A DNA stretch of 64,000 bases from an uncultured Gemmatimonadales bacterium (GCA_963707505.1 CAVPQB010000003.1:672001-736000), one strand, 5' to 3'. Positions 1 to 64,000 are shown, counted from the stretch's first letter. The notes: generated by a model not told the origin, from the sequence alone. Numbers and translations are program-made.

Positions 1-2
1 CA

Positions 3-380
3 GTGCTGTTGTCCGCGCTGCCGGTCTTCATTCTGCTGCATCCGTCGCCGGAACGCCCCGCGCCAGGGTGGCTGTGCTGCCTCGCGGTCGGAATCGCTGT
101 CCCATTCGTACGTGAGCTCCCGGCATCACTCCTCACGAGTGTCGCCAAACGGATCTGCACGTACAGCTACGGGATTTATCTCCTGCTTACGCCGGCGATA
201 TGGATCGGCTTCGTCGTATTCGGCAGGGAGCCACGAGCGATCCAGTGGCTGGCGCTCGCGAGCGCGCTGGTGTTGCTACCATGGACTGCGTACAAACTGA
301 TCGAGCACCCAGCCATCGTCATGGGACGTGATCTCGTAACCGCAAGGCAAACCCTGGCTGCTACTTCTCCAGCGCCCTGA
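3..380 (+). CDS. Acyltransferase family 3 (OafA-like) membrane protein, C-terminal part (5' truncated by window)
   Basis: Hydrophobic helices; SYGIYL motif and terminal YKLIEHP typical of acyltransferase_3. Confidence 0.75.
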   Translation: MLLSALPVFILLHPSPERPAPGWLCCLAVGIAVPFVRELPASLLTSVAKRICTYSYGIYLLLTPAIWIGFVVFGREPRAIQWLALASALVLLPWTAYKLIEHPAIVMGRDLVTARQTLAATSPAP

Positions 381-395
381 ATTCGCTACCCGCGA

Positions 396-1298
396 TCAGC
401 AGGATCCGCGCTTGAACAGCATCACCGGCAGCGTTCGCGCCATGATCTTGAGATCTTCCAGCACCGACTGGCGCTCGAGGTATTCGAGATCGAACTCCAC
501 CTTTGCGCGCACGTCGTCGATCGAGGAATCGTAGGCGCGGTTGATCTGGGCCCAGCCGGTAATGCCCGGCCGCGCCTGCTGGCGCAACGGATACGAGACG
601 ATGTTCTGGCGTAGCTCCGCGAAGATGCTGGGGCGCTCCGGCCGCGGTCCCACGATGTTCATGTCGCCCAGTACGACGTTGATGAGCTGAGGAAGCTCGT
701 CGATTCGCGTCTTGCGAAGGAATTTTCCAACAGGCGTGACGCGAGGATCTTCCCTCGTCGCCCACACCGCCCCCGTCATCTGCTCCGCATCTACCCGCAT
801 CGAGCGGAACTTGATGATGCGGAATGCTCTGCCGCCAACGTCGTTGCGACGGCGATCGAAGACGGCGGTAGCCGCGCGGCGCCGGCGATCCATGCCGACA
901 CGCGTCTGCACATAGAATACGGGACCAGCCGACGTGAGCTTGATCGCAAGCGCAACGAGCGCCATCACCGGAGCAAGTATTACCAGGGACGCCAGGGCAA
1001 TCGTCACGTTCAATGCGCGATTGACCCACTCCGAGCGCTCGTTTGGTATGACGTGCAGGTGGATTGCTGGTTGAGTGTCAACCGCCGCTGTTGTACTTAC
1101 TGTTTCCGCAATGCCCGTTGCCATGAGCCGGAACAGTTGCTCCTCTCCCATGACAGCGAGCGGAACTTCGCGATCCGGCTCCGTGGGTGTCAGGCGCGGA
1201 GCCCGAGAGACGATCCCGCGCGCCTTTGCATTTGCGGGGAAGTCCAGAACGACCGAATCTGAATCCGGCCGATGGATGTCATGCGAGTTGAGTTCCAT
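396..1298 (-). CDS. Priming sugar transferase (Bac_transf; WcaJ/WbaP C-terminal type)
   Basis: KFRSM, DPRVTPVGKFLRKTRIDELPQL, GDMNIVGPRPE, PGITGWAQ motifs. Confidence 0.92.
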   Translation of the reverse strand: MELNSHDIHRPDSDSVVLDFPANAKARGIVSRAPRLTPTEPDREVPLAVMGEEQLFRLMATGIAETVSTTAAVDTQPAIHLHVIPNERSEWVNRALNVTIALASLVILAPVMALVALAIKLTSAGPVFYVQTRVGMDRRRRAATAVFDRRRNDVGGRAFRIIKFRSMRVDAEQMTGAVWATREDPRVTPVGKFLRKTRIDELPQLINVVLGDMNIVGPRPERPSIFAELRQNIVSYPLRQQARPGITGWAQINRAYDSSIDDVRAKVEFDLEYLERQSVLEDLKIMARTLPVMLFKRGSC

Positions 1299-1344
1299 AG
1301 GCGATAATTCGCAGCGAAAAGGTGCTGACCAGACCTTACGATTA

Positions 1345-2013
1345 CTAACGGTGGTTCAAGTAGAAAAGAAGTGTAGCCAACGATGCCGTAACTCCGACGA
1401 CCTTGAGAATCGTGTCCCACGACGACGCTGGCTTCTGTCCGATGACCAGCGCATCGCCCGGCGCGACGTGCAGCTGATCGATCGTCATTCCCGCCGCCAG
1501 CGCCGACGCGAGCTGCTCCTTCGGAATCACGTCTGTGCTTCCACGTTTGATAACTGAGCGATTGAGATCTGCTGTCCCCGTGGGCCCACCTGCCGACATC
1601 ACAACGTCGCTGAGAAGCATGTCACTCGGAACCGTGTAGAATCCCGGCTTGGTCACCTCTCCAAGTACCGCGATACGTACGAGCGCTGTTGCGTGAACCA
1701 CCGGGTCCCGAATGAACTTGCCTATCTCCTGCGTCAGATACTTCTGTATGTCTGCTCGCTTCACGCCTGCCAGATGAACATCGCCGAGTCCAGCCAACGT
1801 CAGAATCAGTCCATCTCTAACCGTGAGAGTATCTCTGATTCCCTGGATTCCCTGCGCACCCGGTTGTGGACTGTCGACTGTCAGCGCAATCCTGTCGCCA
1901 ACATGGAATTCATCCGCCTGAGACTCCTGCGCCTTCGCCGTAAACGGCAGCGCGACGCAGGCAAAAGCCGCGATCCCTATCAGTGCTCCAACACATCTCG
2001 AAACAGCAGTCAT
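1345..2013 (-). CDS. Polysaccharide export protein with SLBB domain (Wza-like)
   Basis: Signal peptide after ATG 2013 (GGGGA RBS); GDRI..., VLGEVTKPGFY, LSDVVMSAGG, PGDALVI motifs. Confidence 0.8.
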   Translation of the reverse strand: MTAVSRCVGALIGIAAFACVALPFTAKAQESQADEFHVGDRIALTVDSPQPGAQGIQGIRDTLTVRDGLILTLAGLGDVHLAGVKRADIQKYLTQEIGKFIRDPVVHATALVRIAVLGEVTKPGFYTVPSDMLLSDVVMSAGGPTGTADLNRSVIKRGSTDVIPKEQLASALAAGMTIDQLHVAPGDALVIGQKPASSWDTILKVVGVTASLATLLFYLNHR

Positions 2014-2031
2014 TCGGTGATCCCCCAGGTA

Positions 2032-2047
2032 AGCAGCGATTGTGCCA
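2032..2047 (-). promoter_or_regulatory. sigma54 (-24/-12) promoter for the wza-like/sugar transferase unit
   Basis: Minus strand TGGCACAATCGCTGCT, exact GG-N10-GC spacing, just upstream of the RBS. Confidence 0.75.
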
Positions 2048-2131
2048 GGCCCGAAGCCGGCGCCCGAACACTCCAAGTCCTTGTAAGACAACATTTTAAC
2101 AAAACCGCACCACCGACATCGAAGCCGATTC

Positions 2132-2149
2132 TGTTGCGTCTGTGCAACA
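2132..2149. promoter_or_regulatory. Putative enhancer (UAS) palindrome TGTTGC-N6-GCAACA
   Basis: Perfect 6-bp inverted arms ~85 bp upstream of the sigma54 site; related copies at 6094 and 6218. Confidence 0.6.
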
Positions 2150-2170
2150 GAAAGCGCATTCACATGATGT

Positions 2171-3586
2171 TTACACGCCTAGTCGAGCCTGGAGAGCATC
2201 CAACAGGATTCCAGCCTGATATGCACGCGAAAAACGGACATCACGACCGATTGGCTCCGGCACCACGCCAGCTATGTGTTCCGTATATCGTCTGTCAATG
2301 ATCTCAGCGATGCGTGCAACGTCGCGCGGTGATGCGACGTCGGCCTCGGTATCGCGCAACAGCAAAGCTGTCGCGCTGTCTTCGGCAGAGAGAGCCAGAA
2401 CCCACGCTGGGAATCTTACACACTCGAACGTCTTGGCGGGAATCGCAGCCATGTTGCTGCCTGACATCGTGACAAGCATGGTCGCGTTCGCCATGAACGC
2501 CATCGCTTCACGATGTGGCAGCGATGGTCCGATTCGTACGTAATCCGCGATGGACTCAGCCCGCGCTACCGCTTCGATCGGGAAGCCACCGACCGCCTCC
2601 AGATCCCCGATGAACTCGAGCGTGAGATCTTCCGGGGTCAACGCACGTTTGCGGATCACCTCGGCCGCAGCCTGAAATAGCGCGCGTGGATCACGGTCGA
2701 GATAGAGCGTGCCCGCGTGAGCGATGACGAACCGCCCGCCGCGCCGCTGAGGCGGCAACACATCGTCGTCGCCACCGTTGGTAACGGTCATGATGTCGTC
2801 AGCGCGCCCTGGATAGGTGGCGCTCAGCTGACGCCGCGCGACTTCAGTGTTGGCGACTATCAGAGCGGCACGCTCGACTGCCCTTGCCTCGTGCCGCGCA
2901 GCGAGCCGCACCCAGGCCGGCGTCGCAATCGCCTCCGCCAGGCGTTCGACGTGGCTCCACGGGTCACGCATGTCCATCACGAACGGGATTCGATAACGCT
3001 CGGATAGCCGCCGTCCGACATCGTGCGACATGAATGGCGGCCCCGAGGTTATGACTGCACGATGAACGGCCGGGTCAAAGATCCCGGACGCAGCATCGAT
3101 CGCATTGTCGCCCCAGGCGCTCACCCGCGCAAAATCGAGCGCCGCCCAGTACGCGCGCAGCCATCCACGCGGCGTGTGCAAGGCCCACCGCAGATCTGAC
3201 CGTGCAACTGACGAGACACGGGGAGCAGGCGGCGATGCCGGTGCGGAAATTCCGCGCGCGCCATCGGACACGGCCTTCCGCCTTCCCTTCACCATGCGCC
3301 ACAGGGCGTTTTCGGCGCGCTCTCTCCCGAGCAGTGGTTCAGTGACGGCAAACACACGAACTCCAGATGGCACCGAGCTCCGCGCTGCTTCGACATCCGC
3401 GCCGTTCACACCGCCGCGCATGAAGACGTCGAGACCCCACCCTCGCTCCGCGGCGAAATGAGCGAACTTCTGCCACCGCTTCGCACCGACCGCCCGGTCC
3501 GGCGGGAAGTGGTAGCTGATGACGAGGAGACGCCGGTCACGTTGTGAGCCGGCGTCCTCGTTTTCATATAACGGATTCATCCGCAA
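2171..3586 (-). CDS. Glycosyltransferase family 4-like
   Basis: LLVISYHFPP...GAKRW, ITSGPPF, DMRDPW, IPAKTFE motifs. Confidence 0.8.
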   Translation of the reverse strand: MRMNPLYENEDAGSQRDRRLLVISYHFPPDRAVGAKRWQKFAHFAAERGWGLDVFMRGGVNGADVEAARSSVPSGVRVFAVTEPLLGRERAENALWRMVKGRRKAVSDGARGISAPASPPAPRVSSVARSDLRWALHTPRGWLRAYWAALDFARVSAWGDNAIDAASGIFDPAVHRAVITSGPPFMSHDVGRRLSERYRIPFVMDMRDPWSHVERLAEAIATPAWVRLAARHEARAVERAALIVANTEVARRQLSATYPGRADDIMTVTNGGDDDVLPPQRRGGRFVIAHAGTLYLDRDPRALFQAAAEVIRKRALTPEDLTLEFIGDLEAVGGFPIEAVARAESIADYVRIGPSLPHREAMAFMANATMLVTMSGSNMAAIPAKTFECVRFPAWVLALSAEDSATALLLRDTEADVASPRDVARIAEIIDRRYTEHIAGVVPEPIGRDVRFSRAYQAGILLDALQARLGV

Positions 3587-3605
3587 TCAGCGATTGGCCG
3601 CGCGA

Positions 3606-6051
3606 TTAGCTGGACTTCTCCGCTGCTCCAGGCAGTGCCGTAACTTCGTCCTTGAGCACGTCGGCGTCGGCTTCCGCGTCCGGACCGTATCCGTACAGGT
3701 ATGAATACTCCGAGTACAGCTCCCCTGCCGAAACGGCGTTGACCACTGCGCCGAGTATGCGAACGGGAAGACGGTTCATCAGCTTGAGCTTGGCCTTGGC
3801 CACTCGGCGATCGGTATGGCCGGTGCGCATCACGAGCATCAGATTGCGCGTCGCAACGCTCAGTGCGTAGGCATCGACACCGGCCGCGAGCGGTGCGCTG
3901 TCGATGATTATCACGTCGAACCTGGACCGAACCATGTTCAGTAGCGCAGGGAGCCGCGCGGACGTGAGCAGCTCTGGCCCACGATGTCTGCGAGTTCCCG
4001 AAGCGATGAGCGTGAGCGCGCCGTGTACGGGCACCTCGCGCATCACGTGCGCCGCGTCCACTTCGCCGGCGAGATAGTCCAGCAATCCAGGACGCCGCTC
4101 GATTCCAAAGATCGAGTGCAGCTTGCCGCGTCTGATGTCGCCGTCGATGAGCAGCGTCTTGAAGCCTGCCTCCGCGAACGACAGCGCGAGGTTCGATGAG
4201 ATCATCGACTTTCCGTCACCCACGCCCGGACTCGAGACCGTCACCATCACAGGCGGCGAGTCGAACATGTGGTGAAGGTTCATTCGCAAGCCGCGGAACG
4301 CCTCGACGCTCTGCAACACTGCATCCGGATCCTTGTCTCCCTCGCCCGGCTTCGGAACGGTCGGGATCGCGCCCATCATATCGAGCCCGAGCTCGTCCGC
4401 GATCTGCTCGGGGTAGCGGAAACGGTGGTCGATCATGTCGAACAGAAGCGCGATGATGACACCGAGACCCGCTGCCGCCAGGAATCCGCCGCCGACCAGC
4501 ATCGCCTTGACGTTGCGCTGCGCACTCGCAGCGGGAAGCGCCGGATCGAGGATCGACACGTCGGGAACGGTACTCTCCGCGCCGAGTCGCGCAGTCTCGT
4601 AACGATTTTCGACGTTGTTGTACAGCGCTTCCGCAGTAGCCTGATCGCGGCGGAGCCGCTGTTCCTCCGTTGTACGCGCTGGAATTCCTTCGAGCGTCGA
4701 TGAGTCGGCGCGCACATCGGCCGCGATGCGTTTCTCCTGATCGCGCAGCAGATCGACCTGCGTCTGCATCAGATCGGGAATCGTCTGTGTGCGGAGGGTG
4801 TGCACGGCCACGGCCATGTTCTTGACCGCGGGGAACGAATCCGTGTAGGACTGTCTCAATCCTCGCAGCTGCGTTTCCTTTTCGACGAGGTCCTTGAGCG
4901 CCGAGGTGAGCATCGGCGCTCCGGCGATCGCGGGCACGGCGGCGAGAACATCGGGCGAGAAATTCCCCTGCCGTGCGGACGGGATCAGACTCTCGAGCGA
5001 CTGAAGGCTGCGCTGAACGGTTTGGAGGTCAGTCTGACTCTTGAAGTATTGCGTGCTCAGCGCGTCGGGCGGCGGGGCTATGCCGAGTGTCGATGCTGTT
5101 GCAGATACCGATGCCTCGGTGGGCTTGGTGATCGCACGAGAGCGGAAGGCCTGAAGCGCGCTTTCGGCGCTTCTGAGATTTTCCTGCGCGGAGCCGCGTT
5201 GTGCATCGAGGATGTCGGCTTGAGTCGCGAGACTGCGCGTGCGAAGCTCTGCGGCAGTCGCAAGGAACTGCTGCATCCAGACATTGAGGAGGTCGGCGGT
5301 CTGCCACTTGTCCGCGCCTGTGAGCGTCAGCGTGAGGAAGTTGCTGTTCTCCTGCATCGAGACGTCCAGCCGCTGGATCAGGTCGACTCCGACTGACCGT
5401 GGCTGAACCACGGTAAAGCGTACCGACTGATTTCCCTGCAGCGAAGCCGACAGTGGGGACCCATGCAAAGCCGACTGATTTGCCGACCGAATCGCCGAGC
5501 CTGCCGTGCTCGAAGATTCCCTTCTGAGCTTCGGCGAGCGAGTACGTGCCCTTGGTGGAATCGGACCACAATGTGTAGTCGCCCGGAACGGTCCGCTGCC
5601 CGGGCTGGATTCCTACGAGAGCCACCGAGTCGCGCCAGGTCTTTCCCTTGACCCAGAGACGCTGGTGAGCGACCACCTTGTCGACGACTGCGAAGCTGCG
5701 AATCAGCTGGACCCAGGAGCCGTTGGGCAGGAGCTCTGGCGGACGGTAGGCGCCGCCGTTGTTCGTGCCGACGTCAGCGATCCAGAGGGCTCCGCGGGCC
5801 TCGAAAACCGGTTCTATGAAGCGGGTCGCGATGACTCCGGCGGTGGTGCCGAGCGCCGCGAGGATTATGATTAGCCAGCGGAAACGTTTGATTGCCGCCC
5901 AGTACCGACGGAGTTTTGCGCCGCCTCCACCTCCCTCTTCGTCCTCGACGATCGGCTGAGGGGTGAGGTCGAGTGGAGCTATGTCGGTCGTACCCGGGAG
6001 GGCTGGCGCCGCATCCCGGAAAGAGCCCGCGGGCACAATTGAGTTTTTCAT
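3606..6051 (-). pseudogene. wzc: Wzc/GumC polysaccharide co-polymerase tyrosine autokinase, split by a frameshift near 5455 (real or sequencing error)
   Basis: N-terminal Wzz-like TM region in ORF 5029..6225 (start 6051); kinase half in ORF 3606..5468 with Walker A SPGVGDGKS, DGDIRRG, IIDSAP and Tyr cluster YSEYSYLYGY. Confidence 0.85.
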
Positions 6052-6093
6052 CTGCAGTGCCGAAAGATAGAGGTAGTTACGTGGCCGGAACAG

Positions 6094-6111
6094 CGTTGCG
6101 GCGACGCAACG
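6094..6111. promoter_or_regulatory. Palindrome CGTTGC-N6-GCAACG (putative regulator site)
   Basis: Inverted repeat in the wzc/regulator divergent region, same architecture as 2132. Confidence 0.5.
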
Positions 6112-6217
6112 GTACACGGACCTGGATACAGTATCGGCAGGGGGGCGTTCGCTATTAGAGACGAAATATCCCTTGTGCCGCCCAGCCGGAGAGGCATATT
6201 TGCAGGTGCGCACAGTT

Positions 6218-6235
6218 TGTAGCATGCATGCAACA
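6218..6235. promoter_or_regulatory. Palindrome TGTAGC-N6-GCAACA (putative regulator site)
   Basis: Near-perfect inverted repeat upstream of the sigma54 activator gene. Confidence 0.5.
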
Positions 6236-6291
6236 CCGTACCCTTTCTACTGCGGCTCCCCAAGCACATGCGTTTCCCCGGGTCGGGTTTG

Positions 6292-7836
6292 ATGTCTGAA
6301 TCTCTCAATGGTCAGCGGCGCGCCGATACGGACGCGGTCGCTACGAGTGCGCGCGCGGAGCTGAGACTACTCGTTGTCGAGTGCGACGACTCGCTCCGAG
6401 AGGGCTGCGTCGCCGTTCTACGGGGCGAGGGATATACCGTTACCGGCAGCTCGCGCGGTGATGAAGCGCTTCGGATGCTCCAGAAGCGGAAGTACGACAT
6501 AGTGCTCGTGAATCTGTTCATGAGTGGCGTTTCCGGGATGAAGATTCTGGAGGCGGCCCGGGATGCCCACAGTGACTCGCTGGTCATCCTCATGACCGGC
6601 AACCCGAGTGTCGAGACGAACATCCGGGCCCTTCAAGCGGGGGCCTGGGAATATCTGGCGATGCCATTCACGGCTGAGCAGCTGCAGCTTGTTGTAGGCC
6701 GTGCTGCACACCGCGTGCTAGAAGGTCGCGGCGCACCCGTCGTCGCCGCGGATGTGGTCACCGACGCCCCTGATGACGGCATGGCGTCGTTGATCGGAAT
6801 CTCGCCAGCGTTCTGTCGGGCTGTGGAGCTTGCACGGAAGGTTGCAAAGACCAACGCATCGGTCATGATCAGTGGTGAGAGCGGCACCGGCAAGGAAGGA
6901 ATTGCTCAGCTGATTCACAAGCAGAGCCGCCGCGCTGGCAAAAGGTTCGTGGCGATAAACTGCGCCGCGCTCCCCGCTCAACTGCTCGAATCCGAGATGT
7001 TCGGCCACAAGAAGGGGTCGTTCACGGGCGCCGATAGAGACAAGCCGGGATTGCTGGAGGTCGCGCACAACGGCTCTCTTTTTCTGGACGAACTGACCGA
7101 AATGCCTCTGGCCCTGCAGGCCAAGCTGCTCCGCGTGATTCAGGACGGAGTAGTGCGCCGGGTCGGTAGCGAGCAGGAAGACGCGACCGTCGACGTGCGC
7201 TTCATCTCGGCGACGAACCGGGACCCCAACGAGGCGGTTCGTACGCACGTTCTGCGAGACGACCTGTTCTATCGTCTGAGGGTGGTGCCGCTCCATCTTC
7301 CGCCGCTCAGGGAGAGACTGGAAGATGTGCCGCTTCTAGCGAACCACTTCCTGGTCCAGTACTGGCGCCGGCACCGTATTTCCGACGGCATTTGCCCATC
7401 GCTGTCCGCATCCGCGATCGACCTGCTCACGTCACTGGCTTGGCCGGGTAATGTGCGGGAACTTCAGAACCTCATGGAGCATCTGGCCGTGCTCGCGGAC
7501 GCGGGGTCGACGATTCAGGCCGACGACCTTCCGGCGCGCGGCGACGTCGCCGCTGCAAATAACGGCACACGCAGCTGGCCCGCGCATCTGATGTCCAAGG
7601 CCTATCACCCCGCCAAGGAAGCCGTACTCGCGCACTTCGAGAAGGAATATCTCTCCTCGCTCGTCGCTCGCGCCGAGCGCAACATGTCGAAGGCCGCAAG
7701 ACTCGCTGGGATCGACAGAACGACGTTGTACCGGCTTCTGGACAAGCATTCGATCGATGCCGGCTCCAGGCCGATTCCGGCGGTGACAATCGACACCGCC
7801 GAGGTCCCACCCGAACGGGCGCGACTGGCGGACTAG
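6292..7836 (+). CDS. sigma54-dependent enhancer-binding protein (NtrC family) with atypical receiver domain
   Basis: GESGTGKE, GSFTGA, LFLDE, WPGNVREL and Fis-HTH (AARLAGIDRTTLYRLL). Confidence 0.92.
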   Translation: MSESLNGQRRADTDAVATSARAELRLLVVECDDSLREGCVAVLRGEGYTVTGSSRGDEALRMLQKRKYDIVLVNLFMSGVSGMKILEAARDAHSDSLVILMTGNPSVETNIRALQAGAWEYLAMPFTAEQLQLVVGRAAHRVLEGRGAPVVAADVVTDAPDDGMASLIGISPAFCRAVELARKVAKTNASVMISGESGTGKEGIAQLIHKQSRRAGKRFVAINCAALPAQLLESEMFGHKKGSFTGADRDKPGLLEVAHNGSLFLDELTEMPLALQAKLLRVIQDGVVRRVGSEQEDATVDVRFISATNRDPNEAVRTHVLRDDLFYRLRVVPLHLPPLRERLEDVPLLANHFLVQYWRRHRISDGICPSLSASAIDLLTSLAWPGNVRELQNLMEHLAVLADAGSTIQADDLPARGDVAAANNGTRSWPAHLMSKAYHPAKEAVLAHFEKEYLSSLVARAERNMSKAARLAGIDRTTLYRLLDKHSIDAGSRPIPAVTIDTAEVPPERARLAD

Positions 7837-7875
7837 CGGGCTGGTCGCTGTAATTCCCCACGAAAGGGAACACCG

Positions 7876-7945
7876 CTCTGGCCGTCATTCCCGCGAAAGC
7901 GGGAATCCATCTCTGGCCGTCATTCCCGCGAAAGCGGGAATCCAT
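7876..7945. repeat. Perfect 35-bp tandem duplication of a REP-like palindrome GTCATTCCCGCGAAAGCGGGAATCCA
   Basis: ctctggccgtcattcccgcgaaagcgggaatccat x2. Confidence 0.9.
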
Positions 7946-8098
7946 GTTAGCGGGCTTCAGTTCGGTGCGTGACCACGCTGGAACAGACGTTGCAAGCATG
8001 TCTGTTCCTGTATCAGCCAAGGCAGGTTCACACAGTGCTCGGGTTCAATTGCAACGACTGATTTTCCACTTTCGGGGCGGGCACATTCTGACGATTAA

Positions 8099-8947
8099 AT
8101 GCTCGCAGCTTTAAGGAACGCGACGACAGAGGTCTGGGACCACAGAGACCTTCTCGAGCAGTTGGCACTCCGCGACATCAAGCTTCGCTACAAACAGGCC
8201 GCGATGGGCTTCATGTGGGCCGTATTCATGCCGTGCCTGATCGTCCTATCCGGACTCATCATCAGGTACGCGATGGCGCGGATCGCCGGACAGACGCTCG
8301 TGGCGTCCGACGTCGCAAACATTGCCGTCAAGGGAGTGGGCTGGGCTTTTTTTGTTGGTGCGCTCGGGTTCGCAACGGCAAGTCTGGTTGGGAACTCGTC
8401 ACTCGTCACGAAGATCTACTTTCCGCGCGAGGTGCTACCGCTTTCAGCGGTCGCGGCGCAGAGCTTCGACACCGCGATCGGGCTGGGAACGCTGCTGGTG
8501 CTCCTTCCATTTCTTGGAGTAAGAGTACACATGAGCCTCCTCTGGGTGCCGGCGCTTCTCGCGCTTCTCGTATTGTTCACAACAGCTGCGTCGCTGTTTC
8601 TCAGCTGCGCCAATCTGTTTTATCGCGACGTCAAGTACATCGTTCAGATAGTATTGATGTTCGGGATCTTCTTCACGCCGGTGTTCTTCGAGCCGTCGAT
8701 GCTGGGCACGCGCGGTGCGCATCTCGCGATGTTGAATCCCATGACCGGGATTCTGGAGGGCCTGCGGATCAGCATCGTAGCTGGCCAGGATCTGTCACGT
8801 CCGATCACGACACTGGTGCACGGTGTGGTGACACCGGTGTGGGAGCCGTGGGAGCTCGTCTATTCTGCGATCTGGGCAGTTGGCGGACTTCTCGGCGCCA
8901 CGACGATGTTCCGGCGCCTGCAACCGTTATTCGCTGAATTCATATAG
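8099..8947 (+). CDS. wzm: ABC-2 polysaccharide exporter permease
   Basis: RDIKLRYKQ, LVTKIYFPRE, YRDVKYIV, FFTPVFF, LNPMTG motifs. Confidence 0.92.
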   Translation: MLAALRNATTEVWDHRDLLEQLALRDIKLRYKQAAMGFMWAVFMPCLIVLSGLIIRYAMARIAGQTLVASDVANIAVKGVGWAFFVGALGFATASLVGNSSLVTKIYFPREVLPLSAVAAQSFDTAIGLGTLLVLLPFLGVRVHMSLLWVPALLALLVLFTTAASLFLSCANLFYRDVKYIVQIVLMFGIFFTPVFFEPSMLGTRGAHLAMLNPMTGILEGLRISIVAGQDLSRPITTLVHGVVTPVWEPWELVYSAIWAVGGLLGATTMFRRLQPLFAEFI

Positions 8948-8951
8948 TACG

Positions 8952-10184
8952 ATGACAGATACATCAGTCCAGATCGAGTCGCTCTGGAAGAAGTTTCGCC
9001 GCGGCGAGCGTCACGACAGCATCCGGGATCTCGTTCCGGCTGCGTTCAGGCGAATGTTGCACGGTGCGCCGCCCGGGCAAGATCTGCGTGATGACGACTT
9101 CTGGGCGCTGCAGGACATCTCGTTTTCCGTGGCGCGCGGCGAGGCCGTGGGGATCATCGGTCACAACGGCGCTGGCAAGTCCACTCTTCTCAAGATTCTC
9201 ACGCGGCTTCTGCAACCGACGCGAGGATCGTATTCGACCAACGGACGGATCGGCGCGCTGATCGAAGTGACGGCGGGATTCCATCAGGACCTGACGGGGC
9301 GCGAAAATGTGTTCCTCAATGGCGCGATAATCGGGATGCGCAAGGCGGAAATCGCGCGGCGCTTCGACGCAATCGTCGAGTTTTCAGGGATCGGTGAATT
9401 CATCGATACACCTGTAAAGCGCTACAGCTCCGGAATGAACGCGCGGCTTGGATTCTCGATCGCGGCGCACCTTGACCCGGAGATTCTCATCGTCGACGAA
9501 GTGCTCTCGGTAGGCGATTACACGTTCCAGGGAAAGTGCGTTCAGTGGATGCAGGAGACTCTTCGGAACGGAACCACGGTGATCTTCGTGTCACACAACA
9601 TGGACGCGGTTCTATCGCTGTGCGATCGTGCGCTGCTGCTGAATCACGGAAAGGTGCTCGCACAGGGCAAGACGGTGGATGTCATCGGCGAATACTATCG
9701 CGGCGGGGCCGGCTATTTCGTGGAGCTGCGGCCGGACGTTTTTGCAAGGACTACCGCATTCAGCTCGACGCACGACGAGACGAACATTGTCGACCCGGGT
9801 GAGCGCGTGACGTACACGCATACCGTGGTGGCGGATCGCGACTGCGAGATCTCGCCGGGCTTGCAGATTCGTCGAGAGAACCGCGCTGTAGTGCGAAGCA
9901 GTTACGCGCGCATGCGTGGCGAGCCGCTACGGCTCGCGAAGGGCGAGAGCATGACGCTGGACTGGAGTCTCTTCTACAATTTTCCAGCTGGCGCATATAC
10001 TGTCAGCTATTTCATCGAAGATGCGCAGGGCGGCTATCACGACTTCATGAACGGCGCACGCATCGTGATCGTCGGCGACGATCCGAAGGTGAAATCGGAG
10101 TGTTACGTCGGAATGTCGCTCGAGCAGGAGTCGGAGCGTAGCCTCGCCGGTGGAAGCAAGTTGAAACTCATCGGCCGCCGTTGA
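8952..10184 (+). CDS. wzt: ABC polysaccharide exporter ATPase with C-terminal Wzt_C-like domain
   Basis: GHNGAGKSTLLK, YSSGMNARLGFS, ILIVDEVLSVGD, VSHN. Confidence 0.92.
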   Translation: MTDTSVQIESLWKKFRRGERHDSIRDLVPAAFRRMLHGAPPGQDLRDDDFWALQDISFSVARGEAVGIIGHNGAGKSTLLKILTRLLQPTRGSYSTNGRIGALIEVTAGFHQDLTGRENVFLNGAIIGMRKAEIARRFDAIVEFSGIGEFIDTPVKRYSSGMNARLGFSIAAHLDPEILIVDEVLSVGDYTFQGKCVQWMQETLRNGTTVIFVSHNMDAVLSLCDRALLLNHGKVLAQGKTVDVIGEYYRGGAGYFVELRPDVFARTTAFSSTHDETNIVDPGERVTYTHTVVADRDCEISPGLQIRRENRAVVRSSYARMRGEPLRLAKGESMTLDWSLFYNFPAGAYTVSYFIEDAQGGYHDFMNGARIVIVGDDPKVKSECYVGMSLEQESERSLAGGSKLKLIGRR

Positions 10185-11121
10185 CGCCGAGCGGCGGCTT
10201 GCGGCGCGCGCGGTAGGCACGGTACGCACGTATTGCGTCCACGAGTCGGCGTGGGATTCGGGACCTGAGCGCCCACTTTCTGCGTAGGGGGCCCGGGAGA
10301 CCCGGGACGAGCTGCGACAGCTCGACCAGGCGACGAAGCCAGGCAGTCTGATCCGTATCCCACGCATCCTGGACATCGCGCGTCCAGCGCGTTCTGAAGA
10401 GCGCGGCCAGCTCGGATGCCAGCTCCGTCTCGCCGGCATTTTCGACCTGGCGCAACATCCTGCTGCGGGACCGGTACGTCGCTTCCAACTGTCGTGTGAG
10501 ACTGCCGCTGAGCTGCGCGTCATGCCAACGCCAGTTTGCCGTTACTTCGCGCGATGCGACGAACCTGTAACGCCGCGCGAGTCTGAGCCAGACGTCGAAG
10601 TCCACCGCGAATCGTTCGGATTCGTCGAAGCTGCCCGCGGCGATGATCGCATCGCGTCGCGTGATGGTCGTGATGGACGGAACGATCCAGTCTCGGAATG
10701 CATTCTGGAAAACGTCCGACGGAGGACCGTCCGGCACATTGCAGTACCAGGTTCCCGATGCGGTTCCGACGCGGCGCACCGCGGAGCTCGCCACGGCCGC
10801 GTCGGGATAGCGGTCGAGGAGTGCGGCCACGACTTCGAGATGATTCGGCTCCCAGTAATCGTCAGAATCGAGCCAGGCGATCGCTTCGCCTGAGGCGGCC
10901 TGAATACCCGCGTTACGAGCTGCAGCGCTGCCGCGATTGACCTGCATTCGCACGACGCGCGCTCCAGCACGCTCCGCGAGTCGCACCGAATCATCGGTCG
11001 ATGCGTCGTCCACCACAATGACTTCGGAGGGCGGACGCGTTTGTGCGAACGCGGACGCAACGGCTTCCGCAATCGTGCGCTCGCGATTGTAGCACGGGAT
11101 CACGACCGAAACCGTAATCAC
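10168..11121 (-). CDS. Glycosyltransferase family 2
   Basis: VSVVIPCYN, VVDDASTD, ARNAG, WLDSDDYW. Confidence 0.9.
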   Translation of the reverse strand: MITVSVVIPCYNRERTIAEAVASAFAQTRPPSEVIVVDDASTDDSVRLAERAGARVVRMQVNRGSAAARNAGIQAASGEAIAWLDSDDYWEPNHLEVVAALLDRYPDAAVASSAVRRVGTASGTWYCNVPDGPPSDVFQNAFRDWIVPSITTITRRDAIIAAGSFDESERFAVDFDVWLRLARRYRFVASREVTANWRWHDAQLSGSLTRQLEATYRSRSRMLRQVENAGETELASELAALFRTRWTRDVQDAWDTDQTAWLRRLVELSQLVPGLPGPLRRKWALRSRIPRRLVDAIRAYRAYRARRKPPLGVNGGR

Positions 11122-11142
11122 GCTGGATTGCCGGCGAGCGTA

Positions 11143-11811
11143 TCATGCTGCGGTGCGCTTGCGGCGCAGCGAAGGCTTCCGTCGCTCCCTGTACGCGCGG
11201 ACCACCTCGACGACAGAGGCCGGAATGCGGGATCGCGGCGCCCATTTTCGCGTCGATGCGCCAGGGATATCCGGAACAATCGACCCGAGTTCGACCGGGC
11301 GCCGGAGCCAACTACCCTGCCCCCTGTCCGAGGCAGTGTGCACGTCGGCGTTCCAGCGCTTTCGGAAGAGCGCTTCCAACTCTTCCGCGATGTCATGCTG
11401 ACCATCGCGGCGTACGTCGTCCAGGGTGCGTTTGCGAAAACGATATGTGGCCGCCCATTGCTTCTCGGGGTACTTGATGAGCTGTGCATCGAAGTCGACG
11501 GAATATCGCTCCGATTCGTCGAACCGACCAAGTGGCACACCGGTTTCGAGATGGTTCAGCTCCCAGTAGTCGTCAGAATCGAGCCAGGTGATCGCCTCAC
11601 CAGATGCAGTGTGCATGCCGGGGTTCCGGGCGGCGGGCTCGCCAGGCGAGCAACTTGCAACCAACCCACCGGGTGCGATCGCGGCCGCGTGATGCGCGGT
11701 CGCATGGAGGGCGTGCTGGGACGCAGAGAGCATGACCCCGCAGGACGCCCGGCGCTGAGGCGTCGTCGCCCCCCACACCCGCCGCTCGCGAATGAGCGCG
11801 GATTCAGTCAC
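11143..11811 (-). pseudogene. Internally deleted paralog of the adjacent GT2
   Basis: Shares ARN.G..ASGEAI.WLDSDDYWE.NHLE, FDESER..VDFD, AQL and RKWA.RSRIP blocks with 10168..11121; lacks the N-terminal motifs and two internal segments. Confidence 0.75.
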
Positions 11812-11829
11812 TAACCAGTCTTTCTATTT

Positions 11830-12861
11830 GTGTTGATGCAGCAAGACAATCAGGATATCGACATCTCCGTTGTCGTATGCACGTTCAATCGTGGAGCGAT
11901 GTTGCGACCCGCGCTCGAAAGTCTTGCGCGTCAGACGACGGATAGTTCGCGCTTCGAAGTCCTTCTGGTGGACAACAACTCGAGCGACGGTACGCGCGAC
12001 ATCATCAAAGACTTCATCGATGGACGCGAAAACTGGTTCTATGTGTTCGAGCCGCGTCAGGGACTGTCGTACGCGCGGAATACGGGAGTTGCGCACGCGC
12101 GCGCACAGATCGTTGCATTTACCGACGACGACGTGCGTGTCGCGCACGACTGGATCGCACAGATCACGCGCTCACTCGGCGAACATCCGGAGGTGGATTT
12201 CGTCGGCGGCAAGGTGCATCCGCGATGGGACTCGCCTCCGCCGGAATGGCTGACGAAGGCGCACTGGATTCCACTTGCGATCGTGGATCACGGCGATGAT
12301 GCGTTCCATGTGGACAGCGCAAAGCCCTGGTGCATGGTGGGAGCGAATCTCGCCGTGCGGAGACAGGTGCTGCTCGACACTGGTGGCTTCAGTCCGGATT
12401 TTCAGCGAGTAAAGGACGTCGTGGGATCGACGGAAGATCACGAGTTTCAGCGCCGTCTGTGGAAGTCAGGACGACGCGGATTGTACGCTCCAACTATCGT
12501 CGTCGAAGCGGAGGTACAGCGCGATCGCCTCGAGAAATCGTACCATCGGCGGTGGCATGCTGGACACGGCCGTTTCTGCGCGATGATGGGCACTGAGCGC
12601 ATCAGTGACGACATGCCGGAATTGTTCGGAGTTCCCGCGTGCTTCATACGAGACATTCTCACTCACGCAGCTGCATGGTCGCAAAACATATGTAACGGCC
12701 ACGCAGACGTTGCATTTCTGCATGAGAGCAAGATCCGCTTCCTGATCAGTTATCTCCGCACATACCGCGAAATGCTTCCAGAATCGCGCAGATCAGCTGT
12801 ACTATTGCGAACAGTGCGTGGAGTGCGCGAGCTCACGCGTAGAAAAGCTCGCAGCATCTAG
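11830..12861 (+). CDS. Glycosyltransferase family 2
   Basis: ISVVVCTFNR, VDNNSSD, GLSYARNTG, FTDDD, GANLA. Confidence 0.9.
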   Translation: MLMQQDNQDIDISVVVCTFNRGAMLRPALESLARQTTDSSRFEVLLVDNNSSDGTRDIIKDFIDGRENWFYVFEPRQGLSYARNTGVAHARAQIVAFTDDDVRVAHDWIAQITRSLGEHPEVDFVGGKVHPRWDSPPPEWLTKAHWIPLAIVDHGDDAFHVDSAKPWCMVGANLAVRRQVLLDTGGFSPDFQRVKDVVGSTEDHEFQRRLWKSGRRGLYAPTIVVEAEVQRDRLEKSYHRRWHAGHGRFCAMMGTERISDDMPELFGVPACFIRDILTHAAAWSQNICNGHADVAFLHESKIRFLISYLRTYREMLPESRRSAVLLRTVRGVRELTRRKARSI

Positions 12862-13011
12862 CCATATGTATCGTGCGTGCTGCTGTATGTAATCATCTGT
12901 GCAGCAGTTGTGTACGTTTTCGCGCAAGTAGCGACTGGTCGCGCATTACGTGCTGTTCGATCGGGTGCGATGACCGATCCGGGTACGTGCCTTGCCTTAC
13001 CGGTGCGCATA

Positions 13012-14076
13012 ATGCACTTCCAGGGCACAACAGCACCACTGATTTCGGTCATCGTCCCAGCACACAACTGTGAAGCCTATCTGGGGAAAGCGATCGCATC
13101 GCTCTCCGCGCAGACAATTGCAGACCTCGAGATCATAATCATCGATGACGGATCCACGGACGGTACGGCTCGCATAGCGGCTGAGTGCGCCGAGCGGGAT
13201 GCGCGAATTCGCATCATATCGTGCAGCGCGGCGTCGGGGAAACCTGCGTGTGCACGGAACCAGGGATTGAAGGTCGCGCGTGGACGATACATAGCGCTGC
13301 TCGATGCAGATGACATCGCAATGCCGCGGCGCTTCGAGTCATCGATTGCCGCAATGCAGCGAACCGGCGCCCGGTTCGCATTCGCCGACTACAAGAAGCT
13401 TCACCAGGGCACGGGTGAGATCGACAGTAGCGGATTTCTCGCATCCAAGTCTCTACTCGAGCGAGCAGCTGGATATCTGCAGCGCGTGAGTGACAACATC
13501 TACCTCTGCAGTCCCAACTTCTCGGCATTCCTTCTGACGTTCACCGCGGTGCACACGCCCACCGTTGTGTTCGAGCGATCTTTGCTGTCGGGGAGCATCG
13601 CCGGGTTCAACGAGTCGCTCGTGTGTTTCGAGGATGTGGATCTCTGGTTTCGCCTTGCGCAGTACACTCGTTTCGTGTTCGTGAACGAAGTACACGCACT
13701 GTATAGGAGGCACCAGGAGAGCCTGACGGCATCGAAGCCGGTGCCGACCAAGCTGGATGGGATCGGCGTGCGCAGGGCGCATCTCAAACGGCTGCTCCCG
13801 ACGCTGACGCGGCACGAGGTTGCCGTTGCGCGACAGACGATTGCAGATCTCCTGTGGGACGTATCGTACACCAACTGGTGCCGCGGTCACCTCGGCCGCG
13901 CGCGCGACGGATTCAGGGAAAGCTGGACCACAAAGCCATCGCTACGTGCGGCGACGGGTTACTTCAAGGCGTTCGTCAACCGCGATGCCGTCGTCACAGC
14001 GATGGGTATGTTGTCACCGGGTCACGCCGGCTGGGGCAGCACTTACGAGGGCAGGCAGCTTTCGTTCAGAGCGTAG
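13012..14076 (+). CDS. Glycosyltransferase family 2
   Basis: ISVIVPAHN, IDDGSTD, ARNQG, LLDADD, EDVDLW; start uncertain. Confidence 0.88.
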   Translation: MHFQGTTAPLISVIVPAHNCEAYLGKAIASLSAQTIADLEIIIIDDGSTDGTARIAAECAERDARIRIISCSAASGKPACARNQGLKVARGRYIALLDADDIAMPRRFESSIAAMQRTGARFAFADYKKLHQGTGEIDSSGFLASKSLLERAAGYLQRVSDNIYLCSPNFSAFLLTFTAVHTPTVVFERSLLSGSIAGFNESLVCFEDVDLWFRLAQYTRFVFVNEVHALYRRHQESLTASKPVPTKLDGIGVRRAHLKRLLPTLTRHEVAVARQTIADLLWDVSYTNWCRGHLGRARDGFRESWTTKPSLRAATGYFKAFVNRDAVVTAMGMLSPGHAGWGSTYEGRQLSFRA

Positions 14077-14084
14077 CGTACCGG

Positions 14085-15641
14085 TCAAAGCGCGCCACGA
14101 ATCGTGTTTCGGAAGGTCCTCACACGATCCGGGAATATCAACAATACCGCACCGGTATATGTGGCGGCCCCGATCGCGATCTCGATCCCAAGCCTGAGCA
14201 AACGCGGGTAATCCGCGGGAAGCAGGTAGAGCGCAGCGCCCACGCATACCGACATGATCGTTACGCTGACCGTCGCAGCGCGTAACGCCGCAAAGTATTC
14301 CGACGCCGGCGCTATCAGCTTGAACGTGAGCCACCAGAGTGGAATCGCGCTCAGGGGATACAGAACGACCCACGCACCCGCGATGCCGATGATGCCGTAT
14401 CGCGATGCGAAGAAGAAAACACCAGGGTACACGACTGCGAGCGTGATGGAATACCACATGAGGAAGCGCGTGCGCCGCATGACTGTGAGCGCCGGCGTGA
14501 GGATCGGCATGATGGATCGTATCGTCGTGTACGCCGCAAGCAGCCGCAGCGGGACGATCGCAGGAGCCCACCGATCACCGAACACCGCGTGCACCAGATC
14601 GTCAGCAACGAGCGCGGCGCCGATCGAGAACGGGAACGCGACGAGCGAGATTCCCTCGGTGAGTCCGAGCACATAACGTTTGAGCTGTGAAACATCGCTC
14701 TGCACCGACGCGAATATGCCCGGTGCGACACTGCCGATCATCGCCGTGACTTTTTCCACCGGTAGATTGATCAGCGTCCAGGCAAAGTCGTAAGCACCCA
14801 GAGAAGCGCGGCCCAGCATTCGGCCAGCGACGAGGAAATCCGAGTTCGAGTAGACGAACCACGACACTCTCGATACCAGTACGTCGCGGCTGAATGAGAC
14901 AGCGGTTTCTATCGTTGCAAACCTGGGGATCGCAAATTTTCGGGGGCGGCGCGCAACTGTGAGCGCTGTCGCCAGAAACACTCCACCGACCTCGCTGAGC
15001 ACCAGCGCCCAGTAATGCAGGCCGTACACGGCAAGCGTTATGGCTGCCGCCGCTGCGAGCACTGCACGTGCAGAGTCAATCGCCGCAATGTCACGAAATT
15101 GCAGCTCACGCTGCAGAAGACTGTTCGGGACGGAACGAAACGAGCCCACAACGTACGACGTGCTGAGCACGAGCACTACCGAAACAAGCTGCGGACTGTG
15201 AAAGAAGAGCGCCAGCGGCCGGGCAACTGCGCACGACAATACAAACATCGCAATGCCGACGCCGAGTGAGAGCGTGTTGAGCTGCTCGATCGAATCATCG
15301 CTCAGATCGTGCAGCGTGATGATTGCAGCGCCGATCCCGAACTCGGAAACAAGCGACACCAGGCCCAGGTAAACTGCGGCCATTCCGACCAGGCCGTAGT
15401 CATCCGGAGTAAGAAGACGGGCAACGATGATGGTCGAAGCCCACGTAACGATCTGCGTTGCCCACTTCGCGCCGGCCGTCCACGCGATTCCGTGTACCAG
15501 CGCCCGATCAGCATTGGCAGGGACAGCTGCTGCCGCTACGGCCGGAAATTCCGGGGGGGTTCGCGTAAATTCGACCGGCGAACCGGGAAACTGAGACGGA
15601 CTGGAATTCAGTGCGGAGATCCTGTGGGTGACGAAAGACAA
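14085..15641 (-). CDS. Wzx-type polysaccharide flippase
   Basis: ARLLTPDDYGL, LLQRELQF, many TM helices; start uncertain. Confidence 0.85.
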   Translation of the reverse strand: MSFVTHRISALNSSPSQFPGSPVEFTRTPPEFPAVAAAAVPANADRALVHGIAWTAGAKWATQIVTWASTIIVARLLTPDDYGLVGMAAVYLGLVSLVSEFGIGAAIITLHDLSDDSIEQLNTLSLGVGIAMFVLSCAVARPLALFFHSPQLVSVVLVLSTSYVVGSFRSVPNSLLQRELQFRDIAAIDSARAVLAAAAAITLAVYGLHYWALVLSEVGGVFLATALTVARRPRKFAIPRFATIETAVSFSRDVLVSRVSWFVYSNSDFLVAGRMLGRASLGAYDFAWTLINLPVEKVTAMIGSVAPGIFASVQSDVSQLKRYVLGLTEGISLVAFPFSIGAALVADDLVHAVFGDRWAPAIVPLRLLAAYTTIRSIMPILTPALTVMRRTRFLMWYSITLAVVYPGVFFFASRYGIIGIAGAWVVLYPLSAIPLWWLTFKLIAPASEYFAALRAATVSVTIMSVCVGAALYLLPADYPRLLRLGIEIAIGAATYTGAVLLIFPDRVRTFRNTIRGAL

Positions 15642-15662
15642 GAGAGGGCTAAAACTGACTAA

Positions 15663-16347
15663 CTAAGTCGTGACTGTAACGCGTGCAAATCCCTTCTCGG
15701 TATCGAATCGCTCGGACACGGTGCTGAAGTCCCGCACCCAGTGCTCCATTATCTCGACTTCCGCCGCACGGTTGGCGTCGTCCATGAGAATGGTGCATGT
15801 GGGTGCCATCCGGCTGCGCAACGTCGGCACCACGCCATGCCTCCCGCCCGCTGTGTCAGACGGCGGCCCATCGCAGATAATGAGCGATATGTTGGCCGGC
15901 AGAGAGTCTGGAATCGAGTACCAATCGAATTGGCCATAACTCTGCAGTGGAGCGCAATGCACCGTACTGTAAGCCGTCAGCCCGTGCGCTGCCAGCGCGT
16001 CGGTCACGCGCTTGCGCCATCCAGCGTTATGCTCGAGCGAATGGAAGGCCACCCCGGTCTGCCTCGCAATTCCCGCTATGAGTAGCGTCGAGAGGCCACT
16101 ACCGCATTCGACGATCGTGCCCTTTGCCGCGCGTCGCTTCGGACATGAGTCGCCGCAAGTAGTCCTCGTCTGCTGACCACCCTTCGTTTCCCCATCCATA
16201 AACGGCGTCTGTAAGCGCCAGATAAGGGGCTCCATTGCCGAGCCGAATGCGTCCGAGCCGCTTCAGCGCGCGGCCTAGCGTCCGCCCGCGATCTATCCTG
16301 AATCCGTTCAACTGACGCTTGCGCAACGACCGTAAAAATGCATCCAT
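15663..16347 (-). pseudogene. Class I SAM methyltransferase (Methyltransf_24-like), frameshifted near 16130
   Basis: N-part MDAFLR...YGWGNEGWSADEDYL in one frame; IVECGSGLST...CDGPP...MDDANR in another; colinear with intact paralog at 21834. Confidence 0.8.
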
Positions 16348-16572
16348 AAGCTTGAGATCCCCAGAAATTCGACGGCGCAGCTGAACGCCCTCATGTAAGG
16401 TTCGGCGCGATCCGGCATTTGACCAAGCAAAACTACCGCGGTGCCGAGCCTGCGGCATCGCGTAACGTTGCTGTTCCGCGCTCCTCACCCTCCCTCTTGC
16501 CTAAGGACACGCGCACAATGTAGCCTTGCTGTATCACACCGGCCCTCCCGCCCGAGCGCCATCTGCTCGGAA

Positions 16573-17826
16573 ATGGCGTTTACGGGTCCGGCGATTGCGT
16601 TGACTCGCGACGCCGCCCCAAACACTGTCGAAATGCTCCCTGCTCTGAAGCAATTTGCGCGCGATCGCCTTGATTATCTGAACCTGCCGCCTGCCGCCAA
16701 AGCCGAGCGTCGGCGTGACCAGGCTGGATTGCCTGCAACCGACCCCGGCATCGATGCCGTGGAGACAGCCGCCCTGGAGTGGCTCGGGCAGGCTCAGGAC
16801 ATGTCCGCGACCAATGATGGCGGCGCCGCGCGTGATTTCAGCCTGGTCCGAGGATGGGCGCCTTCCTACCCGGAAACATCTGGTTATATCGTCCCAACGC
16901 TGATCGATGCGGGGCTCCGGCGCAATGATGGCGCGATGCTGGACCGCGCGCGGCGCATGGTCGACTGGCTCGTCGGAATTCAGTTCCCCGAGGGCGGTTT
17001 CCAGGGTGGTACCGTTGACGCCGAGCCGGCGGTCCCGGTGACTTTCAACACCGGGCAGATCCTGTTGGGACTCGCCGCGGCGAGGCGACAGTTCGGCGGT
17101 GGGTACGATGACCCGATGCACCGCGCGGCCGGCTGGCTTGTCGATACGATGGACGCGGACGGTTGCTGGCGAAAATTCCCGACTCCGTTCGCGGCGCCAG
17201 GCGACAAGGCCTACGAGACTCACGTTGCCTGGGGGCTCATCGAGGCGGCGCGAGCGAGCGAGGACCCCGAATTGGCGAGCCGATATGCGGAGGCGGCTCT
17301 TCGGAACGCCCGTTGGGCGATCACAAAACAGCTCTCGAATGGATGGTTTGAAAGTTGCTGTCTGTCCAATCCCGATGCCCCACTCACGCACACGATCGGC
17401 TACGTCTTGCGCGGCCTGACCGAAATTTTTCTGTACACCAGGGAGCAGGACGTTCTCGCTGCGTCGCTACTTACGGCGGATGCACTCAGTGCTCGCGTGA
17501 AGGGCGATGGTTTTCTCGCCGGCCGGCTCGACAGGGCGTGGAATGGTGCTGTGGATTGGGTCTGCGTCACCGGTAGTGCGCAGATTGCCCATTCCCTGTT
17601 GCTTCTTTTCAACGAGACCGGAAAAGCTGGTTACCGCGATGCGGCCTTTGCGTTGCTGGGATACGCGCGCCGCACGGTTCACCTCGACGGTCCGGCTGGC
17701 GTAAGGGGCGGCGTCAAGGGATCCTTCCCGGTGGATGGCGGATACGGGACGTACGAGTTCCTGAACTGGGCAGCGAAGTTCCTGATCGATGCGGGGCACG
17801 TCGAGCGACTCGTTCGGAGCGCATGA
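16573..17826 (+). CDS. Prenyltransferase/squalene-cyclase-like alpha/alpha-barrel protein of polysaccharide loci
   Basis: SYPETSGY, WLVGIQ..GG, FNTGQ, THTIGY, NWAAKF; start 16573 or 16633. Confidence 0.6.
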   Translation: MAFTGPAIALTRDAAPNTVEMLPALKQFARDRLDYLNLPPAAKAERRRDQAGLPATDPGIDAVETAALEWLGQAQDMSATNDGGAARDFSLVRGWAPSYPETSGYIVPTLIDAGLRRNDGAMLDRARRMVDWLVGIQFPEGGFQGGTVDAEPAVPVTFNTGQILLGLAAARRQFGGGYDDPMHRAAGWLVDTMDADGCWRKFPTPFAAPGDKAYETHVAWGLIEAARASEDPELASRYAEAALRNARWAITKQLSNGWFESCCLSNPDAPLTHTIGYVLRGLTEIFLYTREQDVLAASLLTADALSARVKGDGFLAGRLDRAWNGAVDWVCVTGSAQIAHSLLLLFNETGKAGYRDAAFALLGYARRTVHLDGPAGVRGGVKGSFPVDGGYGTYEFLNWAAKFLIDAGHVERLVRSA

Positions 17827-18851
17827 GCTTCAGCGTCATTGTAGACCCGTCAGACAGGGAGCTTGCGGGCGTTGAGGTCAGCGCCCCAACGAATCCGTTC
17901 TGCTGCACGCGCTTCGTTGCCGCGAGGCGTGCCCGCGGCGCAGCTGTCGTGCTGTTCTCCACATCGGATTCAGGGACGAAACCCGCCGCTGCAATCGGAT
18001 ACATGCGTGGACACGCGATCAGCCGCACTCTGGAGATAACCTCCGCGCCGGAAGTGGCCCCGGATTGCAGCTTCTGGGAAGGAGTTCTGGATTTCTCTCG
18101 TCGACATCACGTCGCGGAAATCGAGATCGACAGTTACGGATCCGCTCGGGTCGGGCTGCCGGTATGGAGTACACCGTCGACGCTCCGCGATCGTACCGAA
18201 TGGCTGGTGCAGCTCGCGGATGCCGGAGAGCTCAATCTGGCTTCGAACCACAGGCGCAACATCAACAAGGCACGAAAGCTCGGCGTCACTGCAACACATA
18301 CAACGGATCAATCTGCAACTGATGCGCACGTCAGTCTGATGAACGCATCGATGCAGCGACGGTCGCTTCGCGGTGAATCGGTTCCTGCGTTGGCCGCGCA
18401 CGATACGAGCGACGATCGTGCGCTCCTGGCTGCTGGAGCGGCGCGACTCTACCAGGCGTCGTATGGCGGCAAGGTGGTGTCATCGCTCATGGTGCTGGTG
18501 TGCGCGGGTGGCGGGTACTACCAATCGGCGGGTACGTCACCCGAAGGAATGGAAATCGGCGCGTCCACATTCCTCGTATCCGAGGCCATCCGCGATCTGG
18601 CACACGAGGGAAAGACGGTTTTCAATCTTGGCGGCGCCGGCCCGGAGAGCGAAGGGCTCAGGCGATTCAAGGCAGGATTCGGAGCTGAGCCCGTGGCGCT
18701 TGCGGCGGGAGTGTATCAGGTCGCGTCGCCGATGCACGAAAGGCTGAGGACCGCCATCAGACTGATACGCCAACCCAACAGCCTCCGAACATCCATCGCG
18801 CGACGGATGGCGGCGATGTTCATGGCCATTACGGCTGGGAATCTTTCCTGA
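17823..18851 (+). CDS. GNAT / FemAB-like acyl- or aminoacyl-transferase
   Basis: HRRNINKARKLG, FNLGG, GLRRFKAGFGA. Confidence 0.75.
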   Translation: MSFSVIVDPSDRELAGVEVSAPTNPFCCTRFVAARRARGAAVVLFSTSDSGTKPAAAIGYMRGHAISRTLEITSAPEVAPDCSFWEGVLDFSRRHHVAEIEIDSYGSARVGLPVWSTPSTLRDRTEWLVQLADAGELNLASNHRRNINKARKLGVTATHTTDQSATDAHVSLMNASMQRRSLRGESVPALAAHDTSDDRALLAAGAARLYQASYGGKVVSSLMVLVCAGGGYYQSAGTSPEGMEIGASTFLVSEAIRDLAHEGKTVFNLGGAGPESEGLRRFKAGFGAEPVALAAGVYQVASPMHERLRTAIRLIRQPNSLRTSIARRMAAMFMAITAGNLS

Positions 18852-20721
18852 CTGACTCAGCGCGACGCTCGACAAGAGCGAGAGCAAGCGCAGAGACGTA
18901 GCGCCTCACGACTCCGATAGTCGACGACACCGCCGCCTGACCCGTCATGTACGGATCAGCGATCTCATGCGGCCGATATACACCAGATGGCGTCATTCCA
19001 CCGAACAACATCAGCTTCCCTCGTGCCTCGGGGAAGGTCGCAAGAATGTTCGCGAAGTTGAACTCGTCCATTGCAAATATCACATCGTTGGCCGCGACGA
19101 GCTGCGCCGTGAGCAGAGTGGCGCGATGCTCGTCGAGATCCACGCCCATCTCGCGGGCCGCATGCCTCACACGTGGATCGGCCGCCTTGCCGTTGTGTGC
19201 ATGCGTGCCGGCGGAGGACACGAGAATGTCGGTTATTCCAGCGGCGACCAGATCGTCGCGCAGGAACTGCGCTGCCGACGCACTCCGCATGATGTTGCCG
19301 TGGCAGACGAACATCACCGAATTGATTACGGGCGGAAGTGAAACCTCGCGCTCGATACCCGTGAGACGTGCCAGACGTCGACGCACATAAACGCCACGCC
19401 TGTTTCCCGGAAGTGTGCGCGCCGACTTTGCGATGGAAAGCGCCTGCACTGGTACAACTGCACGTATGATTCCCTTGATGATCTCCCGAGTCCATCCGGA
19501 TATGACACGTGTGTATTCCTGGATTGCCGGCACCGGATCGCTCCAGGACCACATCGCCGATCGCGTACCCAACCGAAAATCGGCGAACAGCTGTCGCGTG
19601 GCAGACGACATCGGGATGCGCTCGGCGTCGTCCGCAAATGCATGGGCAAATCGCTTGAGCGAGCCCGCGGTCCAGCGAACACGCAGACCGGAGCGGTACG
19701 ACGATGGAACGGCGGGCGCGATGCCCTGGGACAGCTGCCACGCATATAACGGGAAATCCATACCAGCCGCGACGGCGAGCGGGAGCGATCCCCAGAAACG
19801 GCCATTCACTTCCATCAACGCCGTTTCGCCCGTCGCACGATCGTGCCGGTACTCGACCATCGCTACTCCATCCCACTCCAGCGCCTTGAGAAGCCGAACT
19901 GAATAGTCGAGCAGCAATGGATCGACCAGCTCCGCCTCCGCGACAACCGCGACACCGCCAGATGGCGGATTTTCGGACAGCCGCCGGTGCTGGAACGACG
20001 CAATGGCGTCACCGTCGGACATGAGAAGCTCGATGCCGACTCCCTGCCCTCCGTGGTAGCTCTGGAAAACGAGTCCTTCGCCGAACCGCGGCTGATCAGC
20101 AAACGCTGCGCGCAGCTCCGGCGCGCTGGTGAACGTGCGCGTCTTGAAGTTGTGGACCGTCGTCCGACTCTTGTCGCCGGGCTTCGCGATGATGGGAAAG
20201 CGCATCTGCGGAAGCGCCGCCTCCAACTCGCCTGCGCCGTCGATGCTGATCGAAATCGGGACTGGCACGCCGCACTGTGCCGCGATAGCCAGTGTCGCAG
20301 CTTTGTCAAGCACACGTTGGACGACGTGAGGCGGCGGGCAGCCGACCGCACACAACCGGGACAGAGAATCGTACGCAGCACAAACGATGCACAAGGATGA
20401 ATCGCTGGTCGGCACGACCCACACTGCGTTCTCCGCCTCGACCAGCATGCGTAAGAGCTGCGCGGAATCGTCGATGCTTCCTCCCAGTTGCACGACACCC
20501 GCGATGGCCCGGGACGTAACGTGGAGACGCTGCCCAGCCTGGACGGCGACGATCGATCGTACACCCTGGCGGTGGAGCGACCGCGCGATGGTGACAACCT
20601 TGCGCGGCTCCTCGCCGACGATGACAGCCGTCGGTGTATGCGTCTCGGTGGCGACACGGGTGTCGTGCGGCAGCGTGGCCTGACGAGCGCGGTGACTACT
20701 CACAATCATCAAGTGACGCAA
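18829..20721 (-). CDS. ATP-grasp ligase fused to low-molecular-weight protein tyrosine phosphatase
   Basis: DKAAT, FPIIAKP, AMVEYR, LMEVNGRFWGS (ATP-grasp); FVCHGNIMRS, SAGT, IADPY (LMW-PTP); start uncertain. Confidence 0.85.
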   Translation of the reverse strand: MRHLMIVSSHRARQATLPHDTRVATETHTPTAVIVGEEPRKVVTIARSLHRQGVRSIVAVQAGQRLHVTSRAIAGVVQLGGSIDDSAQLLRMLVEAENAVWVVPTSDSSLCIVCAAYDSLSRLCAVGCPPPHVVQRVLDKAATLAIAAQCGVPVPISISIDGAGELEAALPQMRFPIIAKPGDKSRTTVHNFKTRTFTSAPELRAAFADQPRFGEGLVFQSYHGGQGVGIELLMSDGDAIASFQHRRLSENPPSGGVAVVAEAELVDPLLLDYSVRLLKALEWDGVAMVEYRHDRATGETALMEVNGRFWGSLPLAVAAGMDFPLYAWQLSQGIAPAVPSSYRSGLRVRWTAGSLKRFAHAFADDAERIPMSSATRQLFADFRLGTRSAMWSWSDPVPAIQEYTRVISGWTREIIKGIIRAVVPVQALSIAKSARTLPGNRRGVYVRRRLARLTGIEREVSLPPVINSVMFVCHGNIMRSASAAQFLRDDLVAAGITDILVSSAGTHAHNGKAADPRVRHAAREMGVDLDEHRATLLTAQLVAANDVIFAMDEFNFANILATFPEARGKLMLFGGMTPSGVYRPHEIADPYMTGQAAVSSTIGVVRRYVSALALALVERRAESVRKDSQP

Positions 20722-20811
20722 GCGACACGTGAGGCGTCAGAATGGTGTGCCGAAAAAGGAAGCGTACATAGGGTCGAAATGTATCGTGGGAGCTCAGACG
20801 GCGCTCCCAGA

Positions 20812-21777
20812 ATGACGCGCCCGATCCTTCGCTGGCCATTGAGCCCGCGGATGCTGCTTGCTCTGCTACCCGAATCACAGCAACAGGTCATCAAGGCGCG
20901 TGCGCGCAGGTTGCGGTCGCAACTGTTCCACCGCGTATACGCCTACGACGCGACGCAACTGACGGCAAAGTTGCGACGTCTGGGGATTGGCGAGGGCGAC
21001 GCAATCATGATGCAGTCATCATTCGATAATCTCAACGGCTTTGCCGGAGACGCGGCCGACGTTGTCGACTGCGTGCTCGATGTCATCGGTCCGACTGGGC
21101 ATCTCTTCATGGTGTCGATGCCCTATGGCGGTGCCGCGCGGGACTACCTCCGAGATGCCAAACCGTTCGATGTACGGCGAACGCCGTCGCACATGGGATT
21201 TCTCTCGGAGCTGTTTCGGCGCCGGAAAGGAGTTCTGCGCAGCGCCAATCCGATGCACCCGGTCCTGGCATGGGGGCCGCGCGCCGAATGGATCGTCGAA
21301 GGTCATGAAGACCTGACGTATTCCTGCGGCGAGAATTCGCCATTCGAGAAGATGCTCGAGCTCGACACCACGGCGCTCCTGTTCGACGTCGATCTGGACG
21401 TACTGACGTTCGCGCATTATCTGGAGCATGTTTTCAGAGACACGGCTCCGGCTCAAGTGTACTCCGACGAGCCGATCGAAGCGGAGATAGTCGACCGAAG
21501 TGGGACGCGCCGCCGGGTCGCTGTGTATCCCTTCGCGCCGGAAGCAATGAAGTTGCGGAATTTCGGTGTGTTGTACGATGAGCTATTGGCCCAGAACCGC
21601 GTGCACGAAGCGCGAATCGGCAATACCGACTTGCGGCTGGTGAAACTCCGCGACGTACTGGCGTGTTGCGCCGAGCTTGTGGAGCACGGCCGCCACATCT
21701 TCGCGCAGCCCGGTGAAGCGACGCACATCAAGCCGCGGCGTGCCGGTCGCATCCGACGTCTCTTTCGGAGACGCTGA
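20812..21777 (+). CDS. AAC(3)-family N-acetyltransferase
   Basis: LGIGEGDAIMMQSS, FDVRRTPSHMG.LSELFR, RSANPMH, TFAHYLE. Confidence 0.8.
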   Translation: MTRPILRWPLSPRMLLALLPESQQQVIKARARRLRSQLFHRVYAYDATQLTAKLRRLGIGEGDAIMMQSSFDNLNGFAGDAADVVDCVLDVIGPTGHLFMVSMPYGGAARDYLRDAKPFDVRRTPSHMGFLSELFRRRKGVLRSANPMHPVLAWGPRAEWIVEGHEDLTYSCGENSPFEKMLELDTTALLFDVDLDVLTFAHYLEHVFRDTAPAQVYSDEPIEAEIVDRSGTRRRVAVYPFAPEAMKLRNFGVLYDELLAQNRVHEARIGNTDLRLVKLRDVLACCAELVEHGRHIFAQPGEATHIKPRRAGRIRRLFRRR

Positions 21778-21833
21778 CAACAGGTTCACAGTCGTCGCTC
21801 ACGCGTCGATTCATACGGTTCACACAGAGCGGG

Positions 21834-22541
21834 TCAGCTCGCAGCGGGTCGGCTCGTAGCGGGGGAGCCAACGACAACGCGTGCGAACCCTCTCGCCGTA
21901 TCGCGGCGCTCCCACGTGGTGTTGAACTCCGTCTCCCAGCGCGAGAGTATCGCCTGTTCCGGCGGCCGATTCGCGTCATCCAGCAGGACCTTGCATTCAG
22001 ATGTGAGCTTGCCCGCGAGGAGCGGCAATACCCCGTAGCGTCCGCCTCGGGTATCGGATGGCGGACCGTCACACACCACCAGCGAAATGTCAGCCGGTAG
22101 TGAATCGGGCACGGTGTACCAATCGAACTCGCCGTAGTTCTGTAGCGGCGCGTAGTGAACCGTATTGTTCGCGAGGCCAAACGCTGCGCATGTCGCGGAC
22201 ACACGTTGCTGCCACTCGGCGTTGTGCTCCAGGGAATGCAGCTGTGCACCGGTTTGCCGAACGATGGCAGCGAGCAGGATCGTGGACAGGCCGCTGCCGC
22301 ATTCGACTATCGTGCCCCGCGCCACCTCGGCTTCTGATATCAGGCGCGCCAGATAGTCCTCGTCGGCAGCCCACGTTTCGTTGCCCCAGCCGTACTCGGC
22401 GTCGGTAAGCGCGAACATTGGCAAGCGCGCACCCACACGCCGATCGATGAACCGCCGAATCGCGTTGCCGAAGATTCGCTCGCGGTTGGGTTGCCAGCGG
22501 TTGAGCTGGCGCCTGCGGAGTTTGGTCAGAACTGAATCCAT
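21834..22541 (-). CDS. Class I SAM methyltransferase (Methyltransf_24-like)
   Basis: IVECGSGLST, SLEHN, VCDGPP, LLDDANR; start approximate. Confidence 0.82.
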   Translation of the reverse strand: MDSVLTKLRRRQLNRWQPNRERIFGNAIRRFIDRRVGARLPMFALTDAEYGWGNETWAADEDYLARLISEAEVARGTIVECGSGLSTILLAAIVRQTGAQLHSLEHNAEWQQRVSATCAAFGLANNTVHYAPLQNYGEFDWYTVPDSLPADISLVVCDGPPSDTRGGRYGVLPLLAGKLTSECKVLLDDANRPPEQAILSRWETEFNTTWERRDTARGFARVVVGSPATSRPAAS

Positions 22542-22799
22542 CGCGCGCATCCGAAGATTGAAGTAACCGTCGGCCGTGTTGCCCGGCGTCCCGGTTCGTT
22601 GCAAAAGCGGGGCTACGATGGCAGCGATGGATGAGTCGTTACGTCCGGTTACTTCTCAACTTCGGGCAATCGTGGCATATCGAACGATCGTTCGATTCCG
22701 ATTGAACCGGGAAACGGGTGTAGTGGCCCCGCTAATGCACTTCCAGGTCCCGAAGGACGCGGCATTCCGCCGCTCGACATTCTTATGGGGGAAGGCACG

Positions 22800-23414
22800 A
22801 TGATCGTTATCAGAAAGTTTGCCGCGGCTGGAATTATCGCCGCGAGCGTTGGAGTCGTTCCTGGGATCGTTCTGGCACAGGGGACCGTGGTTCGGCGCGA
22901 TACGGTGGTCACGGTTCACCAGGACACGGTTGTTCACACCAAGCAGGACACGTCGGTCGTGACGACGACCGTGAGCTCCAGCACCACCAACACCGCTGGT
23001 GATGCATCGGTAGGTGTCACGCTGTCCCGCATGCCCAATTACAAGATCATGACCGAGCTGCTCACCGAGGCTCATCTCATGCCGTCGCTACGCGGCGCGG
23101 CGCCGATGACGCTCTTCGCACCGACTGATGATGCATGGGCAAAGTTGTCGCCCAGCGACATGGCGGCGCTCAGAGCGGATACCACGCGGCTCCGGAATCT
23201 GCTGCTCAACATGATGGTGAGCGGCAAGATCGATACTCGTGAGATTCTGAAGCTCAAGACCGCAACCAACATGCATGGCTCACGCATTCGCTTCACGTAC
23301 TCGAATGGGATGCCCAAGGTCAACGATCAGCCCATCGTGCAGCCCGGTGTCATGGCGTCCAACGGATTCATTTACGGAATCTCCGGCGTCATTGGAATGA
23401 GCGGAGAAGAGTAA
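22800..23414 (+). CDS. Secreted fasciclin (FAS1) domain protein
   Basis: Signal peptide; TLFAPTDDAW and ASNGFIYGI. Confidence 0.85.
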   Translation: MIVIRKFAAAGIIAASVGVVPGIVLAQGTVVRRDTVVTVHQDTVVHTKQDTSVVTTTVSSSTTNTAGDASVGVTLSRMPNYKIMTELLTEAHLMPSLRGAAPMTLFAPTDDAWAKLSPSDMAALRADTTRLRNLLLNMMVSGKIDTREILKLKTATNMHGSRIRFTYSNGMPKVNDQPIVQPGVMASNGFIYGISGVIGMSGEE

Positions 23415-23448
23415 GCGAAAGCGCAGCAACCTGAGATCACGACGAAAC

Positions 23449-23487
23449 AAAGCGACCGTGAATGCATCGCGCATTCACGGTCGCTTT
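23449..23487. terminator. Hairpin, likely bidirectional terminator between fasciclin and icd
   Basis: 17-bp perfect stem aaagcgaccgtgaatgc/gcattcacggtcgcttt. Confidence 0.7.
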
Positions 23488-23510
23488 ATTGTCGCAATCC
23501 CGTGTACCCT

Positions 23511-24962
23511 CTACGATTCTCCCTGGGCCTTGCTGAATCCGTCCTTCCCATCGAAGCGCTGCAACTTCTCCAGATGTACCCAGCGGTACGTCGACGAGAT
23601 GCGCTGAAGAAGATCGAATATCTGAGCGTCGGTCGCATCCGTCTCTACCGGGCCGGACGCTACGAAGCGGCACTGGAACGCATCGACGAGCGATGTGCCG
23701 TGGCCGGTATCGGGCCACACGGCGGTGCCGCGATTCGAGATCACCTTGAGGGCGAGGCCAGTGGACTCGGCGAGACGCGTCAGCGCATCGCCGATCTGCT
23801 TCGGATGCTCGAGTGATTCGATGAACACGTCGACGCCAACGACGCTGCGCGTCCGGACGTTCACGTGACCCACTTCGTTGCTGGCCCGCGGAACGTTGAT
23901 GCGCTTGAACTCGCGCGGCTTGGCGAGCTTCGAGGTCTTGCCGATGTTGCCGATAATGGCGTCGGTGAATTCCGTTGTCGACGACGCGGCGCGCGCACTT
24001 TCCATGTCTCCCGTGCGCACCCCGTCTTCAAGCGTGACGAGTACGGCATGCTCGATCTCGCTGGCGGCCTTGCCCTCTCCAACGTGACGGAGCAACATCA
24101 GCGCGCTCAGAATCAACGCGGTGGGATTCGCGAGGTTCTTGCCGGCGATATCGGGCGCAGATCCGTGCACTGCCTCGAACATCGCGACGTCGCTGCCGAT
24201 GTTCGCAGACGGGGCGAAGCCGAGTCCGCCCGTGAGGCCCGAGGTGAGATCGCTCAGGATGTCGCCGTTCATGTTCGTCGTCAGAATGATGTCGAACTGC
24301 TCGGGATGCATCGCGAGTTGATGGGCGCAGTTGTCAACGAGAATGTGACGCGCTTCGATGGAGGGATATTCCTTCGATATGTCTTCGAAGGTGTGCTGCA
24401 CGAGTCCTTCGGTGAACTTCATGATGTTCGCCTTGGTGGCGCAGTGGATCTTGTGGCGCCCCTCGGCGACAGCGTACTCGAAGGCAAATCGGGTGATCTT
24501 CTCGCAGCCCGGCCTGCTGATGACCTTGAGGCACTGTGCGACGGCCGGTGTCTCCATGTGCTCGATGCCAGCGTAGAGATCCTCGACGTTCTCGCGAACG
24601 ACGACGATGTCGATGTTCCTGCCGGCATAGGGGGTCTTCACCCCTGGCAGCTCACGGACCGGACGAACGTTCGCAAAGGTCTCGAAGAGCTTTCGGAGGG
24701 TGACGTTCGCGCTCTTGTTGCCGTAGCCGATTGGCGTCTCGAGCGGCCCTTTGAGGACGAGCCGGGTTCTTTCGATGGACTCGATGGTCTCGGCGGGGAC
24801 GCCGGACTCGACGCCGCGCTTGAAAGCTTCGGCACCCGCAACCTGGAAGTCCGCATCCAGCGTGACACCGGCGGCGGCGATGATTTTGAGGGCGGAGGCG
24901 ACGACTTCCGGACCGATTCCGTCGCCAGGAAGGACTGTGAGCTTGATAGCAGATGAAGACAT
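23511..24962 (-). CDS. icd: Isocitrate dehydrogenase (long form with C-terminal extension)
   Basis: GDGIGPEV, SANVTLRK, RENVEDLY, KANIMK, NMNGDILSD, FEAVHGSAPDIAG. Confidence 0.92.
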   Translation of the reverse strand: MSSSAIKLTVLPGDGIGPEVVASALKIIAAAGVTLDADFQVAGAEAFKRGVESGVPAETIESIERTRLVLKGPLETPIGYGNKSANVTLRKLFETFANVRPVRELPGVKTPYAGRNIDIVVVRENVEDLYAGIEHMETPAVAQCLKVISRPGCEKITRFAFEYAVAEGRHKIHCATKANIMKFTEGLVQHTFEDISKEYPSIEARHILVDNCAHQLAMHPEQFDIILTTNMNGDILSDLTSGLTGGLGFAPSANIGSDVAMFEAVHGSAPDIAGKNLANPTALILSALMLLRHVGEGKAASEIEHAVLVTLEDGVRTGDMESARAASSTTEFTDAIIGNIGKTSKLAKPREFKRINVPRASNEVGHVNVRTRSVVGVDVFIESLEHPKQIGDALTRLAESTGLALKVISNRGTAVWPDTGHGTSLVDAFQCRFVASGPVETDATDAQIFDLLQRISSTYRWVHLEKLQRFDGKDGFSKAQGES

Positions 24963-25165
24963 GGGGACAAATCTATCGGCGCATACCCCGTTCTTCACAA
25001 CATCTGATTGATGCGTGACGTACCCGAAACGGATAGGTTTGGCGCGCGGCCGGCTGCGAAATGCATCCGCGCCCTGGGAAGGCCAGCCCGTCAGTGCCGC
25101 GGTGGGGCGCGGACATATCCGCGCCTGAAGAATCCATGTTGTTCCTATTAATGCGGGGGTCGTAC

Positions 25166-28500
<3,335 letters not shown>

Positions 28501-28504
<4 letters not shown>

Positions 28505-29913
28505 AGCGTGCACTTCTTGCTCTTTGTACCATCGCACTTTCTGCAACGCCAATCTCGACCCGCGCCCAATCGCAACCGGTAATCATTCGTGGTGGGTGGA
28601 TATTCACCGCCACGAGTGACACGGTGGAGCACAACCGCGGAATCTTCATCCGTGCGGGAAAGATCCTTGTCACTGACGGAAACATGGCGGAGGAGGATAC
28701 CACCGGAGCGCGTGTCATCACGTTGTCGAGTGACGAATATGTGCTTCCTGGCATCTTCGACATGCACGCGCACTACAACATGACTCTGGGCGAGGGAGGA
28801 GTCCGGCAGGACGAATACAAGTACAACCCTCTCATCTTCCTCGCAAATGGCGTGACGTCGACATTCCCGGCCGGGGAGTATGACCCGGAAGGAATGATGG
28901 AGACGCGAAAGCGCATCGACAGCAACCAGCAGATCGGGCCGCGGATATACAACTCGGGACCGTACTTCGGCACCGCGCGCCGGGGATGGACTGAGGGAAT
29001 GACACCGGACTCCATCTACAAGGAAGTCGATTTTTGGGCCGCGAATGGAGTCCGCAGCTTCAAGGCGAAGGGGATCTCGCCGCGGGATCTCAGGCCACTC
29101 ATCGAACGGGCGCATCTGCACGGGATAACGGTGACCGCGCACCTGGAATCCGGATTCAAAAACAGCACCAACGCGAAAGATGCGATTCTCATGGGGATCG
29201 ACCGTGTCGAGCACATTCTTGGCGGCGATGAGCTGTCACGCGACAAATCGGCGTATCCGTCGTGGATTCACGTCGACACGGCGTCGCGCGAATTCAAGGA
29301 CATCGTGCAGCTATTCCTGCGGCACCATGTAGTGTTCGATCCTACGATCACGGCACCGGTGTACTTCACGACCGTCGCCGACAAGCCTGGATTCGACTAC
29401 TGGGTGGATGAGCGCAAGTTCTTCACTCCGTACGTACAACAGTGGGTCAAACAACAGCCGCCGAGGAAGGCATTTCCGTTGTTCGATTCGCTGTACTATG
29501 CGATGCGACGTACCACGAAGGCATTTTATGACGCCGGCGGGACGCTCACACTCGGCACCGACAATCCGAGCCGCGGCGAGTATCTCGCCGGCTTCTCGGC
29601 ACACCGCGAGCTGCAGACTCTGGTAGTCTCCGGTATTCCCGCTTCGGCGGCGTTGCGGATCGGAACCATCAATGGTGCCAGAGCGTTGAATGTCGGTTCC
29701 ACGCTCGGCTCCATCGAGGCCGGCAAGCTTGCGGATCTGTTCGTGATTCGCGGAAACCCACTCCGCGACATCACGAATACCCGACACGTTCAGATGGTGA
29801 TGAAGGGCGGCATCGTGTACGACCCTGCCGTGCTGTTGAAGATGGCGGAAGGGAAAATCGGCCCTGCCGGACCGCAGGCGCGGCCAGCGCAGGGATCCCG
29901 TCCGCAGTCCTGA
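28501..29913 (+). CDS. Secreted amidohydrolase family protein
   Basis: LPGIFDMHAH, AHLE, VEH, GTD, GSIEAGKLADL. Confidence 0.85.
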
Positions 29914-30044
29914 TGCGGACACCCTGACCGGACTGATAAGAGTGCGTCGGGAGGGGGCCGTGACGCATGGTCCGCTCCCGATGTATCTGCACCTCTGTGG
30001 CGCCCCGTTGTGGGACCCGGTTAGTTTACAGGAGTACAAAAGTC

Positions 30045-30118
30045 GCGCGCGTAGCTCAGCTGGATAGAGCGTCGGCCTCCGGAGCCGAAGGTCGTGGGTT
30101 CGAATCCCGCCGCGCGCA
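30045..30118 (+). tRNA. tRNA-Arg(CCG)
   Basis: Acceptor GCGCGCG/CGCGCGC, D-arm GCTCAGCTGGATAGAGC, anticodon loop CT-CCG-GA, T-loop GTTCGAATC; CCA not encoded. Confidence 0.95.
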
Positions 30119-30169
30119 CTGCACCCCCCTTCCACTCGCAGGCTCGAATCCGGCACCCCTCCCCGCCGC

Positions 30170-31114
30170 ATGCCACGCGTCGAACACTGGTCCCAGCTCA
30201 GAATAGGTCTGATCGTCCTCGCCGGCATCATCGCCGCAGTCGCGGCCGTCCTGTCGTTCGCGCGCATCGGCGCGCTGCACGGCAAGACGACGCGGCTCTA
30301 TCTGGTAACGGATATGGCATCCGGAGTCATGAACGGCACCGAGGTCTGGCTCGCCGGCAAGAAGATCGGACTGGTTCGATCCGTGGGATTGAGGCCGCCG
30401 GCATCGGATACCGCAGAGCGCGTTGCGATCGCGATGGACGTGCTCGATCCGTATGTCCGATACATTCGCCGAAACTCCGACGTGCGGATACAACCGGGCG
30501 GAAGATTGATCGGAAGCCCTGTCGTTTATATCGACGTCGGAACTGCGGCTGCGCCCGGAGTCAGCGCCGGCGACACACTGCGCGCCGGTGCGCAGGTTCA
30601 GGCCCGGTCGGGATTGGCGGATGCGTCTTCACTCGGCGACAGTCTGACCGAAATCGCAGCCACCGTATCCACGGTCAAAAGGGAATTTGACTCGACTGCG
30701 AATGATCTGTCCGGATTGGCCAGAATGTCCTCGCGTCAGGCGAACGCGGTGCACGTCGCGCTCGACAATTTCTCTGATCGCGCGCTCGCATCGCGCGGGA
30801 CTCTCGCCGGTTTCGTGCGGGACACGGCGCGCCTGCGCGCGGAAGCATCACGCGTGAGCGCGCTCGCCGATTCCATTGGCATGGCGGCGAACGGGAGTGG
30901 CGAGATCGGCCGATTCCGGCGCGACTCGACGCTCGTCCTGCAGGCTCGGCAAACACTCGCATCCGTTGCTGATCTTCGCCGCAGAGTTGCGCGCTATGCG
31001 GGCCGGTCGGATGAGGGAACGGCGCTCGCGGCGCAACTGGACCGCGCACACGCGCAGCTGGATTCCATCGTGCAGGATGCCAAGAGCCATCCACTTCGAT
31101 ACATCACGTTTTAG
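30170..31114 (+). CDS. MlaD/MCE domain protein
   Basis: N-terminal TM, SGVMNGTEVWLAGKKIG.V, LIGSPVVYI, helical C-terminus. Confidence 0.8.
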   Translation: MPRVEHWSQLRIGLIVLAGIIAAVAAVLSFARIGALHGKTTRLYLVTDMASGVMNGTEVWLAGKKIGLVRSVGLRPPASDTAERVAIAMDVLDPYVRYIRRNSDVRIQPGGRLIGSPVVYIDVGTAAAPGVSAGDTLRAGAQVQARSGLADASSLGDSLTEIAATVSTVKREFDSTANDLSGLARMSSRQANAVHVALDNFSDRALASRGTLAGFVRDTARLRAEASRVSALADSIGMAANGSGEIGRFRRDSTLVLQARQTLASVADLRRRVARYAGRSDEGTALAAQLDRAHAQLDSIVQDAKSHPLRYITF

Positions 31115-31180
31115 ACGCGCGCTGCGTAAGTCATCAGCGCCATCCAACACACGCACACAACACACGTAAAGCAATTTTTT

Positions 31181-32434
31181 GTGGAAATAGCAGAACTCAA
31201 GCGGCAAACAGTAGCCGAGCTGCACGGCATGGCCGACGGCCTGCAGGTGGAGCACTCGGAAGGCCTTACGAAGCCTGAGCTGATCCTGAAGATTGGCCAG
31301 AGCCTGCTCGATGCCGGTGTATCGCTACATGCCGAGGGCGTGCTGGAGATCCTGCCAGAGGGTTACGGATTTCTCCGCAGCCAGGACTGGAGCTATCTGG
31401 CGGGGCCGGATGATGTGTATGTGTCACCGTCTCAGATCAAGCGCTTCGATCTGCGCACGGGCGACGAGGTATTCGGCGAAGTACGACCGCCGAAGCCGTG
31501 GGAAAAATACCTCGCCCTGCTCCGGGTGGAACAGGTAAATGGACTCGAGCCGGATACTACCAAGACTCGCACGCCATTCGACTCGCTGCGGCCACAATAT
31601 CCCGACACACGCCTTCGCCTGGAAACGGAGGACGGCGACCTCAGCATGCGTGTCGTGGACATCATGGCGCCGATCGGAAAGGGGCAGCGTGGATTGATCG
31701 TTGCGCCGCCACGCGCCGGTAAGACGATCCTGCTCACCAAGATGGCGAACGCAATCTCGGAGAATCATCCAGAGGTGCGGATCATCATGCTGCTGATCGA
31801 CGAACGTCCGGAAGAGGTGACCGAGATCAAGGCAACGGTACCGCGCGCCGAGGTGATCAGCTCGACGTTTGACGAGGGCGCAGCACGGCACGTGCAGGTT
31901 TCCGACATGGTGCTGCAGAAGGCGCGCAGACTGGTGGAGGCAGGCCACGACGTCGTCATACTGCTCGATTCGATCACGCGCTTTGCGCGCGCTCACAACA
32001 CCGTTGCGCCAACGACCGGCAAGATTCTCTCTGGCGGCGTCGAGGCGACTGCGTTGCAGAAGCCCAAGGCGTTCTTCGGAACCGCGCGCAACATCGACGG
32101 CGGTGGATCTCTGACCATCATCGCGACCGCGCTCATCGAAACGGGGTCGCGGATGGACGACGTGATCTTCGAGGAATTCAAGGGAACCGGCAACATGGAG
32201 CTGGTTCTCGACCGACGCATCGCAGACCGCCGCATCTATCCGGCGATCGACATCTTCAAATCCGGAACACGCAAGGAAGAGCTGCTGCTGGATCAGAGCG
32301 AGATCAACCGGACGACCTTGTTGCGCCAGTTTCTGTCGGACATGCCCGAGACCGACGCGATCGACTTTCTGCTGAAGCAGATGGCGCGTACCAAGAACAA
32401 CGCAGAATTCTTCCGCAAGATGGCTGAAGGTTGA
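31181..32434 (+). CDS. rho: Transcription termination factor Rho
   Basis: [57 protein letters not shown]. Confidence 0.97.
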
Positions 32435-32465
32435 CGCTTCGACACCTCCGACGACCCGCGGCCGA

Positions 32466-32873
32466 TTGATGGCGGTCGACTACGGCGACAGACGCGTCGG
32501 ACTGGCGATCAGCGATCCGACCGGCACGATCGCATCTCCAGCCGGTTTCATCGAGCGTCGTGCGGGAAAGCGACCGCCAGTCGCAGAAATGATTCGTCGC
32601 GCCGAAGCGCTCGAGGCGAGCGGCTTCGTGTTGGGACTTCCGCTTGACGGCGCGGGCGAGGAAACGCCGCGCTGTGCGGAGGTGCGGGTGGTAGGCGCAG
32701 CGCTCCAGGAACGCACCGGACTCCGAGTGCGATACGTGGATGAGCGCTACACCACCGCCGCCGCGCTGCGCAGCGTGCGCGACATGGGTGGGTCCGTAAA
32801 GGGTCGCAAGGGCGACGTGGACGCAATGGCTGCCGCGCTGCTGCTGCAGCACGCGCTCAACCTTCCCGAATAA
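32466..32873 (+). CDS. ruvX: Holliday junction resolvase-like / pre-16S rRNA nuclease YqgF
   Basis: AVDYGDRRVGLAISD, VLGLP, DERYTT, VDAMAA. Confidence 0.92.
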   Translation: MMAVDYGDRRVGLAISDPTGTIASPAGFIERRAGKRPPVAEMIRRAEALEASGFVLGLPLDGAGEETPRCAEVRVVGAALQERTGLRVRYVDERYTTAAALRSVRDMGGSVKGRKGDVDAMAAALLLQHALNLPE

Positions 32874-32876
32874 CAG

Positions 32877-33893
32877 ATGCAAGCGATCCGGCTCGGGCCG
32901 TTTCTCAGATCCACGGCCGTTGTGACAGCGCTCCTGTTGGGAGCGTGCGAAGGTCCGCACGGCAACCCTGTGCGCGTCATAGTCCCGCGCGGTGCGTCAT
33001 TCCGTACGGCGGCGGATTCGATGGCGGCGGCTGGAGTCATAACGTCGCCGCTAGCGTTCCGTGTATACGCGCGGTTGAAGGGACGGGACCGCCAGATTCA
33101 GGCCGGCACCTACCTGCTTCGCCGCGGCACACGCTGGAGCGATCTGGTTGGCGAGATGAATGGCGGAGTGGGCATCCTCAACCGCGTGACGATACCCGAA
33201 GGCTTCACGATCAGTCAGATCACTCCGGTACTGGTCCGCGCACTGAACACGACCAGCGACTCGGTCGACGCAGCAGTGCGTGATTCGACGCTGCGCACGC
33301 GGCTCGCCGACCCGGCGGAAACGCTGGAAGGCTATCTGTTCCCGGACACTTACGTCTTCGCACCCGGCACGACCGCACGCGAGGCGGTCACGGAGATGGT
33401 GAGGCGCTTCGAGCGAGAATGGAAGCCCGGGTACGACGCTCAGGCCGCTGCATTGGGTCGCAGCCGGCACGAGATCGTAACGATGGCATCGATAGTCGAG
33501 AAGGAGGCGCGCCTTCCGGAGGAGCGGCCGGTGATCGCGGCGGTTTACTACAATCGCCTCAAATACAACATGCCTTTACAGGCCGATCCGACGGTACAGT
33601 ACGCACTTGGCAGGCACACGGAGCGTGTTCTGTATCGCGATCTGACCATCGACTCGCCGTACAACACGTATCTGCATCCAGGATTGCCGCCCGGACCCAT
33701 CGCGTCACCGGGCGGCGCAAGCCTGCGCGCGGCGCTCGCTCCGGCAAAGGTGCCATTTCTCTATTTCGTCGCGGCGCCGGACGGACATCACGAATTTCGC
33801 GAAACGATGGCAGGTCACGAAGAGGCGAAGCGTGCGGTGCGAGCGGAGCGTAACGTGGACAGCGCGCCGAAGAAAAAGCGCAACGCGCGGTAG
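32877..33893 (+). CDS. mltG: Endolytic transglycosylase MltG
   Basis: LEGYLFPDTY, ASIVEKE, LQADPTVQY, SPYNTY, GLPPGPI. Confidence 0.95.
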   Translation: MQAIRLGPFLRSTAVVTALLLGACEGPHGNPVRVIVPRGASFRTAADSMAAAGVITSPLAFRVYARLKGRDRQIQAGTYLLRRGTRWSDLVGEMNGGVGILNRVTIPEGFTISQITPVLVRALNTTSDSVDAAVRDSTLRTRLADPAETLEGYLFPDTYVFAPGTTAREAVTEMVRRFEREWKPGYDAQAAALGRSRHEIVTMASIVEKEARLPEERPVIAAVYYNRLKYNMPLQADPTVQYALGRHTERVLYRDLTIDSPYNTYLHPGLPPGPIASPGGASLRAALAPAKVPFLYFVAAPDGHHEFRETMAGHEEAKRAVRAERNVDSAPKKKRNAR

Positions 33894-33904
33894 TAGCGCA
33901 CATC

Positions 33905-33963
33905 GTCGCCATTCCATGAATGGCGGCTACAGATTCGTCATTCCTGCAAAAGCGGGGATGACG
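33905..33963. repeat. Two adjacent REP-like palindromes (GTAG-type and GTCATTCC-type)
   Basis: Minus-strand GTAGCCGCCATTCATGGAATGGCGAC followed by cgtcattcctgcaaaagcggggatgacg. Confidence 0.7.
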
Positions 33964-33995
33964 AGCTGCCGGTTACCGCCTTCGCGGGACTCCGC

Positions 33996-34823
33996 CTAGC
34001 CCTTACCTGCGGGGTGGCGTTGCCGCGGCGCGGTGTCTCGCCACCGGAAGCTGACGTCGGGTGCATCGACGCGGTCGCCATGCTGCGTTCGCTTGCGTCG
34101 CTCCGGCGCGCGCTCGACAGCAGATGCTGCGCGCATTTGAGCGCGCACGCTCGCGATTACGGGCGGTGCGAGAAACAGATCGACCAGATCCGGATCGAAT
34201 TGCGTGGCGCGCCCGGCGGCAATCACTCCCATCGCGACGGCCACGCTCCTGCCGGCCCGGTAGCGTCGTGAGTGTGTGATCGCGTCGAACGTATCAGCGA
34301 TTGCGACCACTCGCGATGATAGCGGAATCGCACTCTTCTTGAGACCGCGCGGATAGCCGGATCCATCCCAGCGCTCGTGATGCGCCACGACGCCCTTGGG
34401 CAGATCGGGGTAGAATGCCGCGAGCGGCTCGAGGACCTTCGCGCCGCGCTCGGGATGAGTGCGAATCTCTTTGCGCTCCTGCCGATCGAGCTTGCTGTGA
34501 TCGTGAATCACGTCGAAAAGAGCTTCGTGAATCTTTCCAATGTCGTGGAACAGGGCCACGCGCTCGACGACACTCGCCTCGTGCTCATCACAGCCCATCG
34601 CATCCACAAGAACGAGTGAATATCGCGCGACGCGGCGTACGTGCGCTCCGGTAACGGGGTCATTGGCGTCGATTGCGTTCAGCAGCGTTTCGAGCGCCGC
34701 GGCACCGAGCCGCTCGAATTTCGCGAGCGTGCTGTGCCGCCTGTGCAACGCCATGGCGGTGGCTGGAACGGCAACACCGAGTAACGCGGTAACCTGCCGC
34801 GTGGGATTTAATGGTCGCTTCAT
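33996..34823 (-). CDS. HD-GYP domain protein (putative cyclic dinucleotide phosphodiesterase)
   Basis: HVRRV, HDIGK, HHERWDGSGYP, ADTFDA. Confidence 0.88.
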   Translation of the reverse strand: MKRPLNPTRQVTALLGVAVPATAMALHRRHSTLAKFERLGAAALETLLNAIDANDPVTGAHVRRVARYSLVLVDAMGCDEHEASVVERVALFHDIGKIHEALFDVIHDHSKLDRQERKEIRTHPERGAKVLEPLAAFYPDLPKGVVAHHERWDGSGYPRGLKKSAIPLSSRVVAIADTFDAITHSRRYRAGRSVAVAMGVIAAGRATQFDPDLVDLFLAPPVIASVRAQMRAASAVERAPERRKRTQHGDRVDAPDVSFRWRDTAPRQRHPAGKG

Positions 34824-34862
34824 CGATACGGCTGCTGACGCAAGAATCATGTACTTTCCGGC

Positions 34863-36044
34863 ATGCCGTCAACTCAACGCCGCCCTGCAGCGACCGTTTC
34901 AGCACGTGGCGCTCGACGGTGGGACTCCGGTCACCCGTGGATTTTCAGGAGCGACGTCGTCTCGCCACCAGATTCCGGCGCTGGCATCGTCGAGGTACAG
35001 GACCAGCGCGCCAGACCGCTTGGCGTGGCACTATGGAGCCCTCGCTCCGAAATATCGCTCAGACTGCTGGACCGTGAAGCAAGCGCCACGATTGACCGGT
35101 CATGGTGGAAGGCGCGGATAGCTGCCGCGAATGCACGCCGCGCGACTTTGGGGGGACGCACCAATGCCTGGCGCGTCGTGCACGGCGAGGGGGACGGCCT
35201 GCCATCGCTCGTTGTGGACAGGTACGGCGATCACATCGTGACGCAGCTGTCCAGCGCAGGCATCGAAGCGTGCAGCGCCGAGATCGCAGCCGCTCTGATC
35301 GAGCTTTTCAAACCGTCAGGCATTCTCGCACGGAACGACGCAGGCTCACGGGAGCGCGAGGGATTGCCGCGCGAAACGGTGCTGCTTCATGGCGACGTCC
35401 CGCAGGAAATCGAGATAGACGAATACGGTGTGAAGTATCTGGCGGCGCCATGGACCGGGCAGAAGACCGGCGCGTTTCTCGACCAGCGCGAAAACAGACA
35501 CCTGATCGGCCAGCTGGCGCGAGGTAGCGCTCTCGACTGCTTCAGCTATCACGGCTCGTTCGCGCTGCATCTGGCACGCAATGCCGACAGAGTTACCGCA
35601 CTGGACGCATCTGCTCCTGCGCTGGAACGGGCCGCGGAGAACGCTCGGCGGAACGAACTGAGCAATGTCGATTTCGTCGTCGCGGACGCGTTCGAGTTTC
35701 TCCGTGACAGGGAGCGCGACGGAACGCGCTATGACACGATTGTCCTGGACCCGCCTGCCTTCGCGAAAAACAAACCCTCGCTGCCTGGCGCGATACGTGG
35801 TTACAAGGACATCAACATGAGGGCGATGCGACTGTTGAAGCCTGGGGGCCTGCTATTCACCGCAAGTTGCAGCTTCCATCTCACCAGGCCGCTATTCCTC
35901 GACATGCTTCGCGCCGCTGCTGCCGACAGCGGACGTCGCATGATCCTGCGTGAGTTGACCGGACAACCGATCGATCATCCGGAGCTGTTGACCGTTCCGG
36001 AAACCGGCTATTTGAAGGGAGCGCTGCTCGAAGCGGAAAGTTGA
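34863..36044 (+). CDS. RlmI-type rRNA SAM methyltransferase
   Basis: GHPWIF PUA-like start, HGEGDGLP, GQKTGAFLDQRENR, LDPPAF, SCS. Confidence 0.88.
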   Translation: MPSTQRRPAATVSARGARRWDSGHPWIFRSDVVSPPDSGAGIVEVQDQRARPLGVALWSPRSEISLRLLDREASATIDRSWWKARIAAANARRATLGGRTNAWRVVHGEGDGLPSLVVDRYGDHIVTQLSSAGIEACSAEIAAALIELFKPSGILARNDAGSREREGLPRETVLLHGDVPQEIEIDEYGVKYLAAPWTGQKTGAFLDQRENRHLIGQLARGSALDCFSYHGSFALHLARNADRVTALDASAPALERAAENARRNELSNVDFVVADAFEFLRDRERDGTRYDTIVLDPPAFAKNKPSLPGAIRGYKDINMRAMRLLKPGGLLFTASCSFHLTRPLFLDMLRAAAADSGRRMILRELTGQPIDHPELLTVPETGYLKGALLEAES

Positions 36045-36174
36045 AGTCGAGAGGCGAAGCGAGACGTTGATGCAGACCGGCGTGTCCAGGGGCGTACCGA
36101 GCCGGCCTGCGTACGGTTTCGGCATTCGCGCGGCCCCTTGCGCGCCGATCTCCTGACTCTAGCTTCAAGTGCGC

Positions 36175-36942
36175 ATGTCCAATCGGCCGCAGAGATCGAT
36201 CCGCTACGAATACCAGCTCTACGTCGAGAATGAAATCGAGACGTACAAGGAGTCGTTACCTCGTCGCGCACTCCTCAAGCTCGGGGACGAAGCCGTGGGC
36301 GCGTTGCGCGACGAGCAGCAGCTCGCACTGACCGAGCTGGTCGTATGGGAAGAAGTGGACCGGATCATCTTCAAGCGCCTGCGCCTCGTCAGCTACGAGA
36401 CATGGCGACGGAAGCGACTCAAGGATCAGCGCGAGCGCCAGCGTCCCGAGCACTGGGGATTCGCTCCGGACTGCGCGCTCGCGCGCGAAGTGCGGCCACC
36501 CGCGGATTCGAACGTGCTCGTGAGCGGCGACGACAACGAGCGAGTCGCCTGCTATCTCGCCGCGCACGGCTATGAAGTATTCGCGGTCGGCAACGAGCGC
36601 GGCGTTGTTCAGCGGATCGTCAACGCTGCAGAGGAAGCCGGCCTCATAGATCGAGTGCACGGCTACATCGCCGATCTGCGCGAGTGGTCGCGCGAAGTCG
36701 AGCTGAGCGCCGTTGTGTGTTCACAGAGCGCCTTCAGCGGTCTGTCCAGCGAAGAGCGGCGCGAGGCGATCCGCCTACTCCAGGAAGTGACGCGCGACGG
36801 CGGCGTGCATCTGGTCAGCGCCATGGATCACGACGAATCGACGATGCACGAACTCTCCGCGCAGTATCGCGGCTGGCAGATATCAGTCGAGCTGCACGGA
36901 AGCGTGCCGGCAAGTTTCGTGGCCAGAAAGGGCGCCGCATAA
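36175..36942 (+). CDS. Hypothetical protein, helical N-domain plus degenerate methyltransferase-like fold
   Basis: Long ORF with typical codon usage; YLAAHGYEVFAV and LQEVTRDGGVHLV resemble class I MTase strands. Confidence 0.55.
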   Translation: MSNRPQRSIRYEYQLYVENEIETYKESLPRRALLKLGDEAVGALRDEQQLALTELVVWEEVDRIIFKRLRLVSYETWRRKRLKDQRERQRPEHWGFAPDCALAREVRPPADSNVLVSGDDNERVACYLAAHGYEVFAVGNERGVVQRIVNAAEEAGLIDRVHGYIADLREWSREVELSAVVCSQSAFSGLSSEERREAIRLLQEVTRDGGVHLVSAMDHDESTMHELSAQYRGWQISVELHGSVPASFVARKGAA

Positions 36943-36968
36943 TCGCGTTGCATCATCCCGTATGATGA

Positions 36969-37001
36969 CAAACGCCCGTGTCAATTTGACACGGGCGTTT
37001 G
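36969..37001. terminator. Perfect inverted repeat, probable terminator
   Basis: caaacgcccgtgtca-att-tgacacgggcgtttg. Confidence 0.7.
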
Positions 37002-37168
37002 CATTTCTGTGTGTCCATTCGTATCCCCGCGCACGCTCACGATCAGGCGCGCACTTTCGTAAATCGTTCGTAAATCGTTGCGCCCGCGTCACTTGCCGCG
37101 TTCGGCAAGAGGCAGGTTAGCGTGGCCCCCGCTGTGCTTTACAGAAGCGCATGAAGGAGGCACCCAAC

Positions 37169-37318
37169 ATGACCAAGAACGTAGATACGAAGCGCTCGGA
37201 CGAGCCGCTCGGCATCATCATATCGCGTGGCTCGCGTGACGAGCCCACGCCAATCTTCTCAACCTATGTGTGGGGTCCAGCACCCGATCCAGCAGACGGC
37301 GCGTCGAAAGCCGCCTAG
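37169..37318 (+). CDS. Small 49-aa protein below the ORF-track cutoff
   Basis: AAGGAGG RBS 8 nt before ATG; MTKNVDTKRSDEPLGIIISRGSRDEPTPIFSTYVWGPAPDPADGASKAA*; terminator follows. Confidence 0.7.
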   Translation: MTKNVDTKRSDEPLGIIISRGSRDEPTPIFSTYVWGPAPDPADGASKAA

Positions 37319-37346
37319 ACAACTGACGCACTGAATACAGGCAACA

Positions 37347-37375
37347 AAAAAGCCGGCTCATCGCCGGCCTTTTTG
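37347..37375. terminator. Bidirectional intrinsic terminator
   Basis: aaaaagccggc-tcatc-gccggcctttttg between convergent genes. Confidence 0.8.
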
Positions 37376-37389
37376 TTTGGTGCAACTGC

Positions 37390-37731
37390 TTACATCGTGA
37401 CTGCTGCGCCCGCGGCGCCGGCACCACTGGCCTTGCGACGAGAGCTGGACTTACGGCGAGAGCTCTTGCGCGCGGTCTTCTTGCGCGCAGCGCCCTTACG
37501 GGCGGTCTTCTTACGGCCGGAGCTCTTCCGAGCCGCGCTCTTGCGGGTGGTCTTCTTGCGAGTGCTCTTCTTGCGCGCGCCGCCCTTACGGGTGGTCTTG
37601 CGTGCGCCGCCCTTGCGGGTGGTCTTCTTACGAGCGCCGCCCTTGCGGGCTCCCTTGCGCGCGCCGCCCTTGCGAGCTGTTTTCTTGCGAGCACCTGCTT
37701 TCTTACGACCACCCTTCTTCGCTGCTGCCAT
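37390..37731 (-). CDS. Lys/Arg-rich histone H1-like nucleoid protein
   Basis: 113 aa of repeated ARKK/TRKGG/ARKS, no acidic residues; AGGAGA RBS; own terminator. Confidence 0.8.
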   Translation of the reverse strand: MAAAKKGGRKKAGARKKTARKGGARKGARKGGARKKTTRKGGARKTTRKGGARKKSTRKKTTRKSAARKSSGRKKTARKGAARKKTARKSSRRKSSSRRKASGAGAAGAAVTM

Positions 37732-37871
37732 GATTGCATCTCCTATCGGAGTTCACCTTCCCGGCGTTCCCCCGGTGGGCCGCCTGGGCACAGCACGCGG
37801 ACTGATACTGCTCGCCCGCGCCGTTACGAATTCAGCGCATTTCGCGCAATACGAATTCGTAACTACAAGAG

Positions 37872-37900
37872 AATATACGGATCGCGTATTTGCAAGGCAA
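37872..37900 (-). promoter_or_regulatory. Putative sigma70 promoter for the histone-like gene
   Basis: Minus strand TTGCCT-N17-TATATT in an AT-rich intergenic region. Confidence 0.4.
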
Positions 37901-37965
37901 TACTTTAGTTACAGATTTCGTCATCACCACCAAAGCACCACTCACCATGTTTCGGAGTTGAACGC

Positions 37966-38994
37966 GTGAAAGCGCTTGTCAAAGCTGTCGCAGGTCCGGG
38001 TTTCACCATGCGCGATGTCCCCATCCCGGAGATACGCGACGACGAAGTGCTGATCAAAGTTCGGCGTGCTGGTGTGTGCGGCACGGACGTGCATATCTAC
38101 GATTGGGACGATTGGGCCAAGGGCCGCTGTCATCCGCCATTCACCGTCGGACATGAATTTTCCGGCGACGTTGTTAGTGTCGGCAAGTTGGTCACAGACG
38201 TTCACGAGGGCGATCGGGTAACCGCCGAGGGACACATCGTCGACGGTCGCTGCCTGCTCTGCCGCACTGGTAATTCACACGTCTGTCCCTACACGAAAAT
38301 CATCGGCGTCGACCGGGACGGGTGCTTCGCCGAATACATCGCGATGCCTTCGACGAACGTCTGGCACCTGGATGATTCCACCCCGTACGAGATCGGCGGA
38401 ATCATGGATCCCATGGGGAACGCGTTCCATACGGCGCTCACGGCCGACATCCCCGGATCAGTCGTGCTCATCACCGGATGCGGTCCGATCGGCATCTTCG
38501 CCGTCGGCATTTGCAAGGCTGCGGGCGCATCGCGGATCATCGCGTCGGACGTGAACGAGACTCGCCTGGCTCTCGCAAAACAGATGGGCGCGCACGATGT
38601 GGTTCATCCCGCCGAAGCTGAAGCCGCGGTCAAGGCTGCGACCGACGGACTCGGCGCCGATGTCGTTCTCGAGATGTCCGGAGTGGCATCCGCGATCCAT
38701 CAAGCCTTCGGACTCGTGCGCGTTGGCGGCAGAGTTCAGATGCTCGGCATCCCCTCCAAGCCGATCGATGTGAACTTTGCGAACGAGGTGATCTTCAAGG
38801 GAATCACCATCTACGGAGTCGTGGGACGGAAGATGTACGACACCTGGATCCAGATGACGCGCTTCCTCCGCTCCGGCGAGTTCGATCCGACGCCGGTCAT
38901 CACCCACAGATTCCCGCTCGCCGATTTCGATGCCGCGATCGCCGCCATCAAATCGGGCCATGCCGGCAAGGTTGTTTTTGAGATCGCGGATTGA
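37966..38994 (+). CDS. tdh: L-threonine 3-dehydrogenase
   Basis: CGTDVHIY.WD.WA, GHEFSG, AEGHIV, DPMGNAFHT; next to kbl. Confidence 0.93.
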   Translation: MKALVKAVAGPGFTMRDVPIPEIRDDEVLIKVRRAGVCGTDVHIYDWDDWAKGRCHPPFTVGHEFSGDVVSVGKLVTDVHEGDRVTAEGHIVDGRCLLCRTGNSHVCPYTKIIGVDRDGCFAEYIAMPSTNVWHLDDSTPYEIGGIMDPMGNAFHTALTADIPGSVVLITGCGPIGIFAVGICKAAGASRIIASDVNETRLALAKQMGAHDVVHPAEAEAAVKAATDGLGADVVLEMSGVASAIHQAFGLVRVGGRVQMLGIPSKPIDVNFANEVIFKGITIYGVVGRKMYDTWIQMTRFLRSGEFDPTPVITHRFPLADFDAAIAAIKSGHAGKVVFEIAD

Positions 38995-39002
38995 AATCCA
39001 AT

Positions 39003-39105
39003 CGTCGTCGCCCCCATGGCAGGGGCGACGCATGCGTCGCCCCTGTACATGCGTCGCCCCGATCTGTGTCGTCCAAATCCGCAGCGCCCCGAATCTGCGT
39101 CGCCC
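39003..39105. repeat. Degenerate REP cluster
   Basis: gcaggggcgacgcatgcgtcgcccctg palindrome plus several (tg)cgtcgccc half-copies. Confidence 0.7.
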
Positions 39106-39129
39106 GCTCCTCCCATCACGTGATATAAA

Positions 39130-40335
39130 ATGATCAACAAGAATTTTGTCTCGTCCCTCGAAGCGTCCATCCAGCAGCTCAAGGATGAGAAGGTTTACAA
39201 GCAGCTCAATTACCTGGAATCGCCGCAGTCGGCACATGTGAAGATGGAAGGCCGCGGCGATGTTCTCATCCTCTCCTCCAACAATTACCTCGGCTTCTGC
39301 GACGAGCCCGCTGTCGTCGATGCGGGCATCAAGGGACTTCAGACATTCGGTGCCGGAACGGGCAGCGTCCGTTTCATCTGCGGCACATTCACGGTCCATC
39401 GCGAGCTCGAAAGTGCGCTCGCCAAACTGGTCGGAACCGAGGCGGCGCTCTCGTACGTCTCCGCCTGGAATGCCAATGAGGGACTGACTGCGTCGATCGC
39501 GCAGGAAGGCGACTTCGTGATCTCGGACGCTCTGAACCACGCGTCGATCATCGACTCGATGCGGCTCGCCAAGTCGATCACAAAGTGTACTACCGGCGTC
39601 TACGCCCACTCCGACATGGACGACCTGCGCACCAAGCTTCGCGGCGCAAAATCCGCCCGCCGGCGCATCATCTGGACCGACGGAGTCTTCTCGATGGAAG
39701 GCAGCATCGCGAAGCTGCCCGAGATCCTCGACATCGCACGCGAGCACGATGCGATCGTCGTCATGGATGATTCGCACGCCACCGGCGTACTCGGTAAAAC
39801 CGGGCGAGGCACCGCCGAGCATTTCGGCGTGCTCGGCGAAGTGGACATCATTACCTCGACACTGGGAAAGGCGTTGGGCGGCGCCGCTGGCGGCTTCGTT
39901 GCAGGCGCTACGGCGCTGTGCGACACGTTGACCCAACGCTCGCGTCCACAGCTGTTCTCCAACGCGTTACCGCCTACAGTGGCCGCCAGCGCGCTCGCGT
40001 CGGTGAACTTCCTTACCAGTCATCCTGACCGAGTGCAGCGACTTCGGGATAACGCCAGCTACTTTCGCGGAGCGATTCAGGAAGCCGGGTTCAAACCCCT
40101 CGCGGGCGAGACGCCAATTGTGCCGATAATCGTTGGAGAGACGTCCGCGGCCATACGCATGAGTGACATGTTGCTGGCCCAAGGCGTCTTTGTCACAGGT
40201 TTCGGCTTTCCCGTCGTGCCGCAGGGCGAGGCGCGGGTGCGCTGTCAGATAAGCGCCTCGCACTCCCGGGACGATCTGGATCGCGCCGTCGCTGCCATCA
40301 CGTCAGTCGGGAGGCAGCTGCGGATCATCTCATAA
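39130..40335 (+). CDS. kbl: Glycine C-acetyltransferase
   Basis: SNNYLG, SVRFICGT, DALNHASIID, DDSHATG, TLGKALGG. Confidence 0.93.
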   Translation: MINKNFVSSLEASIQQLKDEKVYKQLNYLESPQSAHVKMEGRGDVLILSSNNYLGFCDEPAVVDAGIKGLQTFGAGTGSVRFICGTFTVHRELESALAKLVGTEAALSYVSAWNANEGLTASIAQEGDFVISDALNHASIIDSMRLAKSITKCTTGVYAHSDMDDLRTKLRGAKSARRRIIWTDGVFSMEGSIAKLPEILDIAREHDAIVVMDDSHATGVLGKTGRGTAEHFGVLGEVDIITSTLGKALGGAAGGFVAGATALCDTLTQRSRPQLFSNALPPTVAASALASVNFLTSHPDRVQRLRDNASYFRGAIQEAGFKPLAGETPIVPIIVGETSAAIRMSDMLLAQGVFVTGFGFPVVPQGEARVRCQISASHSRDDLDRAVAAITSVGRQLRIIS

Positions 40336-40348
40336 TGTAGGAGTCTTC

Positions 40349-41002
40349 ATGGGCCGCACCCGCCGTCGTTTGCTCGCCGCTGTTCCTTTACTTCTCTGCC
40401 TCGCGGCCACGACGGCTCATGCGCAGCAGGAGCAGCTATTCCGGAACTCATGGTTCTGGGGTCTGCACGCCGGAAGCACGGCGATCGGAACTCCCGCCCG
40501 CTCCACCACTCAGGCCGGCACACTTGGCGCTGAGTGGATGATAACGCGGACCGACGGCGGACTGTATGTATCGTACGACCAGGCGAGTTTTTCCCGCACG
40601 GTCGGTGTCGCCGATCCGAGTGCGTCCAATGGAGCACGGCCGGTCGCACTTCACGATCTCCGAACGATATCGATCGGCGGCGTCGCGTTCCCGTGGCACT
40701 CCGGGCATTTCCGTCCGTACGCCGGACTCGGTTACGCGCTCAGCCTGATCGGCAGCGCCGACATTCAGCCCGACTCGCTCAACACTCCGGTTCCATCGGG
40801 ATTGGCATCGACCGTCGACGACGCTCGCAGCCGCAGCTCGGTCTTCGCGCTCGCTGGCGCACAGTGGCAGATAAACCGCGCGGCGATCTTTGCTCAGGCG
40901 TCATTCATACCGTCCAGCAGCCAGTTCCTCGTGACCAAGCCAATCACGAGCATCACGGCCGGTGTCCGCTACAACTTTGGAACGTCGATAGAAGGTCAGT
41001 AA
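40349..41002 (+). CDS. Small outer-membrane beta-barrel protein
   Basis: Signal peptide (AHA-QQ), alternating strands, RPYAGLG, GVRYNF. Confidence 0.7.
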   Translation: MGRTRRRLLAAVPLLLCLAATTAHAQQEQLFRNSWFWGLHAGSTAIGTPARSTTQAGTLGAEWMITRTDGGLYVSYDQASFSRTVGVADPSASNGARPVALHDLRTISIGGVAFPWHSGHFRPYAGLGYALSLIGSADIQPDSLNTPVPSGLASTVDDARSRSSVFALAGAQWQINRAAIFAQASFIPSSSQFLVTKPITSITAGVRYNFGTSIEGQ

Positions 41003-41008
41003 CATGGG

Positions 41009-41038
41009 TCGTCATTCCCGCGAAAGCGGGGATGACGA
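41009..41038. repeat. REP-like hairpin (GTCATTCCCGCGAAAGCGGG family)
   Basis: tcgtcattcccgcgaaagcggggatgacga between convergent genes. Confidence 0.8.
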
Positions 41039-41041
41039 GAA

Positions 41042-41644
41042 CTACCTCGTCTTGCGACTTCCGGATACGTATTCGTTCCCGGTAACAAACCAGCGCAGCG
41101 GCCAGTCCGCTGCGTGCCGGATACCGATGCGCGGCGTTACTGTCACGGCGGAATCCGGATAGGATATGTACTCGCGAACCACCAGCGAGCCGTGTTGCAA
41201 CGACTGCCGGTTCATTGCTCCGGTAATGCCCATCGCGAGACACAACTTCCCGGGACCGTTGGTCAGTTCGCGGTCACGATGGGCATGCGGCCGCCGGTGA
41301 CGCATCAGCGACATCCCTTCTACTGGCTCGACAGCGCGAACGAGCACCGCGCTTGGCAGTCCCGCTGCGCGCGTAACTGCGTTGACGCACCAGTACATGC
41401 CATAGATGAAATACACGTACGCGATCCCGCCGCGCTCATACAATGGCGCGGTTCGCGCCGTCAGGCCAGCGGCTGCGTGGCATGCTGCATCGTGCTCGCC
41501 GACGTACGCTTCGGTCTCGACGATGATTCCACTCGTGGTTCCCTCGGACGTTTTGCACTGCAGCAACGTACCGAGCATGGCGCGGGCTACGATCTCGGTG
41601 TCGCGCTCGTAGAAACTCGCGGGGATGATGCGTCCTGGCTTCAC
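41042..41644 (-). CDS. mpg: DNA-3-methyladenine glycosylase (MPG family)
   Basis: IVETEAY, YVYFIYGMY, VLVRAVEP, NGPGKL, RIGI. Confidence 0.92.
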   Translation of the reverse strand: MKPGRIIPASFYERDTEIVARAMLGTLLQCKTSEGTTSGIIVETEAYVGEHDAACHAAAGLTARTAPLYERGGIAYVYFIYGMYWCVNAVTRAAGLPSAVLVRAVEPVEGMSLMRHRRPHAHRDRELTNGPGKLCLAMGITGAMNRQSLQHGSLVVREYISYPDSAVTVTPRIGIRHAADWPLRWFVTGNEYVSGSRKTR

Positions 41645-41683
41645 GTCACTTCGCGATGTTCATCATTAGTTACATAATGCCGA

Positions 41684-41725
41684 AGAGGGAATCCATGGAC
41701 GAGTAAACGAACATGGATTCCCTCT
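41684..41725. terminator. 14-bp-stem hairpin downstream of the NYN gene
   Basis: agagggaatccatg ... catggattccctct. Confidence 0.55.
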
Positions 41726-41758
41726 CTGGTGATTACAACGACTCGTCTGAGGCAGCAG

Positions 41759-43597
41759 CTACTTTCTGCCGGCGGTCTTCTTTCTGGCCGACTTCGCCGC
41801 TGCCTTTGCGACCGGCTTGGCGACTGGCTTGGCGGGAGCAGCGGCCTTCGGCGGGCGGGCGGCGACCTTCTTGACCGCAGCCTTGCGTCCACGCGCTGGC
41901 TTTGCAGGTACCGCCGGCGGCGCAATCGCAACTGCTTCTGCTGCGGATGCTACAGCGGCGGGCGCCGGCACAGATGATACAGCTGGCGTGTCATAATCCA
42001 CCACGCCGACGGACAGAAGGTCCATTGGAACTGCTGGTGTCTTTGGACCGGGGTGGCGGCCCCGTCCGCCGACGCCGCGCGGACCCATCCCACGTGGAGC
42101 GGGAGTCGCGTTCGCGGGAGCCTTGGGCGCGTTGGCAATCGCAGCTGCGCCGAGCTGATCCACGATTGGAGCAGCAACAACGGCTGGCCGCACTTCGTAG
42201 TCATCGCCGCGACGTCGCAGATCGATAATATCGGAGTCGTGCGCGTCCTTGAGGATCCGCGTGAAGTTGCGCTCGCTCAGGCTCTCGCTGTCTCTGCCGA
42301 GCAGCTCGTGCGCAACTCGGCGAACGTCGCTGGCGCGTGTGTTACCGCCATGCGTCGCGATGTATTCTACGGCGCGGCGCATCAGATCGAATGCTTCGTC
42401 GCGGGTGAGCCGTGTGCCGGATGCACCGATTCCGTCGCCGCTCAGCGCAGCTGGTGGCTGCGTAGCGACTGGCTGCGTGTCAACTGGCTCTGCAACCGCC
42501 TCAGGCGCGCGCGGTGTTGCGGCGGCGGCGGGGGCGACGTGCGCGGCGAACGACAACTCGGACTGCGCGGGCGCTGCCGGTGCTTCGACTACCGCGTGTT
42601 CTGCTGTCGCGGTGGTCTCGGGATGCTCGCCGCGCGGACGACGCTCTTCACGATCGCGGCCACGTCCGCCGCGACCGCGACGGCTGCGCGGCTCACGCGC
42701 GGGCGCTGCGGCACCGGCTGCTGTTGCAGGCGCGGCGGCAGTCGAGCCTTCGGCCGGCGCTTCGGTGGCGGCTCCAGCTTTCGGGAGATCGACTTCGAGC
42801 TGCCCGTTGTCCATCTTGTGCGAGGCGAGAATCCCGCGGTGCGCAGCTTCCTGCACGAAGCGAGTGAACTTGGACATGCCGAGGTTCTTCTCGTCGAACG
42901 AGCTGTCGATCTGCTGCATCACCTGCTTGAGGCGATCGGCGCGCATCACGTCGCCGTTGCGCTTCATTCGCTGTACCGCTTCGCCAGCCAGCTGGCACGG
43001 ATCCCACTTGGCGACTTCTTCCTCGCGTGTGTTCACCAGACCGGCGAGCGCGTTGTAGCTGTAGTACTCGTCGCAATTCTGAACCAGCAGATCGCTGGAC
43101 GATTCACGAATGCCGACGCCGATGACGTACTTGCCGTATTCCTTGAGCTTGATGACGAGACTCGAGAAGTCGCTGTCACCGCTGAGAAGAATGAACGTGC
43201 CGATCTCGGGTCGCGTGAACACGAGCTCGAGGGCGTCGATCGCGAGTCTGATGTCGGTGGCGTTCTTCTTGGATGAGCCGTAGGCCGGCGCGAAGATCAG
43301 ATCGATCGAGGATTCCGACAGCGGGACGATGTACTGCGGGTATCGTCGCCAGTCGGCGTAGGCGCGCTGGACCGATACCTTTCCCTTTACGATGTCCGAT
43401 GAGAGGAGGCTGCGGAGCTCGGCGTTCAGATCCGAGCGAATTCCCATCGTGACGTTGTCGAAATCGATGAGAAGAGCGGCGTTTGGAGCGTGGAAGGCGC
43501 CTCCGGAAGCGGAGAGCGTTGCGGCCTGCGGGCCGCGATGCACCGGCGCTACCGGGCCGCGAGCTGCGACCGGGGGCCGGATGTGACGAGGTGGCAT
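41759..43597 (-). CDS. NYN (PIN-like) nuclease domain + LOTUS/OST-HTH protein with low-complexity linkers
   Basis: IDFDN, KNATDIRLAID, SGDSDF, SFDEKNLGMSKFTRFV. Confidence 0.85.
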   Translation of the reverse strand: MPPRHIRPPVAARGPVAPVHRGPQAATLSASGGAFHAPNAALLIDFDNVTMGIRSDLNAELRSLLSSDIVKGKVSVQRAYADWRRYPQYIVPLSESSIDLIFAPAYGSSKKNATDIRLAIDALELVFTRPEIGTFILLSGDSDFSSLVIKLKEYGKYVIGVGIRESSSDLLVQNCDEYYSYNALAGLVNTREEEVAKWDPCQLAGEAVQRMKRNGDVMRADRLKQVMQQIDSSFDEKNLGMSKFTRFVQEAAHRGILASHKMDNGQLEVDLPKAGAATEAPAEGSTAAAPATAAGAAAPAREPRSRRGRGGRGRDREERRPRGEHPETTATAEHAVVEAPAAPAQSELSFAAHVAPAAAATPRAPEAVAEPVDTQPVATQPPAALSGDGIGASGTRLTRDEAFDLMRRAVEYIATHGGNTRASDVRRVAHELLGRDSESLSERNFTRILKDAHDSDIIDLRRRGDDYEVRPAVVAAPIVDQLGAAAIANAPKAPANATPAPRGMGPRGVGGRGRHPGPKTPAVPMDLLSVGVVDYDTPAVSSVPAPAAVASAAEAVAIAPPAVPAKPARGRKAAVKKVAARPPKAAAPAKPVAKPVAKAAAKSARKKTAGRK

Positions 43598-43706
43598 ACG
43601 TTCGGTTTTGAGTTTTCACTGCGCGCGACTTCAGGTGCCGGTGCCGGGGCTTTAGCCGTGGCAGCGGATCCTCGAAGTCGCGCAATCCCCTGTAATTTAC
43701 AAGGTC

Positions 43707-44930
43707 ATGCCCCCGAAGCAACTGCACTACCGTACGCGACTATTTCTGATCCTGTCACTTTTCGCGCTGGTGCCGGCGGCTTTGCTGACCGTTTTGTGGG
43801 GCGTCACGCTCGGCAGCGCGCTCCCAATCGTGACCGGCCGCGCAGGCTGGGACAGCGTGGCAGCAACGGGCCGCCGCGCGATCGCGGCGGCCGAAACGGC
43901 CCCGCTCAACCGAAAACAGCGAGCTGCATTCAGCGAGCATGAACGTGAATTGGGTGCCTCGTTGGAGCAGGCTGAGCGCTTCAATTACCTGGTTCGGCGC
44001 GGTGCGGAGGTCGTGGTGGTATCATCGATCATCGTTCTTGCGGCGATCGGATTCGGCGCTTCGCGCGTTGCGGGACATCTCAGCAGACAGTTGAGCAGGC
44101 CGATCGACGAGCTGGTCGACTGGACCGAGCTCATAAGGCGTGGCGAGCAGTTGCCGTCAGCGCCGCGAAGGCGTGGCGCCCCTGAATTCGAGATACTTCG
44201 CCAGAGACTCAAGATGGCCGCCGTGGCGCTCGATCTTGGCCGTCAACGCGCCGTCGAGGCGGAGCGTCTCCGCGCATTTCGCGAGAGCGCGCGCCAGGTT
44301 GCGCACGAGCTCAAGAATCCCCTGACGCCCATTCGCTTCGCGATCGATCGTCTGCGTCGCGGTGCACCGCCCGAGCTCGCCGAAACGGTGGAAGTTCTCG
44401 CGATCGAAACGGAGCGGCTCGAGCGCACCGCGCGCAGCTTCGCGCAGTTCGGACGCCTGCCGGAAGGCCCACCATCGCAGATCGACATCGGCGAGCTTGT
44501 GCGATACGCGGCGACCGTGACGGTTCCACCCACCATGACGCTGGACCTGACGGTCGCGGAGGGACTTCCAATGATACTGGGGTATCACGACGCGCTCGCC
44601 GGCGCGGTATCCAACGTGCTGCTCAATGCAGTCGATGCGTGCGAGGGCAAGGGCAAGCTGACGGTTCGGGTGTCCGAATCGTCTCTGCAGGGCAAGCAAG
44701 CAGTCAATATTCAGATAGAGGACAACGGCCCCGGAATCGGCGCTCAGCAATTGAAACGCATCTGGGAGCCGTACGTGACTAATAAGGCAGGCGGTACCGG
44801 ACTCGGACTCGCGATCGCGCGTCAGGCCGTGTGGGCACACGACGGATCGGTGTCCGCGCACAGCGACGTTGGAACGGGCACCAGGATCGAGTTCACCCTT
44901 CCGATTGATGCCTTGATGGCGGAGACTTGA
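43707..44930 (+). CDS. NtrY-like HAMP sensor histidine kinase
   Basis: Two TMs, HAMP, ARQVAHELKNPLTPI, NVLLNA, DNGPG, GTGLGL. Confidence 0.9.
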   Translation: MPPKQLHYRTRLFLILSLFALVPAALLTVLWGVTLGSALPIVTGRAGWDSVAATGRRAIAAAETAPLNRKQRAAFSEHERELGASLEQAERFNYLVRRGAEVVVVSSIIVLAAIGFGASRVAGHLSRQLSRPIDELVDWTELIRRGEQLPSAPRRRGAPEFEILRQRLKMAAVALDLGRQRAVEAERLRAFRESARQVAHELKNPLTPIRFAIDRLRRGAPPELAETVEVLAIETERLERTARSFAQFGRLPEGPPSQIDIGELVRYAATVTVPPTMTLDLTVAEGLPMILGYHDALAGAVSNVLLNAVDACEGKGKLTVRVSESSLQGKQAVNIQIEDNGPGIGAQQLKRIWEPYVTNKAGGTGLGLAIARQAVWAHDGSVSAHSDVGTGTRIEFTLPIDALMAET

Positions 44931-45226
44931 TGATGGACAAGGATGTCTTTGGAGCACTCATCGGTGGCATATGCTTCGTGTCGGTGACAACGGTTCTGCC
45001 ATTGTGCGTCATGTACCTGCGTCGCGGTAATCGGACAAAGGAACAACAGTCGCAATTACCGGTCGCTGATATCGTGGCGCGCCTGGAGAGAATCGAGACG
45101 GGAATGGAATCAATGTCCGCTGAGATCGAGCGCATAGGTGAGGGACAGCGCTTCACCACCAGACTGTTGAACGAGCGCGATCCGCGCATGCTCGAGAACG
45201 TGGACGCCGCAACACGGAGAGTTTGA
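44927..45226 (+). CDS. Small single-TM coiled-coil protein (paralog 1)
   Basis: TM then RLERIETGMESMSAEIERIGEGQRFTTRLL; GGAG RBS. Confidence 0.75.
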   Translation: MMMDKDVFGALIGGICFVSVTTVLPLCVMYLRRGNRTKEQQSQLPVADIVARLERIETGMESMSAEIERIGEGQRFTTRLLNERDPRMLENVDAATRRV

Positions 45227-45227
45227 C

Positions 45228-45584
45228 ATGGGTCCAGACGTAGTAGTACCGGTCAGCGGAATGCTGATGATACTCGGCATCGTGCTGGGAATACCACTCG
45301 TGCGGAGCTACACGAGACGTGTAGAATCGCGACCGGCGCGCGATGCGCTTCCGACGGGCGAGCTCTTCACGCGCCTCGACAGAATCGAGCAGTCCATCGA
45401 AGCGATGGCAACGGAGGTCGAGCGCATTGCTGAAGGGCAGCGGTTCACGACCAAGCTGCTTTCCGAAGTCCGTACGAGTCCACCGCCCGCGCTGGCCGCG
45501 GCGGTATCCAGTGCGCCCGCGCCTGCCGCTCCGCCGATGCAGCCGGACGGAACCGTCCTGTCCGAAGCTGCGCGACGGTCCTGA
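45228..45584 (+). CDS. Small single-TM coiled-coil protein (paralog 2)
   Basis: TM then RLDRIEQSIEAMATEVERIAEGQRFTTKLL; GGAG RBS. Confidence 0.75.
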   Translation: MGPDVVVPVSGMLMILGIVLGIPLVRSYTRRVESRPARDALPTGELFTRLDRIEQSIEAMATEVERIAEGQRFTTKLLSEVRTSPPPALAAAVSSAPAPAAPPMQPDGTVLSEAARRS

Positions 45585-45590
45585 CACAGC

Positions 45591-48314
45591 GTGCAGCGCG
45601 TACTGATCGTTGACGACGAGCCGAACATTCGCCGGATGGTCGGGGCGCTCCTCGCCGCTGAAGGATATGAGGTGCGCGAAGCCGCCGATGGTGCCGCCGG
45701 AGTAAGAGCGGTTGAAGAGGAGGAACCGGACGTCGCGTTGATAGATCTCATGATGCCCGGTGGCATGGACGGCATCGCCACCCTTGCGAAGATTCGCGAG
45801 CGCTGGTCCGATCTTCCGGTGATCATGATGAGCGGCCGCGCATCGCTCAGTGACGCAGTGCGCGCAACCAAAGTCGGCGCGGTGAACTTCCTGGAGAAAC
45901 CACTCGCTCCCGAGACGGTTCTTCTTGCGCTCGGCTCCGCGCTCGAGCTGAGACAGGCGCGCCGCGCGGCACGCGTGCTGCGCGCCGAGCTTGGCCGCAC
46001 CGGCGAGATGGTCGGATCGAGCAGCACGATGGTCCGTGTTCGCGAACTCACGGCGCGCGTCGCACTGAGCGATGCGCGCGTCCTGATCAGCGGTGAGTCT
46101 GGAACCGGAAAGGAACTCGTCGCAGCCGCGATCCACGAGCATGGCCCACGCCGCGATCGTCCGTTCGTGCGTGTGAACTGCGCCGCGATTCCGCGCGATC
46201 TCGTGGAGAGTGAGATGTTCGGCCACGAGAAGGGATCGTTCACGGGCGCCGCCGAGCGTCGCATCGGCAAGTTCGAGCTGGCCGACACGGGAACCCTGTT
46301 TCTCGACGAGATCGGTGATCTCAGCATGGAAGCGCAGGCCAAGCTTCTGCGCGCTATCGAGGCGAAGGAGATTCAACGCGTTGGCGGAAACAAGACCATC
46401 AAGGTCGATGTGCGCATCATCGCAGCCACCAACCACGATCTTGCAAAGGCAGTGGGCGACGGTGAGTTTCGCGAGGATCTCTACTTTCGGCTGAACGTCA
46501 TTCCGATCCACCTGCCGCCGCTGCGCGAGCGAGGAAACGATGTGGTCGAGCTGATTCACCATTTTTCCGAAATCCAGCATCAGCGCACGGGCCGCCCCAC
46601 GCTCACATGGTCTGGCGACGCCGAGGCGCGCATGCGATCGTATGCGTGGCCCGGCAATGTACGCGAGCTGGCGAACATTGTGGAACGGCTCGCGATTCTC
46701 AGCAATGACGCCCACATTACGAACGGAGACATCGCCGCGGTACTCCCACCCCCGCGTGACACGAACGCCGCGAACGCCGCCATCTCGGATGATCGCGGCC
46801 TCACGGATACGCTGGACGACATGGAGCGGCGGATGATCGCCGACGCGCTGGCGTGGGCGTCCGGAAACGTTGCGGAGGCAGCGCGCCGGTTGCAAACCGA
46901 TCGCGCAAACCTGTATCGTCGCATGAAGCGGCTTGGCATGGCTGCGACCGTGCTGGCGATCTGTTCGTTGTCGCTACTGGCCGCGCTATCAGCTTCGCCC
47001 CGAACGCTCGCCGCTCAGACCATTCCGACGAAGAGAGATACGACGATTAGCGATACCACGACCGTCTACGACTATCGCAACACGGACGATCGCCCATACG
47101 TGCATCTCGAGCCAAGTCTGTCGTCGGGTAAAACGTACAATCGGGTCGAAGGACTGTCGGTTTTATTCGGACCCGCTCTCACGATCGAAACGCCAAAGTT
47201 CGCGCTGGACGGAACGGCGTACCTCATCGCGCGTACCGCGCGCGGTTTCAGCACTGCCGAGCCGGACGGCGGACACGACCTTCGGATCAGAACGCGCTTT
47301 GGTCCGGATAAATCGATTGGGCTCGAGGGACGTCTGTACAGCGTTATCTCGCCGATCGAAGCCTGGCAGCTGACCGAGCCGGAAGAGGGCCTGGCATCGT
47401 TTCTTCTTCGCCGCGATTACCGTGATTACTACGGCCGACATGGCGGACAGATCAGTGCTTCGTGGACATTCAGTCGAAAGGCAGCGTTCTCCGCCGGCTA
47501 CGCGTTGGAACGCTGGACCACCGCCGACGAGGAGAATCCATTCACCCTGTTTCGTCCCAATGCACGGTGGCGGCAAAATCCGGCGGTCGACGAGGGTGCC
47601 TTTCATCTTCTGACCTTCAGCGGCACGTTCGATACACGCAACGACGAGCGGGAACCAAGCGGTGGATGGTATCTCACCGGTACGTTCGAGCACGGCTCGA
47701 GCCCATCGGCGATACTCGTGCCGCGAGCTCAGAATCCGGTTCCTTCCGGAATTTCGTCGCCGCCGCAACCGATCTCATACGGTCGGGTGTTCTTCGATCT
47801 GCGGCGTTACAACCGAGTCTCTCCGCGCACACAGCTGGACGGCAGGATCGTTGCTGGCGGCTGGGTTAGCGGCGACGAGCTACCACTGGAGCGAAAGCTT
47901 TCCGTGACAGGTCCAGGAGTACTGCCCGGATACGAATTCCGCGAGACGCAGGATGGACCCGACGTGATGCAGTGCGCGGCTCGTGGCGTAGTTCCATCGG
48001 ACAATCCCGTCATGTGCGATCGCATCGTACTCGGTCAGCTCGAGCTGCGGACACAACTTGCCTCACACCCGTTCGACATCTTCAACACACCCGCACTGCG
48101 TCTGCGCAGTGTCGGATTTACCGCAAGCCCCGTCGGTGTGTTCTTCGTCGATGTCGGCCGCGGCTGGCGCACCACGACGCCATGGCCATCCAGTTACAAG
48201 GCTGACGTCGGTGCGGGACTCGATCTCGGGCTCATCGGAGCGTATGTCGCGAAGGCGGTGACGGACGGGGGCGAACCGCTACGCTTCTTCGTACGCATAC
48301 GACGCAGATTCTGA
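45591..48314 (+). CDS. NtrX-like sigma54 response regulator fused in frame to a signal-peptide-like segment and an outer-membrane beta-barrel
   Basis: REC (VDDE, IDLMMP, EKP), AAA+ (GESGTGKE, GSFTGA, LDEIG), Fis-HTH; then hydrophobic stretch, YNRVEGL, amphipathic strands, terminal Phe. Confidence 0.85.
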   Translation: MQRVLIVDDEPNIRRMVGALLAAEGYEVREAADGAAGVRAVEEEEPDVALIDLMMPGGMDGIATLAKIRERWSDLPVIMMSGRASLSDAVRATKVGAVNFLEKPLAPETVLLALGSALELRQARRAARVLRAELGRTGEMVGSSSTMVRVRELTARVALSDARVLISGESGTGKELVAAAIHEHGPRRDRPFVRVNCAAIPRDLVESEMFGHEKGSFTGAAERRIGKFELADTGTLFLDEIGDLSMEAQAKLLRAIEAKEIQRVGGNKTIKVDVRIIAATNHDLAKAVGDGEFREDLYFRLNVIPIHLPPLRERGNDVVELIHHFSEIQHQRTGRPTLTWSGDAEARMRSYAWPGNVRELANIVERLAILSNDAHITNGDIAAVLPPPRDTNAANAAISDDRGLTDTLDDMERRMIADALAWASGNVAEAARRLQTDRANLYRRMKRLGMAATVLAICSLSLLAALSASPRTLAAQTIPTKRDTTISDTTTVYDYRNTDDRPYVHLEPSLSSGKTYNRVEGLSVLFGPALTIETPKFALDGTAYLIARTARGFSTAEPDGGHDLRIRTRFGPDKSIGLEGRLYSVISPIEAWQLTEPEEGLASFLLRRDYRDYYGRHGGQISASWTFSRKAAFSAGYALERWTTADEENPFTLFRPNARWRQNPAVDEGAFHLLTFSGTFDTRNDEREPSGGWYLTGTFEHGSSPSAILVPRAQNPVPSGISSPPQPISYGRVFFDLRRYNRVSPRTQLDGRIVAGGWVSGDELPLERKLSVTGPGVLPGYEFRETQDGPDVMQCAARGVVPSDNPVMCDRIVLGQLELRTQLASHPFDIFNTPALRLRSVGFTASPVGVFFVDVGRGWRTTTPWPSSYKADVGAGLDLGLIGAYVAKAVTDGGEPLRFFVRIRRRF

Positions 48315-48316
48315 CC

Positions 48317-48955
48317 GTGCGCTGGCTCGCGATCACCGTGCTTGCGACGTGCGTCTTCGCCGGCGTTGGCGCGGCACAATCGGCGCGCGTCGACATCGTT
48401 CTCCCGGCGCGGTCCGATCTCTCGACAGAACCGCCTGAGGTGCGAACGATCGGCGTTCTCGCGGCTGGCAGAACTGCGGAGCTGATACGGAACGGCTTTC
48501 CAGCGCGCCTGCATTACAAGCTCGAGCGCTGGGCGGCCGGCACATTCGTGAATGACGTGAAGGCAACTGCAGAGTGGGAGATGATCGCGCAATATGATCC
48601 GCTCGCCAAAACGTACAAGCTGATTCGCGCGACAACGAAAAATGCGGTAGTGGTGGGCGAATACGCAGAGCTGAGCGACGCGGATGCAAAGCTGGCCGAG
48701 GCGTTCCCTGCCCCGATCTCACCGCCGCGATCGGGCGAGAAGAGTTACTACGCGCTGACGTTGAACGTCGAGGCGATGTCATTGGGCGACCTCGACGAAG
48801 TGCAGCGGTGGCTGCGCGGTGAGCTGAGGCCAGCAGTACGTGGACACCGTAACCCCGGCACCGCGGTAAGCTCCGGCGTGAGAACGCTCGTCGTGCGAAT
48901 CCTGGGTGGCGAGCGCATCATATATCAGGCGAGCACGGGCGTGTTCAAGCCCTAG
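48317..48955 (+). CDS. Secreted DUF4390-like protein
   Basis: Signal peptide, ELIRNGFPARLHY.LERW, YDPL..TY; family call is an inference. Confidence 0.55.
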   Translation: MRWLAITVLATCVFAGVGAAQSARVDIVLPARSDLSTEPPEVRTIGVLAAGRTAELIRNGFPARLHYKLERWAAGTFVNDVKATAEWEMIAQYDPLAKTYKLIRATTKNAVVVGEYAELSDADAKLAEAFPAPISPPRSGEKSYYALTLNVEAMSLGDLDEVQRWLRGELRPAVRGHRNPGTAVSSGVRTLVVRILGGERIIYQASTGVFKP

Positions 48956-50231
48956 TGTCGCCGTCCGGAACAGCAAGCGCAACGATGATGTCCATGACGT
49001 TCGTGCCGGTCGGCCCCGTTCGCACGAGCGCACCGATGGATTTCCAGAAGGTGTGAGTGTCGTTTGCCGCGAGCGCGGCGCGTGCATCCAGGCCGTGTCC
49101 GCGCGCCTTGCTGATCGAATCGCCGTCGGCGACGGCGCCGGCAGCATCCGTCGGCCCGTCGATCCCATCGGTTCCCAGTGACACTACGGCAATCCCGGGA
49201 ACCCCATCCATCGCGATTGCAGCGCCCAGTACGAGCTCCTGATTACGCCCACCAACCCCGTTGCCATGGACGGCAACTGTCGTCTCGCCGGCATAGACCA
49301 AGGCAACCTTTTCGCCGACACGCGCACACTCATCTCGCGCGGTCTTCACTATCTCCATACCCACGACACTCGCCTCGCCAGTGAGTGATGTCGTGACAAT
49401 CCGCGCGGCATAGCCGAGTGCCTGCGCCTGTGAACGTGCAGCCTCCGCTGCCGTAACGTTACTGCCGATCACGTAACTCTCCGCATGCCGGAGATGCGGA
49501 TCCTCCGGCTTGGGCGACTCGTCGATTCCGCTCTCCAGATGGGAACGTACGGATGCGGGTACCCTATCCCACACACCACGCGATCGAAGCACAGCGATTG
49601 CGTCGGCGACAGTCGTAGGGTCCGCGACAGTCGGACCCGACGCGATGGTAGCGAGCGAGTCGCCGACGACATCCGACAACACGAACGCAACGACGCGTGC
49701 CGGAAACGCAATTGCAGCAAGACGACCGCCTTTTAGCTGGTCGACGTGCTTTCGGACGCAGTTCAGCTCCTCGATAGTCGCCCCTGCGCGAAGCAGCAAT
49801 GTCGTGGCGCTCGCGATATCGTCGACGGACAGCCCCGAAGCCGGAAGTGTCGTCAATGCAGAGGCCCCCCCGGAGATGAGGCACAGGAGAGTTTCGTTCG
49901 GTCTCAGCGACTCGGCGACCCCGAGAATCGCTCGCGCGCCTTGAGCGCCGCGCCCGTTCGGTATCGGATGACCACCAACGAAGCAGGCGATGGCGGTGGC
50001 GTCGATCGTTACTGGATCTGGTGAGATGACTATACCGCGGCGAACAGACTGGCCGAGCACGCCTGAAGCCGCTGAAGCCATCGCTCCAGCGGCCTTTCCA
50101 ACGGAGACGAGCGATACATCGCCATCAACGCGGTGTTGAGCCAGCGCGCGTCGTACGAGATCCCCCGGGTCGACTGCAGCGATCCCTGCGAGAGCGCAGG
50201 TAACCGCGTCCCTGCGAATCGCCTCGCTCAT
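48945..50231 (-). CDS. Glycerate 2-kinase (DUF4147/MOFRL family)
   Basis: GKAA, GHPIP, ISGGASAL, SDVVGD..IASGP, GGRNQE, GTDGIDG, TGTNVMD. Confidence 0.92.
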   Translation of the reverse strand: MSEAIRRDAVTCALAGIAAVDPGDLVRRALAQHRVDGDVSLVSVGKAAGAMASAASGVLGQSVRRGIVISPDPVTIDATAIACFVGGHPIPNGRGAQGARAILGVAESLRPNETLLCLISGGASALTTLPASGLSVDDIASATTLLLRAGATIEELNCVRKHVDQLKGGRLAAIAFPARVVAFVLSDVVGDSLATIASGPTVADPTTVADAIAVLRSRGVWDRVPASVRSHLESGIDESPKPEDPHLRHAESYVIGSNVTAAEAARSQAQALGYAARIVTTSLTGEASVVGMEIVKTARDECARVGEKVALVYAGETTVAVHGNGVGGRNQELVLGAAIAMDGVPGIAVVSLGTDGIDGPTDAAGAVADGDSISKARGHGLDARAALAANDTHTFWKSIGALVRTGPTGTNVMDIIVALAVPDGDTRA

Positions 50232-50238
50232 GCGTGCG

Positions 50239-51297
50239 TCAAGCGCTCGCGGCGCTTCTCCTCGCGACGTATGCGGCGGAATCGTATACGTCCGGATTCA
50301 CGACGTTCGGCGCGCGCTCGCCCTTCAGATGGGCGACGGCGTTTGCGGCCGCCATCGTCGCCATTCTGTCACGTGTGTCCTGACTTCCACTTGCAATGTG
50401 CGGGACCAGAATCGCATTCCGACACTCAGCGAGTCCAGCTACCATGAGCGGCTCGTTTTCGAAGACATCGAGCGCCGCGCCGGCGATTGTATCGTCACGC
50501 AACGCTCCGACCAACGCCGCCTCGTCCACTACCGGTCCACGAGAGACATTTATCAGATACGCAGTCTTCTTCATCATTCCCAGCTCGCGCGTGCTTATCA
50601 TGTGGCGCGTTTCAGCTGTGAGCAACGGATGCAATGACACGAAATCACTCTCGCGCAGCAACTCTTCAAGCGACGCCGAACGTACGTGTCGCGAAGGCTC
50701 GGCCGCGTCGGCCGCAATTGCGGCTGGATTGTGCGGGTCGTATGCAAGGACATCCATGTCGAATCCGATCGCGCGTCGCGCTACAGCTGCGCCGATGCGT
50801 CCGTAGCCAACAATGCCGAGCACCTTGCGCTTGCCCGTGCCACCGGGACTGACGTCGGCACCAAGGAACAGATTCGGCCCCCAGAGCTTGTAGCGGCCGG
50901 CAACCATGTATTCGTGAGCCTCGACGATGCGACGCGCGATGCCAAGTATCAAGGCCCAGGTGAGATCAGCAGTCGTATCCGTCAACACACCTGGCGTATT
51001 CGATACGGGGATTCCAAGCTCGCTCGCTGCAACGACGTCGATGTTGTTGAATCCAACCGCGTAATTCGCTACGCCAAGCAATCCTGGATTCGCGTCCAGC
51101 ACCTCGCGCGTGATCGGCTCGGTGAGCAAGGAAAGCAGCACGTCGGCAGTGCGCACGCCGGCGAGAAGCTCTGCGGTCGTTAGCCCCTTTTCCTCGTCTG
51201 ACTGACCGACGGTGACTGTGGCTCCAGCCTGCCGCAGGATCGGAATCGCAACATCCGGGATCCTGCGAGTCATGAAAACGTTTCTTTCTTTCATCAT
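50239..51297 (-). CDS. D-glycerate dehydrogenase / hydroxypyruvate-glyoxylate reductase
   Basis: AVGFNNID, NTPGVLT, GYGRIG, NVSRG, LDVFENEP, PHIAS. Confidence 0.9.
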   Translation of the reverse strand: MMKERNVFMTRRIPDVAIPILRQAGATVTVGQSDEEKGLTTAELLAGVRTADVLLSLLTEPITREVLDANPGLLGVANYAVGFNNIDVVAASELGIPVSNTPGVLTDTTADLTWALILGIARRIVEAHEYMVAGRYKLWGPNLFLGADVSPGGTGKRKVLGIVGYGRIGAAVARRAIGFDMDVLAYDPHNPAAIAADAAEPSRHVRSASLEELLRESDFVSLHPLLTAETRHMISTRELGMMKKTAYLINVSRGPVVDEAALVGALRDDTIAGAALDVFENEPLMVAGLAECRNAILVPHIASGSQDTRDRMATMAAANAVAHLKGERAPNVVNPDVYDSAAYVARRSAASA

Positions 51298-51322
51298 GCT
51301 GCGGGTTGAGTGATGGAACTGA

Positions 51323-52621
51323 TCAGCTGTACAGCTTTTCCTCATCCATGAAGCGCGCGAAGGCTTTCGGATCCTGGGAGGCCTGACTGATTCTCTCGAC
51401 TCCTTCCTTCAACCGTCCGAGGCTTGTCGCGATGGAGAGACGCAGAAAATGCTGGCCATCCGCGCCGATCTTTCCGAAGGAGTTACGATCCATCGTCGCC
51501 ACGCCGTAGCTGTACAACAAATACATCTGCAACATCGCCGATGGCGCTGTGCGAGCCCGCCGCTCGGCGGGAAGAGCCTCGTGCGCGTCGATGATTCCAA
51601 GCTGCTCGCACAGTCCAGCAACGTTGGGGAAGACGTAGAATGCGCCCTTCGGATTCTGGCACCGCATTCCGGGCATCGCGTTGAGCGCCGGAACGATCCA
51701 GTCGCGACGTTCCTGAAACGCAGCGACCATCTTCGCGATTCCAGGCGCTGACTCCGGGCTCGTCAACGCAACTCGCCCCGCTTCCTGAATGAACGGCGGA
51801 ATGCAGGAGACCGTATTGATCGTCAGCTGCTTGAAGATCGCAGCTTCGGCGGCGGTCGGAAGAACGGTGTAGCCGAGTCGCCAACCCGTCATTGCGAATC
51901 CCTTGGAATGCCCGGAGGAGATGATGGTGCGATCTTCCATCCCGTCTTCCACCGCGATGCTGTGGTGCGTCGCTCCGTCGAAGATGCACTGCTCGTAGAT
52001 CTCATCCGAATACACGCGAACGTCGCGCGGCGCGCGCTCACGAATCACGCGCGCAATGGATTCCAGCTCATCCTTCGAGAGCACACCGCCAGTTGGATTG
52101 GACGGTGAGCACAGGAAAATCACGCGCGTGCGTGGTGTGATGAGCGCGGCCAGATCATCCGGCGTGAACGTGAATCCGGACTCCTCGCGCAGATGCAGTG
52201 GTACCGGCTTCGCTCCAGCGTAGGTGATCCACGATTCGTAAATCGGATAGCCCGGACTCGGATATATCACCTCGTCGCCCGGGTTCACGTACGATTGAAT
52301 GGCGAAGCTGATGCCTGGCTTGCCTCCCGTCGTAACGACGACACGATCCGGCGTCACGTGCAGGCCACGCGTCTCCAGCAGGTGACCGCAGATCGCCTCA
52401 CGCAGACCGATCGTCCCCTGCGGATCGCAGTAATGCGAGTTGCCACGCCTGATCTCGGCGATAGCCGCCTCGTTGATGTGAGCCGCACTGTCGAAATCAG
52501 GCTCACCGATGTTGAGCTTGACAACATCGATGCCACGTCCGGCGACTTTGGCGATGTCCGCGCCGACGCTGAAGGCGTTCTCGGTGCCAAGCGTCGCAAT
52601 CCGATCAGCGAAATGTGTCAT
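51323..52621 (-). CDS. PLP-dependent aminotransferase class I/II
   Basis: IGEPDF, PSNPTG, SDEIY, SKGFAMTGWRLG. Confidence 0.92.
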   Translation of the reverse strand: MTHFADRIATLGTENAFSVGADIAKVAGRGIDVVKLNIGEPDFDSAAHINEAAIAEIRRGNSHYCDPQGTIGLREAICGHLLETRGLHVTPDRVVVTTGGKPGISFAIQSYVNPGDEVIYPSPGYPIYESWITYAGAKPVPLHLREESGFTFTPDDLAALITPRTRVIFLCSPSNPTGGVLSKDELESIARVIRERAPRDVRVYSDEIYEQCIFDGATHHSIAVEDGMEDRTIISSGHSKGFAMTGWRLGYTVLPTAAEAAIFKQLTINTVSCIPPFIQEAGRVALTSPESAPGIAKMVAAFQERRDWIVPALNAMPGMRCQNPKGAFYVFPNVAGLCEQLGIIDAHEALPAERRARTAPSAMLQMYLLYSYGVATMDRNSFGKIGADGQHFLRLSIATSLGRLKEGVERISQASQDPKAFARFMDEEKLYS

Positions 52622-52695
52622 TGCAATGGTTGCATGGACGTTGAGCGCACCGGAGCGCGCTCAACAGGGTGGATCAATGTCATCAAATGACTTCC

Positions 52696-53274
52696 TCAGC
52701 TTGCAGCGAGCGTCGAATCGATCGATCTCAGGTCATCGAGCGTGGCGCGGCCGTAGAAAATCTCGATGTACTTGGACTGCGCCGGCGTAAGACGACGCAC
52801 CGCCCATGCCAACTGAACAAAATGCGGCTCGAACGGCGCGGAAAGCGGATGCATTCCGATCTCGCTCGGCAGGTGATTCGCCTTGCGCGTATTGCATGGG
52901 CTGCACGCGGTGACGACGTTGGTCCAAACGTTGAGACCGCCGCGCGACAGCGGGATCAGATGATCGCGCGTGAGTGACTCGCGCCCCTTGAGTACGGATT
53001 GCTTACGGCCGCAGAACTGACACGTGTAGCGATCGCGCGCGAAAAGGAACGTGTTCGTCACCTGGCGGCGGAACTTGCGCGGCACGTGGATGAAGCGCGT
53101 GAGGCGGATGACCGCGGGGTGCGGAATCGAGAGGCGTTCGGATCGGATCAGCTTGTCCGCATCCGTCTCCACAATCTCCGCCTTCCCATCGAGCAGGAGT
53201 CGGAGCGCACGACGTACCGGAACCATCGTCAGAGGTTCGAACGAAGCGTTGAGAGCAAGACAGCCGGCGCTCAT
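52696..53274 (-). CDS. HNH endonuclease
   Basis: LNASFEPL, RDRYTCQFCG, DHLIPLSRGG, NVVTACSPCN. Confidence 0.9.
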   Translation of the reverse strand: MSAGCLALNASFEPLTMVPVRRALRLLLDGKAEIVETDADKLIRSERLSIPHPAVIRLTRFIHVPRKFRRQVTNTFLFARDRYTCQFCGRKQSVLKGRESLTRDHLIPLSRGGLNVWTNVVTACSPCNTRKANHLPSEIGMHPLSAPFEPHFVQLAWAVRRLTPAQSKYIEIFYGRATLDDLRSIDSTLAAS

Positions 53275-53311
53275 AATCTCCCTGTCGCGGTTAGCGACAA
53301 CCCACGTTGCT

Positions 53312-53345
53312 GCGCGGGGCGAGGACGTACATCCTCGCCCCGCGC
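53312..53345. terminator. GC-rich hairpin downstream of ilvE
   Basis: gcgcggggcgagga/tcctcgccccgcgc 14-bp stem, no U-tract. Confidence 0.45.
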
Positions 53346-53355
53346 GAATTCATGG

Positions 53356-54285
53356 TCAGGCCGTAACTCTACTCTCCACGCGAGTGAGCCAGCCGTACCT
53401 GTCGGGCATCTTGCCAGTCGCAATGCCCATGTAAACTTCCTGAATCGCGAGCGTTATCGGACCCGGTTTGCCAGTCCCGACCTCCTGCTTGTCCACCGAC
53501 CTGATCGGAGTCAGCTCTGCCGCGGTGCCGCTGAAGAAAGCTTCATCCGAGATGTACAACATCTCGCGCGGAATACTCTGTTCCGAGACAGCGTAGCCCA
53601 GGTCCTTTGCGATCCGGATCACGCAGTCGCGCGTGATTCCGTTCAGGATCGACGACGAGATGGTCGACGTGTAGAGCGTTCCGTCACGCACGATGAACAG
53701 ATTCTCGCCACTGCCCTCGGCCACGAATCCAAAGGAGTCAAGCATTATTCCTTCGATGTAACCGTTGCCGCGTGCTTCTATCTTGGAAAGCTGCGAGTTG
53801 AGATAATTGCCGCCTGCCTTCGCGAGCGTCGGCATCGTGTCCGGAGCCGGACGACGCCAACTCGACACACAAACGTCAACGCCAGCTTCCAGCGCTTCGT
53901 GACCGAGATAGCGTCCCCAGATCCAGGGGATGATGAACGTCTCGACCGGTGCCTTGAACGGCAGGACACCCATCTCCTCGCCAGTACGTAACGCTACCGG
54001 GCGGAGGTAACAGGCCTCCAATTCGTTCTCTGACACGACATCACCGCACGCACCCACCAGGTCGGCGAGCGAATGCTTCATAGGCATGCGATAGATACGG
54101 CACGAGTCGAGGAACCGGCGCATGTGATCCTGCAGCCGGAAGATCGCAGGCCCGTCGGGCGTGTTGTAGCAGCGGATCCCCTCGAATACCGAGGAGCCGT
54201 AATGGACGACATGGCTCATGACGTGGATCGTCGCATCCTGCCAGTCGACGAAGGTCCCGTCTCGCCAGATTTTGTGCGTGCTCAT
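53356..54285 (-). CDS. ilvE: Branched-chain amino acid aminotransferase
   Basis: HYGSSVFEGIR, AKAGGNY, EGSGENLF, GITR, GTAAE. Confidence 0.95.
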   Translation of the reverse strand: MSTHKIWRDGTFVDWQDATIHVMSHVVHYGSSVFEGIRCYNTPDGPAIFRLQDHMRRFLDSCRIYRMPMKHSLADLVGACGDVVSENELEACYLRPVALRTGEEMGVLPFKAPVETFIIPWIWGRYLGHEALEAGVDVCVSSWRRPAPDTMPTLAKAGGNYLNSQLSKIEARGNGYIEGIMLDSFGFVAEGSGENLFIVRDGTLYTSTISSSILNGITRDCVIRIAKDLGYAVSEQSIPREMLYISDEAFFSGTAAELTPIRSVDKQEVGTGKPGPITLAIQEVYMGIATGKMPDRYGWLTRVESRVTA

Positions 54286-54288
54286 GAC

Positions 54289-55671
54289 CTAAACTAAGGG
54301 ATTGGAGCGCTTTGCCGCGAGGGGTTCGCCGGTCAGTTGCTCGCTCCGCCAGGTGTGGAGAGCATGTCCGGAGGCGGCGACCCGCCCGTGTAGTGCGCCC
54401 GGCTGCATCATAAGCTCTCCCCGTTCGACCAGATGACGACCCGCGACCACGACCAGATACGCCCGGCTCCCGCCCATCGCGAAGACGAGTGCAGCCTCCG
54501 GATCTCGGCACGGTTTGGCGCGTGACGTATCAAGGCGAAATGCCGCCAGATCGGCGCGCTTGCCGAGCTCCAGCGAGCCAGTGATGTGAGCGGTCCCCAG
54601 CGCCCGGGCCCCACCTATGGTCGCGAGGCCGACCGCCCGTGCCGCCCCGAGCGCACGTGGCGACCGGGCCCGCAGGTTTGCAGAAAGCACCGCCATCCGT
54701 GCCTCGTCCAGGATGTCCATGCGATTATTGCTGGCAACCGAATCCGATCCAAGACCGACATCGATCCCTGCCGCCAGGAACGCATCCAGCGGCGCAATGC
54801 CATGTCCAAATTTCGCATTGGACGTCGGGCAGTGCGCGATACACGCGCGATTTCGAACAATTGTTCGAATATCGGTCGAATCCACATTCACGGCGTGAAT
54901 CAGCAGCGATCCCGGCGGAAGCGCGTCCAGATCCGCCAGAAGTGCGATGGGCGACCGGGCGCGTGGCTGTACCGGGATTCCACGCCTCGCATGCCACTTC
55001 GCAAAGATCCCCGATCCTCGACACACGAGGGCCTGCTCCGCGTCGCTTTCAGCGATGTGCATCGCGATCGGGAGTGAATTCGCCACCGCATATCGTGCGA
55101 CGGCGCGATAGAGATCGTCAGATACTGTGTACGGTGCGTGCGGCGACACGCCGATACGCACGAGATCTGTCTGGTCCGCGCGCAATGCGGTCACGCGCCG
55201 ATCGAGATCTGCCATCGCCTCATTGCATGTCGCGGGATCGGGACCGAAGACTTCCTGATACATGATCCCGCGTACACCGCACTCGCGCATCGCGCGCGCC
55301 GTGACGCCGCTCGCGCTCGTATCCGCAAATGTCGTCACCCCGTGCTCTACGCCTTCCAGCACGCCGAGGCGCGCGGAGTCCAGGAGCGCTTCATCGTCGA
55401 GCACTGCTGCGCGCGATCGGCGCAGCGTGTCGATCCAATCCTCGAACGCCAGATCTTCGAGAAAGCCCCGCATCGCTGTCAGCTCGAGATGCGTGTGGGC
55501 GTTGACGAGGCCCGGAAGCAGTACCGAATCGCCGAGGTCGAAATCATCGCCCGACGGTGCCTCGGAGTCTCTTCCGACGAATCGAATGACGCCATCCTCA
55601 CACGCCACAACGCCGTCCTCGATCGGCGGCGCGGTTATCGGCAGGACCCAGCGCGCACGATAACGAATCAA
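54289..55671 (-). CDS. Amidohydrolase (MtaD/deaminase-like)
   Basis: PGLVNAHTH, SPHAPY, HIAES, HCPTSN, GSDS; TTG start inferred. Confidence 0.85.
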   Translation of the reverse strand: MIRYRARWVLPITAPPIEDGVVACEDGVIRFVGRDSEAPSGDDFDLGDSVLLPGLVNAHTHLELTAMRGFLEDLAFEDWIDTLRRSRAAVLDDEALLDSARLGVLEGVEHGVTTFADTSASGVTARAMRECGVRGIMYQEVFGPDPATCNEAMADLDRRVTALRADQTDLVRIGVSPHAPYTVSDDLYRAVARYAVANSLPIAMHIAESDAEQALVCRGSGIFAKWHARRGIPVQPRARSPIALLADLDALPPGSLLIHAVNVDSTDIRTIVRNRACIAHCPTSNAKFGHGIAPLDAFLAAGIDVGLGSDSVASNNRMDILDEARMAVLSANLRARSPRALGAARAVGLATIGGARALGTAHITGSLELGKRADLAAFRLDTSRAKPCRDPEAALVFAMGGSRAYLVVVAGRHLVERGELMMQPGALHGRVAASGHALHTWRSEQLTGEPLAAKRSNPLV

Positions 55672-55681
55672 CAGCGCACCA

Positions 55682-58006
55682 TCAGCGGTGATGCATCGTG
55701 TCGCGTACCTGCGGTGGAACTGGACGCGGTGGCATGCGAACAGGCGCGACCGGACGCTGCGCCGGAGTGTACGACACAACAGGTCGCGGCATTCCAGCAG
55801 GGGCAGCCCCTGCGTACGGCGCCGCGGGAGCCTGCGCCCCCGGAGCCTGCGCCGCTGGAGCCTGCGCCGCTGGAACTGGTGCGCCTGTGGCTGGCGTTCC
55901 CGGAGGAGGAAGCGTGTATGGCGAGCACTCGTTCACGGGCTCGGTACCCGGCAAGTAGAACTCTGTGACGGCCGAGTCACCGCAATACGGCGTCCACAGG
56001 AATCCGGTGTGCGGATCGATCTCGCGCGTGGTTATGTCTGCCGGCATCGGCCAGTCGGGGGGAGTGGGCTTGCGACTGTAAACTTCGGTCATGAACGACG
56101 TCCATGCCGGCGCGGCGAGGATGCCGCCCTGAGCGTTGGATTTGATCGTTTGCGGATGATCGAACCCCATCCACACTCCCGCAACGAGGTCCGCCGTATA
56201 ACCGACGAACCACACGTTGGTGCCATCATTGGTGGTGCCGGTCTTGCCGCCTGCGGGAATGTGAAAGCCTGCGTCCCACACCGAGTTGTACGCGGTACCG
56301 CGCTGAACCACGTCCTTCATCATGCTCACCATGAGCCACGCTTCTTCGGGCGACATCACCTGAGTACGCGGTGCTGTCGGTTGCCAGATCACCTGATGGT
56401 GCGAGTTCTCGACACGCAGAATCCCGGTCGGCTGAGCGCGCACGCCGAGGGTCGCGAATGCGGTGTATGCACCGATCAACTGAAGCGGAATCACATCCGC
56501 CGAGCCGATGTATATGGACGGATACGGCGGGATCGGCGTCGTGATGCCAAAATTGCGTGCTTCGTTGATTACAGCTTGCGGTCCGAGCTCCATGCCTGTC
56601 TTGACGGCTATGATGTTGCGGGATTGATACAACCCGCGCCGCATCGTCATCGGGCCCTCGAACTTGAGATCGTAATTCTGGGGCTCCCACGTCGTTCCAT
56701 CCGCCTGCGGCACGGAGACTGGTGAGTCGTCTATGATGTACGACGTTGGTTTTCCAGCCTGGATGGCAGCCGCGTAAACGATCGGCTTGAAGGTCGAGCC
56801 GGGTTGCCGCAGAGCCTGCGTGGCGCGATTGAATTTTGAGTCGTAAAAGTCGCGTCCGCCGATCATCGCGCGCACGCCGCCGGTACGTGGATCGAGCGCG
56901 ATGAATGCACCTTGCAGATATGGCGAGACGCCGGTCCCCGATTCTCCGGTGGACAGCTTGGCGATGTACGACTCGTAGCTCGGATGCTTGTACGTGCCGA
57001 ACTTCCCGCCCTCGACCGCGCGAAGCTGTCTCTCCAGCGCGCGCTCGGCTGCCGTCTGCATGTCGAGATCGAGCGTGGTGTAAACGTTGAGACCCTGAGT
57101 GTACAACTGGTTGCCGAACTGCTGGTCCAGTTGCTGCCGAACCCATTCGACGAAGTACGGCGCGGTCTCGCCCGACTCGACCTTGGTTGCGAGGCGTAAC
57201 GGATACGCCTTGGCAAGACTTGCATCCGCGTCGGAGATGGCGCCGTTCTCGCGCATCAGCTCGATGATCGTGTTGCGTCGCTGAATCGCGCGATCGGGAT
57301 ACCGGCGCGGGTTGTAGCGCTCGGGCGCTTTGGGCAGAGCGGCGAGCGTTGCCGCTTCGGCGATGTTGAGATCGCGCACCGATTTCCCGAAGTACCGCTG
57401 CGATGCCGTCTCGACTCCGTACGCACCGTTGCCGAGGTTGATCTGGTTGAGATACAGCTCGAGAATCTTCTGCTTGCTGTACTTGGATTCGATCTCGCGC
57501 GCGACCTTGGCTTCCTTGATCTTGCGAATGATCGTCTTGTCACGCGAGATGCGCTCGGGAAAGATGTTCCGCGCGAGCTGCATGGTGATCGTCGAGAAGC
57601 CCTGCGCGTAGCGGCCGCTCCGAACGTTGTTGACGAGCGCTCCGACGGCGCGATACCAGTCGATCCCGGAATGTTCGTAAAAGCGTTTGTCTTCGGTGAC
57701 GACGAAGGCGTCCTGCACGATCTTGGGGATGTCGCTCAGCTTCACCAAGGTGCGGCGCTCGGTGCCGAGCTCAGCGATGAAACGCCCATCGACGGCGTAG
57801 AGCTTGGATGTCTGCTTGGGTGTGTACTGTTCCAACGCCTGGATCGATGGACAGCGATCGCCCTGACAGACGAGCAGCCAGGCACTGTATACGAGCCCGA
57901 CGCCAAACGTCACCAGCAGGATCGTGGTGACGAGGAAAATTCGAAAAGCAGTGGGGTGGCGCTTCCAGATCGGAAGCGTCCGGGACTTCTTGATTCTACC
58001 AGCCAT
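55682..58006 (-). CDS. Class A penicillin-binding protein (PBP1A family)
   Basis: EDKRFYEH, STITMQLARN, YLNQI, GSTFKP, SRN, GKTGT; Pro/Ala-rich repetitive tail. Confidence 0.93.
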   Translation of the reverse strand: MAGRIKKSRTLPIWKRHPTAFRIFLVTTILLVTFGVGLVYSAWLLVCQGDRCPSIQALEQYTPKQTSKLYAVDGRFIAELGTERRTLVKLSDIPKIVQDAFVVTEDKRFYEHSGIDWYRAVGALVNNVRSGRYAQGFSTITMQLARNIFPERISRDKTIIRKIKEAKVAREIESKYSKQKILELYLNQINLGNGAYGVETASQRYFGKSVRDLNIAEAATLAALPKAPERYNPRRYPDRAIQRRNTIIELMRENGAISDADASLAKAYPLRLATKVESGETAPYFVEWVRQQLDQQFGNQLYTQGLNVYTTLDLDMQTAAERALERQLRAVEGGKFGTYKHPSYESYIAKLSTGESGTGVSPYLQGAFIALDPRTGGVRAMIGGRDFYDSKFNRATQALRQPGSTFKPIVYAAAIQAGKPTSYIIDDSPVSVPQADGTTWEPQNYDLKFEGPMTMRRGLYQSRNIIAVKTGMELGPQAVINEARNFGITTPIPPYPSIYIGSADVIPLQLIGAYTAFATLGVRAQPTGILRVENSHHQVIWQPTAPRTQVMSPEEAWLMVSMMKDVVQRGTAYNSVWDAGFHIPAGGKTGTTNDGTNVWFVGYTADLVAGVWMGFDHPQTIKSNAQGGILAAPAWTSFMTEVYSRKPTPPDWPMPADITTREIDPHTGFLWTPYCGDSAVTEFYLPGTEPVNECSPYTLPPPGTPATGAPVPAAQAPAAQAPGAQAPAAPYAGAAPAGMPRPVVSYTPAQRPVAPVRMPPRPVPPQVRDTMHHR

Positions 58007-58159
58007 GGGATGAATTTAAGGCGCGGAGCTGACCTCGCCGGCGCCACTACTGACATCGACCGCAGCCGACCCGCATCCATGAGACGGACACTGGCGCGGC
58101 ACAGCGGACTGCCTGAGACAAGGCACAAACAAGGGGACGGACTGTCTATATTACCCGCG

Positions 58160-59422
58160 ATGTCTGAATCTGATTTTCTGGGCGAGCTGGCATGGCGTGG
58201 CATGCTGCAACAGCACACTGACGGCGCCGGAACGATGCTGGCGGCCGGTGCCGTCTCCGGCTATGCCGGCTTCGACCCAACCGCTCCATCGCTGCATGTC
58301 GGCAGCCTTGTTCCGATAATGGGATTGGTCCACCTGCAGCGTCAGGGCCACCGTCCGTATGCGCTGGTCGGCGGAGGGACCGGCATGATCGGAGATCCGA
58401 GCGGCAAGACTGCCGAGCGTATGCTTCAAACCATCGATCAGGTGATGGCCAACACCGAGTCGATAGGTGCGCAGCTCTCGCGCTTCCTCGATTTCTCCGG
58501 ACCACGTGCCGCTGTCCTTCGCAACAACGCTGACTGGCTGCTCGGCATGGGCGCCGTCGAGTTCATGCGCGACGTCGGCAAGCATCTCACGGTCAACTAC
58601 ATGATCGCGAAGGATTCGGTGAAGTCACGCATGGACGCGGGGATTTCGTACACTGAATTCTCGTACATGCTGTTGCAGGCGTATGACTTCGTGGCGCTGC
58701 GCCGTCGCGACGGAGTCTCGCTCCAGGTGGGCGGAAGCGACCAGTGGGGCAACATGACCGCCGGAGTCGAGTTGATTCGCCGCATGGACGGCGCCGAAGC
58801 GCACGCGGTTACCTTCCCGCTACTCACAACCGCCTCCGGAGCGAAGTTCGGAAAGACCGAAGCGGGGGCGGTGTGGCTCGATGCGGATCGCACGTCACCG
58901 TATCAGTTCTTCCAGTTCTGGATCAACACGGACGACCGGGACGTCGGCAAGTACTTGCGATTGATGACGCTGTTTGATCGGCAGACGGTCGAGGCGTTCG
59001 AGCGCGATGTCATTGAGCATCCGGAACGGCGCGAAGCTCAGAACGCCCTCGCGTTCGAGATCACCGCGCGAGTTCACGGCGATGAAGCAGCATCTGTGGC
59101 GCGTGAAGTATCGCGTGTGCTGTTCGGTCGGGGCGAGGTGTCGGATCTTTCGCCGGCCGCGCTTGCCGCGCTCGGGAAGGAAGTTCCGGGTGCCACCGTC
59201 TCGCGCGGTGAGCAGCTTTCGCTCACCGATCTCTTCGTCCGCGCCGGGCTCGTGAAATCAAAAGGCGAGGCGAGACGCGTGGCGGATCAGGGCGGTGCAT
59301 ACGTGAACGGCGAGCGCGCCGCGAGCGGATTGACGCTGAGCGAGATAACTCCGCTCGCGGGATCGTACATATTGCTGCGGAAAGGCGCGCGGGACTACGC
59401 GATGATTCAAGTCACCGGATAG
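58160..59422 (+). CDS. tyrS: Tyrosine--tRNA ligase
   Basis: GFDPTAPSLHVG, GGSDQWGN, KFGKT, C-terminal S4. Confidence 0.96.
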   Translation: MSESDFLGELAWRGMLQQHTDGAGTMLAAGAVSGYAGFDPTAPSLHVGSLVPIMGLVHLQRQGHRPYALVGGGTGMIGDPSGKTAERMLQTIDQVMANTESIGAQLSRFLDFSGPRAAVLRNNADWLLGMGAVEFMRDVGKHLTVNYMIAKDSVKSRMDAGISYTEFSYMLLQAYDFVALRRRDGVSLQVGGSDQWGNMTAGVELIRRMDGAEAHAVTFPLLTTASGAKFGKTEAGAVWLDADRTSPYQFFQFWINTDDRDVGKYLRLMTLFDRQTVEAFERDVIEHPERREAQNALAFEITARVHGDEAASVAREVSRVLFGRGEVSDLSPAALAALGKEVPGATVSRGEQLSLTDLFVRAGLVKSKGEARRVADQGGAYVNGERAASGLTLSEITPLAGSYILLRKGARDYAMIQVTG

Positions 59423-59432
59423 CTTGCGCTTC

Positions 59433-59460
59433 CGTCATCCCGCCGAAGGCTGGGATGACG
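59433..59460. repeat. REP-like hairpin (GTCAT...ATGAC family)
   Basis: cgtcatcccgccgaaggctgggatgacg between convergent genes. Confidence 0.7.
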
Positions 59461-59479
59461 ACTCTCATCACGCAACACG

Positions 59480-60151
59480 CTACATCGGCGGCACATTCGG
59501 CTCCGCGCTCGAGCCCCACAATTCCTTGAGGCGCGCATCCCGCCCGCATCCCGCCCGATACAGACCGTACTGAACCGGGTTCCGATCCGCGTAATGCTGA
59601 TGATATTCCTCAGCCTTCCAGAAAGTCGAAGCCGGCACGATCTTCGTCACCACCGGCGACTTGAACAACCCTGACTTGTCGAGCTGCGCCTTCGTCGCCT
59701 CCGCCGCCTTTCGCTGCGCGTCGTTGTGATAGAAGATCGCCGTGTGATATTCGTTGCCACGGTCGCAGAACTGACCGTCCGCTGTCACCGGGTCGATGTT
59801 GTGCCAGTAGATGTACAGCAGGCGGTCATAGGTCACCTTCGAAGGGTCGTAATGCACTTCCACCGATTCGAGGTGCCCTGTCGTTCCCGTACCGACATCC
59901 TCGTACGTTGGATTTGCTCTGGTGCCGCCGGTGTACCCCACCGTCGTGGAGATGACGCCCGCCGTGTTGTCGAATGGCCGCTCCATGCTCCAGAAACAAC
60001 CGCCCGCGAACGTTGCCGTATCGACCTCCGCCACCTGCGAGGTGTGAACAATCGGCGAATGTGTCGACGCCTTCGCCGTGACGGCGCTGCCCGCGATTGC
60101 GGCGCCGATGCCGAGCGCGACGGCGAGTGGAAGGAACCGCGATGTTAGCAT
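59480..60151 (-). CDS. msrA: Exported peptide methionine sulfoxide reductase
   Basis: Signal peptide, GGCFW, GYTGG, AEEYHQ. Confidence 0.93.
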   Translation of the reverse strand: MLTSRFLPLAVALGIGAAIAGSAVTAKASTHSPIVHTSQVAEVDTATFAGGCFWSMERPFDNTAGVISTTVGYTGGTRANPTYEDVGTGTTGHLESVEVHYDPSKVTYDRLLYIYWHNIDPVTADGQFCDRGNEYHTAIFYHNDAQRKAAEATKAQLDKSGLFKSPVVTKIVPASTFWKAEEYHQHYADRNPVQYGLYRAGCGRDARLKELWGSSAEPNVPPM

Positions 60152-60205
60152 GTTGTAAGTCAGCCCGATGGTGATGTTGCGTAAGTATATCCCCGCCCAC
60201 ATCTC

Positions 60206-60799
60206 TTATACGCCGAGAGCAGTCCAGTGGTTCTTCGATGATTCTATGCTGGTCGCGCTGGAATAGCCGGACTCGGCGCCACGCCAGGCAGCGATGTAGT
60301 CCGGAAGCTTCGGAGATGCGACACCGGGCATGAGTGCGCTCGCGACTTCAGTCGCCGGAAGGGTCCCACCCGAGCGCTTCAGAAATCTCACTCGTACGAT
60401 TCCGACCGCGACGACGCGACCGCGCACGAGGAATTGCTGGCGAATGTACAATGATTTCTCATCCCAGCCCAGCGTCCGTGTGCGAAGCTCGAAGCGCTCG
60501 AACAAGGGCAGCGATTCCCTGAACCGGATCGCCTCGGATGCAACCACGGTGTACCAGCCGCGACTCCTGAGCGCCTTCCAGACCCCGTTGCGAAGAATGG
60601 CATCGACACGGCCCAGGTCCATCAACGTGAGATAGCGGCCGTTGTTCATGTGGATGAGCACATCGACGTCGGTGGGCCACACCGTGAACGCCAATGATGT
60701 TTCCGCCAGCGGCTGCACCCGAGAGCGGCGTCGCGCCATGAAGAACACCCGTATCATTCGGAAGATGAGATTCATCGCGCGGATCTCCTCACGGTTCAA
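60206..60799 (-). CDS. Acyl-CoA thioesterase (4HBT-like)
   Basis: VWPTDVD..HMNNGRYL..MDLGR. Confidence 0.85.
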   Translation of the reverse strand: MNREEIRAMNLIFRMIRVFFMARRRSRVQPLAETSLAFTVWPTDVDVLIHMNNGRYLTLMDLGRVDAILRNGVWKALRSRGWYTVVASEAIRFRESLPLFERFELRTRTLGWDEKSLYIRQQFLVRGRVVAVGIVRVRFLKRSGGTLPATEVASALMPGVASPKLPDYIAAWRGAESGYSSATSIESSKNHWTALGV

Positions 60800-61203
60800 C
60801 TCCCTCGCTTGCGGAGGTGCTCGATCTGGCGTCGGTCTCGCTTGCTCGGTCTTCCCGCATCCTCTGCGCCAATCGCAATCTCCATACGGCGCTGCTCCAT
60901 CAGTTGCTCGCGTATCGCGCGACTCTCAGGCAGCTCATCGTAAAGCGTGGCCGCGACGGTCGCTGGCCCACGGCGATCGAATGTCGACCGTACCACGATC
61001 CGATGTTCGTACGGACCGAGCCTTACACGTACCTCGTCGCCGATCTTCAATCCCTTCGAGCGCTTGACTCGCTCACCGTTGAGATGAACCTTCCCGCCGT
61101 CGATCGCTTCAGCAGCGAGAGCTCGCGTCTTGAAGAAACGCGCTGCCCACAACCACTTGTCCAGCCGCACGACCTCGCTCGATTCACCGCTCCCGGGCTG
61201 CAT
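60796..61203 (-). CDS. hslR: Heat shock protein 15 (S4 RNA-binding)
   Basis: RLDKWLWAARFFKTR, GRPSKRDRR. Confidence 0.92.
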   Translation of the reverse strand: MQPGSGESSEVVRLDKWLWAARFFKTRALAAEAIDGGKVHLNGERVKRSKGLKIGDEVRVRLGPYEHRIVVRSTFDRRGPATVAATLYDELPESRAIREQLMEQRRMEIAIGAEDAGRPSKRDRRQIEHLRKRGS

Positions 61204-61204
61204 G

Positions 61205-62047
61205 CTATTCAGCTCCTCCAATTCGTCGCGGATCGAGCGCGTCTCGGAGCGCGTCGCCCAGCAGATTGAACCCGAGCACGGCTGCACCGATCGCCAGGCC
61301 AGGCGCGAGTGACGTCCACGGCGCGTTCCGAAGTTGGTCCAGATCGCGTCCGTCTGCAATCATGCTCCCCCAGCTCGCGGTCGGCGGCTGAATACCGAGA
61401 CCCAGGAACGACAGTGCGGCCTCCGCCATTATCGCACCCGCAATGCCCAGCGTTGCGGCGATCACGACCGGCCCCACCACGTTCGGCAAGACATGCAGCA
61501 GCATGATGCGCTCCCCGCGTGCGCCAAGCGCACGCGCAGCCTGCACGTATTCCAGATCGCGCACGACAAGCACCTGTCCGCGCACCAGTCGCGCAATTCC
61601 GGCCCAGCCGACTACACCAATCGTGATGAACACTACACTCATCGACGGCTGAAATGCGGCTGACATCGCGATCAGCAACAGCAGCGTCGGAAAGGCCAGC
61701 GTCACATCCGCGAGCCGCATCACGACCTCGTCGATCCAGCCGCGATAATAACCGGCGAGCAATCCGAGCGTGATCCCCAGACTCACTGCGATAGCCTGCG
61801 AGACGAGCCCGACCGCAAGCGACACGCGAGCGCCGTACACGAGCCGCGCCCAGACGTCGCGTCCCTGCACGTCGGTGCCAAGCCAGTGAGCCCGCGAGGG
61901 CGGATCGAGCAGGTGAATCAGGTCTATCGCATTGGGATTCTTTCCGGCGACTATCGGCGCAAAAACGGCCATTACCACCATTACAGCAATGACGGTAACA
62001 CCGATCCGCGTCCGCGTATCGGACATGAGCCTGCTGCCAGTGCTCAC
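61205..62047 (-). CDS. Oligopeptide/dipeptide ABC permease (OppC/DppC-like)
   Basis: HWLGTD.QGRD, EYVQAARALGA, EAALSFLGLG, LGDALRDALDP. Confidence 0.92.
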   Translation of the reverse strand: MSTGSRLMSDTRTRIGVTVIAVMVVMAVFAPIVAGKNPNAIDLIHLLDPPSRAHWLGTDVQGRDVWARLVYGARVSLAVGLVSQAIAVSLGITLGLLAGYYRGWIDEVVMRLADVTLAFPTLLLLIAMSAAFQPSMSVVFITIGVVGWAGIARLVRGQVLVVRDLEYVQAARALGARGERIMLLHVLPNVVGPVVIAATLGIAGAIMAEAALSFLGLGIQPPTASWGSMIADGRDLDQLRNAPWTSLAPGLAIGAAVLGFNLLGDALRDALDPRRIGGAE

Positions 62048-62979
62048 AAACTCGGGTCCCTGAGCTCAGGCGGGGTGCCGTCCGGCTGGCGACGCCAGCG
62101 GCGATGGTGCCAGAAGTACTGCTCCGGGGCGCTACGCACCCAACGCTCCAGTATCGCGGTGTAATTGGCGACTATCGCATCGACGTCAGCCTCGCGATTG
62201 CCGGTGCGAATGATCGGGACACGCTCGACGCTGACGCGATAGCGCCCGCTTGCCTGCCTCAGCGCCGTGACGAACAGCGTTGGCGTATCGTACTTCATTG
62301 CAAATACGGCAGCTCCACGCGGCGTCTTGGCTGGCCTGCCGAAGAATGGGACAAAAGTCGATGCGAGACCCATCACGCCCTGATCTGAAACGAACGCGAC
62401 AGCTCTCCCCTCTCGCAGTGATCTCGGCGTTCGGCGCGCCGCCTCGTAGTCACGAACAACGGTCATTCCCAGCGTAGCGCGCGTCTCGTTGATATATGCG
62501 TCGAACAGCGGATTCGCCTGCGTACGCACGATGACGTCCATGGGAACACCGCGCGCTGCTACATACGCACCGGCGAGCTCCCAGTTCCCGAGGTGCCCTG
62601 TTACGAGCACAGCGCCACGTCCATGTGAGATCGCGTCCTCTACCAGCTCGAATCCGTCGACGGATTCGACCATGTCGAGCACACCTTTCTGGCCGATCGA
62701 AGGCAGCAATGCAGTCTCGATGGAGGAGCGCCCGAGATGCGCGTAGGCCTTTCGCGCGAGGTCGTGCACTTCCTGCTCGGACAACTCCGGAAACGCGGCG
62801 GCGATCTGGCGCTCGACGACGTGTCTGCGTATTCCGAGCGGTCGGTATCCGATGCTGCCAAGCCTGGATCCAAACCCGCACGCGACATCCCATGGAAGCG
62901 CGTGCAACGTACCGACCACCGTACGGAGAGCGTAGTATTCAGCGCGATGCGACGCGGTCGGCCGTGGTGCATCAGCCAT
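62044..62979 (-). CDS. Lipid A late acyltransferase (LpxL/HtrB family)
   Basis: HLGNWE, SDQ, VPFFG, PEQYFWHHRRW. Confidence 0.88.
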   Translation of the reverse strand: MADAPRPTASHRAEYYALRTVVGTLHALPWDVACGFGSRLGSIGYRPLGIRRHVVERQIAAAFPELSEQEVHDLARKAYAHLGRSSIETALLPSIGQKGVLDMVESVDGFELVEDAISHGRGAVLVTGHLGNWELAGAYVAARGVPMDVIVRTQANPLFDAYINETRATLGMTVVRDYEAARRTPRSLREGRAVAFVSDQGVMGLASTFVPFFGRPAKTPRGAAVFAMKYDTPTLFVTALRQASGRYRVSVERVPIIRTGNREADVDAIVANYTAILERWVRSAPEQYFWHHRRWRRQPDGTPPELRDPSL

Positions 62980-64000
62980 TCGCGACGCACTCCCGGACAA
63001 ATCGTGCCGTGTCGTGCGCAACGCGGTCCCAGTTCATGCGAGTCTCCACGGCCTCCCGGCCTGCAATGCCCATCTCGGTGCGCTTCTCCGCATCGCGCAA
63101 CAATACAGCAAGCGCATCCGCGATGGATTGCGCGTTCGCCGGCTCGACGATGATCCCGCACTCGCCTTCGCGAACCAGCGAGCGTACGCCGCCAGCGTCG
63201 CTCGTGACCACCGGAAGTGCGGTTGCCTGCGCTTCAATCAGCGAGATACCATTCGCAGCGACTGTCGCATCCGGAGCGGGGCGCGATGCGTCAAGATAAA
63301 TCGTCGATGTCGCGTATGCCTCGGGCAACTCGTCATCGCGCATCGGACCCGCGAATCCAATCCGGTCCATGACGTTCATATCCGCCGCAAGATTCCGTAA
63401 GCGAGCTTCGTCGCTGCCTTCACCAACCAGAACGTAGCGCAGGTTCGGGAACTCGTCGCGGAGCAGCGCGATCGCCTCGATGCCGGCATCCTGTCCCTTG
63501 TCCGGCACGAGACGCGCGACGGTGAGCACGATCGGCGCGCGCCGAATTCCCCAGCGCTGCCGGAGCGTTCCGCTATCACGCCCGGGACCAAACAGCGCTG
63601 GGTCAGTACCCAGGCCGGGTGCAGCCACAGGCGGTGGTTGCGTGATCCCGATCTCCTGCATGAGCTCACGCGTGAGAATCGCTACGTAGTCGGTCGTGGC
63701 AACGACGCCAGCCGCATCGCCAAGCAGCAACCGCACCGAGCGCCGAGCCAACGATCCGGCTTGCGCCATCTCGCGCGCGCGATTCAGGTCGCGGGCGCTG
63801 ACATATATGATGTACGGAACCCGCGACCGTTTGTGAGCACTCCGCACCACGCGCCCCGCGACGCCCATACCGCCGCAATGCAGCACCTGAACACGTCCCT
63901 TGCAGCGCGCCGCAAGCCAGTTCTGCCACCGCATGCGACTGAGGAAGCCGTCCGCGGCATCATATCCGAACGATTGCCGCTCGATCTTGTATTCCTCGGC
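62972..64000 (-). CDS. Glycosyltransferase family 4 (5' truncated by window)
   Basis: Frame open to the window end; TVARLVPDKG, GISLIEAQA..LPVV. Confidence 0.85.
   Translation of the reverse strand, partial: AEEYKIERQSFGYDAADGFLSRMRWQNWLAARCKGRVQVLHCGGMGVAGRVVRSAHKRSRVPYIIYVSARDLNRAREMAQAGSLARRSVRLLLGDAAGVVATTDYVAILTRELMQEIGITQPPPVAAPGLGTDPALFGPGRDSGTLRQRWGIRRAPIVLTVARLVPDKGQDAGIEAIALLRDEFPNLRYVLVGEGSDEARLRNLAADMNVMDRIGFAGPMRDDELPEAYATSTIYLDASRPAPDATVAANGISLIEAQATALPVVTSDAGGVRSLVREGECGIIVEPANAQSIADALAVLLRDAEKRTEMGIAGREAVETRMNWDRVAHDTARFVRECVANG

Follow-up and report, generated by a model that had tools for sequence, protein, structure and literature searches.

How can a single open reading frame (ORF) yield both a cytoplasmic transcription activator and an outer-membrane barrel? 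The question is raised by a locus in a 64,000-nucleotide stretch of DNA from an uncultured Gemmatimonadales bacterium (GCA_963707505.1, CAVPQB010000003.1:672001-736000; here called the window), in which a sigma54 response regulator runs in frame into an outer-membrane protein (OMP). To our knowledge, natural bacterial polyproteins with products in different compartments, as these two would be, are rare. A search of the literature, mostly outside subscription papers and supplements, found no published description of this architecture.

One ORF encodes an NtrC-type activator and an Omp85-type barrel

The ORF begins with GTG and contains no internal stop over 907 codons (Table 1). As the preliminary description had stated, an intact REC-AAA+-HTH module, with all of its Pfam domains, continues in frame into the barrel; ATGs are present at 46923 (Met445) and 46938 (Met450), and translation confirmed that the barrel ends in Phe. 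Pfam matches to the full ORF included Sigma54_activat (140-307), AAA_lid_14 (312-389), HTH_8 (407-448), and Omp85 (616-878; E 5.9e-7, 29.7 bits, cut-off 24). At the junction, the patch RRMKR of the HTH immediately precedes a hydrophobic segment (aa 450-475), which consists of 26 mostly hydrophobic residues with a sole Arg near its end and terminates in TLAA, followed by Q476.

Table 1. Features of the fused ORF and of the genes beside it, in window coordinates
Feature	Position	Strand	Basis
Sensor histidine kinase, 407 aa	43707..44930	+	Pfam HisKA, HATPase_c
Small protein 1, 98 aa, hydrophobic N-terminal helix, paralogue of small protein 2	44930..45226	+	translation, tblastn
Small protein 2, 118 aa	45228..45584	+	translation, tblastn
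Fused ORF, 907 aa: activator, internal signal peptide, Omp85-type barrel	45591..48314	+	translation, Pfam, conserved read-through
Receiver domain, aa 4-111	45600..45923	+	Pfam Response_reg; D52 invariant
Sigma54 AAA+ domain and lid, aa 140-389	46008..46757	+	Walker A GESGTGKE, GSFTGA loop, Walker B, R-finger
Fis-type HTH, terminus NLYRRMKRLG, holds Met445 (ATG 46923)	46809..46937	+	Pfam HTH_8
Internal signal peptide, aa 450-475, predicted signal peptidase I site TLAA before Q	46938..47015	+	rule-based site search
Thr/Asp-rich short linker, aa 476-505, with D[ST][AILVMT] motifs	47016..47105	+	motif count
Omp85-superfamily beta-barrel, without POTRA, terminus FFVRIRRRF	47106..48311	+	Pfam, ESM Atlas, profile match; barrel start approximate
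Secreted DUF4390-like protein, 212 aa	48317..48955	+	ESM Atlas similarity

By its domains and motifs, the N-terminal half is an NtrC-type sigma54 enhancer-binding protein. Receiver, AAA+, and Fis-HTH domains follow in order, with PF00072, PF00158, PF25601, and PF02954 all above cut-off. The G[AS]FTGA loop (GSFTGA in the window) was found in 103/104 fused and 51/51 split activators and the Walker A motif in 102/104 fused activators, and the phospho-acceptor D52 was invariant in a 48-protein alignment. Scores fell below every NCBIfam equivalog cut-off listed, including those for NtrX (NF051870; 388.8 against 600 bits) and NtrC (431.2 against 558.6). The fused proteins are filed in databases as NtrX or sigma54 regulators. 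They share with NtrC/AtoC/NtrX-type regulators the full domain set, the catalytic motifs, and an adjacent histidine kinase, but add a C-terminal signal peptide and a 430-aa barrel.

The C-terminal half is, on sequence similarity, an Omp85-superfamily barrel, not BamA or TamA. Residues 476-907 alone matched PF01103 at 32.7 bits (gathering score 24), as did 19 of 25 family members at E<=0.01, and ESM Atlas placed the barrel at 0.98 to Omp85 clusters of Gemmatimonadota. A profile match to PDB 9ccg was weak (E 1.6e-4), and a single-sequence PDB search gave no match below E 0.7. Pfam found no POTRA match in the fused ORF, where the linker spans 30 aa, and the window genome contains separate, stronger Omp85 genes. 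Omp85 proteins with unusual N termini have been grouped as noNterm, patatin (PlpD), WD40, metallo, and lipo types (PMC4104836). The window's protein has in common with these an Omp85-type barrel, a C-terminal Phe, and the lack of POTRA, and it would be nearest to the noNterm type after cleavage; however, the partner domains in the accessible part of that account are periplasmic or outside the cell, whereas the partner here is a cytoplasmic DNA-binding ATPase that precedes the signal peptide. Gemmatimonadota are not mentioned in that part of the account.

The fusion is conserved and under purifying selection

The preliminary description had allowed for a strain-specific stop loss, with consistently two genes in relatives, or for a stop or indel at the junction. 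Instead, the fusion was present in several genera. Within genus g1 (22 genomes), the junction was visible in 21, and 19 of these read through it with neither stop nor indel; of the other two, G010 was split and G012 had an extra base. Two of the 19 genomes (G007 and G017) are unpublished, and the count without them is 17/19. When loci were cut out from related genomes, 36 genomes, drawn from four genera of Gemmatimonadaceae, showed read-through (g1, 19/21; g57, 10/10; g86, 5/5; g31, 2/2 with junction). A profile of 48 fused proteins was also searched against 401 family genomes; among the best 150 of 824 matches, stop-free full-length matches came from g1, g57, g86, and g31 only, and the fused tally is a lower bound, as the first screen was a stricter one. 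Across the phylum, sampled with 201 genomes, 0/80 matches outside the family were fused. The family samples include the unpublished genomes G017, G028, G078, G079, G177, G309, G335, G466, and G562. The conclusions hold without these genomes, of which G028 supplies one of the 74 split loci.

A database search with residues 400-640 extended the series. Among 120 of 378 hits that were listed, 81 continued in frame past the HTH (35-100% identity, the window's own included), and 80 other protein clusters thus share the read-through at 35-91% identity; these 81 proteins, having been collected by a junction query, are biased to junctions that resemble the window's. The named close relatives (69-93% identity) were Gemmatimonadaceae or Gemmatimonadota metagenome-assembled genomes. 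The fusion is present in several lineages of soil Gemmatimonadaceae.

Both halves of the ORF are under purifying selection. In 7/7 same-genus pairs tested, pN was far under pS in the REC, AAA+, HTH, and barrel regions (in the barrel of the G016 pair, pN was 0.028 and pS 0.36). In addition, an independent soil run (X1) gave a 975-nt contig that bridged positions 46386-47360 with 48 substitutions and no gaps. An assembly artefact or a decaying pseudogene has for these reasons only a negligible probability, even though the window genome is assembled to 83% completeness and genuine artefactual fusions do occur in the family (P0050 and P0086). Those artefacts, with broken HTHs or scrambled ends, look unlike the window's fused ORF, whose frame recurs in independent genomes and metagenomes at 35-93% identity. 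P0050 and P0086 were excluded from the fused counts as assembly errors, as was G012, in which the extra base lies in a G run and further frameshifts occur in the assembly. Long frames in G024, G047, and G026 arose by chance, and all three loci proved to be split on checking.

The split locus in G010 (L017), inside the fused genus, differs from G001 by 1 nt. This single difference makes the two genes overlap at ATGA, and the barrel, separate here, has a signal peptide devoid of basic residues. Either a true recent reversion or an assembly error could account for G010; a split inside a fused genus suggests that the fusion may be dispensable.

Some split relatives carry a sigma54-type promoter pattern absent from the fused genomes scanned

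The majority of relatives carry two separate genes. Where the barrel start could be placed (66 split loci), the spacer was >=100 nt in 31, 11 to 99 nt in 18, and <=10 nt in 17. A sigma54-type site (consensus GG[CT]AC[AG]N5TGC, as in L141, L153, L155, and L044) lay between the genes in 27/74 split loci, among them 21/31 with long spacers, and in 0/206 control windows taken from coding DNA. A GACAC motif was found 101-105 nt upstream of the site in 19 of these 27 loci, and this pattern is a candidate enhancer for the activator family; GGACA often occurred approximately 25 nt beyond GACAC. The composite pattern gave one match per genome, always at the barrel locus, in 10/24 split genomes and none in 22 fused genomes. 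The ten matching genomes are among the source loci of the pattern; the informative results are therefore limited to its single match per genome and its absence from the fused genomes. The pattern is common to two families of the order and is therefore probably ancestral. The promoters of the split loci suggest that the barrel gene was once the activator's own target and that, in the fused loci, the activator has been joined to that target.

The present target of the window's activator did not emerge from similar scans. The best composite score in the window genome was 19.7 (about 27-47 for training sites), and none of its 44 sigma54-like sites had a good enhancer; the genome does encode rpoN. 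A sigma70 promoter scan of 43400-49200 returned no sites. The separate OMPs also differ from the window's barrel half at their N termini. A bactofilin-like N-domain was detected in 17/24 of them (Bactofilin match) and is retained in g86; the match is absent from the window's barrel half, where the linker stands in its place, the domain having been lost in this lineage.

Fusion or fission recurred at one junction

A tree of activator plus barrel was built with FastTree from 70 rows, after near-duplicates at 78% identity had been removed from 144 and with G012 and loci missing either half left out. The fused state required 7 changes, 6 of them forced by starred branches. IQ-TREE, run on 30 chosen rows under LG+G4 without mixture, a more error-prone setting, again gave 7 changes (5 starred) and rejected a single fused clade (p-AU 1.2e-4). 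Split g45 was sister to fused g86, and in the g45 genome G076 a spacer of 247 nt persists and contains a degenerate sigma54-like site; split g64 was sister to fused P0060, and four fused proteins were nested among split g12 genomes. The fused forms are thus not one clade, and fusion or fission has recurred at the same junction. Such counts of changes cannot separate gain from loss. Since the regain of a spacer together with a promoter is unlikely, we infer that the genes fused independently at least twice and probably four times or more; a possible alternative is that the junction was transferred between lineages. Two near-intermediates were observed in genus g12: G297 (L109) has an in-frame TAA directly 5' of the barrel ATG, and fused P0065 retains LDG, the tail of the activator, together with a single Arg of the n-region.

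The path to the fused state probably led from a barrel gene with its own sigma54 promoter and enhancer, through a shrinking spacer and overlap, to fusion, more than once. The family offers a natural series of these arrangements (own promoter, short spacer, overlapping genes, fused). Together with the independent fusions at one junction, it can be used to test the function of a signal peptide 450 residues into a chain, as well as a sigma54 activator acting from, or released from, the membrane.

The junction carries a conserved, predicted signal peptidase I site

In a rule-based scan, an AxA-type site before Q was present in 79/81 fused proteins, at a median of 26 aa from RL[GA]; the residue at -1 was A, G, or S (A in 72). 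The h-region diverges among the fused proteins while this site stays. Lys or Arg within the first 6 residues after RL[GA] occurred in 1/81 fused proteins versus 85/98 separate signal peptides (98 chosen by rule out of 102). The barrel's own basic n-region has therefore been lost, and the charge is left to RRMKR of the HTH. Compared with separate signal peptides, the h-region was not clearly more hydrophobic (p=0.09 on the KD scale and p=0.03 on the Hessa scale), which suggests little adaptation towards SRP. Thus, the features of a signal peptidase I (SPase I) substrate (basic flank, h-region, and small residues at -3/-1) are present by rule.

The linker that follows ranges from 22 to 140 aa (median 34, n=71; 30 aa in the window). 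All 71 linkers contained D[ST][AILVMT], at a density of 6.7 per 100 aa, versus 0.16 in the activator. In the window genome, the motif occurred within the first 45 mature residues of 44/106 signal-peptide proteins versus 85/615 cytoplasmic-like proteins. In Bacteroidota, it is a periplasmic O-glycosylation motif (PMC12871550; PMC8550257); by analogy, one might guess at a similar system in Gemmatimonadota.

A polyprotein cut by SPase I is the preferred mechanism

The reading that we favor, at a probability of about 0.7, is that the ORF encodes a polyprotein that SPase I cuts into a free barrel and a membrane-tailed activator, which RseP may release. A single polyprotein would be translated from 45591, and its activator half would fold in the cytoplasm. 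The hydrophobic segment after the HTH would serve as an internal signal, with RRMKR as the cytoplasmic positive flank, and Sec would thread the C-terminal half into the periplasm, probably cotranslationally via SRP or SecA. SPase I would then cut between A475 and Q476, and the barrel, judged by its conserved motifs, would be delivered to BAM as the unfused orthologues are. The cut would leave the activator with a 26-residue membrane tail on its DNA-recognition helix, to act either tethered beside the kinase or freed by an RseP-type protease that clips the signal remnant.

The elements of this scheme have precedents. SecA or SRP target internal transmembrane (TM) segments and RseP degrades signal peptides (PMC9360617), OMP precursors are cut at AXA by SPase I (PMC13067283), and the membrane-anchored regulators RsiV and RsiP are cut by SPase I and then by RasP (PMC8844934). 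The window genome encodes two SPase I enzymes, Ffh, two M50 proteases, and other Omp85 proteins. When its 1,949 coding-like ORFs were filtered for similar polyproteins, none was found beyond the fused ORF.

A polyprotein and a nested gene had been put forward as alternatives in the preliminary description. The polyprotein half of that proposal was supported; the nested gene fails as a stand-alone alternative. The activator is under purifying selection and the frame has neither a stop nor a conserved frameshift exit, so the full-length fusion must be made, and this chain is needed regardless of an internal start. A less likely, dual route is that initiation within the frame, at Met445 (or Met450), yields most of the barrel as an ordinary pre-OMP, the full-length product supplying only activator and its barrel half being cut off or degraded. 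Met445 or Met450 was present in 81/81 fused proteins (Met445 in 79, Met450 in 42, including both proteins without Met445), and Met445 plus a median of 26 residues makes a signal peptide of normal length (M-K-R-L-G, h-region, AxA). Such a length, counted from Met445, is preserved at every junction, as an internal start would also predict. However, Met445 is as conserved in split relatives (ATG in 72/73, against 35/36 fused loci), so that the HTH explains its retention, and position 450 is I, L, or V in 39/81 proteins. Predicted mRNA folding was stronger at Met445 (-16.3 kcal/mol) than at 89% of 457 likely starts and stronger at Met450 (-23.2 kcal/mol) than at 98% of them, and synonymous divergence showed no dip across HTH and signal. 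No Shine-Dalgarno signal was found at Met445 or Met450, a weak test in which true starts were not separated from internal Mets, the 457 likely starts of the window genome scoring like 450 internal Mets. The poor pairing at these crudely chosen starts reflects either low Shine-Dalgarno use or a poor start set. The 16S tail of the window genome (C5) has the usual anti-Shine-Dalgarno sequence.

Recoding at the junction, by frameshift, stalling with tmRNA tagging, or mRNA cleavage, could likewise free the activator and make the in-frame tail a minor product. It is highly improbable: although a +1-frame stop lay within 15 codons in 17/36 loci, a -1 stop did so in 1/36, a slippery heptamer was found in 0/36 fused loci, and the window's own +1 and -1 stops are 144 and 37 codons away. 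Across the 36 fused loci, other-frame stops varied from 0 to over 200 codons away. Conserved RNA structure was absent at the junction (13 pairs with no compensatory changes in 7 genomes), as was a terminator-like site.

The chain might also remain uncut, as a trans-envelope protein in which a cytoplasmic activator, an inner-membrane TM anchor, and an outer-membrane barrel signal mechanically. The one open frame would fit, as would the 95-140 aa linkers or the retained bactofilin-like domain of some lineages. Against this stand the near-invariant AxA site, the function of the same barrel untethered in split relatives, and linkers of <=30 aa in 30/71 proteins, which at about 11 nm fully extended fall short of the periplasm width (roughly 20 nm in E. 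coli). The uncut form is accordingly very unlikely.

If the polyprotein is cut as proposed, the fusion could be near neutral, a deletion having removed the spacer and SPase I repairing the outcome. That it couples transcription to OMP export, as had been suggested at the outset, is plausible. A more tentative and doubtful reading makes the fusion an adaptation that arose repeatedly to sense envelope traffic: every activator molecule would start out joined to a barrel and could bind DNA only once the Sec, SPase I, and RseP steps had detached its DNA-recognition helix from the membrane. If so, sigma54 transcription would report export capacity directly, through an SREBP-like release built on a polyprotein.

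In its proposed action, the fused ORF resembles several SPase-cut precursors without belonging to them. Like RsiV and RsiP, it would have a cytoplasmic regulator, one TM segment, an SPase I site on the outer face, and possibly a site-2 cut; those proteins, as described in the accessible part of the source, are Gram-positive inhibitors (anti-sigma factors) destroyed upon a signal, whereas the window's protein would yield a sigma54 activator and a functional OMP (PMC8844934). Its canonical AxA site suggests constitutive cutting, unlike that of RsiV and RsiP. The FbcH cytochrome b-c1 precursor of Bradyrhizobium is reportedly another polyprotein of bacteria that is divided at a signal peptide inside the chain, but both of its products are said to be subunits of one inner-membrane complex, with no regulator and no OMP.

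Automatic annotation hides such fusions under plain NtrX or sigma54 regulator labels. One named fused copy, GJG88036.1, belongs to Gemmatimonadetes bacterium T265, which we take to be a cultured strain; direct tests would then be possible.

The fused gene lies in a conserved cluster

A histidine kinase gene was located 5' of the activator in 23/23 loci examined. In the window, the kinase is predicted to have two hydrophobic segments flanking a short periplasmic loop and is the likely cognate partner of the activator. It matched only HisKA and HATPase, with no PDC or PAS match, and no NtrY model was among its 25 best NCBIfam matches. A DUF4390-like gene followed the barrel in 23/23 loci. Its product in the window resembled, at an Atlas similarity of 0.97, clusters with PF14334 in 23-26% of their members, a lead with a recognition value of 2153, under the tool's 2300 mark, and no direct Pfam match at E<=0.1. 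From its position and this similarity, the protein is a possible periplasmic third component of the system.

The NtrYX-family system PlrPSR of Bordetella includes a periplasmic DUF4390 protein, PlrP (PMC13001219). Both clusters combine a kinase, a regulator, and a secreted DUF4390 or DUF4390-like protein; they differ, as far as the accessible account of PlrPSR goes, in gene order and in the Omp85 barrel of the window's cluster, and the DUF4390 assignment here is a lead. That account covers proteobacteria and, in its accessible part, mentions neither Gemmatimonadota nor the outer membrane.

Between kinase and activator, the small-protein family occurred in 0-4 copies across the 23 loci. The tandem pair in the window (44930-45584) has a hydrophobic N-terminal helix and an RLERIE...IGEGQRFTT core without a family match, and small protein 2 had no Pfam or NCBIfam match. 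A gene for an NYN-domain protein (41759-43597, minus strand in the window), divergent from the kinase, adjoined it in 23/23 loci. Two other minus-strand genes of the window were noted by eye: 37390-37731 encodes a 113-aa Lys/Arg-rich repeat protein (KKGGARK repeats) that is histone H1-like, and 52696-53274 encodes a 192-aa protein with an HNH-like pattern.
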